A stretch of DNA of 64,000 bases from IMG/VR virus record IMGVR_UViG_3300010003_000012; one strand, 5' to 3'. Positions 1-64,000 of this stretch are shown here, one piece after another. This stretch comes from an uncultured virus (IMG/VR IMGVR_UViG_3300010003_000012) (taxonomy: Duplodnaviria > Heunggongvirae > Uroviricota > Caudoviricetes). The notes beneath the pieces are model-generated. The model saw only the letters and a program-made list of their open reading frames with translations, was not told the DNA's origin and made no database searches. A program made the translations under genes and the position numbers. Positions within the stretch are counted from its first letter, which is position 1, and each line of letters opens with the position of its first letter.

Positions 1-144
1 GATTAACGGCTGTCTCTGGATAAGCTCTTCACGAACCCAGACCATTAGCTGATACTGATCAGCTTTCTCTTGCAAGCTGATGTTTCTATATGAGTTCAGG
101 TAGCTGATTAGCTCCATGGTAGTCCATTCTTTAACGATTTCCAT
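1..144 (-). CDS. Hypothetical protein, runs off the window edge
   Basis: ATG at 144 after AGAAGGGAG; open frame MEIVKEWTTMELISYLNS... to position 1. Confidence 0.6.
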   Translation of the reverse strand, partial: MEIVKEWTTMELISYLNSYRNISLQEKADQYQLMVWVREELIQRQPLI

Positions 145-278
145 AATCGTTCTCCCTTCTTTTGTCGCTTCCCCTCCTCACTCATTCATTTGCTTTTAAT
201 GCAATACTTTTGATTAAGGGAAGAAAGTAGAAACCTTCTTCACCTACAATAGTAACAGTTTATATAGTTATTGTCAAA

Positions 279-1355
279 TCATTTCTTGTTTTTGGCAAGG
301 AATTTTGGCTTCCGGATAGTCATCATGTTGCGACGGAAAATGACATCCTTTAGCTTCTCAATGAGCTTAGCAGAACCAAATACAAGTGGGATGACAGCCT
401 TCACAGTATCCAAGTCAATCTCACTTCCGCTTGCTTGAGGATGACCTCCGCCACCAAAGTGACTGGCAACATCTTTGCCGAGATGGATATCCTTCTTAGT
501 CGTTCGGTAAGAAACACGTTTTGCTCCAAGATCGATCATTACGATGAAGTCTAGGTCTGGATTTTGAGCTGACAACTCATTCCCTAACTCACTGATATAG
601 CGTTCTGCAAAGACTAAACCTGCTTTGCGACCAGTGATCTTAGTGACGATCATCTGCTTACCTTTCCGTTCGATGTAGTCAAGCTTGCTTTGATGATCCA
701 TTTCTAGAATGACTCGATCATCCTTCTCAAGCATCCCAATCCAACTTCCTCCGGCTACAACTCCGTGAGACAGGTTGAGCAGTCGGTCAGTGAACTTGTC
801 TGCAAACTTCTCAGCTCCGATAAGCCACATTAAATCATTGAGTGCTAGTGCTTCAGTATCGTCATTGTAATGAGTACGCCATTCCCATGAATCATATCGA
901 CGAACCTTTTCTACGAATACTTCGAGCGGATCGGAGTAGATTTCACCTTTAAAGTATCCACCTTCTGATACAAGGTAATCGTACAGCATATTCGTTCCGC
1001 TATTCTTGCCACGATGTCCATACTCGGCTACTAATGCCCAGTCATTCTCATTTAAATGCATTGCTGTAGGATGATGATCGAGTAGCTTAAATTCGACATC
1101 AGATGTCTTGACGCAGTCATTAATCAACTCTTCTACTTCCTTATTGACTGAGATGTCTGTGATCAATACTAGATCAAACCGCTTGTATTCTTCGCTGACA
1201 ATGAAGTTCTTAACCTCTTCGTTGATAGCGTCATAACCGCAATATACTACAGTAACGTCCTCAAATCCTACTCGTGATACGATACCTGATCCGACTCCAT
1301 CTAAGTCGTTGTGCGAGAAGTGCATTACCTTTAAATCTGCGTTTTCGTGTTTCAT
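279..1355 (-). CDS. DHH/DHHA1-family phosphoesterase
   Basis: SHNDLDG, LITD, LLDHH and C-terminal GGGGHPQASG motifs; start moved to the ATG after GGAGG. Confidence 0.88.
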   Translation of the reverse strand: MKHENADLKVMHFSHNDLDGVGSGIVSRVGFEDVTVVYCGYDAINEEVKNFIVSEEYKRFDLVLITDISVNKEVEELINDCVKTSDVEFKLLDHHPTAMHLNENDWALVAEYGHRGKNSGTNMLYDYLVSEGGYFKGEIYSDPLEVFVEKVRRYDSWEWRTHYNDDTEALALNDLMWLIGAEKFADKFTDRLLNLSHGVVAGGSWIGMLEKDDRVILEMDHQSKLDYIERKGKQMIVTKITGRKAGLVFAERYISELGNELSAQNPDLDFIVMIDLGAKRVSYRTTKKDIHLGKDVASHFGGGGHPQASGSEIDLDTVKAVIPLVFGSAKLIEKLKDVIFRRNMMTIRKPKFLAKNKK

Positions 1356-1394
1356 TTCTAGTTCCTCCAATGTAGTAAGTTTGTATTTGATTGA

Positions 1395-1691
1395 TTAGAC
1401 AGCTTTACGACGTTTGCCGAGTGATTGACGCATTGATTCACGACGCTCAGCTCGAGCTTCGAGTACCTCTTCAGAAGGCAAGAACTTGCCATCTTGTTGA
1501 ATTAACTGGCGCTGACGACGAATTGATTCCGGAAGAGTAGCTTTCATCAGGAATGTCTTTGCTCCTGATTGATTAAGGTCAACACCGTCAACCTCTTTCC
1601 AATACAAGACAAACAACAACTTATCGTCTGCCCGTGCTTCTTCGTGTTTTGCCAACAGTGCTTCTACGTTTTCTCGAATTGTCTTTTTCAT
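1395..1691 (-). CDS. Hypothetical protein
   Basis: 98-aa ORF with AGGAGG RBS. Confidence 0.75.
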   Translation of the reverse strand: MKKTIRENVEALLAKHEEARADDKLLFVLYWKEVDGVDLNQSGAKTFLMKATLPESIRRQRQLIQQDGKFLPSEEVLEARAERRESMRQSLGKRRKAV

Positions 1692-1753
1692 GATTAATAA
1701 TTCCTCCTATTATTGGTATGTATTATGGTGGGGAGATTGCTCTCCCCGATTGA

Positions 1754-2056
1754 TTAGATTAGTCCACGTTGTGAAAGGATACGTTTTACACTTGTCTGAC
1801 CTACGCCAGAATAGCGATCGATAACCGACCCATCTTCAGCGAGAAGAATGAGTGTCGGAGTTTTCATGATTTCATGATCTCCGGCAAGCTCCATGACGGC
1901 ATCCTCGTCAGAAGAGATTAACTCTCCTGTTGATCCGACGATTGTCCCTTGAGAGATGTTGATCGTCTCATCAGCTTTGACGCCTAGTTCTCCAAGGAAG
2001 TTCTCAAGCATCTTGCATGGAGTACAGTTTGTTTGTTCGAATTTGATTAATTTCAT
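1754..2056 (-). CDS. Thioredoxin/NrdH-like redoxin
   Basis: CTPC active site, KTPTL cis-Pro motif; directly downstream of nrdF. Confidence 0.88.
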   Translation of the reverse strand: MKLIKFEQTNCTPCKMLENFLGELGVKADETINISQGTIVGSTGELISSDEDAVMELAGDHEIMKTPTLILLAEDGSVIDRYSGVGQTSVKRILSQRGLI

Positions 2057-2094
2057 AAGATCACCTTTTCAATGTTATTTGCAATACTTTTGTT

Positions 2095-3204
2095 TTATAC
2101 AAGTTCATCAGAGAGATTGGGGAACTGGAAGTCCGCATCTCCGAGTGGACGGTGTTTTGCTTTCTGATATGCACTCTTAGTAGAGAAGAAGTCATTCGTT
2201 TCTGTCTCAGTGCTAAGACCATTGAGTACGATTGGGTTGATGCGATGCTCTTTGTAGACTGGATCTTTACCCAAGTTCATCATTGCTTTGTTCGCATTGT
2301 ACTCAAGGAATCGTTTCACTTCATGATCCATGCCAATGTGAGCATAAATCGTTTCAGTGTACTTGTATTCGTTCTCCATGAGTTCTTCAAGACTAGCTTG
2401 AGTCTCATAGTCAACTTCAGACTGCTCTTGAGGAGTAAGCTCACGGTAGAGTTCCTGAGCCAATAGTCCAACGTATACACCGTGGATTGATTCGTCTTCA
2501 ATGATTTTCTTAACGATCTGTCCGCTTGCTACCATCTTGCCGTTTCCGGATAGATATAGTGGGAGGAAGAATCCGCTATAGAATAAGAATGATTCGAGCA
2601 TTACTGAAGCCATCATAGCCAAGTACAGAGACTTCTTATCTGTGATGTTTTCGTAGTAATGAGAGACATGCTCCGCTTTGAATTGAAGCTGAGGATTGTC
2701 CTCGACCCATTCGAATGCTTGATCAATTTCGATTTCGCTATCGATCAATGTAGTGAAGATCGTAGAGTAAGACTTAGCATGAATGTTCTCCATCATTCCC
2801 ATGAATGAAAGAACTGCCTTGCGTTGAGGATCTTCAACATGCTCTGCAATCTTAGGCATCCCGACTGTTCCCTGCTTCGTATCAAGAAGTGTCAGTCCGG
2901 CTAGAACACGTTTGTATGCTTCTTTCGTCTCTTCGTCTAAACGACTCCAGACAACTTTGTCTTTTGTAGGAGAGAATTCAGTATCAATCCACATCTGACT
3001 TAAGTTCTGCTCCCAGAAGCTCTGAGTGAATGAATCCGTCTCTCGGTTCCAGTTCACGGCTTTATGGATTCGTGGAGCCTCATGCTGACCAACGTACTCA
3101 CGAGTTTCAATGATTTCTGATACTACTCCTTCAGTTGGCGTTCCATTCTGAAGGTATCCATATGATTGCTTTGGTGCAACAGCGTTGAGTAATGGCTTAG
3201 TCAT
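2095..3204 (-). CDS. nrdF: Class Ib ribonucleotide reductase beta subunit
   Basis: KAVNWN, LTLLDT, MENIHAKSYS, LESFLFYSGF, DESIHG motifs; likely start ATG 3204 overlaps the upstream stop region. Confidence 0.95.
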   Translation of the reverse strand: MTKPLLNAVAPKQSYGYLQNGTPTEGVVSEIIETREYVGQHEAPRIHKAVNWNRETDSFTQSFWEQNLSQMWIDTEFSPTKDKVVWSRLDEETKEAYKRVLAGLTLLDTKQGTVGMPKIAEHVEDPQRKAVLSFMGMMENIHAKSYSTIFTTLIDSEIEIDQAFEWVEDNPQLQFKAEHVSHYYENITDKKSLYLAMMASVMLESFLFYSGFFLPLYLSGNGKMVASGQIVKKIIEDESIHGVYVGLLAQELYRELTPQEQSEVDYETQASLEELMENEYKYTETIYAHIGMDHEVKRFLEYNANKAMMNLGKDPVYKEHRINPIVLNGLSTETETNDFFSTKSAYQKAKHRPLGDADFQFPNLSDELV

Positions 3205-3649
3205 TGACGGACACCTTCCAACCTTTATGAGTTTTCTGCTCACCTGAGAGGAGGCGTTCTACTGCTTCCATGTCAAGATCGTTTTCAGATACGAATGCTT
3301 CTAGATCTTCGACTTCGATTGGATCAGCATCTTTGAATGAAGCCGTGTAGGTTGTCTTAACGGGTACTTCTGTGTCGACTTCTTCTGTCGATGCAACTGA
3401 CAGCTCTTCTGGAGCTTCTTCCGGAGCCGGAAATTCGTCAATTGGTTCTGCTTGAGGTAATTCCTCTACAGGAGCTAGTTGAGACTCATCGATGCAGTCA
3501 CCTTTTGCAACTTCGCTCTCTTTAAATACTTGCTCTTTGCCATTCGCCAAGAACTTCACTCGGCAATATTGTACCGTCTCGCCATTTTCGTTTTGTAGGC
3601 TGAATCGATTGATGATGTTATACGATTGTCCTTGTTTATTAATCTTCAA
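3197..3649 (-). CDS. Homing-endonuclease-derived DNA-binding protein with an acidic linker and no visible nuclease core
   Basis: N-terminal beta module (NKQG..YNII..RVKF..G..G.C.D), E/P-rich linker, C-terminal NUMOD1/IENR1-like segment (LLSGEQKTHKGW); TTG at 3649 follows GGAGG. Confidence 0.55.
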   Translation of the reverse strand: MKINKQGQSYNIINRFSLQNENGETVQYCRVKFLANGKEQVFKESEVAKGDCIDESQLAPVEELPQAEPIDEFPAPEEAPEELSVASTEEVDTEVPVKTTYTASFKDADPIEVEDLEAFVSENDLDMEAVERLLSGEQKTHKGWKVSVND

Positions 3650-3752
3650 ATTATGTTCCTCCGATATCTTGATACTCAAGAGGTCTTTTCATTTCCCCTT
3701 CGACCTCTTTATCGTATCATTTGTTTATTTTAATTGCAATACTTTTGTTTAG

Positions 3753-5846
3753 TTAAACTGAGCAAGATAAGCATTCTTCTTGTGAAGAAGTCTTAGTCCG
3801 AGTGTAGTAAAGAGTTTTCAGGTTCCGCTTGTGGGCATAGATGTAATAACGAGCAAGATCACCGTCAGTAATCGTATTGCCGTCTACGAACAGCGTTGTT
3901 GAAATCGACTGATCGACGTGTTCCTGAATGACAGAGATAAGGTCAATGACTTTGAACATATCCATGTCATATGCTTCTTTAAAGTAGAAGAAGTTAGACG
4001 CATCCATGAATGGCATCGGGTAGTGAGTCGTGCTATCGCCATACTTACGAGTCTCAATCTTCTCTGTGATCGGCATGACGCCCTGCGTACTGTTCTGAAC
4101 ATAACTGATTGATCCTGTCGGAGCAATAGCCATCAAGTAAGCTGAGAAGATTCCGTACTTCTTGATCGATACAATAAGCTTCGCCCAGTCTTCTTGAGTT
4201 GGAATATACATTCCTTCAAAGAGCTTTTGTGCTTTCTCTGACTTAGGAGCATAGCTCTTCTCGACATACTTGCTGAGGATCGTACCTTTTGCATATTCAG
4301 ACTTCTCAAAGCCTTCAAACGCACCGTACTCCATAGCAATCTCATTACTCCGCTTCAATGCATAGAAACGCATCATCATGAAGAATGTATTGGCGAAGTC
4401 TCGAGCAATCTTGCTCTCATATCCAATTCGGTTCTTGGCAAGATACCCATGAAGATTCATAGCTCCTAGACCGATCGAGTGGAACGCATCGTTGGCTTTC
4501 TTGACTGAAGGCACCTCGGTGATATCAGTCTTACGTGTCACGGTAGTCAATGCATCGACAGCCACGGTAATCGCACTCTCGAAGTCTTTGTTTTCCATGA
4601 TGCTAGCGATATTGACTGATCCCAAGTTACAAGAGATATCGTATCCAAACGTATCAACGCCTTTGTATGACTGGATGTCAGAAGGAGTTTGCAACTGCAT
4701 GATCTCAACGCAAAGATTGGACATCTTGATGTCTCCGATATCTTTGAGCATGTGAGTTTTGTTGGCAACGTCACGGTTCATGATATAAGGATATCCAGAT
4801 TCAATCTGAGTACGACCAATCTCTTCGAAGAACGAACGTGCCTCTCCCATCGGCTTCTTGCGAACGTTAGGGTTGTTGATCAGTTTCTCGTACCACTCAT
4901 CCATATTCATGTCATCGAGATGAATACCGTACTCTTTAAAGACTGTATAAGGATAGAATGAGAACCACTCTTCTCCGTTTTCAGCTAATTCGTACAGCTT
5001 GCTCGGAATGATTACACCAACTGAAAGTGATTTAAGACGCTCTTTCTCATCTGCATTAATCCGCTTCGTAGCAAGGATTGCTTTTGAATCAGAGTGGAAT
5101 GCATTGACGTAGATCGCTCCTGCGCCTTCACGCTGACCAAGCTGATTAAACTTAGACAAGATGTCCTCAAGGATTTTAGCAATACCTACGATAGAAGTAG
5201 ATGCTCCTTGAATACCTTTGATCTCATCTCCAAGACTACGGAGCTTAGAAAGGTTGACTGCTACTCCACCGCCAAAACGTGATAATTGGGCAACGGCTTC
5301 GTTTACATACATGATCCCTTCTGTACTGTCCGGCATCTCGAGTAGGAAACAAGATACTAAGCGACCTGCCCGTGAACGTCCGGCATTCAGGAATGTAGGA
5401 GTTGCAGGCTGATAATTCTGTTTGATGAGCTGATCCGCAATCTTTTTAGCGAGATTAAAGTCTCCATCTGCTAAGAACAATGCATTGACAGCTAATCGAT
5501 CTTCGTACCGCTCCAAGAATCGCTCTCCATCATTTGTTTTGAGAGCGTAGTTATTATAGAACTTGAATGCACTCATGAATGATTGGAAGCGGAATTTGTG
5601 TTGATACAAGATGTTGAAGATCTCTTCAACTTGACTGAATTCGTACTTATCAAACAGCTCTTTGTCATAATAGTCATTGTTGACCATGTACTTGATTCGC
5701 TCTTCGAGATCATGGAAGAACTGTACATTCTTATTTACATGCTCGAGGAAATAGGTCTTTACGGCTTCCTTATCCTTTTCGAATTGGAATTGACCATCCT
5801 CACCTTTAATTTTTACTTCGTTATTTAGCTCGATCCATTTTGACAA
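3753..5846 (-). CDS. nrdE: Class Ib ribonucleotide reductase alpha subunit
   Basis: PATPTFLNAG, SCFLL, SNLCVEI, CNLGS, APTGSIS motifs and C-terminal CLSC. Confidence 0.97.
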   Translation of the reverse strand: MSKWIELNNEVKIKGEDGQFQFEKDKEAVKTYFLEHVNKNVQFFHDLEERIKYMVNNDYYDKELFDKYEFSQVEEIFNILYQHKFRFQSFMSAFKFYNNYALKTNDGERFLERYEDRLAVNALFLADGDFNLAKKIADQLIKQNYQPATPTFLNAGRSRAGRLVSCFLLEMPDSTEGIMYVNEAVAQLSRFGGGVAVNLSKLRSLGDEIKGIQGASTSIVGIAKILEDILSKFNQLGQREGAGAIYVNAFHSDSKAILATKRINADEKERLKSLSVGVIIPSKLYELAENGEEWFSFYPYTVFKEYGIHLDDMNMDEWYEKLINNPNVRKKPMGEARSFFEEIGRTQIESGYPYIMNRDVANKTHMLKDIGDIKMSNLCVEIMQLQTPSDIQSYKGVDTFGYDISCNLGSVNIASIMENKDFESAITVAVDALTTVTRKTDITEVPSVKKANDAFHSIGLGAMNLHGYLAKNRIGYESKIARDFANTFFMMMRFYALKRSNEIAMEYGAFEGFEKSEYAKGTILSKYVEKSYAPKSEKAQKLFEGMYIPTQEDWAKLIVSIKKYGIFSAYLMAIAPTGSISYVQNSTQGVMPITEKIETRKYGDSTTHYPMPFMDASNFFYFKEAYDMDMFKVIDLISVIQEHVDQSISTTLFVDGNTITDGDLARYYIYAHKRNLKTLYYTRTKTSSQEECLSCSV

Positions 5847-5849
5847 ACT

Positions 5850-6230
5850 TCATCTTCCCTTCAATAGTTCTTTGATTTTGGTTGCTACTAAAGCAACATC
5901 GGAATCAAAACCTGACTTTTCGAAGGTATGAAGCAAAGGTACGTTGAACTGATTTGAGATATCTATAGATGCCTTGCAGAATCTATGAGTTCCCCAGTTG
6001 CGCTCTCCGCTTCCTGCGACAGCTATGATGTTGTCACCGCATCTCTGCATGAACCCTTGGACTTCTCGAGGAATATCTCCGGAGCCAAACGTATAAGTGA
6101 TCAGTATGAACGGATCGTTAATCGTCGTGTCTCTGTTGATTTTAACAAGCTTCAATTCCGGAACTTCTACTTGAAGCTTCTCGGTAAAACTCTTTACCTT
6201 TCCAGTCAATGATGCATAAGCAACAATCAT
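5850..6230 (-). CDS. nrdI: Flavodoxin NrdI
   Basis: YASLTGKV, LITYTFG, GSGERNWG, FEKSG motifs; directly upstream of nrdE. Confidence 0.93.
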   Translation of the reverse strand: MIVAYASLTGKVKSFTEKLQVEVPELKLVKINRDTTINDPFILITYTFGSGDIPREVQGFMQRCGDNIIAVAGSGERNWGTHRFCKASIDISNQFNVPLLHTFEKSGFDSDVALVATKIKELLKGR

Positions 6231-6298
6231 AATTCGCACTCTCCCTTTGCAATACTTTCGTTTAACGTGAGGTTTTGAATTCATCACATTACCTTTAA

Positions 6299-6338
6299 AT
6301 TATAGCATCATTGGTATTAAGTTGCAATACTTTCGCTT
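6299..6338 (-). promoter_or_regulatory. nrdI promoter with the motif overlapping -35
   Basis: TTGCAA-17-TATAAT with extended TG. Confidence 0.75.
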
Positions 6339-8626
6339 TGTTTATTTTTCAATTTGGCTTCCTCAACGATATTCACCTGAACTAATAAGTCGGTTAAATA
6401 CGTCCGCTTCTTAGCTACGTCATCCTTCTTGATTGCCGATCGCAATGTAGACTTCGTACAGATAACGACACAATGCTTCTGAGTACGTGTAATTGCTGTG
6501 TAGATGATTTGTCGGTTGTTCAGCAGATAATGGAACGGGAAGGCTACGATGATAATCTTGGACGATGATCCCTGACTCTTATGCACTGTGATGCAGTATG
6601 CCAGTTCGATTGATCGAAGTGAATCCTCGTAAATCTTAAGTCGCCCAATCCCCTCGAAGTCGATAAGAGCATACTTTCCGTCGTCATCGCTTGAGAAGTA
6701 TTCCAAGATCCCGATACTACCATTGAATACTGGAGAAATGATTCCATCTTCCGTTTCAGACTTATAGTTATTCTTGACGTTGATAACCTTGTCGCCTTCA
6801 CGAAGAATGTAGTCGGTACCCTTTTCTTTATTACCCATCTCTACTTGCTGACGAGTCTCGTCCTGCGGATTGTATATCTTTTGACAGGCTCGGTTAAGCG
6901 AGAGACAGGAGTTATTGCCTCGGTTTCGAACCTGAGTGAGAATCTGAACATCCTTAATGTCTTCTGTTTGAATATGCTTATAGAACTCCTTGACGACATT
7001 CACAAAGATCTCCTCATCTTCATCTACTAATAGATACTCCAAGTCCTGAAGTTCACCCCGAATGATTCGACCAGAACTCTCTTTGACAGGGTTCTTACCT
7101 TGTCGAATGGCAATCGAATCCGTTACAACGGCTGATTTCTGTGCCTGACGGTGAATCTGAGTTAGTGTTTTAGTGACAATCAGTCCTGACTGAATCATTG
7201 GTACCATGATAGGGATTCCGATTGATTCCAACTGCTGACTATCTCCAAGCATGATCAGCTTTGCTCCGGTGCGGATTGCACGAAGTAGAGATACGAAAAT
7301 GTTAGCATCAACCATGGAAATCTCATCGACAACAATAATGTCGTAAGGAAGAGGGTTCTTCTTATTGTAACTGAAGTCCTTTAGTTCATGGTTGTAAGCA
7401 AGAAGTCGGTGAATCGTACTACCGTCCTTCCCAGTAACAATAGCAAGGTTATTCGATGCCTTTCCGGATAGCGCACACTGAGCATAGATGTATCCATAGC
7501 TCTCCAATACATCGACGACTGCTTTCAGGATGGTTGTCTTACCTGTACCACCATAACCTTGTAGGAGGCTTACGTTGTTCTCAAACATCATGACCATGGC
7601 TTCATTCTTCTGCTCATCGGTGAATTCCCACCCTTGCTCCTCTTCCATCTTGGCAATCATAATCTCCCAATTGGAATAGCGGAACTTGTAAGTCGAGCGA
7701 TTCAATCGAATAAGCTCCATTGCCACTTCAGCTTCAGTCTTTACATACGATAGTAATGATACACGCTTCTTATCTGAGCTGAGAAGGTATTTATCAGGGT
7801 TCTTTAAGAGGATTTCTCCTACGAGATTCTTGTCTGCGTTCGGGATATACGTGAACGTTGCATTCAGAACATCGATTGGAGACGTCCAAGTGTGACCTTT
7901 ATCTACTTCTTCTTGTAAGAAGTGACTCAGGAAGGCATCGATTCGAATTGGTGCATTTCGATCCCCACCAGTCTTGACATAGATTTCATCACACTTCTTG
8001 AATCCATATCCTTCATAGCGCTTTAGATCATATGGATTCTCCAATACACGCTGTACGGCAAGTTCAGGACTTCCATAGAACTTACAAATCTTCCGGATAA
8101 CGTCCGGTGAGATATCGTACTTCGTCAGTTCGATATAAGCGAATGAGTAGTCCTTTTGCTCGTCGTATTTATTGATAATCTTCTCTGCAGTGCGCAATCC
8201 AATACCCTTGGCTTCTGTGAGCTTCTCTGCCTCAGAATTATCAATGACCGACATCGGATCATCAAAAGCCTCAAACAGAGATTTGACTTGTCGAGCGGTT
8301 AAAAACGTTCTAAGAAATGCCTCGACCGACTTCTTATCTGACTTCTCCAGTTGAACGTTCTGTCGCATGAATAACGGCTTATAGCTGACGCCAAACGTCG
8401 AATGACGACTTTCCTCTTCGATGTTAAAGTAATAGTCTGTATTCGGATCTAGAGACGGAAGGTCTCCTTTAATGGTAAATGTCTTATACTCTTTGTGTAG
8501 CTCAATCTCTCCCTCTTCGATCTTAACAGCTTCGAATGTAGCAATTGTGAATCCGCCTTGAGACGATCTGACTCCTTTTGGGAATAAGATTCGCTTCATA
8601 CGAGCGATTCCTTTTACGACTGTCAT
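6317..8626 (-). CDS. recD2: RecD2-like SF1B helicase
   Basis: HhH KGIG, Walker A GYGGTGKT, STIHRLL, VDEISM, LGDSQQL, ITVHKSQGS, YTAITR. Confidence 0.92.
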   Translation of the reverse strand: MTVVKGIARMKRILFPKGVRSSQGGFTIATFEAVKIEEGEIELHKEYKTFTIKGDLPSLDPNTDYYFNIEEESRHSTFGVSYKPLFMRQNVQLEKSDKKSVEAFLRTFLTARQVKSLFEAFDDPMSVIDNSEAEKLTEAKGIGLRTAEKIINKYDEQKDYSFAYIELTKYDISPDVIRKICKFYGSPELAVQRVLENPYDLKRYEGYGFKKCDEIYVKTGGDRNAPIRIDAFLSHFLQEEVDKGHTWTSPIDVLNATFTYIPNADKNLVGEILLKNPDKYLLSSDKKRVSLLSYVKTEAEVAMELIRLNRSTYKFRYSNWEIMIAKMEEEQGWEFTDEQKNEAMVMMFENNVSLLQGYGGTGKTTILKAVVDVLESYGYIYAQCALSGKASNNLAIVTGKDGSTIHRLLAYNHELKDFSYNKKNPLPYDIIVVDEISMVDANIFVSLLRAIRTGAKLIMLGDSQQLESIGIPIMVPMIQSGLIVTKTLTQIHRQAQKSAVVTDSIAIRQGKNPVKESSGRIIRGELQDLEYLLVDEDEEIFVNVVKEFYKHIQTEDIKDVQILTQVRNRGNNSCLSLNRACQKIYNPQDETRQQVEMGNKEKGTDYILREGDKVINVKNNYKSETEDGIISPVFNGSIGILEYFSSDDDGKYALIDFEGIGRLKIYEDSLRSIELAYCITVHKSQGSSSKIIIVAFPFHYLLNNRQIIYTAITRTQKHCVVICTKSTLRSAIKKDDVAKKRTYLTDLLVQVNIVEEAKLKNKQSESIAT

Positions 8627-8749
8627 ATTAAATCCTCCTTTTAATTGCAATACTTTTGTTTAGTTATAGGCTTCTAAATAGAGTTTGACACTCTATTTGA
8701 GCCTACGCCATATCATATCAATCCACTATTTTATTGTCAATACTTTTGC

Positions 8750-9088
8750 TTAACCTCTGTATTCTTTATCTCGATCAAGCTTCACCTTGATCGCTTCAAG
8801 GATGCTTTGACTGTCCCTGATGATTTCGACGTGCTTCCGATGAAACGTCGTCCGTATTTTATGCTGAGCATATCTAATATCCTGTCGTGATACCACGACC
8901 ATCCGGAGACAGTCGTGTACACCTTGAAGTTCGCCAACTGATTCCTTGGCTATGCAACGCCTAGGAGTAATGTAGAAGCTGTCAGATTCATCGGTTGCAC
9001 TCAGAGATGTAATCGTCTCTTTATATGTTCCATGAGATGTCTTGCCGACAACGACGTACAATTCTGTCCTGTGAGGCACTGTAAACAC
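8750..9088 (-). CDS. Hypothetical protein
   Basis: Co-oriented ORF in the operon. Confidence 0.6.
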   Translation of the reverse strand: MFTVPHRTELYVVVGKTSHGTYKETITSLSATDESDSFYITPRRCIAKESVGELQGVHDCLRMVVVSRQDIRYAQHKIRTTFHRKHVEIIRDSQSILEAIKVKLDRDKEYRG

Positions 9089-9099
9089 TTCCTTTGTTG

Positions 9100-9285
9100 T
9101 TATTCTACTACGTCAAATTGATAAGCGTAGTCCCACTTCCAATTTCCCTTGTCGCAGAAGAGAAAAAGAGTTTCGCCTTGCGGTAGCTCAACGCCCTCTT
9201 TTTCTTCGAAGCGGACTCCGTAAACATTTTGAATCTCTGGATTTGGATTAGGGATCTCCGTTTTGTACTTCACTTTAAATAACAT
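9100..9285 (-). CDS. Hypothetical protein
   Basis: Short ORF with AGGAGG RBS. Confidence 0.65.
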   Translation of the reverse strand: MLFKVKYKTEIPNPNPEIQNVYGVRFEEKEGVELPQGETLFLFCDKGNWKWDYAYQFDVVE

Positions 9286-9378
9286 TGTATTTCCTCCTGA
9301 AATCGTTGGAAGCGAACGGATGTACCGCTTCTCTTGCGTTTAGTGTATACGATTTCAGGAATCAATGGAAATAATACG

Positions 9379-9573
9379 TTATGGTAATTTTTTACTTGTT
9401 GTGAATGTCGGAATGAACTCCATTTTTACATTGAACTCCTTGAGACACTTTTCATTCGAACATACCAGAGTAAACTCCGACTCCTCTGCCTCGAGATCCG
9501 CCCAATCCTGATAGTCCTTCTCTTCGTGTCCGCAGTATGGGCATACGGCTACACCTTTTTGCTTCAGCTCCAT
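9379..9573 (-). CDS. Small zinc-ribbon protein
   Basis: CPYCG...CSNEKC cysteine pairs; GAGGAGG upstream. Confidence 0.65.
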   Translation of the reverse strand: MELKQKGVAVCPYCGHEEKDYQDWADLEAEESEFTLVCSNEKCLKEFNVKMEFIPTFTTSKKLP

Positions 9574-9574
9574 C

Positions 9575-9931
9575 TCAATCCTCCTCTTCCTCAAACTGCT
9601 TCTTCAGTTTTTGATATAATTCGTAGTCTGCTTTTCGCTTCTTCTCTTTTCGAATCTCAGCAACTTCGTCCTCGAAGTTCTCAAAGATTTCCGGATAAAG
9701 CTTTCTGACTCGGCTTGCAGTTTTGTCATACTCCAAGATTAAATCCTTTATTTCATAGAAATCGAGCATTTTAATGTCAAGATCTTCGAAGCCACTATTT
9801 TTCGGTTTGAAGGCGAACAGCTCTTTTTCAGAAGTTATTAGAAGGATGTAGTTCTTGTCCTCGCCATAAACTTTCTCTTGAAATATGATAGTTTTACCAA
9901 TGATTTCTTCTAGACTAGTTAAAGCTTTCAT
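9575..9931 (-). CDS. Hypothetical protein
   Basis: AAGGAG RBS, co-oriented. Confidence 0.7.
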   Translation of the reverse strand: MKALTSLEEIIGKTIIFQEKVYGEDKNYILLITSEKELFAFKPKNSGFEDLDIKMLDFYEIKDLILEYDKTASRVRKLYPEIFENFEDEVAEIRKEKKRKADYELYQKLKKQFEEEED

Positions 9932-10054
9932 GTTTATCGACTACTCCTTTTATTTTCTGGTCGCTGAACTCCGTACCGAGCTTACATTTTTGGCTAATAA
10001 AACAGTGGTTTCATTAACAGTTTGATCAAGAATACGAAATCAGCAACGCTAGTG

Positions 10055-10327
10055 TTATACAGGTCTTAATCCGATTGGTCGTCCTAAGATACTGGCAATC
10101 TCAATGGCATCCTGAAGAGTGATTGCGTAGTCAGTGACATATTCATCATGCTCATTGACAAGATCAAGAACACATTCTGGATCACCCGTATTTTCGATAA
10201 AATCTTCCTTAATGGTTTCGAAAAGCGTTCGTGTCCGATCCTCGTCTCCAATGTTCAGCGAGAGAAGTGCTTTAAACGAATCCTCTTCAACCTTAGTGAT
10301 AATTAAACCCCATGTGTTCTGCGTCAT
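10055..10327 (-). CDS. Hypothetical protein
   Basis: Co-oriented ORF with RBS. Confidence 0.65.
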   Translation of the reverse strand: MTQNTWGLIITKVEEDSFKALLSLNIGDEDRTRTLFETIKEDFIENTGDPECVLDLVNEHDEYVTDYAITLQDAIEIASILGRPIGLRPV

Positions 10328-10342
10328 CCCTAAAACCCTCTC

Positions 10343-10786
10343 TTATCTAATTCGAATGTATGCGCCTTCGAGTTGATATCCTCGTCCAAGCTCAGTCGAA
10401 TAGTAATCTCCCGTAACATGATCAAACTCAACCGAAGTAATCAACCAATATGGTTCATCATATGCATCTGATCGATAAAGTATCTCGCAAGTAAATCCTG
10501 AGCTAAGCTTGGCTCCGCCCTCTTTGATTTGATACTTCCCATCTTCGCCCTTAGACAGCGTCCCATGCTCAATGACAGGCTTGTTGAGGTATTCAATCCG
10601 ATACTTTACATTCTCTAATTCTTCGAGAGCATTCTTTAGCTCTGATTGGATAAGATCTTCATCCATATTCTCATCATTGTAAGAGATGTTGTCTCCATTG
10701 GCACCGAGAGCTGAGAGTCTGCCCATCACCCTGCTCAGCTCATCTGATACCATTTTATAAGCTTCGTCATATCGAATCGTTGTCAT
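10343..10786 (-). CDS. DUF5348-like protein
   Basis: C-terminal G.L....GKY....LSSG..CEIL....W..TSVE....YY pattern. Confidence 0.55.
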   Translation of the reverse strand: MTTIRYDEAYKMVSDELSRVMGRLSALGANGDNISYNDENMDEDLIQSELKNALEELENVKYRIEYLNKPVIEHGTLSKGEDGKYQIKEGGAKLSSGFTCEILYRSDAYDEPYWLITSVEFDHVTGDYYSTELGRGYQLEGAYIRIR

Positions 10787-11154
10787 TCGGCTTGTCTCCC
10801 GTCAATATAATCGTATCCACGCCAAGGCTTTCCGCTATCCTTGTACTCTTGGTAAAGTCTCCACCAACCGTATGGATTGTGAGGACTGTAGTAATCCTGC
10901 TGTAAGATCGACTTGCTTTCGACGTCTTGGTACTTCTCTAGATATTCTTCTGCAATCTTGAACGCCTCTGACAAGTCTTCTTTACGAATCTCAATGTCAC
11001 ACATATCAAGTCTTCCGCTATATGTCACATGTACTCTGTAGAACCCCATCATGCGTTCAACATATGAGGAGACATTGCCTCGTCTCTGTTGATAGTAGTG
11101 CCACTTATTTGTGTAAAACCAACCTTCTTGTTGTGAATGCCCCCAAATAAACAT
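10783..11154 (-). CDS. Hypothetical protein
   Basis: ORF coupled to the downstream gene by an ATGA overlap. Confidence 0.65.
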   Translation of the reverse strand: MFIWGHSQQEGWFYTNKWHYYQQRRGNVSSYVERMMGFYRVHVTYSGRLDMCDIEIRKEDLSEAFKIAEEYLEKYQDVESKSILQQDYYSPHNPYGWWRLYQEYKDSGKPWRGYDYIDGRQAE

Positions 11155-11192
11155 CTAGATCATTTCCCCTTTATAATTGAATTCACTTTATT

Positions 11193-11834
11193 TTACTTGA
11201 TAAAGCCGAATTCACGAAGCTCTTCTTCAGTAATCTTTAATGCTTTCAGTGTGTCATTCGTATTTGAGAAGACAGTAGCATATTGAATTGCCAGTTTCTT
11301 AGCTCTTCTAGTGTCCTTCTGCTTTCTACCGTGAGCAATGATTCCTTTCAACATTGACACCAACTCTTCTTTTGGAAGCGTGAGTTGAACAAGTGTTTCA
11401 GGAGCATCATCGTAATTAGGATACTTCTCACTTATTTCAATCGCAGACAATCGCTCTCTATTCGTAAGCTCCATTGAGTCCGACAGGCTAGTCAATAACC
11501 ATTGGTCTCCATCAAGACGACGACTGATGTAGTAAAGGATATGAGGATACTTCTTAAACATCACCTTCACATAGGCTTTCACCTCTGGAATCTCATACAG
11601 TTCGTCCGCAACATCATCGTATCCACCACACATTAAAAGAATTGAATCATACAACCCTTTACCGACCTGATTAGCCGTATTCATCAAGTTGTCAATTCCT
11701 TCAAAGTTCTGACTCAAGATCTCTTCTTTAGTGATCTCGTAATTGATAAGTGGTTCTCCTCCCGAAGCAATAATCTTTCTCAGCTCTTTTGCAGTAGGAT
11801 TCACAAAGTTTTGAAATTGATTCAAGTAAAACAT
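11193..11834 (-). CDS. CRR6/DUF1817-like domain protein
   Basis: GYDD..DELYEIPEVK motif; own promoter TTGACT-17-TACTAT upstream. Confidence 0.5.
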   Translation of the reverse strand: MFYLNQFQNFVNPTAKELRKIIASGGEPLINYEITKEEILSQNFEGIDNLMNTANQVGKGLYDSILLMCGGYDDVADELYEIPEVKAYVKVMFKKYPHILYYISRRLDGDQWLLTSLSDSMELTNRERLSAIEISEKYPNYDDAPETLVQLTLPKEELVSMLKGIIAHGRKQKDTRRAKKLAIQYATVFSNTNDTLKALKITEEELREFGFIK

Positions 11835-11894
11835 CCCCTCTCTTAACTACTTATATAGTATTACAGTAGAAAAGCAAAGTCAAGCCAAAACAGA

Positions 11895-11931
11895 GAAAAA
11901 GGAGCCTTGTTTTTCAACTTGGCTCCTTTCT
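11895..11931 (-). terminator. Intrinsic terminator after the Nudix-fold gene
   Basis: AAAGGAGCC...GGCTCCTTT stem followed by a T-run on the minus strand. Confidence 0.65.
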
Positions 11932-11933
11932 TC

Positions 11934-12602
11934 TTACATCATGTCAACGACAATCTTACCCCAGTTTTCAAGCTTCTCATAGACCTCTTTGGACTTAAGC
12001 TCTTCTAATGATAGCCATGATCCAGACAACTGTTCAGTTTCCTTAACGAAAACAGAATCCGTAAATTCTAGATCAATTACACCGAGAATACCTAAGTGTA
12101 CTTGACCGACCTCGTCAGAGTCATCATTGATTAGACCTAGCGTCTTGATTGATACTTTGCCATTGATCTCGAGTTCCTCTTCAAGTTCACGCATCGTATT
12201 GACTTCAAGAACCTTCTTAAAAGGATAGATGTTCTTTTCAAGAGGATTCATGTGTCCGCCTGCACCCATGGCAAGCTTGCCATGCAAACGTGCTTCTCCG
12301 CCACCAGACAGTCGTTGAGTAACATAGAAGAATTGCTCTCCTTGGAACTGTTTACGAATTACAATATACGGGATCGGCTGTTTGAAGTTCATTGCTAATT
12401 CAGCATTTTCAACTCCGTCAACTAGACCCTCTTCACGAGACCCACGACGCATTGTCCGGAAGAACCGATCAACGTTTTCCATGATCTTATCAACTGATTC
12501 AGAGTCATTGTTTAATCCTTGGAAAGTGAGAGACTCATTTTCGAATAGCGCTTCCCGAGATGCTACCAAGATTACTTCGTCTTCTTTTTTGAATGTTGTC
12601 AT
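11934..12602 (-). CDS. Nudix-fold phosphoesterase (YmaB-like)
   Basis: KQPIPYIVI, GEARLHGKL.MG.GGHMN, RELEEEL, GLINDD..EVGQVHLG. Confidence 0.82.
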   Translation of the reverse strand: MTTFKKEDEVILVASREALFENESLTFQGLNNDSESVDKIMENVDRFFRTMRRGSREEGLVDGVENAELAMNFKQPIPYIVIRKQFQGEQFFYVTQRLSGGGEARLHGKLAMGAGGHMNPLEKNIYPFKKVLEVNTMRELEEELEINGKVSIKTLGLINDDSDEVGQVHLGILGVIDLEFTDSVFVKETEQLSGSWLSLEELKSKEVYEKLENWGKIVVDMM

Positions 12603-12638
12603 TTTAAACCCTCCATTTTAATTTGCAATAGTTTTGTT

Positions 12639-13214
12639 TTAGTAAAGTGGATCATTTTTAACTTTTTTCAATTCGTCGAGTACTTCATCCCATTCATAGA
12701 AGCCTTTGCCACCAGTTAAGTCAAGGCAAGTTCCATAAACGTACTGGTTGATACCAAGAGAGCGTCGATCGCCTTCTTCATCCTTACCTGCACCTTCAAA
12801 TCGACGAATGTCTTCGTAGTGAGGATAGACCTTTTGAGCCTCAACCTTTTCAACGAGTTCTAGAATCTTATTTAATGCTTCTGAGTTTGAATCCTCATCA
12901 GATACAATCTCAATAATCTGCTTTGCCAAGTCCTTACGACCTTTTACTTGACCCAATTCAACTAAGGTGCCAAGAGCGAACGGTTGTGGCTCAATGACAA
13001 TGACGTCACTTGATTCGATTGCATCCGTGTCAGCTTTGACGATCCGCTCTGCAAGTCCTTCATTGCTGACTTTTGACTTGTCATTGATATCCTTGTTATC
13101 CATAGGATTGTAAAAGGCAAGACCGATTTCCTTAATCTGTTCTCGTTCCTGCGCACGTAATAACTGCGATGCTTTTGGCAACATATCTCCTGCTAAATAT
13201 ACCTTTTTACTCAT
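12639..13214 (-). CDS. Nucleoside 2-deoxyribosyltransferase-family protein
   Basis: KVYLAG, FYNP, D.DAI..SD, GTLVELG, INQYVYG motifs. Confidence 0.82.
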   Translation of the reverse strand: MSKKVYLAGDMLPKASQLLRAQEREQIKEIGLAFYNPMDNKDINDKSKVSNEGLAERIVKADTDAIESSDVIVIEPQPFALGTLVELGQVKGRKDLAKQIIEIVSDEDSNSEALNKILELVEKVEAQKVYPHYEDIRRFEGAGKDEEGDRRSLGINQYVYGTCLDLTGGKGFYEWDEVLDELKKVKNDPLY

Positions 13215-13234
13215 GTTGAAAACCCTCTCTGATT

Positions 13235-13474
13235 TTAAATGTATTCTAAATGGTCTTTATTGATGTTTTGGAAAACTCCGCTAGATCGATGTTCCTCATC
13301 GAGAGGAATACACTTCATCATTTGAGTACCTACTGGAGAGAAGTCGCTATTGCCGACTACTAAGACTTTGTCTCCTACCGGAAAATAATGATAGCGGAAA
13401 TCCTCGTCATTGCGATCCGTCAGTACCTTTGCTACCGGATACTCTTCTTTAGTTGCTCTGTGTTTTTTGCCCAT
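13235..13474 (-). CDS. Hypothetical protein, paralog of the next gene
   Basis: YHYFPVGDKV...DHLEYI. Confidence 0.65.
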   Translation of the reverse strand: MGKKHRATKEEYPVAKVLTDRNDEDFRYHYFPVGDKVLVVGNSDFSPVGTQMMKCIPLDEEHRSSGVFQNINKDHLEYI

Positions 13475-13490
13475 GATGAAACTCCCTCTC

Positions 13491-13727
13491 TTAAATAAAC
13501 TTTAAATGATCTTCTAATACCGTTTGGTAATACGTTCCATATGCACCGTCGTCATACGGATAGCACTTCGAGCCTTTTTTTACTCGTACTTTTGTTCCGA
13601 TAGGAAGGTAGTGATACACAGTGTCTTCTCCATCAAATTTGTTTTCAATTACGATTGCTAGGTTAGAACGATCCTCTACGATTGCGCCCTGCTTCTTCAG
13701 AGCTTTTTTACGCTGTCGCTTGTTCAT
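13491..13727 (-). CDS. Hypothetical protein, paralog of the previous gene
   Basis: YHYLPIGTKV...DHLKFI; TAATG coupling to the upstream gene. Confidence 0.65.
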   Translation of the reverse strand: MNKRQRKKALKKQGAIVEDRSNLAIVIENKFDGEDTVYHYLPIGTKVRVKKGSKCYPYDDGAYGTYYQTVLEDHLKFI

Positions 13728-13981
13728 TACGATTCCTCCAGTTGCGCATACATAGGAGTTAACTCTCCGTGCCATGCGTTTAAGATATTGTAATCAAAGT
13801 ACTCTCGTGCTTCCTGATCATCCATTCCATCATTCTCAACAAGGACTTGAATACATTTCTCCATGTCATACAGTGGAACGCTAAGCGCTCCACGATGTGC
13901 GACTCCAATCAATGCTTGATCCAGACCAACTGGAAACAATGCCTCTTCTCCTACGATCAATGCTACGTCTTCCCGTGTCAT
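13727..13981 (-). CDS. Conserved phage hypothetical protein
   Basis: GLDQALIGV..YD..KCIQVL..DGM...EAREYFDYN pattern typical of phage ORFs; AAGGAGG RBS. Confidence 0.7.
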   Translation of the reverse strand: MTREDVALIVGEEALFPVGLDQALIGVAHRGALSVPLYDMEKCIQVLVENDGMDDQEAREYFDYNILNAWHGELTPMYAQLEES

Positions 13982-14014
13982 TCTAATCCTCCTTTATATT
14001 GCAATACTTTTGTT

Positions 14015-14335
14015 TTATTGGTTGATGCTAATTTTCATTGAATTAATTGGAGTAAAGGCATGTCGAAGCATCTTGTTGAATAGCTGATACTTAGACCGAT
14101 TCTGCAAACAGAACATTTTTCCACTTGAGACGTTTACCAAGTTGTACCGGAAAGCCTCTTGTCTAGGCTGAAGTGATCGAATAAACGGATCTAGATGATC
14201 ATTGTTTTCTTCATTCACAATCTCTGCTACTACATAAAGATCTTGAGTTCTTTGTTCAAGGAAGAATGCTCCTCCTGTAATTGAATCTTCGCTTAAAACC
14301 TTTTTGTCTTTAAATTCAACATTTAATTTCGTCAT
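14015..14335 (-). CDS. Hypothetical protein
   Basis: AAGGGG RBS, co-oriented. Confidence 0.65.
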   Translation of the reverse strand: MTKLNVEFKDKKVLSEDSITGGAFFLEQRTQDLYVVAEIVNEENNDHLDPFIRSLQPRQEAFRYNLVNVSSGKMFCLQNRSKYQLFNKMLRHAFTPINSMKISINQ

Positions 14336-14352
14336 GTTAATCCCCTTTTCTA

Positions 14353-17300
14353 TTATTTACTTTGCAATACACCTTTTCGAACAAGGACAATCTGTCTGAG
14401 CCATAGCTCTTTCTCTGTTGGAGACTTTTGCCAAGATCCATTAATCTTCTTAACCTTTGGCTTGGCTTCTGCATCAATGATTTGAATAACATCTTTCACT
14501 TCGAATGGAGCATCTCCATACATCCGTGGCGCCAGTTTGAACTCACGAACCTCACCAGTAGAGAATTGATATCCTTTACCACGTATATTCGTCTTGTTCT
14601 TGATAACATCTGTAATCATTAAGAAGTTTGGTTGCATCTTAGGATCAATTGTTTCAATGTGACCGAGATATTCAAGCTCTGCTTCACAGGTTTCGACAAG
14701 TGAGAGACTCTCATCTATGAGACTATCTTCGAACTCAGCAAGCTCCTCATAGCGTTCTCGCTTCGTTTTGATCTTGACAGTTTTCTTATATCTCTTTTCG
14801 AACTGCTCATAGATTTCAAGAAGCTTCTTGCTCCCACCGAACTCACTGAAGAATCCGAGTATGATCAAGATTTTCATCTGCTTAGAGTTGACCGGAACAG
14901 GATCTTCGCTCTTAACAACAATTCTAGCTTCTTTCTCTAACTTTTGCAATACTTTTGCTTTATAATTTTCATCATAAAACAGTTGCTGAATGTCTATTGT
15001 TTGACCATCAGTGTCTTCGAAAGAGATAGAGAACTTACTACGATCCTTGATATCAACCAAAAGATCAACGAAACGCTTGTATTTATTGTCTCGCAAGCTA
15101 TACAATCCCTCTGCTACTGCCTCGTTCAAGAACTTGATTGGCTGAATGCCTTGATAAATTGAGTTAGTCTCTTTATCAAACATGTACCCTGCACGAGAAT
15201 ATCGGAACTTGATTCCATTCAAAGAGATACCTTTGGACTTCATGTATTCTACTAATTTAGTAGTCTTGTCCGCCTTCCCGATATTGACGTTCAAGTTGGC
15301 TGTGATAAACTCCAATGGATAGTAGTACCGCAACCATGCGCTTGCATATCCAAGCCAAGAATAAGCATCCGAGTGATTGATACTGAATCCATAGTTACTT
15401 GCATCAAGAATAACTTGGATAAATGGTTCAGAAATCTCTTCCGCTAATACATTTCGAGTTGAGTATTTATGAATCATCGTGTCGATGAATCGATTCTTGA
15501 TTTCAGGAATCAAGCTGTCTAAGAGTTTCTTGTCTTTCTTGCCGATCCCCCGACGAACAAGATCGGCTTCACCGCCAGAGTAACCACAGAACTCAACCAA
15601 GAATTCGATGATTTGCTCTTGGTAAGCTAATCGTCCCATTGAAGGCGCCAAGAACCTGTTGAGAGCCTCGTGTCCATTGTCATAGAACTCTCCTTGACTC
15701 ACCGAGTCACGATAAGAAGCTCCTGCAGGACGGATGATTGCATTCCCTAAAGAGAATAAATCGATATAAGAGAAGTCCGTATGAACCTCTTTGATTCTAT
15801 TGATCGTCTGCTCACTAAACAAGTCCTTGTAAACTTGGTGAGCAAAGTCACCTTCCCACTGGAAGATACCTACGTTGCTCTCCATGACACTCTGCCAAAC
15901 CTTTTCGTCTTCAGAGTCCATGTTTTCCGGAAGAATGTCATCCCAATCCAATCCTGCAAAGTCTACAGTTTGACTGATTAATTCCACCGTATCCAACCCC
16001 AAAACATCAAGTTTCACGTAGTTCTGAGCATCGATTTCTTTCATATTGATTTGAGTCAAAGTAACTGGTAGCTTTGTCTTATTGTCGACTACTGTAATGA
16101 GACCCATATTTTCATCCAAAGGAATAGGAGATACAGCAATTCCACAAGCGTGAGCGCCAATTGATACAATTGTACCCTTAATCAAGTCGACATAATGGAA
16201 TAGTTCCTCATATCGATTGCGGTAGTAATCCTCGTTCTCTTCGACTCCCTTGGCAATCTCGTCCACCTCGTTCAGAGGCATATCTAGTCCTCGAGCGACG
16301 TCTCGAATCGCACTAAGAAGCTCTAACTTATTATAGGTTACGATTTTGGCACAATGAAGCTCTTCATGCTCAGTCAGGTAGTTCTGAATGATATGTCGCT
16401 TAGACGGTTCGTAGTCCGAGTCGATATCGGCAAGACTAATACGCTCTTTCGACATGAATCGTGCAAAGTTTAATTTGCGGTCAATGCTGTTCATTTCAGT
16501 GATGCGCATTAAGTATGCAATGATACTGCCTGAAACTGATCCACGACCCCAACCATAGCGAACGTTATTCTTACGTGCATGAGTCTTAACGTCATCCTCT
16601 AGCAACATATAGTTGATTGCATCATTCGCTTTGTATACATCGTATTCAAGCTGAATCCGCTCTAAGTATGCCTTACGCATCTCAGGAGCAAGCTGATCAA
16701 TCTTTCTATACTTGATTCCCTCAGCAATCTTCTGTTGGAAGACCTTTTCCGGATCATCGTATAACTGAGGATACTTCTTCGTATAGTCAATTTCCCAAGG
16801 CTCAACCAAGTCTGCAATATGATTCGACATCTGCATGGCTTCATGAATCTCTTCGTCCGTGAACGTATCTTGCTCTTGGAACATCTGGAACATCTTCTCA
16901 TAGCTATGCATGCTTAGATCAAACGCATCCTCATCAGTGAATCGGATCTTCTTCGCCTTCTGCAATACTTTACGAGCCTTGTCATATTCAGGTGTAAGCG
17001 CATGTGTGTCAGAACCTGCGACAAGACGAATTCCCGTCTCTTTAGATAGCTTTAAAAGCAATCGATTAAGCTGAATCTGTTCAATGTGTCGATGAGGCTG
17101 TACTTCGAAGAACGCACGGTGCTTATTCTTCGCAAACCATGCAACTACTTCTTCAAGCCGGATATGAGAGTATTCACTATCTGCACGGTTTTTATGAAGT
17201 TGCCAGATGATTCCGCCCAGACAAGCAGTCGAGATGATGATGTTGTCAGAAGTATTCTGGATGTCTTCCCAAGAGATACGGGGATTGTAGTAGTAGTTAT

Positions 17301-17673
17301 TGCCCTTACGATCGAATCCGGTAGAAACCATCTTGTTGAGTTCCTTGAATCCCTCGTAATTCTTCGCAATCAATACCATATGGAAGTTGTCTCGCTTCTT
17401 CTCTTCGAGTGTCATCGTTACATATACCTCGCAACCATGAATATACTTCAATCCCTTAGACTCGGCATACATCTTCTTGTTATACCAAGACAGGACGTTT
17501 CCGTGTTCCGTAAATGTGATTGCCTTCATCCCGAGTTCAACGGCTCGGTCAATGTATTGTCGATAGTTATTTACTACCTCTACCATGTTCTGATTTGATA
17601 GATCAGTATGCAAATGGATTGGAGTGTAATAAAGTACTTTCAAATTCCCATATAAGATTTCAGTTGCTGTCAT
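14353..17673 (-). CDS. dnaE: DNA polymerase III alpha subunit (DnaE family, YorL-like)
   Basis: PHP domain HLHTD.S/TEHG/DTH; GRGS.SGS; DIDSD; HACG; KLDVLGL; YGFSINHS. Confidence 0.95.
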   Translation of the reverse strand: MTATEILYGNLKVLYYTPIHLHTDLSNQNMVEVVNNYRQYIDRAVELGMKAITFTEHGNVLSWYNKKMYAESKGLKYIHGCEVYVTMTLEEKKRDNFHMVLIAKNYEGFKELNKMVSTGFDRKGNNYYYNPRISWEDIQNTSDNIIISTACLGGIIWQLHKNRADSEYSHIRLEEVVAWFAKNKHRAFFEVQPHRHIEQIQLNRLLLKLSKETGIRLVAGSDTHALTPEYDKARKVLQKAKKIRFTDEDAFDLSMHSYEKMFQMFQEQDTFTDEEIHEAMQMSNHIADLVEPWEIDYTKKYPQLYDDPEKVFQQKIAEGIKYRKIDQLAPEMRKAYLERIQLEYDVYKANDAINYMLLEDDVKTHARKNNVRYGWGRGSVSGSIIAYLMRITEMNSIDRKLNFARFMSKERISLADIDSDYEPSKRHIIQNYLTEHEELHCAKIVTYNKLELLSAIRDVARGLDMPLNEVDEIAKGVEENEDYYRNRYEELFHYVDLIKGTIVSIGAHACGIAVSPIPLDENMGLITVVDNKTKLPVTLTQINMKEIDAQNYVKLDVLGLDTVELISQTVDFAGLDWDDILPENMDSEDEKVWQSVMESNVGIFQWEGDFAHQVYKDLFSEQTINRIKEVHTDFSYIDLFSLGNAIIRPAGASYRDSVSQGEFYDNGHEALNRFLAPSMGRLAYQEQIIEFLVEFCGYSGGEADLVRRGIGKKDKKLLDSLIPEIKNRFIDTMIHKYSTRNVLAEEISEPFIQVILDASNYGFSINHSDAYSWLGYASAWLRYYYPLEFITANLNVNIGKADKTTKLVEYMKSKGISLNGIKFRYSRAGYMFDKETNSIYQGIQPIKFLNEAVAEGLYSLRDNKYKRFVDLLVDIKDRSKFSISFEDTDGQTIDIQQLFYDENYKAKVLQKLEKEARIVVKSEDPVPVNSKQMKILIILGFFSEFGGSKKLLEIYEQFEKRYKKTVKIKTKRERYEELAEFEDSLIDESLSLVETCEAELEYLGHIETIDPKMQPNFLMITDVIKNKTNIRGKGYQFSTGEVREFKLAPRMYGDAPFEVKDVIQIIDAEAKPKVKKINGSWQKSPTEKELWLRQIVLVRKGVLQSK

Positions 17674-17694
17674 TGTGCTTCCCCTATCCTGTCT

Positions 17695-17847
17695 TTAATC
17701 CTTGATCCGGCTCTTCAGCTCGGCTTTAACCTCATCGACTTCTCGATAATGCTTTGGTAAATCAGTATTCATAACGTTACATGTCTTAGAGCATAGCTCC
17801 GCTAGCTTTTCGACAAGTACAGCCGTTGATAGATTCTTAATTGCCAT
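17695..17847 (-). CDS. Small hypothetical protein (50 aa, not in the ORF track)
   Basis: ATG 17847 after GAGGGTG, MAIKNLSTAVLVEKLAELC...KD*; fills the gap before dnaE. Confidence 0.55.
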   Translation of the reverse strand: MAIKNLSTAVLVEKLAELCSKTCNVMNTDLPKHYREVDEVKAELKSRIKD

Positions 17848-18271
17848 CTTTATCACCCTCTACAATCTTTTTCAAGTCTTCCACAATGTTTCCAAGCTCG
17901 AATCCTTTAACCAGAACTAGCTCTCCGGCACGTCCGCACCAGTCTTCCCAGTTCTCATAGAGATCGATTTTGTAAATTTGCTGAGACTCTTTCGCCTTCT
18001 TGCCGACCATCTTTCCACCAAAATGCTTCTTGATGAGCTTCACGACGTCTCGTTGGTCAAGTGAGAAGGAATGATCCATCTCGTGTCCCAAGAACTGAAT
18101 GGAGGCAACGAGCATCTGCATGTTCTCAGGAGCGATATTAACTGAAACAAAGGCGTCAAACGGTATGATGTCGTAGAAATGACTAATCTTATAAACGAAC
18201 TTCTCTTCTCCGTAAATCGTAGAAAGCTCCTGAATACGGGCAACTGCCTGATCTCGCTTTTCTCTCTGCAT
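17837..18271 (-). CDS. Hypothetical protein
   Basis: AAGGAG RBS. Confidence 0.7.
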   Translation of the reverse strand: MQREKRDQAVARIQELSTIYGEEKFVYKISHFYDIIPFDAFVSVNIAPENMQMLVASIQFLGHEMDHSFSLDQRDVVKLIKKHFGGKMVGKKAKESQQIYKIDLYENWEDWCGRAGELVLVKGFELGNIVEDLKKIVEGDKDGN

Positions 18272-18288
18272 GCTGTATCGCTCCTTCG

Positions 18289-18549
18289 TTAATTGAGTTG
18301 ATCCAAGACGACTTCTTTCAGCTTCCAGTTGACGATGCCGTAATGAGTAATGGCTTCGACCCCCATTTGTCGTTTCGTTTCTTCCTGATCATCGTAGAAA
18401 TCATCCTTCGTAAAGCTCCCTGCTTTGCTCAGGTCTTCCCAAAGATATGTTTCGTCGATTTCTAACACATTCATATTCGCTATGGCACGAAGGTGAATTG
18501 AGATCTCTTTGCGAGATGGATTTGTGGCTAAAAATTCTTCGATAGTCAT
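18289..18549 (-). CDS. Hypothetical protein
   Basis: ATG 18549 after AGGAGG. Confidence 0.7.
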   Translation of the reverse strand: MTIEEFLATNPSRKEISIHLRAIANMNVLEIDETYLWEDLSKAGSFTKDDFYDDQEETKRQMGVEAITHYGIVNWKLKEVVLDQLN

Positions 18550-18590
18550 TTGTATTCCTCCTATTAATTGCAATACTTTTGTTTAAATGA

Positions 18591-18884
18591 TTACTTTTTA
18601 GATTTGAACAGATTGACGACGTTGTTGACGAATGACTTAGGTTTCGACGTTCCGACCTTTGTCTTACCTGTTGTAATAAGATTAGCTTTTTGAAGATCAA
18701 AGTGTTGAGAAAAAGTAGGATCTGCTACTTGCCAAAAACCTTCTCCATAGCTACTTCCATGAACCCAGTAACCTTCCAAATTACCTGACTCTGAGATTTC
18801 CTTCTGATACGAATACTCTTTATCTTTTACAAATACAGTTTTACCACCGTATACGACGTTTTCGATACATGTTAATTTATTCAT
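18591..18884 (-). CDS. Hypothetical protein
   Basis: Coupled to the upstream gene (ATGA overlap). Confidence 0.65.
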   Translation of the reverse strand: MNKLTCIENVVYGGKTVFVKDKEYSYQKEISESGNLEGYWVHGSSYGEGFWQVADPTFSQHFDLQKANLITTGKTKVGTSKPKSFVNNVVNLFKSKK

Positions 18885-20239
18885 GATGCTAGCTCCTTTG
18901 GTAATGATAGATTAAATTTCTTGGCAAAATCGATTAAAGCAACCATTTCTTCTCGCTTGGGAGCGTCATTCATCTTCCCTCGAGCCTGAACTATTCTTTC
19001 ACCCTGTATCTCGACAGTAATGAGTGGAGTCTCGGCTTCTCGACGGAGGAATAGAATCTTTGACTTCCCTTTTCTAACTTTATGGACATAGCTTGCTACA
19101 CAGTGACCGAGAATGTTGCCCTCTTTTACGAGGTCTTCCGGAGCTTTGGGAGCCACGATTAAATGATCCTCGCTCTTGAATTCAAACGCCTTATGCGATT
19201 CGATCTCTTGATTCCACTGACGCAGTTGAATATCTGACAGACTAAGTTGATAGTTTCTGCCTACGATATCGTGTGTTGTACGAAGATATTTTGGATACTT
19301 ATCATAATTCTCTAGACCCATATCCTTAACCATATCTAGATAATCGTGAAGATTTAACAAGGCATTCTTGGCTCCAAGACCCTGAGATACTTCGCACTCA
19401 AAGTAGATGTACCGAATGAGTCTTTTGAGTGACAGTCCGAATTTCTGTGCAACATCTCTTGCTGTATGTTGAGACCATTTTCCATACATTGTTTCGATTT
19501 CTATATTGACGAATACTTCCATGACTTCAAGACCATATTCGTCCTCTAAGGACTCTGCATACTTGATAAGAGACAGCGCCTTAGAATCCTTTATATTGTC
19601 TTCGGCAGATCTTGATAAATTGTATTGATTTACAGAATAGTTTCTAAACATCTTCCATCGTGTCTTCGACAACCCCAAGATCTCCATTGGATTTTTCCCT
19701 CTTGGATTTTTGACGTTTAGACCATGATTACTATTCAGGTTGATCCCTGCTTTAAAAAGAATCTCGAAGTAGGAATAGTCAACCATAAGTCGATACAGGA
19801 ATCGACTAAACATCGATCTCTTCTCTACACTCCGCTTCGATAGATAATCATAGGCTTCTTTGTACATCTCAAAGTTGCTTTCGGTGGACACAAAGCCAAG
19901 CATCGTTTCTAGACTAACTAAGTATGATGCGAAGACGGCTTCGATATTCCGTTCACTAAAGTTGACCTCTTTGAGATTCCGCTTGATCCAGTACTCTCGG
20001 GTACGAAGATTGTAGTAGACTTCAGACAGGGTTCCTGAAACGCCTGCACGATAATCATCTGCATTAGGTTCGTGAATGAAGTAGACATGGAATCCGTATT
20101 CCATTATCTCCTTTGCATACATCGTCCCAAATAGCCCACGACGACTATTGATCTTCATACTCTTGTATCCATGATTCTTGATGCGATCTTTCTCTAACTG
20201 AATTGACTCTTTAAGTGTTTTCCCCTTCAACTTAACCAT
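18881..20239 (-). CDS. PcfJ-domain protein
   Basis: DYLDM..YPKYL..HD, then EG..LGHCVASY...ILFLR...LITVE....VQARG..N. Confidence 0.85.
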   Translation of the reverse strand: MVKLKGKTLKESIQLEKDRIKNHGYKSMKINSRRGLFGTMYAKEIMEYGFHVYFIHEPNADDYRAGVSGTLSEVYYNLRTREYWIKRNLKEVNFSERNIEAVFASYLVSLETMLGFVSTESNFEMYKEAYDYLSKRSVEKRSMFSRFLYRLMVDYSYFEILFKAGINLNSNHGLNVKNPRGKNPMEILGLSKTRWKMFRNYSVNQYNLSRSAEDNIKDSKALSLIKYAESLEDEYGLEVMEVFVNIEIETMYGKWSQHTARDVAQKFGLSLKRLIRYIYFECEVSQGLGAKNALLNLHDYLDMVKDMGLENYDKYPKYLRTTHDIVGRNYQLSLSDIQLRQWNQEIESHKAFEFKSEDHLIVAPKAPEDLVKEGNILGHCVASYVHKVRKGKSKILFLRREAETPLITVEIQGERIVQARGKMNDAPKREEMVALIDFAKKFNLSLPKELAS

Positions 20240-20316
20240 TCCTCCATTTAATTTGCAATACTTTCCCTTTAAAATAAATTAAGAAAGTATTGCAAATTTA
20301 TCGTGTTGCTTAATAA

Positions 20317-22371
20317 TTAATCCCAACGATCGATTTTTACGAGACGAGAAGAATTACCTGACGTTACCTTTAGAATGAGGTTCCATTCGCTGTCTTTTGA
20401 GTATCCAAGACCACATGCTGAAGCCGAATCTGAATCGGAGATAACAGCACTTGCAGTGAAGGCTTCGAGAGTCTTCCGGATTTGTCGAAGTTCTCCTTTT
20501 AACATTTCGTTAAAGAATCCTCGACCCTTTCCTTCTGATGTATCTTTGACACCGTCTAACAAGAAGAACGTATGGTTTCCGGCTTGCGGAGCCTTGTCTT
20601 CTCCCCATAGGTTTGGTGAAGGTACGATCGCATTGACTTTCACGAATGAGTTATTCCGGACTCCCCAGTCATCGCTATTCGTAGGCGCTGAGCTGATTAA
20701 AGCTCCTTGTGATTTACTGAAGTCGAATTCAAATACAGTTTCTTTCTTTCCGTCCCGTAATGGTTTGCCATGGTACTTGTAAATTCGACCATTGACTTCC
20801 AACTCTGCTACAAACGGAGTTCCTTCCTGATAATTCACACGTTCGCTATAGTTGACGACGTAGAATTTATACTTACCTTCCAGAGCATCTGATCCCCATC
20901 GCATATTCTCTACTGGTGTACTACTCTCTCGATCAAGACCATTCATGTCCAAGTCAAGGTATCCACCATAACTATCACGTTTCGAATGGTAGTAAAGATG
21001 CTGACCTCGTGGATTGACACAGTGAAGATCCAAGTCGGTAAGTCCTTCCCACATCAGAGAGACTCGAATTGTATTGTCTTCATGACGACCGCCTGCTTCT
21101 TCTACACGACGCTTCATCTCGGCATCTGCTCCACCATGGTAGTACCAACTGTAAGGATTTCCCCATTGAAGGATGTTCTCTGAAGTGTTGTCTTCAGCAG
21201 TAACAAGTGCCATGAATCGTTCTGGATTCGAGATCATTGCCTCAATCTTATCAGCAGTCGGAAGAACTGTCCGAGAGAACTTGTCGAATGTCATGACCGT
21301 TTGCGGAAGCATCATTGGATCTTCAACGTTCTGTTTTGGAGCAAGGTGAGCAAAGATTCCTGCAGGTTTATCGGACTTCTTAGGCTCGATTTTGCGTTCT
21401 TTCCAGATCAACTCTGATTCAGGTAGCTCTTCAAGAGTTGCATATCGACGAGACAGAGAGTTTTCTAATCCAAGTTTCTGAATGATTTTCTCAGCTTCAT
21501 AAATTCCACCTTGAGTTGGAGCCGTTTGTGATCGCATATAGTTTGCAGGATTCATCTTCTCTGCGAAACGAGAAGCTACTAATTCAGCGTTCAATCCACT
21601 TTGGATATCCTCCAAGAGTGTTCCAATCATTGAACTCTTAATATGAGTGTATCCGTTTGGAGCCGTTGCGACCGCTAACCAAGTAACGTTTGTTTTCTTA
21701 TCAATCCCTGACACAGAAGCACGAAGGTCGAGTACGTTTTTAAACCATTCTGCAATGCCGAGTACACGATCTGATCGATACATTGTCTCTGACTTAATAA
21801 GAGCCAATGCCTTATCAACAGTCGTGCTACTAAACTCGATCACAGCTCTCATGAGCATCTTGAAGTCTTCTACTTTCTCTGCCATCAGTTGGCTAGCTGT
21901 TAGTAGTCGTGACTTGTTCACATAGGAGATTGGCAATGTTACCGATAAGTGAGTCCATGATCCAGTGATCGGATGACCAAGAGTCTTTTCATCTGAGATG
22001 AACATCTTTTTAACACTTGAAGCTAAAACCAATTCTTCCAAAGCTTTAACTGACTTTTTAAAGAAGCTTGGAACGTCTTCGTGATTCCATAAGACAGATT
22101 CCATATTTCCTTGTGGATCAATCGTTACTAGATTACCGTATCGAGTAAAGAAGCTCTTACATGAGTTGCAAACGTAATGTGCTTGCGCCTCTTTAGGAAG
22201 ATTTTCTAGATACGTTTCGAAGATGTCGTCTGCGTTTGTCGAAAAGAGCAATGCTCCATTTGATACAAACTTTTCAAATCGCTTGCGCACTGCGATCTCA
22301 AATTCTGGGTAGCGATCATCTTCGCTGTCCTCTTTCGTATAAGCCATTACGTTGGTTAAATCTTTCATCAT
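20317..22371 (-). CDS. Large phage protein with a YfaP/DUF2135-like domain
   Basis: RVSLMW...DLDLH...P...LYY...GGYLDLD...PVEN...G.Y...V.NY motif; CNSC near the N-terminus. Confidence 0.65.
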   Translation of the reverse strand: MMKDLTNVMAYTKEDSEDDRYPEFEIAVRKRFEKFVSNGALLFSTNADDIFETYLENLPKEAQAHYVCNSCKSFFTRYGNLVTIDPQGNMESVLWNHEDVPSFFKKSVKALEELVLASSVKKMFISDEKTLGHPITGSWTHLSVTLPISYVNKSRLLTASQLMAEKVEDFKMLMRAVIEFSSTTVDKALALIKSETMYRSDRVLGIAEWFKNVLDLRASVSGIDKKTNVTWLAVATAPNGYTHIKSSMIGTLLEDIQSGLNAELVASRFAEKMNPANYMRSQTAPTQGGIYEAEKIIQKLGLENSLSRRYATLEELPESELIWKERKIEPKKSDKPAGIFAHLAPKQNVEDPMMLPQTVMTFDKFSRTVLPTADKIEAMISNPERFMALVTAEDNTSENILQWGNPYSWYYHGGADAEMKRRVEEAGGRHEDNTIRVSLMWEGLTDLDLHCVNPRGQHLYYHSKRDSYGGYLDLDMNGLDRESSTPVENMRWGSDALEGKYKFYVVNYSERVNYQEGTPFVAELEVNGRIYKYHGKPLRDGKKETVFEFDFSKSQGALISSAPTNSDDWGVRNNSFVKVNAIVPSPNLWGEDKAPQAGNHTFFLLDGVKDTSEGKGRGFFNEMLKGELRQIRKTLEAFTASAVISDSDSASACGLGYSKDSEWNLILKVTSGNSSRLVKIDRWD

Positions 22372-22511
22372 GTTAATTCTCCTCACTGAATTTTAATGTG
22401 TTTGATTTTTACTGCTCGTTGCTACTTCTAAAGAATATCACCGCCAAACCATAATTGCAATACTTTCTTTTAAGTAATTTCAAATATTTTGTTTAGCGGT
22501 GCAAATGAACG

Positions 22512-23807
22512 TTACGACAAGCCTAGCATAGCCAGTAAATCCTCTTCAGAAGGCTGTTCTTGCTTGGTGACAAACATCTCATTATGCTCTTTGAATTCTT
22601 TGTAGAATGAGCAATGATCCTTCATTTCACAAAGGTTTACACAGAAGAATGAGTCTCCGTTGTTGATGTGTTCACGGTTGAACGCCTCATCTTTATTCTC
22701 TTCCTTAGATCGTGTGATGATCTCATCCAGAGTTGATATGAGACTCTCTTTGAACTCTGAGATAACCTCATCAGTTAGATCGACATCGATAATACAATTG
22801 TCGACAGAGTACTTATTTTGAATAAACTCAGGTAGGCAAGACAAAGAATTAGAAGACGCAGATTCACTGACCAACTCACTGATTTTAAACGGATCAAAAT
22901 TTACGAGACGAAGAGCTTTGATTTCCTGCTCTAGATCACCGCATGCGACTTGATACCCTTCCGCTTCTTCCGGAGTTGTCTTCTTCATCCCCATTTTCTT
23001 GACGAGCTTGGCAATCTCTTTCTCAAGCTTTTCGATATCTTTCGATACGCCTTCCAAGTCTTTTCGAATCTGATTGGAGATATGCGCCACCCATTGACGA
23101 CGCTCTGCTTTCGTGACCTTTAATGATCCATTCTTCTGCAGAAATGACACGTTGCAGTACTTCATCATATCGTACCGAATTTTAATCTTTTCAAGCGGAA
23201 ACTGCATCACTTCTCCATTAAAGAATCGACCATGCTGACTGATACCAATGGCATAGATCATAAGCTGTCGAGCCTTTTCAAGAAGCTTCTTGCCAGTGAA
23301 TCCAGACATCGACGACGTCTTGTAGTCCATGATGATCAGGTTGCCCTCGTCATCTAGGAACTCGCTATCAATGTAGCCTTGGAAAACGTACTTTTCCAGT
23401 CCTTCAAACACAGCGATTACAGCTCTCTCGTTGATCACAGCATGAGGAATCGTCTTAACATTTCGGAAGTAATCTTGAATGTTCAGGATATACCCATCTC
23501 GAATCTCATCGGTGTTGAAACGTAGCTTAGGATCGTCCGCTACCTTCCACTTAAGCACCTCTTCATCAAACTTAACGATCATTTGGTCATAAGTGTACTT
23601 CCCTTCATAGAAATCCTGAATGATTTCATGGGCAAGCGATCCAAAGAAAGTGTAGCAACTGTCTCCACGGACTCGGATCTTATCGATGTACTTAAGCTTG
23701 AATAGCCATTTACACTGATCGAACGTACTTACTTTCGAAAATGACCATAGCTGTTCTACGTCCATTTTCTCTTTGATGTAATTTAGTTGTTCTCTAGACA
23801 ATCTCAT
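22512..23807 (-). CDS. PD-(D/E)XK nuclease (AddB/Cas4-like)
   Basis: SFSK...FDQC, FG...HE, GYID, DYKT, QL.IYA, C-terminal FC..LC.....C. Confidence 0.85.
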   Translation of the reverse strand: MRLSREQLNYIKEKMDVEQLWSFSKVSTFDQCKWLFKLKYIDKIRVRGDSCYTFFGSLAHEIIQDFYEGKYTYDQMIVKFDEEVLKWKVADDPKLRFNTDEIRDGYILNIQDYFRNVKTIPHAVINERAVIAVFEGLEKYVFQGYIDSEFLDDEGNLIIMDYKTSSMSGFTGKKLLEKARQLMIYAIGISQHGRFFNGEVMQFPLEKIKIRYDMMKYCNVSFLQKNGSLKVTKAERRQWVAHISNQIRKDLEGVSKDIEKLEKEIAKLVKKMGMKKTTPEEAEGYQVACGDLEQEIKALRLVNFDPFKISELVSESASSNSLSCLPEFIQNKYSVDNCIIDVDLTDEVISEFKESLISTLDEIITRSKEENKDEAFNREHINNGDSFFCVNLCEMKDHCSFYKEFKEHNEMFVTKQEQPSEEDLLAMLGLS

Positions 23808-24442
23808 TCGGGACTACCTTCTTCCTTTTTGTTGACGTAAGACATTACATCTTCGGTGAAATGTTTCGCACACTTTACGACATAATATTCTTTATCTGCT
23901 TCAGTATTTGTATCTCCAACAAGCACTGGACTTCCTTCGAACACTGGATTGTCTCCTAGATATCGGATATTGAACATCGCCTTACTCTTGCATCCTTCTA
24001 CTCGACAAATTGTCTTAACCTCTTCAAATCGATTCGCAAGCTCCAGTAGAGCCTTTGAACCCTCGAAAAGCATACCTTTGAAGTCGGTCTTCAATCCGTA
24101 ACACATGACGGGAATGGATAAATCGTCTACGATTCGTCGTAAACCAAACACCTGCGAGTGACTCAAGAACTGAGCCTCGTCGACAAATACACATGCGACA
24201 TCCAATCCGCCCTTAATAAGTAGAGAAATATGAGTGTAAAGATCATAATCTGGTGGCAGGTCTAAACACTTTGCCGACAATCCTGCACGGCTCTCAATCA
24301 TCCCTGAAGCCGATCGAGTGTCTACAACTGGCTTGACGAGAAGTGGAAATTGACCACGTTGTTCGTATTCGAATGCATCCATCAGTAGACGAGCTGTCTT
24401 GGAAGATCCCATCGTTCCATATCTATAGTAAAGCTTTGCCAT
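23804..24442 (-). CDS. tdk: Thymidine kinase
   Basis: YGTMGSSKT, VDEAQFL, YGLKTDF, zinc-binding cysteines. Confidence 0.93.
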   Translation of the reverse strand: MAKLYYRYGTMGSSKTARLLMDAFEYEQRGQFPLLVKPVVDTRSASGMIESRAGLSAKCLDLPPDYDLYTHISLLIKGGLDVACVFVDEAQFLSHSQVFGLRRIVDDLSIPVMCYGLKTDFKGMLFEGSKALLELANRFEEVKTICRVEGCKSKAMFNIRYLGDNPVFEGSPVLVGDTNTEADKEYYVVKCAKHFTEDVMSYVNKKEEGSPE

Positions 24443-24461
24443 ATAAAGTCCTTCTTTCTAA

Positions 24462-24665
24462 TCAGTAGTACAGCTCTCCACGACTACCTTCCAACATGTA
24501 GTCTCGTGGCTCATTAAAGCTACGGTTCAAACCATACTCTTTAATTGCTTTCAAGCTGTTTCGACTCAGCGCCTCATCATCTACGTCAAGATTCTGGGAA
24601 TATATCCGACGATAATCTTGAGCGTCTTCAAAGGTTGCTAAGTGAACGCCTGCGAATTTATGCAT
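24462..24665 (-). CDS. Hypothetical protein
   Basis: ATG 24665 after AAGGAGAAGG. Confidence 0.6.
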   Translation of the reverse strand: MHKFAGVHLATFEDAQDYRRIYSQNLDVDDEALSRNSLKAIKEYGLNRSFNEPRDYMLEGSRGELYY

Positions 24666-24696
24666 CCTGCCTTCTCCTTTTTTGCAATACTTTCTT

Positions 24697-25071
24697 TTAG
24701 TTACTTTTAACCATAAACTCCACTGCGTAGCCATTTACCTTAATCGTTTCGTTGATGTGTTCATCGTTCAAATAGATATCGCAGAGTATCCGTCCAAAGC
24801 TATCAATACTTCTGCTACGAAGATATACCTCTTCTCCAGTCAATCGACTGATCAGGTATTCTCGTGACTCCACAGCCTTCGTTCGAATATCATCGTCCTT
24901 AGAATGGATCTCAGGAGCATTGATACCCAGTAGTCGACCATGCTTGCCAGTCATCGTAACTGAGAAGCCTAAATCGATATCTGAAAAGACAACTGTATCT
25001 CCATCAATTACTCTATGAATCTTTGCTTTGTACCAATAAAGTAGGTCATCCATCTTTTCAATCTTAATCAT
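24697..25071 (-). CDS. Thermonuclease (SNase-like)
   Basis: RVIDGDT, RLLGINAPE, DSFGRIL, INE....GYA. Confidence 0.88.
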   Translation of the reverse strand: MIKIEKMDDLLYWYKAKIHRVIDGDTVVFSDIDLGFSVTMTGKHGRLLGINAPEIHSKDDDIRTKAVESREYLISRLTGEEVYLRSRSIDSFGRILCDIYLNDEHINETIKVNGYAVEFMVKSN

Positions 25072-26144
25072 TCTACATACCTCCTCTCAGATAATAGTTT
25101 CATCCAGACCTTGTATCCATGGTCAATTGGTGAAGAGTTAGCGTCCAGTAAATTCTTATCATCAAATACATAGCTAACCTTTCGATATTTCGAAAACTTC
25201 TTCGCCTGATTAATCAGGAACTGCTCTCCAGTATCGTTTCCATCATCGTCCTTCATCTCCATGACATCCTTGTCGAATGCGATGACAACTTCTATATCAG
25301 AAGGGAGGTGCTTCATAATGATCTGTGCCTGTGTTGGCGCAATCTCATGTCCACCCACGGCACCGGAAAATCCACGGTTTCTTGTTTGACTCCAGTTCTT
25401 GAGAACACTTTTTTCCGCTTCAAAGATAACGAACATACCATTCTCTTCCACATATTTAATCGAATGACTGAATCCATAGATGTTATAGATTTTCTTGTAT
25501 CCTTTAATGTAGTTCCAGTACTTCGGAATCTTGAATTGCTCAATCTCATGAGCTGATCGAGTAGTTCGACCTGTTATTCCAACTATCGAACCTGCATCAT
25601 CATAGCTAAAATGAGGGAAGATAATTCGATCCATCTTAGGATCATATCCAACCTTGAAAACCTCAGATGTTTGCGGAGTAATCCCCTCGTAAAGAAGACT
25701 GACATGGGGAACCATGACAAAGTCTCTCAAAGGCTCCATGCCGAACTTCGCAACCTCTACCTCATCCAAGTCAGTTACGGGTTTAGATCGTTTGCTGATG
25801 TCCCTGAATCTCTGAAGCGGATCGACCTTATTGCTCTTCCTGAATCCTGATGTCGACAATCCAAAAAGATTACCGATAAAACGTATCGATTCCTTGAATG
25901 ACTCTTTTCGCAAAAGCTCGGCAAGAGAGATTATATCCCCTCGGAATGCTTCACCGCTTTTGTAGTATGAGCAGAACAAGGTATCTACGTTGACAGAGAT
26001 GGCGGTGTGATTATCAGACTCCGGAGGCGCCCCACGCAACTCATCTCCTGTTTCCCAAATTCTATGGATTCCAAGAGCCTCCATCACTTTCGAGATTCTT
26101 TCATGATTTCCTGATAAATACTCTTTTAGTTCACTTGCTTTCAT
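25068..26144 (-). CDS. DNA primase (YorJ-like)
   Basis: GDII, RIIFP, GITGR, TOPRIM elements FEAEKS and IAFDKD. Confidence 0.82.
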   Translation of the reverse strand: MKASELKEYLSGNHERISKVMEALGIHRIWETGDELRGAPPESDNHTAISVNVDTLFCSYYKSGEAFRGDIISLAELLRKESFKESIRFIGNLFGLSTSGFRKSNKVDPLQRFRDISKRSKPVTDLDEVEVAKFGMEPLRDFVMVPHVSLLYEGITPQTSEVFKVGYDPKMDRIIFPHFSYDDAGSIVGITGRTTRSAHEIEQFKIPKYWNYIKGYKKIYNIYGFSHSIKYVEENGMFVIFEAEKSVLKNWSQTRNRGFSGAVGGHEIAPTQAQIIMKHLPSDIEVVIAFDKDVMEMKDDDGNDTGEQFLINQAKKFSKYRKVSYVFDDKNLLDANSSPIDHGYKVWMKLLSERRYVE

Positions 26145-26184
26145 TGCGCATCAATCACCTTATCTATTTATACTTAACCACTTA

Positions 26185-26224
26185 ATTATAAAAGAGGCGC
26201 TTCTTATTTGCAATACTTTTGTTT
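26185..26224 (-). promoter_or_regulatory. Primase promoter with the motif overlapping -35
   Basis: AAACAAAAGTA-TTGCAA-17-TATAAT. Confidence 0.8.
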
Positions 26225-26231
26225 AGTTGGA

Positions 26232-26705
26232 TTACGTTACGAGATTCGCTTGAATCTCATCCATTGCCTCATTTGCCAACTGATCAGCACGTTCGTTTAG
26301 CTCTACTCCAGAATGACCTTTCACCTTGAAAAACTTTGGAGTACATCTCCGCTCATTGACCAACTTATTTAGCTCCAACCATAAATCCTTATTCTTGACT
26401 GGCTCTTTCTTGGAGTTCTTCCAACCATTCCGAATCCAGTTAAGCATCCATCCTTGATTCATACAGTTCACCACGTATGCACTGTCGCAGTAGATTTCCA
26501 TCTCTATATGTCCTGCGCCCCGTACCGACTTGAGAGCGCTAATGACTGCCTGAATCTCCATTTGATTATTCGTAGTGCCAATCTTTCCACCACGAATCTC
26601 ATGTTTATGGGTACCGTAAGAGATAGCTACTCCCCAACCACCTACGTTATCTTTTTCCTGATTGCCACGGCATCCACCATCGCAATATGCAATAAACTTA
26701 CTCAT
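26232..26705 (-). CDS. rnhA: Ribonuclease HI
   Basis: YCDGGC, TTNNQME, DSAYV, VKNKDLW, KVKGHSG..NERADQLA. Confidence 0.93.
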   Translation of the reverse strand: MSKFIAYCDGGCRGNQEKDNVGGWGVAISYGTHKHEIRGGKIGTTNNQMEIQAVISALKSVRGAGHIEMEIYCDSAYVVNCMNQGWMLNWIRNGWKNSKKEPVKNKDLWLELNKLVNERRCTPKFFKVKGHSGVELNERADQLANEAMDEIQANLVT

Positions 26706-26719
26706 CTTTATTCCTCCTA

Positions 26720-27491
26720 TTATCCGATCCATTTCCAAATCGAATAGATTATGATCGCTAATCCTAATGCGATAAAGTCATCGCCTATGTTTGGGAATGT
26801 CTGACCATAAATCAGCTTCTCCGCTAGCATCCATACGGCACCGATTGCCATATATATCATGAGAGCGTAAAAAATATCGTCTATCTTTTCCATCCGTTTC
26901 TCCTTACTTGATCTTGTCTTCGTTCCAATTGCGAAATAATCTCTTCTTCTGTCCAAAACTTTGGCTCTCTGTATTCCATGATTAACTCAATACAAGGATG
27001 ATACGCTTTGCGACTATGTTTTAAATAGAACGACCTTACAGCCTTTAGCGCAGACTCTGCTTGTATAAAGAAAGTTTGAGTCTGATTGGCAAAGCGATTG
27101 TAAAACATGATTTTATACTTCTTCATCTCTCGTTTATTCGACAAATCGTTTCCTCCTCAGATCGTTACAAGATAGCAAAGTAACATCATAATGATTGAAA
27201 AGAATAATACTCCTGCCATTGGATTGTCATTCATAATCGATCCTCCATTTTTCTGAAATATTCTGCAGAGATTTTAAGCGCTTCATAAAGCCTTGCCTGC
27301 TCTTCTGTTGCGTCTCCTTCTTTCTCTGCCCATCGTCCTCCACCATTCATGATTGTCCCATCAGAACTGATATAGTAGTCTCTGCCACCTGCTACTCTCT
27401 CTCTCTCCTCATTCAATATACGTGCGATATCGGATGGCTCAATGTTGACTTTGACAGATGTTCTTGCTGTGACGTTGTAAATTGGTCGCAT
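26720..27491 (-). CDS. Cluster of small hypothetical genes (26720-26956, 26881-27144, 27231-27491)
   Basis: Co-oriented short ORFs, one hydrophobic; starts uncertain. Confidence 0.55.
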
Positions 27492-27685
27492 TCTTAGTTC
27501 CTCCTAAATTAAACCCTTTATTGTTTAATCAATTTTAGAGTCCGATGTGCTTGACTCTACTAAAAACATGCCACTCCCTGCAATGACTCCTGCTAGTAAC
27601 GATTCATAAGCATTCATTGTTGTAGTCCAGTAGAATGTGATTGTCGCTAACATGAAACCGATAGTAGGTAAAAGAAACAATTCCC

Positions 27686-28069
27686 TCATTCGCTCTCCTG
27701 CCATTTGTTAATAAGCTTGATCATGTTGTCGCATCTACCAAAAGTGGCAAGCTCGATATCGCCATAATCTGTCTTCCCAACGATCCAATTATCACCGCTT
27801 GCAATAATTGTCTTGTCGCTATATGATCGGCTACCAAAGTAACCTTCACAGAAGCCATAGATACGAATGCCGACGAACTGATCTTTGTAAATTGTGCGTC
27901 TTCCAGAATGCTCGTACTCTTCTAGCTTTTCGAATAACTCTGGAACGAACTTTGTATCTCCGTCTGCCCAACGTTCACGCCATTCTTCTAATTGACTATT
28001 CAATCTAATCGCTCCTTTAATCTTCAAAATATGAGATTTCGCTTCTGTAAAGTCTGACAGAGTGTCCAT
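27686..28069 (-). CDS. Hypothetical protein
   Basis: Co-oriented ORF; true start probably downstream near 28007. Confidence 0.55.
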   Translation of the reverse strand: MDTLSDFTEAKSHILKIKGAIRLNSQLEEWRERWADGDTKFVPELFEKLEEYEHSGRRTIYKDQFVGIRIYGFCEGYFGSRSYSDKTIIASGDNWIVGKTDYGDIELATFGRCDNMIKLINKWQESE

Positions 28070-28568
28070 ATGGAGAGATTCCTATGATTAAAGGACGAAC
28101 AATCTCTGATTTATCACGATTCCGATAATCCATAGATATAGCCACACAAGTAGCAACTCGATCCTCTCCTTCGCCCACCTTGTAAAAGAATCTCTTGCCG
28201 ACACAACTATTGACCAGTTCGCTCAATTCTTCGAGTTCCGTTTTATCAACGGATAGTTCTTCCCATTTCTCCGTTTTCTTGTTTATAACAGAAGACAGCT
28301 CTTCATCTGTTCCACCAATCTTATAGAATAGAGAAAGGGCAACCATAACGACATCGATACACTCTTCCTTTACATCTTCGGAACCTAATTTCTTATATTC
28401 GCTACCATTGGCACCGATATATGACAGGAGTGCTTGTGAGACCTCTCCAGTTTCCTCTGACAGCTTTAGTCCGATCTGCTCCAGTGACTTCTTATTAGCA
28501 ATGCTTAGTTCACGAATCTTCGTTAATTCCACCCTGATCATCCCTTCGATTTGGTCGTTGATTTTCAA
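28017..28568 (-). CDS. MazG-like NTP pyrophosphohydrolase with a C-terminal extension
   Basis: LKLSEETGEVSQA...EECIDV motif. Confidence 0.8.
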   Translation of the reverse strand: MKINDQIEGMIRVELTKIRELSIANKKSLEQIGLKLSEETGEVSQALLSYIGANGSEYKKLGSEDVKEECIDVVMVALSLFYKIGGTDEELSSVINKKTEKWEELSVDKTELEELSELVNSCVGKRFFYKVGEGEDRVATCVAISMDYRNRDKSEIVRPLIIGISPYGHSVRLYRSEISYFED

Positions 28569-28843
28569 CAGCTACCAATGGTAACTACATCACTGCCTTC
28601 TTCGATGCGTTCGATTTCTTCATAGTTGCCTGATAAAGAGAAGATCTCTACCTCTTTCTCTCTGTCACACGTCAAGAGAAAGTCGATTAACTCCTGTGTC
28701 TTCATTCGAATCATCCTCCTGTAGCAGATCTCTATCTGAAATCTCTTTTATAATTTCGTTCGCTCTAGACAATTGACTCTCAGACATAGAGAAGGTAGGT
28801 ATATTCTCTGCTTTGAGTCTCATAATCAACTCATCGATCATGC

Positions 28844-29245
28844 TTATTTGCTCGTCTGAAGATCTACATCCGGAACAATTGACTCTGGTCGGAAAATGAC
28901 CTTATAGTGGAATGAATCTTCAAACTTAGCATCAGTCTGCTCAACGAAGTAACTGACGTTGTCGCTCAATCCAAGATAGTGCTTCTTATACTTCTTCTTA
29001 CCGACCTTACAAGTTACAGTAAGCTTCTTAGAGCTATCGGTATCTAACGCACATAATCCTTCGATTGTTAGCAAGTACTTGTCCGTAATGCCATTGAAGA
29101 ACACGATCTTCCGTTGTACCTCAAAAGAGTCTGCGGACTTTGATAAGTTTTCCGATACCGTATCGGCTTCAGTAGCTCCGCAAGCAGTTAGTGCCAAGAT
29201 TGATAAAGCGATAATCGCTGAAAAAATTGTCTTTTTAAAATTCAT
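28844..29245 (-). CDS. Conserved phage lipoprotein
   Basis: Signal peptide with lipobox LTAC; F.VQRKIVFFNGITDKYL.IEG.C pattern. Confidence 0.78.
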   Translation of the reverse strand: MNFKKTIFSAIIALSILALTACGATEADTVSENLSKSADSFEVQRKIVFFNGITDKYLLTIEGLCALDTDSSKKLTVTCKVGKKKYKKHYLGLSDNVSYFVEQTDAKFEDSFHYKVIFRPESIVPDVDLQTSK

Positions 29246-29301
29246 TGTTTACATCTCCTGATTCTGTATGTTTTGTAATTTCGTTTTTACATTGCTCCTA
29301 A

Positions 29302-29508
29302 TTAGAATCCTTGCACCTTAAGAAAACGTCGCAATCCGTCCACTACGCTTTTATCATTCTCTGCAAGTCGACCATTAACATAGATATCTCCGGTTGGTGT
29401 AAGTTTTAAAATTTCCTTATGATCCTTGCCACAGAAAATGATGCTTGGATCTACTTGAGAGAATGTGTTTCCAATCGCTACAGGTGTTGTTAATTTAGTT
29501 GTCTCCAT
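29302..29508 (-). CDS. Hypothetical protein
   Basis: AAGGAG RBS. Confidence 0.6.
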   Translation of the reverse strand: METTKLTTPVAIGNTFSQVDPSIIFCGKDHKEILKLTPTGDIYVNGRLAENDKSVVDGLRRFLKVQGF

Positions 29509-29529
29509 TGATAATTCGCTCCTTTGAAT

Positions 29530-30099
29530 TCAATTTCTACGTTCGACAGTAATTGGATTGTTTAGCATGTATTCGACAACAGTGTCGAGTGGAACAGGTT
29601 GACCGAACGGAACCTTGAGAACCTCGTTCATAAAGTAGCTATCCACTCCGACGTTAAGCTGATTCGCATCGTCACTTAATTCCGAATGAATGTGACCATG
29701 AATCGACCATTTCCGCTCTCGTAATCCAATCTGCATAGGATAATGAGTAAGCCACATGCACTGCTTATCTCGCTTCAGTACAATTCCGACACGGTGAAGT
29801 TCTGAGATAAGACCATTTTCAAGTAGTTTCTTACACACCTTCGTATCATCATGATTTCCTTGAATGAGGATGATGTTTCCGTTTAATCGCTCTAAGATAG
29901 GAGCAATCTTTGCGTAGCTACCATTGATTGAAATATCTCCGTCGTGATAAACGGTATCTCCATCTGATACAACTGAGTTCCATGCATCGATCATATACTC
30001 GGTCATTTCCTCAGCAGTCTCGAACTGTCCTCGAGTCTTCTTCTCGAAGTTCAAGATATTCTTGTGAAGATAATGTGTGTCTGCAATTAAAAAATCCAA
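29530..30099 (-). CDS. Calcineurin-like metallophosphoesterase
   Basis: ADTH, GD, GNHD, THYP, HGHIH motifs. Confidence 0.88.
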   Translation of the reverse strand: MDFLIADTHYLHKNILNFEKKTRGQFETAEEMTEYMIDAWNSVVSDGDTVYHDGDISINGSYAKIAPILERLNGNIILIQGNHDDTKVCKKLLENGLISELHRVGIVLKRDKQCMWLTHYPMQIGLRERKWSIHGHIHSELSDDANQLNVGVDSYFMNEVLKVPFGQPVPLDTVVEYMLNNPITVERRN

Positions 30100-30117
30100 T
30101 GTATTAACCCTCCACTT

Positions 30118-31646
30118 TTACATGATTCCGAAATGTTGTAAGATTTTGTATCCGGCATAGAAAAATGCTCCCCAGATACCTACTACCATTGCTATTACTA
30201 AAAGCATCCAAGCTCCGATAAGTTTCTTCATGATGTCACTCCTTTCTTTACTTCCATTCAAGTGTCTTCCAGTCTTCATAACCATTATTCTCAATAAGGT
30301 GGAATACATTGAGCTTACGACCATCGCAGTACCATCCATTCTCGGTTTTTCGGATGCTGATATCTGCGTACTTGTTTAATCCAGTTTGTTCAAGCCACTT
30401 ATTAATAGCCTCTTCTTCAGTGTCTCCTTCGCATATTTCGTAATAGCTCTGTATTCGCTGTGGACTTCCAGTCTCACATCCAAGATTTATCCAAATTAGA
30501 TACTTCATGATGTCACCCCTTTCTTAGCCGTTGCCTTTTGACGCTGTTCCAAATTGTCAACGGTGATGTAGATGCCACAATCTCCGACGAAGTCTTCAGG
30601 CTGAGCCGTCAGTTCAATGAACTCCTCGTTTCGGAATGTGATCCGGATTCGATTTTTGCCTAATACTTTTACGTGTTTGATATTGACCATTTTCTTATTC
30701 TTCACTTCGTCGATTCGTCGCATTTTAATTCCCCCAAATGTTTAATGAAACCGTCATTTTATTAGTTACTGGCTACGGCAGAAAGGAGATCACGCTCATC
30801 CAAAAATATTTGAACCTCACCTTTTGCCTCCATCTTCTTAATGGTTGTGTGTACTTTATCTACACACCGCATATCAAAGAATCTACCTATCTTCAAATTG
30901 GCATATACAATTCTGTTCTTCAAAAGCGTCTACCCATATCGCTGTCGAAAAAGATTCCTCTGTCCTCGAATTCGAAGTACACCTGATTAATCTCATCCTC
31001 TTTTTTGAAGTTCAGTCCCAGTAGTCCTAGTAGGTTCAGCTTGTCAATCCGCACATACATAATCTTTCTAGGCGGAATGTATTCGAGTGAGTACAAGCTA
31101 TCAACCTTCCTAGCCAATTCAGCTCGTTCATAATTAGCTCGAGACTTTGCTGAGTCAACCTCTCTTTCAATCTCCAATAGCTTGTTGTATCGATCGATTG
31201 ATATTGTCACCATCTCTTGAGTTTGAATTTCACTCATTTGACAACCTGCTCAATCTTGAATTTTTCAAGATTAGTTCGAAGTTGAAGTCCATCGTTCTTG
31301 TGAACAACTACTCCGTTTTGAACGATTTCAATCTGAGGAGAACTGTTGTATCCTCCGTTCAGATCATATGAGAGATCAAATTCATCTCCTGCTTTCAATT
31401 GCTTGAAGAAAACTGCCTGCGTCTTCTTTAAGACTTCAATAACCTTGAATGATCCAGTCAGATTCATTGGAACAATCCTCCCCAGATAACACCTGCGGAT
31501 ACTGCTGTGATAAATACGGATAGAAAGAACACTACCACTTGCGCATCATTGAGACCTGAAAATAAGAAGTTAATCAGTCCGTGAAGTGTGAAAAATCCAA
31601 AGAATAAGAATAAAATCCAAGCTGTAAGTACCATAGTCGACACCAT
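30118..31646 (-). CDS. Cluster of small hypothetical genes (30118-30231, 30248-30508, 30505-30723, 30920-31237, 31234-31467, 31464-31646)
   Basis: Tightly coupled short ORFs with RBSs; two are hydrophobic. Confidence 0.55.
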
Positions 31647-31764
31647 CCCTTTGCAATACTTTTGTTTTAATATAGTCGCAAAAGCGACTTCCTGCTAATA
31701 ATATATCAGCTATTTACTATCATTGCAATACTTTTGTTTAGATAAAGAGATGAAACTTTTCATC

Positions 31765-32307
31765 TCAAGATCGACCTACTGTTTTATCCATATGGAACAC
31801 ATCGCTATATCCATTTTCGTTCATATAATCAAGAATTTGCTCGTACCAGTAGTTCTCAGCGCAAGCCTCACAGCAGAATTGACCATAGATATCGAAGTTT
31901 AAAGATACTTGCTCATTGATCATTACATATGAATCTCTATCCGGATCAGCGCTCGAAACTTTCGTCTTACACCAGTTGCAGTAAAACACCCAGTCCTTCT
32001 TCATATTCTTCTTATAAGGCTTTCTTCGATGCATGGATCTTGGAACAATCCGCTTGCCATCAACAGTCGCTGTATCAAAAATATGATGACCTGCAAACTC
32101 ATTGAATCTATTGGACGTTCTAATATAATCCTCTACGCCTTCTGATTCATAGAATACATTAGCCAAGGCAATCATCTCTTCGAACTCTTCCTTTGTGAGA
32201 ATCTGGCTACCATGTGGATTCGTGAAAGCAAGACCTTCTTTGTTATTAACAGTGACTTCTACCGGATTCACTCCAAAATGCTTGAATGGCTTATGTCGAA
32301 TAATCAT
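31765..32307 (-). CDS. Hypothetical protein with a C-terminal zinc-finger-like motif
   Basis: CNWC...FCCEAC; own promoter and terminator. Confidence 0.65.
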   Translation of the reverse strand: MIIRHKPFKHFGVNPVEVTVNNKEGLAFTNPHGSQILTKEEFEEMIALANVFYESEGVEDYIRTSNRFNEFAGHHIFDTATVDGKRIVPRSMHRRKPYKKNMKKDWVFYCNWCKTKVSSADPDRDSYVMINEQVSLNFDIYGQFCCEACAENYWYEQILDYMNENGYSDVFHMDKTVGRS

Positions 32308-32408
32308 AGTACCTACCCCCTCTAGTTAATTACTATTACAGTAATATACTAGCACAAAATAAAAAAGCACTGCAAGACCCAAATGGAAAAGTCTAGCAAT
32401 GCTTTTGA

Positions 32409-33875
32409 TTAAATGTCTTCCGGAATCAAACACGTTCCAAAGTCCGTCATAATGTTCCGACCCATATCAACTTCAAAGACTAACTGTCTCGAGGTTTGAC
32501 CTGCTCGGTTCTTCCCTATGAATAAGATGAAGTACTCTTTATCCTTGCTCATCTTCGTTTTGGTGCCATTCTTCAGCTTGACCTCTACTTCGTTCTTTCC
32601 GCCCTCTTTCTCGCTTTCCAATGCTTTGCGGACAAGGAGAAGAGTCGAAACAACGTCGACTACGTTCTTAGACATACCCAATGAGTTCTGAGAGAGGAAT
32701 CGTGACATCATAGCTGATTTACCTAACTGATACGTCACCCAAACATGAAGGTTGCGGTTAGAAGGTTTGATCAAGTCGTAAAGCTTGACCATCCCTTGTT
32801 GCAGTTGTAGCCATGCCTGAGTATTCAGATTGATATTGTCGCTATCCAATTTCAACGTATCCAGAACAAAGTACTTGATACCATTGACAGATGACTGCTT
32901 CTTGATCGTCTTGATTGCCTTGTTCATACTGAACGAGTTGAAGTTGATGAAGGTGATATTCCCCTTCTCCATCTCGCTCTCAAGCCAATCAACTCCCTCT
33001 TTGAGAATATCGAGTTCCTCATTTGTGAAGTTACCCTGATTGAAGCGATGCTTTTCAAAGCTCTTTTTAACGACATTGTTGACCGCCCACACAATGATTT
33101 CCTTACGCCACTTAACAGAGTCTTCCTCATTGGCAAGGATCATTAGCTTCTCATTATATTCGATCATGTTCGGTAGAATCTGAGAAAGCGTAATATAGGT
33201 TTTACCCATACCCGAGTTGGCACTCAACATCGTTAGATTCCCTAAAGCCATACCGTTGACGAATTCAGTCAACATGGATGAGTAGTAAGGGAATCCTCGC
33301 ATGAGACCCTCGTTCGCATCGAGTACCGTCTGCCAAAGGTTATCCTTTAAATCTTCCGTCTTCTCGGCAACTTCTACATCTGCAAATACAGAGTCCAGTA
33401 CAGCTTCAAGTGTAGTCTGGATTTTTACAACGGGCATTGCTTTGTATGCATCGAATTTCTCCATAATCGGGAATCCCAAATCATGTAGTCGAATCAATGC
33501 ATTGAACTTCTTGACATCAACTAGATAAGCTTCAAAGTTCTCTTCTTGTACGAACTTCTTACCGTCAGCAATCGTTTGATATCCATTGGCATCTTCGTAC
33601 ATCTTCTTGAGCGCTTCATTCTCTTCTACACGCAATCCAACTACGATTTCATCGAGAACTAGCTTACCTTTCTTGATCAAGTTTTCTGCAACTCCAAAGT
33701 ACATCTTCCATACAGGATCATGGATGTCATCAATGGTTAAATTGCTGTCAAAGTAAAGCTCTGTATTCTTATACATACTAAGAACGACGTAGCTCTCTGC
33801 TGATTTCTTTGTATTTGTAAGCATCTTTCTAAATTCGCTTTTAGCCTTTTGCTCCGGTGTTAGTTCATTACTCAT
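32409..33875 (-). CDS. DnaB-like replicative helicase (YorI-like)
   Basis: Walker A ANSGMGKT, ANEE, LDTLK, YQL, KNRAG motifs. Confidence 0.88.
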   Translation of the reverse strand: MSNELTPEQKAKSEFRKMLTNTKKSAESYVVLSMYKNTELYFDSNLTIDDIHDPVWKMYFGVAENLIKKGKLVLDEIVVGLRVEENEALKKMYEDANGYQTIADGKKFVQEENFEAYLVDVKKFNALIRLHDLGFPIMEKFDAYKAMPVVKIQTTLEAVLDSVFADVEVAEKTEDLKDNLWQTVLDANEGLMRGFPYYSSMLTEFVNGMALGNLTMLSANSGMGKTYITLSQILPNMIEYNEKLMILANEEDSVKWRKEIIVWAVNNVVKKSFEKHRFNQGNFTNEELDILKEGVDWLESEMEKGNITFINFNSFSMNKAIKTIKKQSSVNGIKYFVLDTLKLDSDNINLNTQAWLQLQQGMVKLYDLIKPSNRNLHVWVTYQLGKSAMMSRFLSQNSLGMSKNVVDVVSTLLLVRKALESEKEGGKNEVEVKLKNGTKTKMSKDKEYFILFIGKNRAGQTSRQLVFEVDMGRNIMTDFGTCLIPEDI

Positions 33876-34566
33876 CGATCGATCCTCCTAGAAGCAAGGC
33901 AATTTCGTCTTTGACGCTTTCTTCCTTTGCCTTCTCTTCCTTTTCTTTTTCTCTCTTCTTGTCTAGCATTGCTTTATAGTCGAAGGTCGGAGCATCTGTT
34001 CTTACGTCGTCTAGCTTCTCATTGGCTTTTTGCTGATCAGCAAGTCGTTTCGCAACATCAGGGATTTCGGACACGATGAATCTCATACAGCCATCTACTT
34101 TATGCTTGAAGTTCGCAAAGTTCGCTGTCTTCAAATAGGATTGAAGTCTTGGGTTGACGACCTTCATTGCAATCAATATCGTCTTGAAACTGTATCCTCG
34201 AGGCAGGATGCGTGTATTCGTACCGCTAGGATAGTACATGCCAACTCGCAAACCTAAGAGACGTTTTGCCATATGCGACTTCTTGTCGTTGGATGTGATA
34301 AAGTCTTTTCCTACTCCCAGAATTTCATCTCGGAAATAGTAAAATACCGATTCCCATTCCGTATTTTCTGCAGATTTCATTTCGACATTCGTCAATCCTT
34401 TGTTGTATTCCGGAACACATTCCAAGTGAAGGTTGCGCTTATAATTTCGAATACCTTTTCGAGTCTGTAGCGGTACCTTTTTGATCACATGATCCAGTGA
34501 GTTTACGATCGGCTTTCCGCAGTAATAGCATTTAATCTCCTTTGGTTCTTTCATTGCAGTTGTCAT
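33868..34566 (-). CDS. YorH-like replication protein (possible helicase loader)
   Basis: CYYC...HLEC zinc motif; lies between the AAA ATPase and the helicase as in SPbeta. Confidence 0.55.
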   Translation of the reverse strand: MTTAMKEPKEIKCYYCGKPIVNSLDHVIKKVPLQTRKGIRNYKRNLHLECVPEYNKGLTNVEMKSAENTEWESVFYYFRDEILGVGKDFITSNDKKSHMAKRLLGLRVGMYYPSGTNTRILPRGYSFKTILIAMKVVNPRLQSYLKTANFANFKHKVDGCMRFIVSEIPDVAKRLADQQKANEKLDDVRTDAPTFDYKAMLDKKREKEKEEKAKEESVKDEIALLLGGSIDE

Positions 34567-34635
34567 TTTCGTTATCCCCTTCCACATAAATATAGGGAAG
34601 GCGGAATGCGCCCACCCTATTTGCAATACTTTTGT

Positions 34636-35613
34636 TTAGTTAAACTTTTCTAATTCAGCTACGACGGCTTCGAGCTTCTTAATCTCAGTAGCTGTTGGCT
34701 CAAGTGGATTCTTGATTTTAGCTTCCTGAATGAGTTTTACAGCATGAGCTTGGTGCCGTTCTGATTTAGCCATCAATTCACGAAGCTTATCAACGGTAGT
34801 TTTTTCTCGGTTAGTATCTTCTTCTACCAATGCCATTTCAGCTTTCTCAGCATCTGCAGAGAGTGTAGATTTGATCTTATCTCCGTTTTTGCGTGATTCG
34901 ATGAATGGCTTCCATACATTGTATGATGGATCAGAGATGACTTGACCAACTTTTGTCACACCTGTACGGTCTTTGAGGATGATGCCTTTGTACTGAACAT
35001 CTCCGCTTGCATCGACAGTAGTGTACAATTTGATAACTAAGTCATAGTCATACTCGGCACCTTTTTGCATAACAGGCTTCTCACCAATTTTGACGAAACT
35101 GTCACCTTTTTTCTCTTTAATATCATCGATTTGAGAGATAGAGATTACATTGACGCCTTTTGCTGACAAGTCGATCTTTAGGTTTTGAAGTCGTTGAGCA
35201 ACAGACTTGATTCGACCCCACCCTCGCATTGATACGGCAGAGTCCATCACGTCTTTACCGCTCTTACGTGCCTTCTTCTCCTCAACTGTCAGTGCCGAGT
35301 CAGTAAGGTTTTGATAGAATTTCGTTTCAGAGTCGATGACGAGCGATTTAACAGCTTCCGGATCATCCTCTACGATTTCCTCAATCTCATCAATCGCACT
35401 ATGAAGCTCATTGAAGTCCATCGTATTAGCGATACCCAAAATGTTTTGACCAAACTGTGGATGATCTTCGTAGAAAGCCATACCTGTCTCTCCGTCGAGA
35501 GCATATAATTTAGGGAATGATAGCGAGAATACGGATTTACCTACTCCCTTTTCACCCATTACTAATACCTTAAGACCTAATTGCTTTGTGCTTGGTTTAC
35601 GGAACATACTCAT
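34636..35613 (-). CDS. AAA-family ATPase (YorG/Sak4-like recombinase)
   Basis: GEKGVGKS, LDGE.G, LVIDS, YDYD, KDRT motifs; start moved to MSMFRK. Confidence 0.82.
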   Translation of the reverse strand: MSMFRKPSTKQLGLKVLVMGEKGVGKSVFSLSFPKLYALDGETGMAFYEDHPQFGQNILGIANTMDFNELHSAIDEIEEIVEDDPEAVKSLVIDSETKFYQNLTDSALTVEEKKARKSGKDVMDSAVSMRGWGRIKSVAQRLQNLKIDLSAKGVNVISISQIDDIKEKKGDSFVKIGEKPVMQKGAEYDYDLVIKLYTTVDASGDVQYKGIILKDRTGVTKVGQVISDPSYNVWKPFIESRKNGDKIKSTLSADAEKAEMALVEEDTNREKTTVDKLRELMAKSERHQAHAVKLIQEAKIKNPLEPTATEIKKLEAVVAELEKFN

Positions 35614-35674
35614 AATAATAACCTCTTTCTTTTCATCTGTTTTTTTATAACAATTGCAATACTTTATCAATGTC

Positions 35675-36019
35675 TTACCAGTTAGAGCGGAAACCTTGGA
35701 TGTTGTCAGTAGCAATATCTACCTCTTGCATCATGCTCTTCACTCGATTAAGACCATCACGGAGCTGATTTTGGTTGGAGTCAATTCGGTAAGCAAATGC
35801 TCGAATTTGCTCACGACTTGGTTGGACAGTAGCATTAGACACGTCGATAATCTCTTTTTCAATCGTATCAAATCCTGCCAAGGCAGACTCTAGCATTTCA
35901 ATCGCAAACTTTGCTTTATCAGCAATGTGATCGATTTTCATGGCAGTCTCTTTTGTTTTAGAACTTGACCAGTCTGAATTCATATAGTTTGGAGAAGTTG
36001 TCGGTGGTGTGTATGACAT
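35675..36019 (-). CDS. Helical coiled-coil hypothetical protein
   Basis: GAGAGG RBS; heptad pattern. Confidence 0.7.
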   Translation of the reverse strand: MSYTPPTTSPNYMNSDWSSSKTKETAMKIDHIADKAKFAIEMLESALAGFDTIEKEIIDVSNATVQPSREQIRAFAYRIDSNQNQLRDGLNRVKSMMQEVDIATDNIQGFRSNW

Positions 36020-36034
36020 GTGGTTTATCCTCTC

Positions 36035-36454
36035 TTATTTCTGATACTTGTCAGTAATTTTGTCGATTTGATCCGTCTTCTTATCAATCAAGTCAGTTAA
36101 GTCGTCGATTTCGTCTGTATACTTATCTACGTCCTTGATATTCTTTTGTACTTCTTCAATGTTGCTTGCGACACCCGTCACTTTAGACATTATTTCCGTT
36201 ACAATTGAACCCACCAATACTTGGACATGATCCGGAGCATCCTTGCCGATTTGCTGAACCAAACGATCAGCCAATGGTTTGACTTGAGAAAGTGTTGTCG
36301 AAGCATTCGTTAACTCACGACCACATGATGCTAATTCCGCATCAATCTTATCTGCTACACGGTCAATCTTGGACTGTGTAATCTGATCAATCTCTTTAAT
36401 AACTCCATCAATTTCATGACATAATTCACGAACTGCACCTTTACCTACGATCAT
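36035..36454 (-). CDS. Helical coiled-coil hypothetical protein
   Basis: AGAGG RBS; repeated ID..TD heptads. Confidence 0.7.
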   Translation of the reverse strand: MIVGKGAVRELCHEIDGVIKEIDQITQSKIDRVADKIDAELASCGRELTNASTTLSQVKPLADRLVQQIGKDAPDHVQVLVGSIVTEIMSKVTGVASNIEEVQKNIKDVDKYTDEIDDLTDLIDKKTDQIDKITDKYQK

Positions 36455-36503
36455 ATTAATTACCTCTTTCTGATTGTGTTATGATTTATTTGCAATACTT
36501 TCG

Positions 36504-36533
36504 TTTAAGTGAAGTTGTGTCACTTCACTTAAA
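36504..36533. terminator. Hairpin after the yorF-like gene
   Basis: TTTAAGTGAAGT-tgtgtc-ACTTCACTTAAA. Confidence 0.55.
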
Positions 36534-36552
36534 CTGTTGCATTGATTACTGA

Positions 36553-37749
36553 TTACAATAAGCCTTGGAGCCAAGAAGTGTCTCCATCTGCATTAGATGA
36601 TTCTTCAACGATAGATTCTGCAATTGAAGTGTTCTCGTCTTCTTCGATGTTAACGATGAGATCTTCCGGAGTATACTTGTCATCATGGATGTCCAGAGTG
36701 ATTTTGTTTGCATCATCTTTGTCACGGATGATGAATGGACGTGTGAACAATAGCTTAGAGACACGATTGCCTCGTACAGTCATCTTCTTCTTCGCTTCTT
36801 CCATCGAGTACAGACCCATTTCGATAAGCTCTTTTACATCTTTGCTCAACTCAATGTCCTTCTCGTTAACTTCTTCTTGCTCATATCCTTCGAGAATCTG
36901 ACCCTCGAGAGTTACTTCACGAACCTTGCCTTTTTTGACAGAGAACAATTTCTTGATAATCGCTTCCGTAGTTTCTGGCTTCTCTTTGTTCACTTTAACG
37001 ACTACTGGGAAGTCGAACAACATGTTTTTACCAATCTTTTTACCATTTAACTTGCTGACATAGTCGACCGCACGAGCGTTGACGATGATTTCGCCAGTCT
37101 CTTTAGCATTACGAAGAGATTCTTTTGTAAGTGAATCCTCATCAACAACGACTGTCTGTACAAAGTTTGCGAATCCTTCTTCTGACTTGCTTAGGAAGAT
37201 CGAATCAATCTCTAGCTTGCGCTGAGTCTCGTCATTGTACGTGTTGAATGCATAAGAACCCTTGACCATGATCATCATGCCGTCTTTAAGATGCTTCTGG
37301 ATGTAGTCGTGAGCATCATAAGATGAAAGGAACTTCTTAACAATAAGCTTAGAGTTCTTCTGCTCTTCTGTTGGCTCTACGCCCTCTGCAGGCTCTTTTT
37401 CACGAACAAGACCAATCTTGATGACGTTGAATTCGTTAATCGTTTCAACAATTGACTCGTTCAACCGATCCGCCCATGCGACATCAATGTTTACAGATGG
37501 CTGTCCATCTACTTGCTTAGTACGAGCTTTGATCGGGTAGTTTTGAGAAGGAGAATATCCGCCCATCATTTCACCGTAAATCTTGTTTCCCTCTGCTGTT
37601 TCAATACCGATATTCACTCGATTGTAGATGTAATCCGAGTTCTTCGAAGTCTTGTCTCCACTGAATGAATTCTCGCTCAGCGACGCCTTACCTACGACTG
37701 TGACGTATGATTTACCCTTTTGTAGTACTTGCTTTTCTTTTTCTGCCAT
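36553..37749 (-). CDS. YorF-like protein, probable ssDNA-binding protein
   Basis: Beta-rich body with an acidic tail ending in aromatic/hydrophobic residues; position upstream of the YorG-like gene. Confidence 0.6.
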   Translation of the reverse strand: MAEKEKQVLQKGKSYVTVVGKASLSENSFSGDKTSKNSDYIYNRVNIGIETAEGNKIYGEMMGGYSPSQNYPIKARTKQVDGQPSVNIDVAWADRLNESIVETINEFNVIKIGLVREKEPAEGVEPTEEQKNSKLIVKKFLSSYDAHDYIQKHLKDGMMIMVKGSYAFNTYNDETQRKLEIDSIFLSKSEEGFANFVQTVVVDEDSLTKESLRNAKETGEIIVNARAVDYVSKLNGKKIGKNMLFDFPVVVKVNKEKPETTEAIIKKLFSVKKGKVREVTLEGQILEGYEQEEVNEKDIELSKDVKELIEMGLYSMEEAKKKMTVRGNRVSKLLFTRPFIIRDKDDANKITLDIHDDKYTPEDLIVNIEEDENTSIAESIVEESSNADGDTSWLQGLL

Positions 37750-37916
37750 GATTAAAAACCTCTTTCTTTTCCAAGTAGTTTTCGCTTCTTTTCAGAAGTG
37801 ATTGAAATTGTTAAACCAATAAACAGATGATATTTATTAGCTTAATCACGTCAATCACCGACGTGATATAATCGGGAGACCCGTACAGTCTCCCTCACAT
37901 ATTGCAATACTTTTGT

Positions 37917-38549
37917 TTAGTTTTTGTTTTGATAATGAACTGTCATCGCAAACTGTACGAAGATCAATCCAATGTTTAAGAACTCAGTTGTAATGATCCA
38001 GATATTCGTTCCTGTGATGATCATGTTGCCTGTTACGCTCAGTAGTCCGAGTCCAAGAACAATGAATAACCAACGGCTAATTCCGGTTGCATCCTTAACA
38101 CGATTCAAGTGAATGATTTGAGGAATATACGCTGTTAGAAGTGCGATACTTCCGACTAGCTGAATTCCATCTCCAATGTCCTCTGCGCTCTCTCCGCTAA
38201 TCATTGCATAGACAAGTACTGCCAACATAACAAAGAATGCTTTTGCGACGTTGTGATTAATCTTGATCTTTTGACGGCGAAGCTTCTTGCAGTAGATGAC
38301 TAATCCAAGAGTGTACCAAGCACCGAGCGCATTGAGAGACTGAGTGATCATGACAGGAAGAGATGTGTCATGAAGAATCATATTGACTAGAATGGATGTA
38401 CATCCGATTCCGATCATTGTCCAGAACAGAAGTGAAATTCCTGTTGGGTTCTTTGTCTTGTGAAGCTTTCCAATCTGAGGAGCATATCCACCAAGCAGGA
38501 GAGCTGATCCGATCGTTTGGATCAATAGTCCGAATGATAATAGTGTCAT
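37917..38549 (-). CDS. PQ-loop repeat membrane transporter (SWEET/PQ-loop superfamily)
   Basis: About 7 TM helices; two repeats YAPQI..L.K.K..TGIS and YIPQI..L...K..TGIS. Confidence 0.8.
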   Translation of the reverse strand: MTLLSFGLLIQTIGSALLLGGYAPQIGKLHKTKNPTGISLLFWTMIGIGCTSILVNMILHDTSLPVMITQSLNALGAWYTLGLVIYCKKLRRQKIKINHNVAKAFFVMLAVLVYAMISGESAEDIGDGIQLVGSIALLTAYIPQIIHLNRVKDATGISRWLFIVLGLGLLSVTGNMIITGTNIWIITTEFLNIGLIFVQFAMTVHYQNKN

Positions 38550-38564
38550 ATTAAATGTCCTCTC

Positions 38565-39113
38565 TTAAATCGTTTGTAGTCCGTTTGATGGACTAGCATG
38601 TTTGATTTCGTTTGATTGATAATCCTTGTACTCGATGGCGTAAAGCTCTTCCATTGCTTCTAGCTCTACTGGGAATCCGTTCACTTGGCTAACTGCATTT
38701 ACGCCTTCAGATTGGCTCATGACACGCATCATTGCAAGGTTCATTCGAATTTTGGTAGGCATGCCTTTGTTTACAGAAATATCTCTTAAATCTTGTTGAA
38801 GAGTGTCGTAGATGTTTGGTACATCGATTACTTCTCCCACGATCGCTTCTTCAGACTGTGAATCATTTGACTCCTCTTCACGAACAACTGCATCAAGAAT
38901 TTCATGCTCTACAAGTTTTCCTGAAATCTCCGCTCCGACCAACGGCTTCTTGTTGATGACCTCTAGTAGATCACGAGTCAATGATTCCATGTGAATCTTT
39001 ACAAGCTCATTCGTGTCCTGCGCTCCTGTGAAGAGTAGAAGGTTCTGTAAACCCTCTTGTTGAAGCATTGTGTTGTAATCAATCTCAATATTTACTGTCA
39101 TTACGCCTTTCAT
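38565..39113 (-). CDS. Hypothetical protein
   Basis: Co-oriented acidic ORF; start uncertain. Confidence 0.65.
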   Translation of the reverse strand: MKGVMTVNIEIDYNTMLQQEGLQNLLLFTGAQDTNELVKIHMESLTRDLLEVINKKPLVGAEISGKLVEHEILDAVVREEESNDSQSEEAIVGEVIDVPNIYDTLQQDLRDISVNKGMPTKIRMNLAMMRVMSQSEGVNAVSQVNGFPVELEAMEELYAIEYKDYQSNEIKHASPSNGLQTI

Positions 39114-39230
39114 ATCCATCGCCCTCTCTTTGTGCAATACTTTTGTTTTAATGATTTTTATACGTCTTTCTCTCTCAATACCTTACCTTCTTATTATAGA
39201 GAAGATCATTCTTTATTGCAATACTTTTGT

Positions 39231-39788
39231 TTAGATTTTATTTAAGTTTTTCATCAACCGGAGATACATCGTTTGTAGCAATGGCTCCTTAGATGCGATC
39301 AGTTCTTCCAGACTAATCCACTGGCTATATCCTAGCTTTTCAAGCTCTGTTCCATCACCAATAGCAGGTACCTCTTTGCATCCACGATCGAGATCAACGG
39401 CAAACAGATACATAGTGCTATCGGATGCTTTCGATGGCTTTGAGGTGCCAAGATACATAATATTATCAAGAGGTACTTCAAATCCGCCCTCTTCAATTAG
39501 CTCACGCCATGCAGTGACCACCGCAGGCTCTCCTTCTTTATCCATGCCACCCATGACGGCACCAAGCTCTGGCATATCAGAGTGTGCAGGACAAACTTCA
39601 AATCGACCAAGGAACTCCATTTCAGGATATCCCCACTGGCTCATCGTCTTGGATCGGTACGGTAAGATTGCAACGCCTTGATTATTACACCATGGAGCTG
39701 TCGTGTAGATGTACTTCTCTCCGCCAACGGTCGTTTTCTCTTGAACGGCAAGCCATTTAGAATGAAAAAGCTCAATAACATTAGACAT
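39231..39788 (-). CDS. Nudix hydrolase (ADP-ribose pyrophosphatase-like)
   Basis: Nudix box GGMDKEGEPAVVTAWRELIEEGG; overlaps the NMNAT stop. Confidence 0.82.
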   Translation of the reverse strand: MSNVIELFHSKWLAVQEKTTVGGEKYIYTTAPWCNNQGVAILPYRSKTMSQWGYPEMEFLGRFEVCPAHSDMPELGAVMGGMDKEGEPAVVTAWRELIEEGGFEVPLDNIMYLGTSKPSKASDSTMYLFAVDLDRGCKEVPAIGDGTELEKLGYSQWISLEELIASKEPLLQTMYLRLMKNLNKI

Positions 39789-40380
39789 TGCGATTCGCCT
39801 CTTCAGAATAAATTCTCTTATACCATTCGATGTCAAGAAGTTCACTCTTGAGGCGACGGAAAGTCTCTAGACCGGAAATACTTTTAGGAACGTTCTCACA
39901 CCATTCGCTATAGTCATCTTTGCACATTAGTTGTCGAATGCTAGTCGCTGATCGATCGTTTCGAGCAATGACGAGATGACTGATTCCCTTAATCTTTTCA
40001 GGATTAAACCATGAGCCACGCTCTTCGTCATTACCATAGATGAAGCAATCAACATTTTCAGTAATTGCATAATGACTCTTCCACATTTCAATTTTTTGGA
40101 GTAAAAAGTCACCCCAATCATAACTGTGATCTTCTTCGTGTGTCATGTCATCTGTATGGCAAATTAAAAGCTTTCCACCTTTAATCTCTTCGTCAAAAAC
40201 ACGACGAATCAAATTCATGCGAGTATGCAGATTAAACGGGTTGCGAACCGTTCCACTCTCCGTTGAAGATCCTACCATAAGCAATACCTTGTCACACACA
40301 CTGAGCGACTTTCTGATCATATTTTCATGGTCTAGATGTAACATCTGAAAGCGTCCTAGTACAAATCCTAATTTAAACAT
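39781..40380 (-). CDS. Nicotinamide-mononucleotide adenylyltransferase (NadM-like)
   Basis: GRFQ.LH..H, VGS......RNPF....R, SATSIR, W...VP. Confidence 0.88.
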   Translation of the reverse strand: MFKLGFVLGRFQMLHLDHENMIRKSLSVCDKVLLMVGSSTESGTVRNPFNLHTRMNLIRRVFDEEIKGGKLLICHTDDMTHEEDHSYDWGDFLLQKIEMWKSHYAITENVDCFIYGNDEERGSWFNPEKIKGISHLVIARNDRSATSIRQLMCKDDYSEWCENVPKSISGLETFRRLKSELLDIEWYKRIYSEEANRNV

Positions 40381-40394
40381 TTTAACTCCTCCGA

Positions 40395-41825
40395 TTATGA
40401 GTATTTAGCTTCGAATTCTTTTACAAGCTCATTGATTGAATCAGATAGGATGATGCGATCCTGTAGATCTTTTCCTAAATTCGACAATGCAATCTCCTTC
40501 GTTTCTTTCCATTCCGGCACATGTGTAAATGGTTTATTGTCATATGTCGACATGTCTAATCCGTGAAGATAAACGGTTTGATACTCAGAAGTTAATTCAG
40601 CATGCCAACTTTTTTCTCCAGTTGTTTGTTCACGATCTACTACTAGTTGTCCATCTGGATTTCGATAAACATAGACGGCATCTGGAATTGAACGCTTCAA
40701 TGCATCCATGCCAAACTTCATACGTGGCGCTCCGTTCGAGAATGCTGTCTTCATTGCGAATCCTAGCGTATCACGATTGATGTCATTGTAGAATCCGCCA
40801 CCAACACCATAACTAACGAAGCTTAATGGTACCTGACGCAACATGAAGAAGTAGTCTGTTCGTTGAATCATCTTGAAGCTCATGCCCTCACCGATGATCG
40901 CACTTACATTCTTGAGACCATGATGATCGACCTTTTTATAAACTTTTACAACCTGCTCATCAACGTCTCCACTATCCGGACGAATGACGATATGAACTCC
41001 TTTTGAGTCTGCATAGTTTGCCAAAGGAACAAGATACTCATCGATGAAGCGATGTGCATCATATGTGTCGATTACCAATGCAACGACACTCTCTCCGGCA
41101 TCTGCTGTCGCATCAATCGCATGCACGTACCCATCGTATTCAGCGTCATATTGCTGTGTAACTTTATGCGCCAACGCACTGATAGACGATACATTTGCTT
41201 CAGGCGTATGGATCAATGAGTGCAGATCGTCTGTCCCAAATAAGAACATGTTCCAAGCTGTACTTGCCCAGTAAGCATCTTCTAGACTACGATGACCACG
41301 GAATCCAAAGCTGTGTACTCGAGATAGGAAGCTGTCATCATATCCGTACTCCTTCTTCGTATCTTCGAGATACTGACGAATGCGGAATGCTTCGGTAGCT
41401 GTTCCTGATGGGAATGATGACTGCAAGAATACTCCTTCAATCCAAGTAACTAGCTCTCCGAATCCTTTTACCGTGTTGCGAACCTGTGCAAAAGGAGTTC
41501 CTTTAGGACACCAAGTTCCTTCCGGTAGAGATTGGACATGGATCGGGAAGAATCCGTTATGCTCATCAACCACCTTACGAAATAACTCGATCGGTGCTTT
41601 CACCTTGATTGTATTTGATGCATTTTGAAGCTGATCAATCATTTCGTGTGTGATTTGAACAGATAAAACCTCATTCACCATCTCAGCGAATCCGTACAAA
41701 ATCATTCCTGAAGCACGATTGTAGATGTGTGATACTTCGTAGTCTGTGTTAATCTTTAGTCGTTCGTGACTCAAGTTGTATGCGTCTGTAAGCATAAGTG
41801 GATTTGATCGTAAGTCTTTTAACAT
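40395..41825 (-). CDS. nadV: Nicotinamide phosphoribosyltransferase (NadV/Nampt-like)
   Basis: TDAYNLSH, HSFGFRG, IDTYD, IRPDSGD, YGVGG, RDTLGFAMK. Confidence 0.88.
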   Translation of the reverse strand: MLKDLRSNPLMLTDAYNLSHERLKINTDYEVSHIYNRASGMILYGFAEMVNEVLSVQITHEMIDQLQNASNTIKVKAPIELFRKVVDEHNGFFPIHVQSLPEGTWCPKGTPFAQVRNTVKGFGELVTWIEGVFLQSSFPSGTATEAFRIRQYLEDTKKEYGYDDSFLSRVHSFGFRGHRSLEDAYWASTAWNMFLFGTDDLHSLIHTPEANVSSISALAHKVTQQYDAEYDGYVHAIDATADAGESVVALVIDTYDAHRFIDEYLVPLANYADSKGVHIVIRPDSGDVDEQVVKVYKKVDHHGLKNVSAIIGEGMSFKMIQRTDYFFMLRQVPLSFVSYGVGGGFYNDINRDTLGFAMKTAFSNGAPRMKFGMDALKRSIPDAVYVYRNPDGQLVVDREQTTGEKSWHAELTSEYQTVYLHGLDMSTYDNKPFTHVPEWKETKEIALSNLGKDLQDRIILSDSINELVKEFEAKYS

Positions 41826-41876
41826 GTGAATCCCTCCGGAATATTAATTGCAATACTTTTGTTTTAATATATTTTT

Positions 41877-42389
41877 TTAAACTGTGATGTATGGAATTTG
41901 CATTTCTTGATCGTACTGAGGCATATACCGATTGTTCTCCGTAGCGATTACAGGGAACTCGAACAAGACAACCTCTTTCTTCCCAGAACCTTCTTGATAG
42001 CCGTATCCTAATACGCATTCTGTATCCAACATGCTTCGAACTTCTTTTAGAAGCGATTTCTGCATGAGTAAGAATTGCTCTGACTCGAATCCGACTTCTT
42101 TTCCGTAACTCTGAAGGTCTTGGAACGAGTTGTAAAGTATCTCTCCCTCAATCTTGTAAATGTGAGTCGGATAAACTCGACCTTCAATTCCCAATGCTTT
42201 TTCAATCTCCGAAACTGTCTGCATTTCTTGATCAAGAGTGATGATGTCGCTCACGATGTTTGCTAATGCATTAGATAACTTACGCTCTCGCTCTGCTTGA
42301 TAAGCTTTAAGGTGATGAGTTAGTGCTTTTAGTGCTACTTCGTCCATTCTTTTAAGCCGATCTGTTTCTTGAAGTTGAATCATAATCAT
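41877..42389 (-). CDS. Hypothetical protein
   Basis: Co-oriented, overlaps the upstream SLOG gene. Confidence 0.65.
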   Translation of the reverse strand: MIMIQLQETDRLKRMDEVALKALTHHLKAYQAERERKLSNALANIVSDIITLDQEMQTVSEIEKALGIEGRVYPTHIYKIEGEILYNSFQDLQSYGKEVGFESEQFLLMQKSLLKEVRSMLDTECVLGYGYQEGSGKKEVVLFEFPVIATENNRYMPQYDQEMQIPYITV

Positions 42390-42795
42390 TGTTATTTCCC
42401 CCGATGTCTTGTTTTTGTATTTGTGTGATAAATAATGAGATACCGTATTTCTCAGCCAATTGGATCATACTCTTTGTCCCAGTACTTTTACCGTCCCAGA
42501 AGCAAATGCAGTAACTTTCAATTGAACCGCTTGCGTAGATTGCCATTTCCATGTTTCTAAGATGACCTGCCGAATATCCTCTTGAATCCCAATTGGCATT
42601 CAATACTTTCAGCTTCGTCCCGAACTCTTTGGCGAATCTCTCTCCAAGCTTATCTGCGCCATTGGCACCGCCACTCACCACCTCAAGCTCGTCCATTTTA
42701 ATTCCTGATTGATCAAGAACTTCTTGAACTCTCTGCTTGAGGAGATCGTAGTCTGAAAAGTGCCTGCTACCTGCGATGATCATTCTCTTTTTCAT
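42352..42795 (-). CDS. SLOG-family protein (DUF2493/YspA-like)
   Basis: IIAGSR.F.DY, VVSGGA.GAD, W...G..AG..RN..M, FWDGKS.GT. Confidence 0.85.
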   Translation of the reverse strand: MKKRMIIAGSRHFSDYDLLKQRVQEVLDQSGIKMDELEVVSGGANGADKLGERFAKEFGTKLKVLNANWDSRGYSAGHLRNMEMAIYASGSIESYCICFWDGKSTGTKSMIQLAEKYGISLFITQIQKQDIGGNNNDYDSTSRNRSA

Positions 42796-42899
42796 TCAAT
42801 CGCTTCCTTTTCGCTATCTCCTTGCCACAAGATAATAATAGCAAGTAGAGTTGTATATTGCAATACTTTTCTTTAATGTTTTTTTAAGAAGTTTTGTAG

Positions 42900-43454
42900 T
42901 CACAAACGCTCAAGAGATTTAACATAGGCATCGATCTCTGTACGAGTATCTTCCCAAGACTGAGACGTGTCGAATACCTTCATCTGATCAATTAACGGAC
43001 GTAGCTGAGTCTCTGTCGCACCATTCAGTACTACTTCAACATCAACATTCTCTTCTCCATCACGATCCTTCAATCGTTGTATCGCAATATCTTCTGGACA
43101 GAATACCATCGCTTGGTGGTATCCGGATTCAATTAGATATGCATACTCCAATAGTTTACGAGTGTCGGCAATGACAATACGTGGATGACCCTCTTCTTCG
43201 ATCCGACGGATAGTCTCCTTGATCCAAACAAGCTTGTCGATTTCACGCATCTTTTCGCCAATTGCAATGAGAACACTTCGATCTTTAACCTTCATCCCGA
43301 ATAGCTCCTCAGCTAATTCATAGATTCGATCAGCAAAATTATAGACCTTAAATCCATGGTGTTCACAGAGATACGATGCTATCGTGGACTTTCCACTTCC
43401 GGCAATGAAGTTGTTCAGTGACAATCGGATTGGTGTTAATTCTTTCTTTGGCAT
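42900..43454 (-). CDS. Deoxynucleoside-monophosphate kinase-like P-loop protein
   Basis: GSGKST, FAD...ELA, IGEKMR..D..VW, IADTR, RL..RDG. Confidence 0.75.
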   Translation of the reverse strand: MPKKELTPIRLSLNNFIAGSGKSTIASYLCEHHGFKVYNFADRIYELAEELFGMKVKDRSVLIAIGEKMREIDKLVWIKETIRRIEEEGHPRIVIADTRKLLEYAYLIESGYHQAMVFCPEDIAIQRLKDRDGEENVDVEVVLNGATETQLRPLIDQMKVFDTSQSWEDTRTEIDAYVKSLERL

Positions 43455-43526
43455 TGATATTCCTCCTAATTCATATTTGCACTTGGCATTTACGTTCATC
43501 CCCTTCCATGATTTTGTAGTTGGATA

Positions 43527-44383
43527 TTAAGGCTTCACGTAAACATTCACAGTCTTTCTTCCCCAATTAATGGCTTGACCATGATCACGCATGTAAATAT
43601 CGATGCGATGACCTTTGATCGCTCCACCCGTATCTCCGGCAATTGCCATTCCGTATCCTTCAACATATACGGTCGACCCTAAAGGGATGACCGATGGATC
43701 AACAGCAATTACTCTTGCGTTCGGATTTGCCGATAAATTGATTCCCGTAGCTGTCACTCCACTACATCCGGCACAGCTAGCCGTGTATGCACTGGAGCTT
43801 ACACTCACTGCTGTCCAGTCTTTATATGAGCCATTACCGCTACTACTCTTCTCTCTCTCAGCTTCCACTTTAGGTTTCGGTTCTGTCGAAACATCGACGA
43901 CACGAGTAACCTTTTGCGACACTTCGTTCTGAGGTGCCGGAGTTGCGGAAGCCGTAACGGAATGGCTCCTTACTTTTTTACTGACGCTTGTAACTTTGTC
44001 TGCTTTAGCATCTTCTCAAGCTCGTCCGCATTTCGACGGCTCGACTTGAGATCTCGGTTCAGCTTTTCATTGTCCTTGAGCAACTTGTTGTACTTGGATT
44101 TCATATCCTTTTTGTCTTTCTTCATGATGTCGATTAGTCGATTGGTTTCATGCAACTCTGACTTGAGTGTCTTTGTTTCCAGTTGCATCTTGTCAATCGT
44201 ACCTTCTTGGCGTTTTAACGCACTCTCATAGTGAACAATCTTCTCTTGAGTCTTATCCATGGCAATCTTCTCATTCACATACAGACCACTCGTAACGAGC
44301 AGTGCCAAGCTAAATGATACTTTCACTAATGGACTAGACGCTGTACCGAATACACTTCCTCTCTTATTCTTGATTTGGTTCAT
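43527..44383 (-). CDS. Secreted or membrane-anchored coiled-coil plus 3D-domain protein, encoded in two frames joined by a probable -1 frameshift at 43973-43979
   Basis: Frame 0 (44383-43970) gives a hydrophobic segment and coiled coil ending GTA AAA AAG TAA; the -1 frame is open into SAYTA...TATG...IAVDPSVIPLGS...AGDTGGAIKGHRIDIY (3D domain). Confidence 0.8.
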
Positions 44384-44472
44384 ATTATCAATTCCCTTCT
44401 GTGGGTTTTCCACAAGTTCATCGTAACATAATTTGCAATACTTTTGTTTTACGATAATGTTACAAATCAAGC

Positions 44473-45798
44473 TTAGTTGTAGCTTGGTTCCGTTTTATCT
44501 TCTCGAATTGTCTTGAATATCGGGAATCGGAGCGAGAGGTTGCCGTGCTTGTCCACGGACTCCTTGAAGTACTGTACCTCTATAATCTTTCCAATCAGCT
44601 CATCCGAATCAATCCATAGCGATTCTCGTAGCTCATCTGAGAATCCACCACCTACACGAACATCGAATCCTTTATAATCGACGATGACTCCGCCAAGCTT
44701 ACCCTCATTCTTCCCTTCTCCTTCGAAAGTTCCTTTGACCATTAAGTCTGCAGACTCCATGATTTTCACTTTCAAGATGTCAAAAGTCCTTTTTAACTGG
44801 TACGACGCATCAGCCAATTGAACCATAATTCCTTCTTCTTCCATTGCGATCGCTTCTTCAGATAGCTCATTGATTTTATCATGATCAAACATCCCAGTGT
44901 ACAGGGGTTTAACATATGCGATCAATGGTTGATGATGACGTTCAACAACTAGTTCAAGCGCTTTCTTACGCTTGATACACGACGTACTGCATCCACCATT
45001 TTTGAATTCATTGATCGGTAGCATGTCGAATGCATGGAACATGACATTCTTCTTCTCGCCCTTTGTACGGACAATCTTTTGTGTCTTCTGAAACAGCTCA
45101 CTGGACTTCATATTCTCATCATTGATTGCTAGAATCTCACCATCGTAAACGATTCCTCTTGGGAACTCTTTGAAAGCTTCGACGATATCCGTATATCCTT
45201 CAAGCTCTTTACCGCTTCTCGATAGCAACTCGATCGATCCGTCGTCGTGAACGAAGACTGCGCATCTATTTCCGTCAAGCTTAGGAGTAGCAATGATCTG
45301 CTTGCCTTCATATCGGCTGTAATTCTTCTTGATCACGTCTTTACCAGTCTTTCTGTCCTTCTTCTTCTCGGTGTACTTCTCCGCAAGCATCAAATCAAAT
45401 TTAGGGATAAATTCCTCTCCGAAAGCCTTGTTAATCGTTGATTCACTAAACCCGAACTTTAACGACTTGATTGCCATTGCTTCGTATAACCACTTCAAGT
45501 CTGACGACTGAGAACCGATAAATAACTGAATCTCAGCAATCTCCGTATCCTTGCCAGTTGTTCCGGACAAGAATTCAAGGTAGTCGTCAAACGACTTGAT
45601 CGATCCCTTTGCCTCGACATTGGTCACTTTCTTCTGGAGCTTCTTCTTTGCAATATTCGTTTTGAAAAAAGGATTAAATATTTGGTTTAACACTCGTCTA
45701 AGTCGGGTATTCTCTTTATTGTGGGCAAGGATAGACTGTTTGTCATTTTTGCTAGATGTTGAATTGATTTCCAACAGGATGTCTGCTACGTCTTTCAT
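44473..45798 (-). CDS. ATP-dependent DNA ligase
   Basis: KLDGNR adenylation motif, DGEI, FD, EEGIM, LKVK, VGGGFS, LRFP.F...REDK. Confidence 0.93.
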   Translation of the reverse strand: MKDVADILLEINSTSSKNDKQSILAHNKENTRLRRVLNQIFNPFFKTNIAKKKLQKKVTNVEAKGSIKSFDDYLEFLSGTTGKDTEIAEIQLFIGSQSSDLKWLYEAMAIKSLKFGFSESTINKAFGEEFIPKFDLMLAEKYTEKKKDRKTGKDVIKKNYSRYEGKQIIATPKLDGNRCAVFVHDDGSIELLSRSGKELEGYTDIVEAFKEFPRGIVYDGEILAINDENMKSSELFQKTQKIVRTKGEKKNVMFHAFDMLPINEFKNGGCSTSCIKRKKALELVVERHHQPLIAYVKPLYTGMFDHDKINELSEEAIAMEEEGIMVQLADASYQLKRTFDILKVKIMESADLMVKGTFEGEGKNEGKLGGVIVDYKGFDVRVGGGFSDELRESLWIDSDELIGKIIEVQYFKESVDKHGNLSLRFPIFKTIREDKTEPSYN

Positions 45799-45824
45799 GA
45801 TGGGTTTCCTCCGATCGAATTGTT

Positions 45825-46097
45825 TTACTTAGATGAGACCGCTTGAACGGACTCTTCAACTTGATACTTGTAGTTCAGAACCTTCTCTAGAGCAATCTCT
45901 AGTAGTTCTTTAGACTCAAGCTTGTTAACCAATTGGTCAATAGCTTCATTGTTTTCATCAAACGACTCGATCGCCTCTTCATCCGAGACATCAAGTTTCA
46001 TGAGTGACATCGTTTTCTGTAACATTAGCAATCCGTTACTGATGCGTTCGCTAATTTCATCCATTAAATCGTGATCAGATTGATCGTGATGGTTCAT
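45825..46097 (-). CDS. Hypothetical protein
   Basis: AAGGTG RBS. Confidence 0.65.
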   Translation of the reverse strand: MNHHDQSDHDLMDEISERISNGLLMLQKTMSLMKLDVSDEEAIESFDENNEAIDQLVNKLESKELLEIALEKVLNYKYQVEESVQAVSSK

Positions 46098-46557
46098 TGT
46101 AAATCACCTTTCCTTTTTCAAGTTCTTCTGTCGCCTCACGCCACGTCTGGGCAACCGGAGCCAGTTTGCCAGACTGATAATATGACTTGATTTGATCGAC
46201 GACTATTTCTATGCTCCCATCGCATAGTGAGAGTCGCATTTTCATGTTGTTGATCAAGTCCTCAATGAATCCCTCACGAACGCACTCACAGCAGATGCGC
46301 TCGTAGTACACGATCATCATCTTGGTGAAGACGCTGTTTCCCGTTTCATAGACAGAAGATAGCTCAACGAACTCATGGCAAGCCTCTAGATCAAAGTGAC
46401 GCATTAAGATTTCTCGACGTGCTTCAATGAATCCCACGATCGAGCTATTATACTCTTCACATTTCCCCAACAGTACTTCTACCAACGGTTGCTTCCCCTG
46501 TGTTAGCGCCTTAAATCCTGCATTTCCTGATACGTTTGCTTCTGTGAATTTTCTCAT
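46075..46557 (-). CDS. Hypothetical protein, first gene of the ligase operon
   Basis: AAGGAG RBS; follows a sigma-A promoter. Confidence 0.7.
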   Translation of the reverse strand: MRKFTEANVSGNAGFKALTQGKQPLVEVLLGKCEEYNSSIVGFIEARREILMRHFDLEACHEFVELSSVYETGNSVFTKMMIVYYERICCECVREGFIEDLINNMKMRLSLCDGSIEIVVDQIKSYYQSGKLAPVAQTWREATEELEKGKVIYNEPSRSI

Positions 46558-46607
46558 CGTCCGTTTCTCCTTCTATCATCATCTTGCCAATCTCTCCGAA
46601 CAAAATA

Positions 46608-46621
46608 GGAACAAACGTTCT
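46608..46621. promoter_or_regulatory. LexA/DinR (SOS) box
   Basis: GGAACAAACGTTCT matches GAAC-N4-GTTC, just downstream of the promoter. Confidence 0.6.
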
Positions 46622-46635
46622 TAAGTTCTCCGTAA

Positions 46636-46664
46636 ATCTTAGCACCTTAGTCATTTTGTGTCAA
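46636..46664 (-). promoter_or_regulatory. Sigma-A promoter of the ligase operon
   Basis: TTGACA-17-TAAGAT with extended TG. Confidence 0.7.
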
Positions 46665-46977
46665 ACAAAAGTTTTGCAGTTTGTTTAAAATTCAATTTCA
46701 AATATTTCAACTCAATTTCGAAACTCCCACCTAATATTACAAAATGATTACTCATAGTAAAACTTTTGCTTTAGGCGGTGTTAAAATTTACCCAGTAGTC
46801 TTTTGCTACCGAGCATTAAGTACTAATGATGATCAATCAGCTCTGCTTACCTATGATACAATTGACATATCCGTATTGCAAGATAAAATTTCCAAGTCGT
46901 GAATATATTTTTCCAATACGAAACCCATTTCTTTAATTTTTTCAAAAATGGAATAATATGTATTTTGCTTGCTTAAC

Positions 46978-47027
46978 GTAATTATTCCCTGTCACCAGTA
47001 CATCTTATGGTTACAGGGAATAATTAC
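46978..47027. terminator. 20-bp inverted repeat downstream of the repressor gene
   Basis: GTAATTATTCCCTGTCACCA...TGGTTACAGGGAATAATTAC, one mismatch. Confidence 0.6.
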
Positions 47028-47069
47028 ATAGTATCTAATTGGATAATATGAAGCAAGCGTTTGGCAAAA

Positions 47070-48323
47070 TTAGTGCAATACTTTTTCTGCCAACTCAATT
47101 CTGCGACGGATATAGAAGTATGTTGATTCGTTCTTGCTAAGGTTAAATCGTTCGATAACGTATGCGATTGCCTCATCTTGCGAAGCTCCTTCTGCCATCT
47201 TTTCTTTTGCGTAGTGTACTTGTCCGCTATACGATACGTTGGTTGCCGTCAAATATTCATGTCCGGCTAATTTTGCGATACGAAGGATGCGTTGGTTAAC
47301 GTTATTCCAAAGAATCTGCGCATTGTTACGAAGACCACGAAGGATGTATTCACTCTGAGCAATCTTATAGCTACGACTTACGAGACCTTTCGTACTTACA
47401 TACTTCTCGTCGAAGTCCATTGCTTTACGGATCATACGTGCAGTAGTTGAAGAAATCGGTACTTCACGAGCCGGAGACACTTCATCTTCCGTTCTCATCT
47501 CAGGAATCTTGATGATAAGGTTGTCGTAATCTACGTCGCTCTCTTTGATATTGATTAACTCTTGGAATCTGTTTTTGTTACTCACGCCATCAAAGATGAG
47601 GTTCAAGATTACTCCGTCCTGTGCATTTTCGGCATACTCACTTAAGTAGTCGATTTCTTTTTTGTCAAAGAACATATTTTCCTCTGCCTTCTTATCGAGG
47701 AATGCATCGACAGCATCACGGTTATTATATTGGGTAGCGATGTTCACCTGATCAAGATTCTTATGCTTGATTGCAAACTCGATATATTGCTCCATCGTAG
47801 AGATAGAGTTTTGAAGACTACGGATAGTTGTTGCTTTTAATGTTTTTAATAACTCTTCGAATTTTACACTATCAAAATTATATAGGTCTTCGTTATAAAG
47901 TTTTTCAATAACTGCAGTCTTATTAAATAAAAATCTATTTACTCGCTTAGTCTCTTCAGCGTATGGCTGACCTGACTTAGTTCTATGCTGTTCTAAGAAT
48001 AGTTCTTTAAATTCTGGATTAAAAAAGAAGAATACCTCTTTGTCATTTTTGCTCGTACTAGAAGCAATAAAATGCTCTGGGTTAAATGAATCGTCGCCAA
48101 CTTTATTAAAAATTACTTGTAAGAAGAGAATTGCCTCATCGCTATTTAAATGATCAATAGATTTGGTTTTAAAAACTTTCTTAGCGTTCTCTTCTCCAAT
48201 TACTTCTTTCAATGAGTTCTCAACTGATTTCTTTAACATCCCAATCTTAGAAATTCCGTTTAACGTTGAATCAAGTTTTTCCCTAATCTCTTGAAGTTTT
48301 GCATTGTTAATTTTAGTCGCCAT
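47070..48323 (-). CDS. MrpR/YopR-like master repressor (catalytically degenerate tyrosine-recombinase fold) with an N-terminal extension
   Basis: FNPEFKELFL...EKLYNEDLYNF...NAQDGVILNLIFDG....ELINIK..D...YSG resembles SPbeta YopR as recalled; no HxxR/H/Y catalytic set; motif copy upstream. Confidence 0.72.
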   Translation of the reverse strand: MATKINNAKLQEIREKLDSTLNGISKIGMLKKSVENSLKEVIGEENAKKVFKTKSIDHLNSDEAILFLQVIFNKVGDDSFNPEHFIASSTSKNDKEVFFFFNPEFKELFLEQHRTKSGQPYAEETKRVNRFLFNKTAVIEKLYNEDLYNFDSVKFEELLKTLKATTIRSLQNSISTMEQYIEFAIKHKNLDQVNIATQYNNRDAVDAFLDKKAEENMFFDKKEIDYLSEYAENAQDGVILNLIFDGVSNKNRFQELINIKESDVDYDNLIIKIPEMRTEDEVSPAREVPISSTTARMIRKAMDFDEKYVSTKGLVSRSYKIAQSEYILRGLRNNAQILWNNVNQRILRIAKLAGHEYLTATNVSYSGQVHYAKEKMAEGASQDEAIAYVIERFNLSKNESTYFYIRRRIELAEKVLH

Positions 48324-48520
48324 TTTAAATTTCTCCTCCATGTTTTTCTATCCATCCTATGTTTATCAAATAAAGTAAATCTCCGCTATGTATTTCCCTA
48401 TCTGATATCAATACTAATATATCCATTAGCAATTTGCAATACTTTTTCTTTATTTTTGTACTATTTGATTTAATAAAAGTATAATCTCTATACCTAAAAG
48501 CTCAACTCTCTATCGGTAAA

Positions 48521-48943
48521 CTACATAGACATTCTTAATAAGTCGTTATTTGATAGTCTACTCTCTCCTAGACGAAACTCATCGTGACTTACAATGCTAG
48601 CAAAGATAAAACCTAGATCCTCGAATACGTCCTGAACATGCATAGGATCTTTCTTCTTTGATGCATTGAATCCTAGACTATCATGGTATAGAACGTAGAA
48701 TCTCCCCTCATCCGATACGTGCCACATATCACCGTACTTACCTCGGCTTCTAATAGACAGGTCTCCGCCTGCTAACACCTTCACCTTAAGCGTTGGGAAC
48801 TTACTAGCAATATTCATAATCTCAATCTCACTTACCTCTTTCGTTTTGAATCCCTTCATGATCAACTTGTGAGCCTTTTGATACACTCTCACTTCCTTCT
48901 TTGATTTACCGTACTTTAATGATCGTAAGTTTAATCTTCTCAT
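48521..48943 (-). CDS. Hypothetical basic protein
   Basis: ATG 48943 after AAGGAG. Confidence 0.65.
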   Translation of the reverse strand: MRRLNLRSLKYGKSKKEVRVYQKAHKLIMKGFKTKEVSEIEIMNIASKFPTLKVKVLAGGDLSIRSRGKYGDMWHVSDEGRFYVLYHDSLGFNASKKKDPMHVQDVFEDLGFIFASIVSHDEFRLGESRLSNNDLLRMSM

Positions 48944-49110
48944 ATCCAACATCTCCTTTGATTGTCTTCGATAACATATAAAAATGCAATACTTTTGTTT
49001 TATAATATACTGATCAAACCTTTTATAGACCAGTACATTATAAAACAATTTGCAATACTTTCCCTTAATATAATACATTAATTCGAACAAATCAATTTAT
49101 TCATTCGAAT

Positions 49111-50124
49111 TTATCCCTTATTTATTCTCATCAAGATAGATTTCTTAATATCGATATTCTCAGAGTTCATAATAAATGCGAGAAGCTCTTCATGACTCAT
49201 TTCTAGAAGATCGCTATCATCAACTTCCTTCGACATGTTGTAGCTTAATTGATTCGTATAGCTACTGACCTCACGAAGATACATCGCTGTCGTCGAGATA
49301 TCTGAATGGGATGCGTACTGCTTGCAGAGATTAATATCCTTTGTCATCGCATATCCCAGTGTTACTCCAGTAGCTTTCATGGAGTGCATGGAAACATCCT
49401 TGTCGATTGTTTGAGAAAATCTCTTGAGCGCACGTTCGATGGTCTTGCTCGAGATGCAGAAAATCTCTTCCTGCCCCTTATCGAGTTGCTTAAGCTCCTC
49501 GTAGAAATCATCAGACACAGGCTTCTCTACCTGCTTCTTCCCCTTATCAATCGTGCTGAGAACCCAAATTAACTTGTTCGTCTCCGGATCTCGCTTCTGC
49601 TTAAAGTCATTCCACTTTAGTGCAAGAGTAGAGCTTCGTCGGTTCCCTGTAACATATAGTGTTTTCAAGAATAGATACTTTTCTAACCCAAGGTCTTTCT
49701 CAGCCATCATAAATTTGAATAGTTTCTCCAATTCATCAAACGTCAATGCTTCATGATGATTCTTTTGAATCTTCAACTTCACTGAGAAGATAGTTGGATT
49801 AACCTTTAACTCGTTTTTTAACAGCTCGTTATAGAAGCTCTTCACGCTGTAAAGCTTGGCAGAGATCGTCTTGTCTGAATTACCTCGCTCAGAAAGATGA
49901 TTCACATACATCTTGACATGACTATGCTTGATTTTGTCGATATCTTGCATCGTTACAAATTTCGTCTCCTTAGAAATTACGACACGAAAGAACTCGTCAA
50001 TTCTGTTCTGATATTCAGTTGCCGTTCGTAATGAGTTTCTCTTACTTGATTGAATGAACGACTCGAAGACCTGCTGTACATCTAAATGGTCTTCACGAAT
50101 GAACGTTACGTTTTGTGGAATCAT
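49111..50124 (-). CDS. Tyrosine recombinase-fold protein (YopP-like)
   Basis: SAM-like N-domain; TGNR, KGKK, HSMK, SHSD..TT..Y motifs. Confidence 0.85.
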   Translation of the reverse strand: MIPQNVTFIREDHLDVQQVFESFIQSSKRNSLRTATEYQNRIDEFFRVVISKETKFVTMQDIDKIKHSHVKMYVNHLSERGNSDKTISAKLYSVKSFYNELLKNELKVNPTIFSVKLKIQKNHHEALTFDELEKLFKFMMAEKDLGLEKYLFLKTLYVTGNRRSSTLALKWNDFKQKRDPETNKLIWVLSTIDKGKKQVEKPVSDDFYEELKQLDKGQEEIFCISSKTIERALKRFSQTIDKDVSMHSMKATGVTLGYAMTKDINLCKQYASHSDISTTAMYLREVSSYTNQLSYNMSKEVDDSDLLEMSHEELLAFIMNSENIDIKKSILMRINKG

Positions 50125-50204
50125 TTAAAGTCATCTCCTATCATGTTTTGATAATACTACTGTAACAGTATAACAGTAAGGTGTCAAATAAAATATTACT
50201 ACCG

Positions 50205-50453
50205 TCACCAATAGTAATATTTAGGATCGCTTACAGCGCATACGAGACCAGTCACAACCTGTCCAACTAAAGTGATTAAGACCATTCTATAGGCATTCTC
50301 AACAAATAGAATCATGAAGAGAAAGCTTAGGAAGAAGAGTCCAACAGTAAAGAAGTTGGCTAGCAACATCCATTCGTGGAAACTTGGTCTGTAGTTGATG
50401 TGCCGTCTGTAATTTGGCTTGTATCCTTTCGGCTTCATGAAGAAGAAAAGCAT
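50205..50453 (-). CDS. Small membrane protein
   Basis: Two hydrophobic helices. Confidence 0.6.
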   Translation of the reverse strand: MLFFFMKPKGYKPNYRRHINYRPSFHEWMLLANFFTVGLFFLSFLFMILFVENAYRMVLITLVGQVVTGLVCAVSDPKYYYW

Positions 50454-50477
50454 ACCCTTTCGCCACCTTATCTGTGA

Positions 50478-51263
50478 TTAGTTGATTACGTCTTCCGGAA
50501 AAACTAAAACCTCATATTCATTTCTGAAATCAAAGTAGTCAATTACATTATCGACATGAACCTTAGCTTCTTGAATAGTTCCTACCTTGTCGAATCGACT
50601 CGAGAACCATTCGGCTACCTCTCTTTTCAAAGACCATGATAGAGAGTCATCTGTGAGGTCGTTGATGCCTCTGTATATCGTTAAAAACCCTTCTTCATCT
50701 GCAATTGCTCTAAGATGACTTTTCCCTTGCAGGAAGCGATCGGTCGGCTCACCTGTTGAATAAATCTCTTTGATGATTTCAAGGTCTAGTATTTCGAAAC
50801 CAAATTCAGCTCTAACCCAAACTTCTGAGAAAACATCGATCATATCGCTCTTAGGGACATACTCATACATCATCGCAAAGTTTGCCATCGATACCTTTTT
50901 ATTCATTAGCAAGAAGACCATCGACCAGTTATCCTCGGACATATACTTCGCAAGCATCTCCTTGCCTCCGTGAATGTGTTTCTTAGTCTGAGCAAACTCC
51001 AAATACTCCATTTGAAAGTTTGAAATACCTACCCAAACTAATCCATCAAAATAGATGAATCTATCAAGGAATGCAAAGGCATTTTCGTCGTAGTATAAAT
51101 CATCAATATCAATCTCAAGATACTGTAATGCCTTTCTAAGCATCTCCTCTTCGACGAGAGGCTCATCGCCTTCGTGCCATTCTATAGCTTCAGAGAGAGA
51201 CATCATTCCTACTGGATAGGAATTAATCTGTTCGAATATATCCTGTACAAACTCTTTCTTCAT
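50478..51263 (-). CDS. Hypothetical protein with a C-terminal ADP-ribosyltransferase-like fold
   Basis: IYRG...SWS....A.WF...NEYEVLV (R-S-E pattern). Confidence 0.5.
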   Translation of the reverse strand: MKKEFVQDIFEQINSYPVGMMSLSEAIEWHEGDEPLVEEEMLRKALQYLEIDIDDLYYDENAFAFLDRFIYFDGLVWVGISNFQMEYLEFAQTKKHIHGGKEMLAKYMSEDNWSMVFLLMNKKVSMANFAMMYEYVPKSDMIDVFSEVWVRAEFGFEILDLEIIKEIYSTGEPTDRFLQGKSHLRAIADEEGFLTIYRGINDLTDDSLSWSLKREVAEWFSSRFDKVGTIQEAKVHVDNVIDYFDFRNEYEVLVFPEDVIN

Positions 51264-52201
51264 TTCGTTTTCAATTCCTTTACTAGCGTCCGGTAATGAA
51301 AACATTGAATATTCCATCCACCTGCGCCAATTGTATTTACGACTGCAGTACCCTTTTCTCCGATAACGGTGCCATCAAGATTCCCTTTTTCACTGATGTA
51401 GAGGTCTTCAGCATCTGTGATTTCACCTGTGATATGAGTAATACGGTGAACGAGATCTAAAAGTTTCGCCTTTCTCTCATTTTCCAAGAATGTTTCCAAC
51501 ATGGCAAGTCTTCTCTCCTCATCAAACCTGACACTGTACATGTCGTTGATCAGCAGTCCAAAATTAGCCTTTACCTTCTTCTCTGCCATGCGATCAAGCT
51601 CATTCTCTTCTAAATGCTCAGCAAGACCTCTTGATCTAATGTTGATGGTATCGTTCTCCCAGTAGCTTGCAATCTTTCCGTTCTCACCTAGGTAAGCTCC
51701 CATCTGTTCCGGATGCCCTTCAACATATGCAATCGTTGCTAGGTGACGTTTTTCTTTGAGTGAATCAAGAGTCTTTACCATGAAGTTGTAATTGAAGATA
51801 TACCACTCATGCGCCTTTTCCTTCCACGCTTGGACAAAGTCTTTCAAAATCTGTGGTGCATTATCATTCATGAACCGCTCTTGATTCACTTCCTTATCCA
51901 ACTTCACTTCCCAGTTACTCAACGTCTTCTCGTTCTCGATCAGTTTCTTATTCGATTCTACGATTGCTTCCAACGCACGAGAAACACCAAATGCTAACTC
52001 AAAGTTGTCATTTTCACGGGGATTAAGAGCGCTCCAAACCTCGTCCTTGTTCATTCCTTTGACATCGATTCCTGTCGCCTCAAGAACGGCTTCAATCTTC
52101 TTTGACAATGTCTTTTCATGACGAGCGATCGTGAGCTTTGACTTCTCTACACGTTCTCTTGCCTTTTCTGCCTTCTCTCTCAACTGTTCTACGTTTGCCA
52201 T
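51260..52201 (-). CDS. Coiled-coil hypothetical protein
   Basis: Long ORF; C-terminal NLDG..IG..G...V.TI.AGG.NIQC.HYR pattern seen in phage proteins. Confidence 0.7.
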   Translation of the reverse strand: MANVEQLREKAEKARERVEKSKLTIARHEKTLSKKIEAVLEATGIDVKGMNKDEVWSALNPRENDNFELAFGVSRALEAIVESNKKLIENEKTLSNWEVKLDKEVNQERFMNDNAPQILKDFVQAWKEKAHEWYIFNYNFMVKTLDSLKEKRHLATIAYVEGHPEQMGAYLGENGKIASYWENDTINIRSRGLAEHLEENELDRMAEKKVKANFGLLINDMYSVRFDEERRLAMLETFLENERKAKLLDLVHRITHITGEITDAEDLYISEKGNLDGTVIGEKGTAVVNTIGAGGWNIQCFHYRTLVKELKTK

Positions 52202-52321
52202 TTCCACTCAGCTCCAATCATCGTTTTGGTTATATGGTTTCAATCACTTAATAACTGTAACACTATTACAGTATACTCAGTTACGAGCTTGAAGTCAAGT
52301 CGACCTCAGCTCGTAATTTGA

Positions 52322-52876
52322 TTACATCCATTGCTTATACTTGTTCTTTAATCGACGTAGCTTGCGATACATTTTGATGTGGCTTGTTTCTTTCTTGCCG
52401 ATATCTTTAGAAATCGACATCAGTTGCTCATACAGGCTATTAACATTGTCCGTGACATAGTTAAGATCTCTGTACTCCTCTTTGAGAGAAATTGGCGATG
52501 GTAACAGTGCAAACAAAGGATTGGAGAATTTCTCCGTCATTCCTCTCATAGCTACTATGCTAGGGACAAGGTCTCCGCCATGCGCAGTATCGAAACCGAA
52601 GTACCAGTGTGTATTCTTGAATTCATGAGAGATGAATCCGGAACCCGAGAACGTTAGTCCGCCATGAACATTTATAAAATCTAGGTACGAATGATCGATA
52701 CCTTTTTGAAAGAGAGGATTGTCTACTCTTACTCCAACATACCCGTTGAGAGTACCGCTATGATTGCGAGAAACTACAAGGTGAAACTCACCATTATCGA
52801 TTGACAGGTGATCAGGCTCGTTGTTCCACTTTCCCTCTAAATCTCTCCAGTTTGTCTCTTCGTACAACTTACTCAC
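52322..52876 (-). CDS. Conserved phage hypothetical protein
   Basis: GYVGV...P......VHGGLTF....WYFGFDTAH.GD motif. Confidence 0.7.
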   Translation of the reverse strand: MSKLYEETNWRDLEGKWNNEPDHLSIDNGEFHLVVSRNHSGTLNGYVGVRVDNPLFQKGIDHSYLDFINVHGGLTFSGSGFISHEFKNTHWYFGFDTAHGGDLVPSIVAMRGMTEKFSNPLFALLPSPISLKEEYRDLNYVTDNVNSLYEQLMSISKDIGKKETSHIKMYRKLRRLKNKYKQWM

Positions 52877-52890
52877 GCCTTTCTAACTCC

Positions 52891-53496
52891 TTAATGAGAG
52901 CTTCTTGAGAGCTGTTCATTGATTTTGCGCAAAAGATTTTCCTTCGCTAATTCAAATGTTTCTGCTAGGTCTTGTTGATCCTTGTCGAGAGACTTATTAA
53001 TTCTCTCTTTTATGAATTCCGGCAACTCATCATATTGAGCGGTCTTTGTAAATGTTGCCGTATTCATAACGCTCTGTTCAAGTGTTTCTCTATTGTGTTC
53101 GTTTGTCATCAAACCGAATACGCTATTCATGAAATCATTTGAACCTTGATATAGCGAATAGGGAAGTTCGACTCCAATTTTCTTCGAGAATTCATACAAT
53201 TCATCTTCGTTCACTGCAAGCATCTTGAATAAATACTCTTGATGGTCAAGGAATGCTTGCACATGTTTAACCGCATCTTCTACCGAGTCAAATTCACCAA
53301 TAGTTGTCTCTAACTTTCCGTTTACATCGATCAGCTCTGCTGTATAAGTGAACTCATCTATAATTACACGCCTCGCATGAATTTCACCTATGATGATCTC
53401 GCCATCAAGCATCTCAGCCACTATTGCTTCGTCTCTCACTCTAGATAACAAATCGCTTAATTTATCATCATAATTACGAACTGATAGCTTCGTCAT
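52891..53496 (-). CDS. Hypothetical protein, member of the paralog array
   Basis: IIGEI...YTA...FDSVEDAV module plus QYDELPEFIKERI helix. Confidence 0.7.
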   Translation of the reverse strand: MTKLSVRNYDDKLSDLLSRVRDEAIVAEMLDGEIIIGEIHARRVIIDEFTYTAELIDVNGKLETTIGEFDSVEDAVKHVQAFLDHQEYLFKMLAVNEDELYEFSKKIGVELPYSLYQGSNDFMNSVFGLMTNEHNRETLEQSVMNTATFTKTAQYDELPEFIKERINKSLDKDQQDLAETFELAKENLLRKINEQLSRSSH

Positions 53497-53497
53497 C

Positions 53498-53824
53498 TTA
53501 TTTCACCTCTACGCTTTTGATGTAATCAATTACTTCTTGAAGTGTCGGAAACTCTCTGACTACCTTTGTCCCGTTATGATGCACGTTCCAATGGCTATCA
53601 CGATCTTTCACAGCATATTCTACACGATTATTCCGGAGATAACTTCGAGTGACGACATAAAAATCATCTTGAGACTTCATCTCGTACCCTACTTCTTGTT
53701 CCGGAGATTCGTCCATTTCATTCATCAATGGATTAACAGTAAGTCCGAGCTTCTCGGAGAGACTCTTGGAGAATCTCTCGAGATCGCTTTGGATGGTCTG
53801 ATAAGACAGGAATGTATAGCTCAT
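53498..53824 (-). CDS. Hypothetical protein
   Basis: Coupled ORF ending FPTLQEVIDYI. Confidence 0.65.
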   Translation of the reverse strand: MSYTFLSYQTIQSDLERFSKSLSEKLGLTVNPLMNEMDESPEQEVGYEMKSQDDFYVVTRSYLRNNRVEYAVKDRDSHWNVHHNGTKVVREFPTLQEVIDYIKSVEVK

Positions 53825-54402
53825 TGATTATTATCTCCTACGCTACTTTTAAGGTATCCCAATTGCTCATCCCGTTCCTTTTGAAGCTTAGAAATTTCAT
53901 CTTTGTAGTACGTTACTTTTTCTTCGATTACATCTTTTAGAACACTTGGAATAGAAGCATATTCTTCTGTTGATTTCGATGCTTCGATATCATTCAGTTT
54001 CCCTTGAAGGAGATCGATGTAATGTTGAACCATAAAGATGTTGTCAAGATAAGTTCGAACATTTCCGCTTTTGACGTACAACTCCTCGGACACTGGAGCG
54101 TATTTTTTCACGCTGTCAATGATCTTGCTATATTCTACTCTAAGATCCGCTTTCTCACTCTCCGACTCTTCATGTACTTCTTTGATGAGTTCAATTCCGC
54201 TCTCCACGTCATCTACAGTATGGCTTCTGCCATGCTCATCTTCGGCTGAATAATGCTTGGTTACTTCCTGATCGTGAAGAAATACAGTCCCTACATTCGA
54301 ACCGTTACCAACAACTTCTGCCATAACGCTCGTAACTACCATTGACGTCTCTTTGACAACTCGTTCCTTATCCTCAAATCGATTTACTGTGAATGAAATC
54401 AT
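53821..54402 (-). CDS. Hypothetical protein, member of the paralog array
   Basis: VGTV...YSA...VDDVESGI module plus EYASIPSVLKDVI helix. Confidence 0.7.
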   Translation of the reverse strand: MISFTVNRFEDKERVVKETSMVVTSVMAEVVGNGSNVGTVFLHDQEVTKHYSAEDEHGRSHTVDDVESGIELIKEVHEESESEKADLRVEYSKIIDSVKKYAPVSEELYVKSGNVRTYLDNIFMVQHYIDLLQGKLNDIEASKSTEEYASIPSVLKDVIEEKVTYYKDEISKLQKERDEQLGYLKSSVGDNNQ

Positions 54403-54428
54403 CTGCTATTCCTCCCGTGTCCGATTAA

Positions 54429-55010
54429 TTAACGATTCAACGCCTTGTTGATTCTCTCTTCACTTACTTTAATATCTTCTTTCAAGCGTTTAATCTCACT
54501 CTCTCGATTAGAAATCTCAACAAGCTGAACCTTTGCAATAGGATCGCTTTCATCTGTTGAGAGTAAATCGATATCTGATTTTGCGTCACTGATCAATCGA
54601 TTCAACACTTCAATTTCTTTTCGCTTGTCATCGATGACTAGAATTTCAATTCGAATTGGTGCGTTATTCATGAAGTCATTATGACTAATGCCAAACTCTT
54701 TCATGACACTTTGATAGTGGCTTGGATTCGCAGAAGCCTGACGAATGAAATCCTCTTCTTCTTGGTACCAATGCTTGATTGCATCGATCGCTTGCTCAAC
54801 TTCGTTAAATTTATCCTCAGCTTGATGAACGATTAATCCATCTCTTACTTCAGCCTTGTACATGATCAACTGTGAAATTTTCTCTTCAATTACTTCTCCT
54901 ACCACTCGCTCACCTGCAACAACACGACGAATGATGCGTGTTAAGAAGCCTTCTCCACTTACTTGAACTTCTTCTTTCCCAGTCAAATCGATTACAGTAA
55001 TTTTAGTCAT
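54429..55010 (-). CDS. Hypothetical protein, member of the paralog array
   Basis: VVGEV...YKA...FNEVEQAI module plus coiled coil. Confidence 0.7.
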   Translation of the reverse strand: MTKITVIDLTGKEEVQVSGEGFLTRIIRRVVAGERVVGEVIEEKISQLIMYKAEVRDGLIVHQAEDKFNEVEQAIDAIKHWYQEEEDFIRQASANPSHYQSVMKEFGISHNDFMNNAPIRIEILVIDDKRKEIEVLNRLISDAKSDIDLLSTDESDPIAKVQLVEISNRESEIKRLKEDIKVSEERINKALNR

Positions 55011-55231
55011 TATAGATTCCCTCCAATGTGATTGTCGTAAGCTTCGTGCAATGCTTCTACCGCTTCTTCAAAAGTATCGTAGCTACCAACGACTCCACCG
55101 TGTTTTAATGTCGCCTCATAGGTTCCAATACCTTTGTTTCCTACCATACTAACGATAAACATCCCGACCGTTCCGATCAGTGTGGTCTTACCGTCTACTT
55201 TTTTTGTGATTTCTTCAAATTGTGATGGCAT
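55010..55231 (-). CDS. Hypothetical protein, stand-alone module of the paralog array
   Basis: LIGTV...YEA...YDTFEEAV. Confidence 0.65.
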   Translation of the reverse strand: MPSQFEEITKKVDGKTTLIGTVGMFIVSMVGNKGIGTYEATLKHGGVVGSYDTFEEAVEALHEAYDNHIGGNL

Positions 55232-55251
55232 TTTAAATTAGCTCCTTTTAA

Positions 55252-55335
55252 TTACTGTGATAGTATTACACTTGATAAGTAAAATATTAGTCGATACTGT
55301 GCCGTGTGTCAAGCAAAATATCGACAAATATTTTA
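55252..55335. repeat. Hairpin-promoter element, copy A
   Basis: Shares 27-nt and 21-nt identical blocks with 57014-57097; 17-bp stem; TTGACA-17-TAATAT on the minus strand. Confidence 0.85.
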
Positions 55336-55998
55336 GTAATCAATTCCGTATAGACATTTCTCATAAATAAACGTGTCAATCTCTCCATAATCATTAGTCT
55401 CATAGAAAGCAGATAGTCGTTTATGGAACTCCGGCAATAATTCTTCCGGAACGCTGATTAATCCTTTTCCGTGTTTAATCAACATCTTATTTGCAAACAA
55501 TGTACTCGTTCGCTTATTGCCGTCCCAAAATAACTGGCTCCGCATTCCATACAGCATGTAGCGGATTGCTTTGAATGTAATCGATTCATCAGAGTTCATC
55601 AGTTCAGAGATGTATTTCTCGGTCTCTTTACGATCGGGAACTTCCGGCTTGTAATTAACTCCGCTAATCCCCACGCTACCCTTCCGGATATCTCCCCACT
55701 CAAGGCTTTCATTGTATGAGACAAAACCATTTATCTTGCATGCTAGGTCAAGAGTTTCTTCTGAGCTGATATTGTTTAAAATGTATTTCCAAGCGTTTCT
55801 GAGATTTAAGATGATTTGAAGGTCATCTAAGTCCATTCCGGAGATCGCTGTGCCATCGACGATGACTTTCGTTTCGGGGAATGTGATATTAACTCCTTCA
55901 AGTCTTGCACTGTTGTAAATACTTGCTACGAGAGTCTTCTTTGCAAGAAATACGCTTTCTCTCCTAGTCAAGTTATACTTGTCCGGAAACTTCGACAT
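55333..55998 (-). CDS. Fic/Doc-family protein with a non-canonical active site
   Basis: SARLEG, G.IR...V.ISG, QLFWDGNKRT in place of HPFxDGNGR. Confidence 0.85.
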   Translation of the reverse strand: MSKFPDKYNLTRRESVFLAKKTLVASIYNSARLEGVNITFPETKVIVDGTAISGMDLDDLQIILNLRNAWKYILNNISSEETLDLACKINGFVSYNESLEWGDIRKGSVGISGVNYKPEVPDRKETEKYISELMNSDESITFKAIRYMLYGMRSQLFWDGNKRTSTLFANKMLIKHGKGLISVPEELLPEFHKRLSAFYETNDYGEIDTFIYEKCLYGIDY

Positions 55999-56014
55999 TG
56001 CTTTCACCTCTTTA

Positions 56015-56269
56015 TTACAAATCCTTTTTCTCGATCGTCTTGATGACGTCAATAAGACCACCATAACCATCACTCTCTAATCCGTTTTTCCACATTTTCA
56101 GATTGCTGACGACATACTGAAAGTCCTTGACAATCTGATCTAACTCCTTAGCTTCATCTGCGCTAAAAGTGATTTCTCCGTTATTATCGAACGCATGCAT
56201 CATCTTCTGATTTACAAGTCTGCTCATTAATTCGATTTGTCCAAGGTTTCCTACTTTTTCTAATGCCAT
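56015..56269 (-). CDS. Hypothetical protein
   Basis: GGAGG RBS. Confidence 0.65.
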   Translation of the reverse strand: MALEKVGNLGQIELMSRLVNQKMMHAFDNNGEITFSADEAKELDQIVKDFQYVVSNLKMWKNGLESDGYGGLIDVIKTIEKKDL

Positions 56270-56307
56270 TTTAACTTCCTCCAGTGTCTAATAAAAGTCT
56301 GATTTCA

Positions 56308-56658
56308 TTAATCTTTAGAAATAGAATTATTTGCATTTCCAACTTTCTCTAATTGGCTCATTATCTCTTTTCGGATTCTTTCAAAGTTGTCGATTTCCTT
56401 TTTGAGTGCTTCAATTCTATCTATGATAGTCTCCTTCACTGCCGGAAGCATCGCCTTGAATTCAATTGAATCTCTAAACTCCATTAGCTGAGTGATCGTT
56501 GTACGATTCTTGTTTATAAAAAACTCAGTGTTACCCATGTCGACAAAGAGGTTTCTCAACTCGGCATCTTCTTCGTAGATACTCTTATCTATTCCAAGTT
56601 GATTTGCCAATTTACTATCCAACTTCCAAGAGTCTTTAACATTCAATTTAGGCATCAT
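56308..56658 (-). CDS. Hypothetical protein sharing the C-terminal helix of the paralog array
   Basis: EFKAMLPAVKETII; GGGAGG RBS. Confidence 0.65.
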   Translation of the reverse strand: MMPKLNVKDSWKLDSKLANQLGIDKSIYEEDAELRNLFVDMGNTEFFINKNRTTITQLMEFRDSIEFKAMLPAVKETIIDRIEALKKEIDNFERIRKEIMSQLEKVGNANNSISKD

Positions 56659-56673
56659 AAACCCTCCCAGTTT

Positions 56674-57000
56674 TTACTTAGTTCCTGTCTTCAAAAATTG
56701 ATCGATGAGATTAGTAACGAGATTAATCTGATCCTTGTCGAGCAATTTCAGCCTGTCGTAAACCGTTCTTGCCTCGTCCTTAAATGCTTCATCTCTCAAT
56801 TCAAGAAGGTAAACATATTCCATACCCAACAGTTCCGCCATCTTCTCTAGCGTCTCACTGGTTGGCTCACTCTCTCCACGTTCAATCCTTGCGACCGTCG
56901 CATTTGAAACGTTCAATGCGATTGCAAAGCTACGCTGACTTTCGTATCCTGATTCCACTCTCAACTGAGATACACGTCTTCCAAAATCTCTTCCTGCCAT
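56674..57000 (-). CDS. Xre-family HTH transcriptional regulator
   Basis: LR...G..SQRSFA..LNVS..TVARIERG...P....L.KMA; ATG 57000 after AAGGAGG. Confidence 0.9.
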   Translation of the reverse strand: MAGRDFGRRVSQLRVESGYESQRSFAIALNVSNATVARIERGESEPTSETLEKMAELLGMEYVYLLELRDEAFKDEARTVYDRLKLLDKDQINLVTNLIDQFLKTGTK

Positions 57001-57013
57001 TTTAGGCACCTCC

Positions 57014-57097
57014 TTACTGTGATAGTATTACACTTGATAATTAAAAGTATAGTCGCTACTGTGCCGTGTGTCAAGCACAATTGCGACTATACTTTTA
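57014..57097. repeat. Hairpin-promoter element, copy B
   Basis: Perfect 15-bp stem 57042-57056/57083-57097; TTGACA-17-TATACT on the minus strand. Confidence 0.85.
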
Positions 57098-57664
57098 CTC
57101 GAATTGCTCTAGCTTAATACTAGAACCTGTTTCTAAGTTATCTCCTGTTTCACCAAAGAACATATAATTCTCTTCTCCGCTAGAACCTAGGATTGTATTT
57201 ACTTTCAAATCTCCTTCACCCGATGTGACAATGAAGTTTGAACCTTCTCCAACGTTTGATGCACGATATCGACCTGCAGGAATATCTTTTCCGATTACAT
57301 ATTGTCCTGCTCCGAGAACGATCGGTTTGCTCTTCGTCATGATCATTTTAACTGTGAGTCTATCTAAGAGGTCTTCCTTCTCAGTGACCTTCTTCTGCAA
57401 TGCTTTATATTTAGAATCAAGCTTTTTCACATCAGCTTCGATTGAGTCACGCTTTTTAACGACGTCCAATGCTTCCTTGTTTTCTTTTGAAATACTTTGC
57501 TTCTTAGCTTCCAAAGTCTTGATCTCTTTGTTCAAGCTTTCAACACTAGCTTCCTTGCCATTAATTTCTGTTTCTGCTCCGGTACTTCCGATCGCTTGTC
57601 CTAAAAAGAGTACGGCAACCATGATCCCGACGATAATTGCATAATGTCTAAATTTCTTGTCCAT
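57095..57664 (-). CDS. Membrane-anchored or secreted coiled-coil protein
   Basis: N-terminal hydrophobic helix, coiled coil, C-terminal LGAGQY.IGKDIPAGRY beta domain. Confidence 0.75.
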   Translation of the reverse strand: MDKKFRHYAIIVGIMVAVLFLGQAIGSTGAETEINGKEASVESLNKEIKTLEAKKQSISKENKEALDVVKKRDSIEADVKKLDSKYKALQKKVTEKEDLLDRLTVKMIMTKSKPIVLGAGQYVIGKDIPAGRYRASNVGEGSNFIVTSGEGDLKVNTILGSSGEENYMFFGETGDNLETGSSIKLEQFE

Positions 57665-57785
57665 TTCCCTATTCCCCTGTCCTTTTTTATACTTAAAAAG
57701 AGAATCTGTTCGATCCTCTTCTTAAGCCTAGATGGTGTAGCAGTATTCCCTTTTACGGTCAATACTTTTGTTTTAGAAATTTTTA

Positions 57786-58139
57786 TTAAATCTCTAAATG
57801 TGGTGCATTATCGTCGACGAATCTTTGCCAAGAGTAGATGCCTATCTTGGATTTGGCTTCGACCGCATTCTTGTACATTCCTTTCAGCGAAAACCAATTT
57901 CCTGCTGACCAGTAAAATTTGTCTTCATGAATGCACGAACCTTCTCTAAAGTAATCTAATTCATCACTCATCTTAAGAGCCTCTTTCACTTCAGATACTA
58001 CGATCGAATCAACGTCATCTCCTAGAATTTTCTCAACAAGAATAGATACATCCTTTGAGCTGAGAACCTTGCTCTTGGTTTTTTTAATCTCCTCAACGAC
58101 TTCTTTCACGATATTACTTTGATGCATGTAAAGCTCCAT
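57786..58139 (-). CDS. Hypothetical protein
   Basis: Preceded by promoter TTGAAT-17-TATAAT. Confidence 0.65.
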   Translation of the reverse strand: MELYMHQSNIVKEVVEEIKKTKSKVLSSKDVSILVEKILGDDVDSIVVSEVKEALKMSDELDYFREGSCIHEDKFYWSAGNWFSLKGMYKNAVEAKSKIGIYSWQRFVDDNAPHLEI

Positions 58140-58230
58140 TTCTGAGGTGTATAACTTGATATAATTATATCAATATCAATTCATATATTCAATACTTTTG
58201 TTTAGTAAATAAGATAATACAGGAAAGCAT

Positions 58231-59124
58231 TTACCCAATGCGATCCTGTATTATCTTAACGTTCTTCTCAAATTCTTTTCCACTTCCACCACTACCATGA
58301 AGTAGCAGTGTCGCCCACGGAACGTCGGCTATGTGCTTTGCAAATTCATTTAACAGCTTTTGATAGCATTGATCATAATTATATGTTGTAAAAGTGTTAT
58401 ATGTGTCAATTTCATAATAGTTACTTATTTTCTTACAAGATTCTATATCTTTCAAATGCACTTCTTGGATGTTCTTGCGATTAATTCTGTGTATGAACTC
58501 CAAATATTGCTCTTCTTTTTCTTCAATTAAAATATCTACTAACTCTATCGAATCTAAGGTTATTTTATTACTCTTACTAAATTCTATTATCTCTTCTGGA
58601 TACGAAAGGAAAAGTTCTTTATCTTTTGTGTTCTTTGCAAGCACTGGAATTTTATAAATGTCATTCAGCTTATCCATCCAATCATTGAAGCCTATGGTTT
58701 TCACTATTCTTTCATCAGATTTGTTAATATTGTTCAAGTTACTCAATCCATCTCTAGATACTGGAGTCAATGTGAGCGCCAAGACATCTGCTCCAAACGC
58801 TTTAAGACTTACTATAGCATCTTTTACATCATAAATTTTTTCTGCTTTTAGTATATCGTCCAAGAAGTTTTTATCCTCTTGTTTTTGTACGTTGTCCAAG
58901 AATAATATAATAGGTTTATCTATCTTTAACTCAAAATAAGTACGGACTATATCTGTGGCATTTAAACCAGTTATATCTAATTGAACATAATTCGCTAGAC
59001 TAGAAACTCTTCCTCTCCCTTTATATCGTTGACCAAACATCATTGAACACACCTTACTCTCACGAGAGATTTTCAAATCACAATATTCTAAGCTGATCAT
59101 TTCCAAACACTTTATATCTAGCAT
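58231..59124 (-). CDS. AT-rich hypothetical protein, possibly 5'-degraded
   Basis: Long ORF in an AT-rich island; no clear RBS at the listed start. Confidence 0.5.
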   Translation of the reverse strand: MLDIKCLEMISLEYCDLKISRESKVCSMMFGQRYKGRGRVSSLANYVQLDITGLNATDIVRTYFELKIDKPIILFLDNVQKQEDKNFLDDILKAEKIYDVKDAIVSLKAFGADVLALTLTPVSRDGLSNLNNINKSDERIVKTIGFNDWMDKLNDIYKIPVLAKNTKDKELFLSYPEEIIEFSKSNKITLDSIELVDILIEEKEEQYLEFIHRINRKNIQEVHLKDIESCKKISNYYEIDTYNTFTTYNYDQCYQKLLNEFAKHIADVPWATLLLHGSGGSGKEFEKNVKIIQDRIG

Positions 59125-59648
59125 ATGAAATACTGAATATACGAATTCAAAATGTCAAACCTTTGGCATTTATACGAATATCAGTACTGTTTGGTGTCAT
59201 ATTATTTTTTGGCTCAGCTTATTAATTATGTAGATGAGAGAAATAGCTCGTGTAATATGAATAATTTTACCTTTTTTAACGATCATAAAAAACATACTCT
59301 TTTACTATGCACTCCCCTCGTATTAAAACGTGATTCAAATACATTGTAATAAAGTCATAAACTCCATTAAAACATAGAACTATTAAAATAGTTATGAAAT
59401 GCACATCATTTTTTAACTAACTATCAATGATATAAAAATACAATACTACAGACTATTTAATCACATTTTTTAAATACTATGTAGTAATACACATAGATAA
59501 TTACTATATTATACATCTAATATAAAAATATGTAAAAAACAATATATATAAATTTTCTTTTTCCTTTACTTCTTTATTCTAACTATTTAATGAGAAAATC
59601 GATACCCTTTCATTCAGAAAGAGTATCGATTCTTTTTTTATTCTAAGT

Positions 59649-60209
59649 TTATTTCTTAAGTGATGCCAGTTCTTTTCCAGTTACCTTATGTTCTTCTTTT
59701 ACGTTGTCATCTTTGTACGTTACATTCACTACGTCGCCTACGCTATATTTTGATTTATCAAAAGCGTATCCGCCACCTTTGCGATCTAAAGGCGAAGCAA
59801 AATACCAACCATCTTTTTCTTTAGTCGTAATTAAGAAGTTTTCTGTTTTATATCCTGAAAGAGTATCGATTCTCTTACTAAACAATCTTTCAACAAGAGC
59901 CAGTTCTTTTCCGACTACTTTATGTTCTTCCTTTACGTCGTCATCTTTATATTTTGCGCTAACAACGTCTCCTACATTGTACTTCTTCTTGTCGAATGCG
60001 TATCCACCGCCTTTTCGATTGATTGGCGGAGCAAAGTACCAACCATCCTTCTCGTCTTCAGTGATTAGGAATATCTCTGTCTTGTATCCGTCTGATTTAT
60101 ATACGTGCTGATCGTGATTTTTATTTTTTGATGAATCTGTGAGAGAGTTGGATGCACAACCTGCCATTAATAATCCTGCCAATACAACGTTTACGACTGC
60201 TTTTTTCAT
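59649..60209 (-). CDS. Lipoprotein with two tandem ~67-aa repeats
   Basis: Lipobox MAGC; repeats GYKTE.FLIT..EKDGWYFA.P..RKGGGYAFDK..Y.VGDVV...YKDD.VKEEHKV.GKELA. Confidence 0.8.
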   Translation of the reverse strand: MKKAVVNVVLAGLLMAGCASNSLTDSSKNKNHDQHVYKSDGYKTEIFLITEDEKDGWYFAPPINRKGGGYAFDKKKYNVGDVVSAKYKDDDVKEEHKVVGKELALVERLFSKRIDTLSGYKTENFLITTKEKDGWYFASPLDRKGGGYAFDKSKYSVGDVVNVTYKDDNVKEEHKVTGKELASLKK

Positions 60210-60281
60210 TTTAAATTCCGCCTTTTCATAGTTAGTTTTTTTTGTTAGTTTCTACATTTTTTAATGGTCAATAATTAATAA

Positions 60282-61199
60282 TTACTCTTTGATTTGCACT
60301 GGAATGTTTGAAATATCTTTCATGACTTGAGCCTTTTTTATCGCATCCTCACGACTAGATGAACTTGTAATATCAAACAATGTATTACCATTTGTATGAA
60401 GAGTTTTTTCTCTCACCATCCATGTCTTTTGCGCTCCAATGCCAAATGATTCAATTTCGATTGTCTTCATTAATGGATGAGATTTTTCTCCCTTCGTAAA
60501 TACATGATTGAAGTATTTTAAATCGAACGTATTGTTCCAGACATCTTCGAGACTCAAGCAGGCTTTCTGACCATGAATACCATTAACTTCGCATCTAGCC
60601 TCAATTCCATACTCGTCGATATACTTCATCACCTCATCACGAGTGAAGTATTTCAACTTAATCCATTCAAAGTTACTGATGATGTCATCGATAATTTTCT
60701 CTGCGAGATGCTTTGGAAGCTTTTCGAGATCGCTAGAGCGGATAATTTTTTTCTCTTCAACCCAATCAATTTCTTTTTCACCTGTCGTACAATACTCTCC
60801 GGCTTCGTAGTTGAGAGCCTTCTCTTTCGGATCAATACTCATTTCTCCATTCACAGGAACATACATATCGTAAGCGAGATTTTGATGGAAACTGATACTC
60901 ACCTCATAGGACTCGACTCCATCGATCATGTGAGTTTTCTTATCAACCCAACATGAAGGAGTGAGGATACTGTATTCTCGCAACATCGTTTCTTTTGAAA
61001 CAGAATCTTTTTTTCCGTGATTATTTACTGCATCCCATGCATAGTCATCTGTGTAATGATAGGCACATTTTATTTTCAAGAATTCACCTCGCTCGATTGC
61101 CCGTCGAACTACATCTTGTCGTACCGTAGCGGAGTAGCGATTTTCTTTTCCTTCGATTTTCGCCAATGCCTTTTGGATAGAGTTGATGATTTTTTTCAT
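60282..61199 (-). CDS. Hypothetical protein
   Basis: ATG 61199 after GAGG. Confidence 0.7.
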   Translation of the reverse strand: MKKIINSIQKALAKIEGKENRYSATVRQDVVRRAIERGEFLKIKCAYHYTDDYAWDAVNNHGKKDSVSKETMLREYSILTPSCWVDKKTHMIDGVESYEVSISFHQNLAYDMYVPVNGEMSIDPKEKALNYEAGEYCTTGEKEIDWVEEKKIIRSSDLEKLPKHLAEKIIDDIISNFEWIKLKYFTRDEVMKYIDEYGIEARCEVNGIHGQKACLSLEDVWNNTFDLKYFNHVFTKGEKSHPLMKTIEIESFGIGAQKTWMVREKTLHTNGNTLFDITSSSSREDAIKKAQVMKDISNIPVQIKE

Positions 61200-61254
61200 T
61201 TTAAAATTCCTCATTTCATAGTTTTATTTTGCAATACTTTTCTTTAGTTGTATT

Positions 61255-61695
61255 TTAAAAGATGCGTTGAAATGTTCTAACTATCGACTCATCGATTAAT
61301 TCAATCTTCATGTATCCATCTGTAAATACGTTCATGTAAACATCGTGCAGATTCAATTTATCTGAATGTCTTACAGTATCCTTGTTTTCACTGTAAATTT
61401 TTTTCACCTCTGCTAAATCTAGACTCGCAATACGTTCCTTTACTTTATTCTCATCTTCAACCTTAAGCTTATCTCTCTTTCTCATCTCGCTAATGCGATT
61501 TAGTTCAAGCGCTAGATCCTTTGATACTTCTATGAAATCCTTTACACCCTTGATGTAGTAGGGAGTTTTCGAACCTGTCTCAAGATTTTCTTTCACCATG
61601 CTTTCAAATGCTAGGTGAGGATTATTATTATTTAACAGCAAATAGTACTTGGCATCGTCACGCATTAAATTCATTTCGCTTTTTGTTCGTCTCAT
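61255..61695 (-). CDS. Hypothetical protein
   Basis: GAGGTG RBS. Confidence 0.7.
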   Translation of the reverse strand: MRRTKSEMNLMRDDAKYYLLLNNNNPHLAFESMVKENLETGSKTPYYIKGVKDFIEVSKDLALELNRISEMRKRDKLKVEDENKVKERIASLDLAEVKKIYSENKDTVRHSDKLNLHDVYMNVFTDGYMKIELIDESIVRTFQRIF

Positions 61696-61696
61696 A

Positions 61697-62530
61697 TTAA
61701 AGCACCTCTTCTTTTTTTATTCTGCATCGTGTAAGCACAGTCTGTTTTTCTTCTCGGAACGTCGAATGCTCTTTGATTGTTCCTTTTACCTTTACCGTAG
61801 AACCTTCTCCATACATGTGTGCTAAGTCTGACGATGTTTTCCATACAAAAATATTTCCGTTCTCATCCTTAAGCTTATTGATGCATGAGAACCCGTAGAA
61901 GCTGTCAATTTCGAATGAGTTGATAATTTTTAATTCTAGATCTAAACGCTGTCCCTCTTCACCGATCCACTTAGATATAGGTTCATCATCTATTTTTTTC
62001 TGTCCCTCTACATACTGAATCACTTCATCATCAAATTTCTCTCTGACTTCTCCGAGATCTCCATATTTAATCAGCTTAGAGACGTCAAGTTCGACAGTGT
62101 CGTATTCTTTTTTATCCTCTGAGAAGTACCATCCGATGACAGCTCCTCCCCACTTAGCATTCTTTTCTTTCAGCTCGTTCTTGATGCTAAATGTCTCACC
62201 AAGCACAGCAAATATTTTTCCGTTATGATAGCCAATCTTTTCTAGATACTCAGCATTTCTTTTTGGCGCCTCTGCACGAATCGCTTCTAGTTTCTTTTCT
62301 TCTGCCTTCGCTCTCTTTATGCGAAGTTTTTCTTCATGTTCCGAAGTGTAAACTTTTCTAGCAACTACCATGCGACCAGTGCCGTTACACTTAAAGCAGG
62401 TTTCTCCTGTATATCTCCATGCTTTCGAACCACCTTTCCCACCGCATCTATCGCAGTGGGTTTCAACTGTTTGGTGCTTCGTGCCATTCCGATCGGTACG
62501 CTCTGCTATTATTTTATCTTGTTGAGCCAT
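61697..62530 (-). CDS. DnaJ-type zinc finger plus C-terminal OB-fold-like protein
   Basis: CDRCGGKG...CFKCNGTG; C-terminal DENGNIFVWKTS...KGTIKEH..F..EKQTVLTRC. Confidence 0.65.
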   Translation of the reverse strand: MAQQDKIIAERTDRNGTKHQTVETHCDRCGGKGGSKAWRYTGETCFKCNGTGRMVVARKVYTSEHEEKLRIKRAKAEEKKLEAIRAEAPKRNAEYLEKIGYHNGKIFAVLGETFSIKNELKEKNAKWGGAVIGWYFSEDKKEYDTVELDVSKLIKYGDLGEVREKFDDEVIQYVEGQKKIDDEPISKWIGEEGQRLDLELKIINSFEIDSFYGFSCINKLKDENGNIFVWKTSSDLAHMYGEGSTVKVKGTIKEHSTFREEKQTVLTRCRIKKEEVL

Positions 62531-62549
62531 TTTATTTCCTCCCATTATT

Positions 62550-62999
62550 TTAATCTAAGAATCCGTTTCCATCCTTGTCAATCTCTACTAATCCATAATC
62601 AAATCGATATAAAATTTCCTGCATATCTTCGAAGTCAGCTTTTTCAATCTCATCCACTAACTCATCAAATTCTTCGTCATCGTATTCATCGTCATAATTA
62701 TTAGCAATATGAGCTTCGAGCCAGTTCTTTGTCTCCTTAAGTGTCTCAATCTCATGGTCTTCGACATTTTTTATGTTGAACTCGTTTACGTTACGTCTAC
62801 CTTCGTCATAGCGCATATATTTTTTTTCTTCTTGAACCTCTTCAAAGCTTCCGGTGAATACCCACATCGAGTTATATTCATTTTCATTCTTGACTCTTAC
62901 GTCTCCATTCTCAGCAACTTCTGCTACTTCGAATACCTCTCCAATCTTATTTGAATACCAAGTTGGAACAGTCCACTCACTTGTAATTTTAATTTTCAT
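62550..62999 (-). CDS. Acidic hypothetical protein
   Basis: AGGGG RBS; D/E-rich C-terminus. Confidence 0.7.
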   Translation of the reverse strand: MKIKITSEWTVPTWYSNKIGEVFEVAEVAENGDVRVKNENEYNSMWVFTGSFEEVQEEKKYMRYDEGRRNVNEFNIKNVEDHEIETLKETKNWLEAHIANNYDDEYDDEEFDELVDEIEKADFEDMQEILYRFDYGLVEIDKDGNGFLD

Positions 63000-63034
63000 T
63001 TTAATTTTCCCCTGTCATAGTTTATTTTGACTAA

Positions 63035-63760
63035 TCAACACTCTGTTACATCAACTAGATAGTACGGTTTGTCAGACTCTACATACTCAATGCTCTCAAT
63101 CATGAAGTCGGAGCCGATAAATGTCACTTCTTTTTCTTTTCTCCATTTTTCTAACTTTTTGTACTTCTTTGTTATCTTGTGAATATCTATAGCTTTTTTA
63201 CTTTCTTTAAGTCTAAGTACAATAGGCTTGAATAATTCACTGGCACAGCTAACATTATTTTCTCTTAGGAGATACTCATCTTGACTCAGTTCTTTCAGAA
63301 GGTCGTCGTTAATATATGGATCAAAGGCAAATCTCTTTGCAATCTTTATTTTTTTTGACCAATGAGTTGAGCCGTGCCATTCTTCTACTACCTTGCCAAC
63401 TGCAAGTAGATTTGTCGGGTAGTTCATACCTCTGTAAAGAATTTTTTCAACTGGTTTCTCTAGTGACATGAGGTATAGTCTTAAATCTGAACACAGCTCT
63501 CTACTGCCGAGAAAATTATCTAACTCATCAATTAAGTCATCCGTCAAATTATTTATCGATGACCCAACAGCTCTTAAATTGCTCAAGGCTTCATTGATAG
63601 AGTATAAGTTCTCATCATCCTCGTAAAACTCTCCCAAACACACTGGACAGCCACCTGCAAAAGCTCTTTTTCCTTTGACGATTCTGACATTCGCTTCATT
63701 CCATTCACCTATAAACGTTGACTCTCCGCATCCTGCACATTTTATTTTGATATTTTCCAT
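63035..63760 (-). CDS. Zinc-ribbon plus ADP-ribosyltransferase-like protein
   Basis: CAGC...CPVC; LYRGM...STHWS....AKRFA...IVLRL...EKEVTF. Confidence 0.5.
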   Translation of the reverse strand: MENIKIKCAGCGESTFIGEWNEANVRIVKGKRAFAGGCPVCLGEFYEDDENLYSINEALSNLRAVGSSINNLTDDLIDELDNFLGSRELCSDLRLYLMSLEKPVEKILYRGMNYPTNLLAVGKVVEEWHGSTHWSKKIKIAKRFAFDPYINDDLLKELSQDEYLLRENNVSCASELFKPIVLRLKESKKAIDIHKITKKYKKLEKWRKEKEVTFIGSDFMIESIEYVESDKPYYLVDVTEC

Positions 63761-63794
63761 TTTAATTTTCCCCTGTCATTTTTTATTTTTTAAC

Positions 63795-63998
63795 TTAAAC
63801 TGTTATAGCTCGTTCGAACGCTTCACGCTCACTCATACCCGACTCTACCAAGTGAAGATACTTTATATAATTACTTCCATAGTTGAAGGTCATGTTTCTT
63901 CTCATGTACTCGTTGATAGCAGACTTTATTTTCTTCACATCGAAGAGATGCGTTACATCGTCGGTCACATCAAACTCATCTGTGTTGGCACAGTATAT
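63795..63998 (-). CDS. 3' end of a hypothetical gene starting beyond the window
   Basis: Open frame IYCANTDEFDV...AITV*. Confidence 0.55.
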   Translation of the reverse strand: MYCANTDEFDVTDDVTHLFDVKKIKSAINEYMRRNMTFNYGSNYIKYLHLVESGMSEREAFERAITV

Positions 63999-64000
63999 TT

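Follow-up and report, generated by a model that had tools for sequence, protein, structure and literature searches.

The window analysed here, 64,000 nucleotides of DNA from an uncultured virus of the Caudoviricetes (IMG/VR IMGVR_UViG_3300010003_000012), belongs to a virus record of 131,790 nt that is complete and has direct terminal repeats. On its minus strand, with an ATP-dependent DNA ligase gene on one side and a nucleotide kinase gene on the other, lies a gene that is split between two reading frames (Table 1). The upstream frame, ORF1, reads GTA AAA AAG TAA at its 3′ end. The original prediction had placed an A_AAA_AAG heptamer directly before this stop, with the -1 frame open from the heptamer into a 3D domain and products of about 137 and 285 aa. 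On re-reading the sequence, the coordinates of the ORFs, heptamer and stop all held, the 150 codons of the -1 frame proved to be open and to match Pfam PF06725, and both lengths agreed with the translated frames, the 285 aa being that of the predicted fusion of ORF1 and the -1 frame.

Table 1. Features of the split gene and its upstream region (positions in the window).
Feature	Position	Strand	Remarks
17-nt repeated element copy	44434..44450	-	50 nt upstream of ORF1 start; likely repressor operator (SPBRE-like), putative
ORF1	43970..44383	-	ATG at 44383, TAA 43972-43970; 137 aa; ends Lys-Lys-stop
Basic N-terminus, then hydrophobic segment (about residues 16-37) and coiled-coil stalk (about 42-135)	within ORF1	-	from hydropathy and heptad pattern
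Slippery heptamer A_AAA_AAG	43973..43979	-	zero frame, in overlap of ORF1 and -1 frame
Zero-frame stop TAA	43970..43972	-	directly 3′ of heptamer
Hairpin GGAGCC-10nt-GGCTTC	43948..43969	-	drawable; not supported as conserved stimulator
-1 frame, 150 codons	43527..43979	-	low-complexity linker (about 43969-43809), then 3D domain; ends TAA 43529-43527
Three 3D aspartates	43599..43700	-	codons at 43700, 43634 and 43601; spaced 22 and 11 residues

The surroundings of the split gene consist of replication and NAD-salvage genes, and 2.7 kb upstream of it is an MrpR-like gene (47070-48341) with a match to the MrpR N-terminal domain. Because of this setting and the MrpR-like gene, the virus is probably an SPbeta-like temperate phage whose host belongs to the Bacillales. 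The 3D gene is the only one in the whole phage genome. A minus-strand cluster (37917-42795) encodes a PQ-loop membrane protein, a Nudix hydrolase, a cytidylyltransferase-like (NMNAT-like) protein, a member of the NAPRTase/NAMPT family and a SLOG protein, an NAD-salvage set that presumably resembles phage NAD-reconstitution counter-defence. A close relative of this phage group with shared gene order (L118; NZ_CP032366, 137.6 kb, circular) is deposited as a plasmid of B. wiedmannii, which suggests a phage-plasmid or an excised state.

We characterized the two halves of the gene. The hydrophobic segment of ORF1 is moderate (hydropathy peak 1.48). In the best register, 70% of the heptad a/d positions of the stalk are hydrophobic, and indels in the stalk family span 14 or 21 residues, that is, whole heptads. 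The 3D domain matches PF06725 with an E-value of 5e-24 (84.7 bits against a cut-off of 23.8) and B. subtilis YuiC with an E-value of 9e-15, and it keeps all three aspartates at the spacing of YuiC D129/D151/D162 (numbering from PMC4499186). YuiC has demonstrated muralytic activity that gives anhydro products (PMC4499186). By its sequence, the head encoded in the -1 frame belongs to the Sps/3D (YuiC/MltA-type) proteins, and peptidoglycan cutting is predicted for it. The segment of ORF1 for membrane anchoring or export (a predicted anchor or cleaved signal) would reach the polypeptide of the 3D domain only through the proposed frameshift.

Since a homopolymer site invites assembly errors, and since many relatives carry the gene in one frame, a faulty assembly or a decaying gene had to be considered. 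We compared the site across contigs of eight runs from eight studies, with divergence of up to about 4%; three IMG/VR records with 100% identical ORF1 are the same phage and were left out of the counts. Contigs of seven of the eight runs (seven studies; X5-X8, X9, X13 and X15) bridge the heptamer site, all with no indel; the contig from X19 spans the heptamer, ends 21 nt beyond it and is not counted among the seven. The original prediction had named an A7 run as a possible sequencing error, and none of the compared contigs has one, although rare variants drop out of contigs. In the contigs with a complete substitution table (X9, X13 and X15), positions 43979-43970 are invariant, while the two bases just 5′ of the heptamer vary and so do bases past the stop. 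Two linker indels in the variants, one reducing 81 nt to 39 and the other a +1/-1 pair, preserve the -1 frame. The nine changes listed for the 3D core in the contigs of X5-X8, whose substitution table has 53 further rows, comprise seven synonymous and two conservative substitutions and no stops. As judged from this synonymous excess and from the lack of stops among the listed changes, the 3D domain is intact and under purifying selection. Since contigs from seven studies bridge the site without an indel, the split gene is not an assembly error. With the same junction also recurring in five other lineages, an explanation by error or decay is hardly credible.

These five lineages (L095, L096, L013, L107 and L115) carry A_AAA_AAG at the same stalk/3D junction. 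Three of them were found without use of the heptamer, L095 and L096 via similarity to ORF1 and L013 via similarity to the 3D domain; L107 and L115 were picked up by scans in which the heptamer was obligatory and the ORF layout was left free. The first such scan, with a gap of 40-60 nt, returned no loci. Another returned seven loci (three from this phage, two already known, the new split locus L107 and one in-frame gene, L109), and another eight (the split locus L115, one in-frame stop, L112, five genes in frame and one spurious match). L109 was rejected as a split locus, being an in-frame gene with a chance K-K-V. In L112, at about 2035-2045 on the plus strand, the anchor-stalk ORF and the 3D domain share one frame with a single TGA between them (AAA TGA AAG), a candidate for readthrough or else a nonsense allele.

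In L095, ORF1 (P0017, on record from B. cereus-group genomes) ends CTA AAA AAG TAA, and in L096 it ends AGA AAA AAG TAA; each is followed by a -1 3D frame. Identity of these ORF1s is 43-45%, and both loci have the gene in synteny between ligase and kinase. L013 is the unrelated Exiguobacterium phage vB_EalM-132 (Herelleviridae, SPO1-like), in which a 118-aa anchor-stalk gene ends CTA AAA AAG TAA; its stalk is not alignable with ORF1 of our phage. The lack of a start codon explains why the -1 3D frame of vB_EalM-132 (L013 2411-2740, MH884511 about 36220-36549) was left out of its GenBank annotation. The junction of L107 reads TTA AAA AAG TGA, with weak stalk similarity to ORF1, and that of L115 reads GAA AAA AAG with the stop five codons later. 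The comparison of homologs that had been proposed as a check shows the heptamer and the frame offset kept in six lineages, with the stop directly 3′ of the heptamer in all except L115. The codon before the Lys-Lys pair varies (GTA, CTA, AGA and CTA in this phage, L095, L096 and L013) and is always A-final, and a pyrimidine follows the heptamer directly in 6/6 loci.

The heptamer is also rare in the phage itself. In-frame A_AAA_AAG occurs just six times in the 154 ORFs of at least 100 aa, accounting for 1.6% of 253 Lys-Lys pairs, and only the copy in the split gene has a -1 frame open for at least 60 codons. Because of this rarity and this single long opening, the arrangement is more than chance.

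A different view of the junction came from protein searches. With ORF1 as query, no relative was found in GenBank phages, plasmids, metagenome contigs or GTDB genomes, and a single-sequence search with ORF1 for longer forms found none among 707 candidates. A later stalk-only profile search did find them: 31 proteins, of which 11 are short, 18 are fused to a 3D domain and two are fused to PF07486. All 11 short relatives, several of which are query sequences or near copies, end KK despite upstream indels, while in the phage's own genome 5/154 ORFs do. When P0017 and P0020 are added, 13/13 clusters that are 36-96% identical to ORF1 end KK; 11 of these are known at the protein level, with the heptamer and the 3D partner assumed. 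The two PF07486 fusions (P0036 and P0037) join the stalk family to a SleB-like hydrolase in place of a 3D domain, which by sequence is a non-orthologous head exchange.

The frames could in principle be joined outside the ribosome, since slippage during transcription of the A6 run would give the same fused frame, and so would a phase switch from A6 to A7 in the DNA. Short A runs slip poorly in transcription, and this one has just six A and ends in a G that is conserved, a base that matters for re-pairing of tRNA-Lys but not for polymerase slippage. Together with the lack of an A7 variant in the compared contigs, this makes either process very unlikely.

The 3D half might also be a gene of its own. 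Gene callers predict a 131-aa protein from GTG 43922, an AAGGAG after the stop lies 10 nt before an ACG (-7.4 kcal/mol), and L107 has GTG codons near the junction. However, GTG 43922 is, as originally claimed, without an evident ribosome-binding site: its anti-SD pairing is -1.7 kcal/mol, the weakest when set against 14 neighbouring starts including that of ORF1 (-6.4 to -12.1 kcal/mol). This GTG is replaced in one variant contig, and the AAGGAG and the ACG are both altered in another variant. Upstream of the 3D core, L095 and L013 have no ATG, GTG or TTG, and the single candidate start in L096 and in L115 is located at the start of the core. Since GTG 43922 is SD-less, is replaced in a variant and is matched by no corresponding start in either L095 or L013, independent initiation is unlikely. 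Moreover, a free 3D half would be without any export signal, and we regard two separate genes as highly improbable.

We asked what could stimulate a -1 shift at the heptamer. A 3′ structure 5-8 nt downstream or a 5′ internal SD is common in -1 frameshifts without being obligatory. The bases of the stem-loop that had been proposed can pair, but the fold is not unusually stable (z from -0.1 to -1.2 in three downstream folds, and -0.7 and 0.0 in a further calculation), it begins 3 nt past the heptamer, and one variant contig alters two of its bases (43968 and 43953) without compensation. As it is also unconserved among the six loci, we rejected it as a stimulator. We likewise rejected a 5′ internal SD, since upstream anti-SD pairing is -0.6 to -4.4 kcal/mol and none is common to the six loci. 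No 3′ structure is shared among the loci either, with 1/12 z-scores below -2 (in L095). What they have in common is the heptamer, the adjacent stop in most of them and the 3′ pyrimidine, which is the better 3′ context for shifting on A_AAA_AAG.

A_AAA_AAG, the site used in dnaX, ranks with the most shift-prone heptamers of E. coli (PMC4066793, PMC5009743); there, shifting on it is about 0.3% when no stimulator is present and at most about 3.7% in the best 3′ context (PMC4066793). Because only the heptamer and the 3′ pyrimidine are kept, with no shared 5′ SD or 3′ structure, efficiency at the split gene is probably low and may be very low, about 0.3-4% by these figures from E. coli, whose tRNA-Lys set may differ from that of the host. 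Lys codon use in the phage (AAG 1591, AAA 1248) might reflect a host that has a second tRNA-Lys and in which shifting is weaker; none of the five tRNAs of the genome is a tRNA-Lys that could act as a phage-borne regulator. The ratio of the two products is likely strongly skewed to the short form and not near-equal.

Many relatives do without a shift. In-frame anchor-stalk-3D fusions include the SPO1 gene (L019) and the syntenic B. cereus-group orthologs L035, L091 and L118. Since they carry the same parts in one frame, the stalk-3D fusion is, as read from these sequences, a real protein form, and the split is the minority state. We saw it in one of 14 annotated 3D regions from phages or plasmids, and among 80 loci surveyed only in three copies of this same phage. 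Of the refuting conditions named in advance, an A7 run in other assemblies and homologs without the heptamer did not come out against the frameshift, although many relatives are fused in one frame; being without a short form, these relatives weaken the case for the stalk having a job of its own. A single-sequence model of one of them, P0031, has a confident long helix (residues 8-128) and a loose linker, fitting a predicted stalk; its 3D head is poorly modelled (pTM 0.31). In most members of the fused clade, L-K-K-x-K-A-D is kept at the point where the stalk ends. In the in-frame loci L035 (2877-2883), L118, L024 (2949-2955) and L124, A_AAA_AAG stands at the stalk end with a -1 stop three codons on. 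We considered the mirror idea that in-frame genes make a short form by a dnaX-like -1 shift and rejected it: most have no junction heptamer, and in 19 in-frame genes A_AAA_AAG makes up 12/94 Lys-Lys pairs by hand count, about the expectation from AT-rich codon use.

In a 40-row tree of 3D domains, a single clade for the six split loci was rejected (p-AU 1e-74). The tree has six changes of state, at least three of them forced by supported branches; its bootstrap is not fully settled, and L115 sits on a long branch. The three split loci with homologous stalks have heads from different parts of the tree; this suggests that heads were exchanged while the stalk-plus-slip cassette was kept, that the split arose repeatedly, or both. 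The scatter is also consistent with repeated landing of 3D domains out of frame by recombination, so that the frameshift would be a mere rescue and the short product a functionless by-product; that most relatives are in frame fits as well, and phage Ig-like domain extensions have been read by such a chance model (PMC5009743). Chance landings, however, would not choose the same heptamer, phase and junction six times, and the stalk clade keeps KK-stop in every cluster although insertion of a single base would repair the frame. We therefore judge mere rescue unlikely.

The 17-nt element upstream of ORF1 bears on when the gene is expressed. It occurs 31 times in the window (0.39 expected), at sites from 200 to 61246, with 30/31 copies on the minus strand and many just 5′ of genes. 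A near-identical stretch lies upstream of ORF1 in L095 and L096. The element is likely the operator of the MrpR-like protein. In SPbeta, MrpR binds an SPBRE-type element before the 3D gene yorM (PMC10516654); ten peaks are reported there, far fewer than the copies of the element here. Because this operator-like repeat is upstream, as for yorM, the split gene is probably silent in the lysogen and expressed during the lytic phase.

A programmed -1 frameshift, as originally proposed, is thus well supported by comparison, while its stem-loop stimulator is not. In the mechanism that we consider probable, the gene would be expressed in the lytic phase, and translation would mostly end at the TAA, yielding a predicted membrane-anchored coiled-coil stalk. 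A minority of ribosomes would slip back one base on the heptamer, two tRNA-Lys re-pairing in tandem from AAA AAG to AAA AAA, and would append the linker and the 3D domain, for which peptidoglycan cutting is predicted. The stalk would far outnumber the stalk-enzyme. As shifting appears to be low without a shared stimulator, this would ration a potentially lethal wall-cutting activity, rather than set a near-equal ratio, and keep it on the outer side of the membrane, on a stalk about 14 nm long, during phage replication. Surplus headless stalks would probably co-assemble with the long form as diluting partners.

The split gene has the sequence features of bacterial -1 frameshift sites (X_XXY_YYZ), stimulator excepted. 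It shares its heptamer with E. coli dnaX (tau/gamma), where the nested products likewise have a common N-terminal part; the variant with the stop directly after the shift site corresponds to the reversed dnaX arrangement (PMC5009743). Unlike dnaX, it is without an upstream SD or a conserved 3′ hairpin, its long form needs the shift, and it is a phage cell-wall gene known from sequence alone, not a replisome subunit. As in lambda gpG/gpGT and the Ig-like extensions (T3, A2, A118 and PSA), a minority of ribosomes would add a C-terminal domain, and relatives are either in frame or shifted. Those are virion or assembly proteins, whereas the split gene is surrounded by genes for replication and nucleotide metabolism, and the domain that it adds is a predicted enzyme. 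Like other Sps/3D proteins (YuiC, YocH, SPbeta YorM, phi3Ts SpsX and SPO1 gp2.8), it has the 3D domain with three aspartates; it differs in having no LysM, G5 or SH3b domain and in reading S-A-Y at the T-x-Y motif. The SPO1 gene has the same anchor-stalk-3D layout in one frame, whereas here the catalytic domain is out of frame.

Our search of the literature, subscription papers and supplements aside, turned up no account of such a frameshift; clusters of this kind might be listed in the GeneTack supplements (PMC3711429). None is named in the available text of PMC5009743, PMC4066793, PMC3711429, PMC1084345 or PMC6375668, the last being the vB_EalM-132 genome paper, which has no matches for frameshift or slippery. 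Phage frameshifts named in the available part of the frameshift review are almost entirely in virion assembly, and its first 300,000 characters name no wall enzyme and have no matches for peptidoglycan or transglycosylase. The sole experimental hint to a phage 3D role that we found is that sporulation and germination came slightly earlier when spsX of phi3Ts was overexpressed (bioRxiv 2020.05.06.055103).

More broadly, and as a tentative proposal that we hold to be somewhat less than even in probability, phages of Bacillota may repeatedly and independently have set a recoding switch exactly where the anchored stalk of a lytic-phase wall enzyme meets its catalytic head (A_AAA_AAG in this phage and an in-frame TGA in L112), with heads exchanged on a stalk-plus-slip cassette that is kept. 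Through mixed coiled-coil oligomers with few heads, translation would then set the dose of peptidoglycan cutting, and such switches would form a third major class of phage frameshift, next to those of tail chaperones and capsid/tail extensions. A frameshift that is conserved in a host-facing, non-structural wall enzyme would add a class of phage frameshift and would explain gene pairs that annotation splits or drops. It would also provide a stimulator-free A_AAA_AAG-stop site in Firmicutes, where the rules of shifting have been little measured. Because in-frame and split alleles occur naturally in syntenic relatives, the effects of dose and of the stalk should be separable, making the role of YorM, gp2.8 and SpsX testable.
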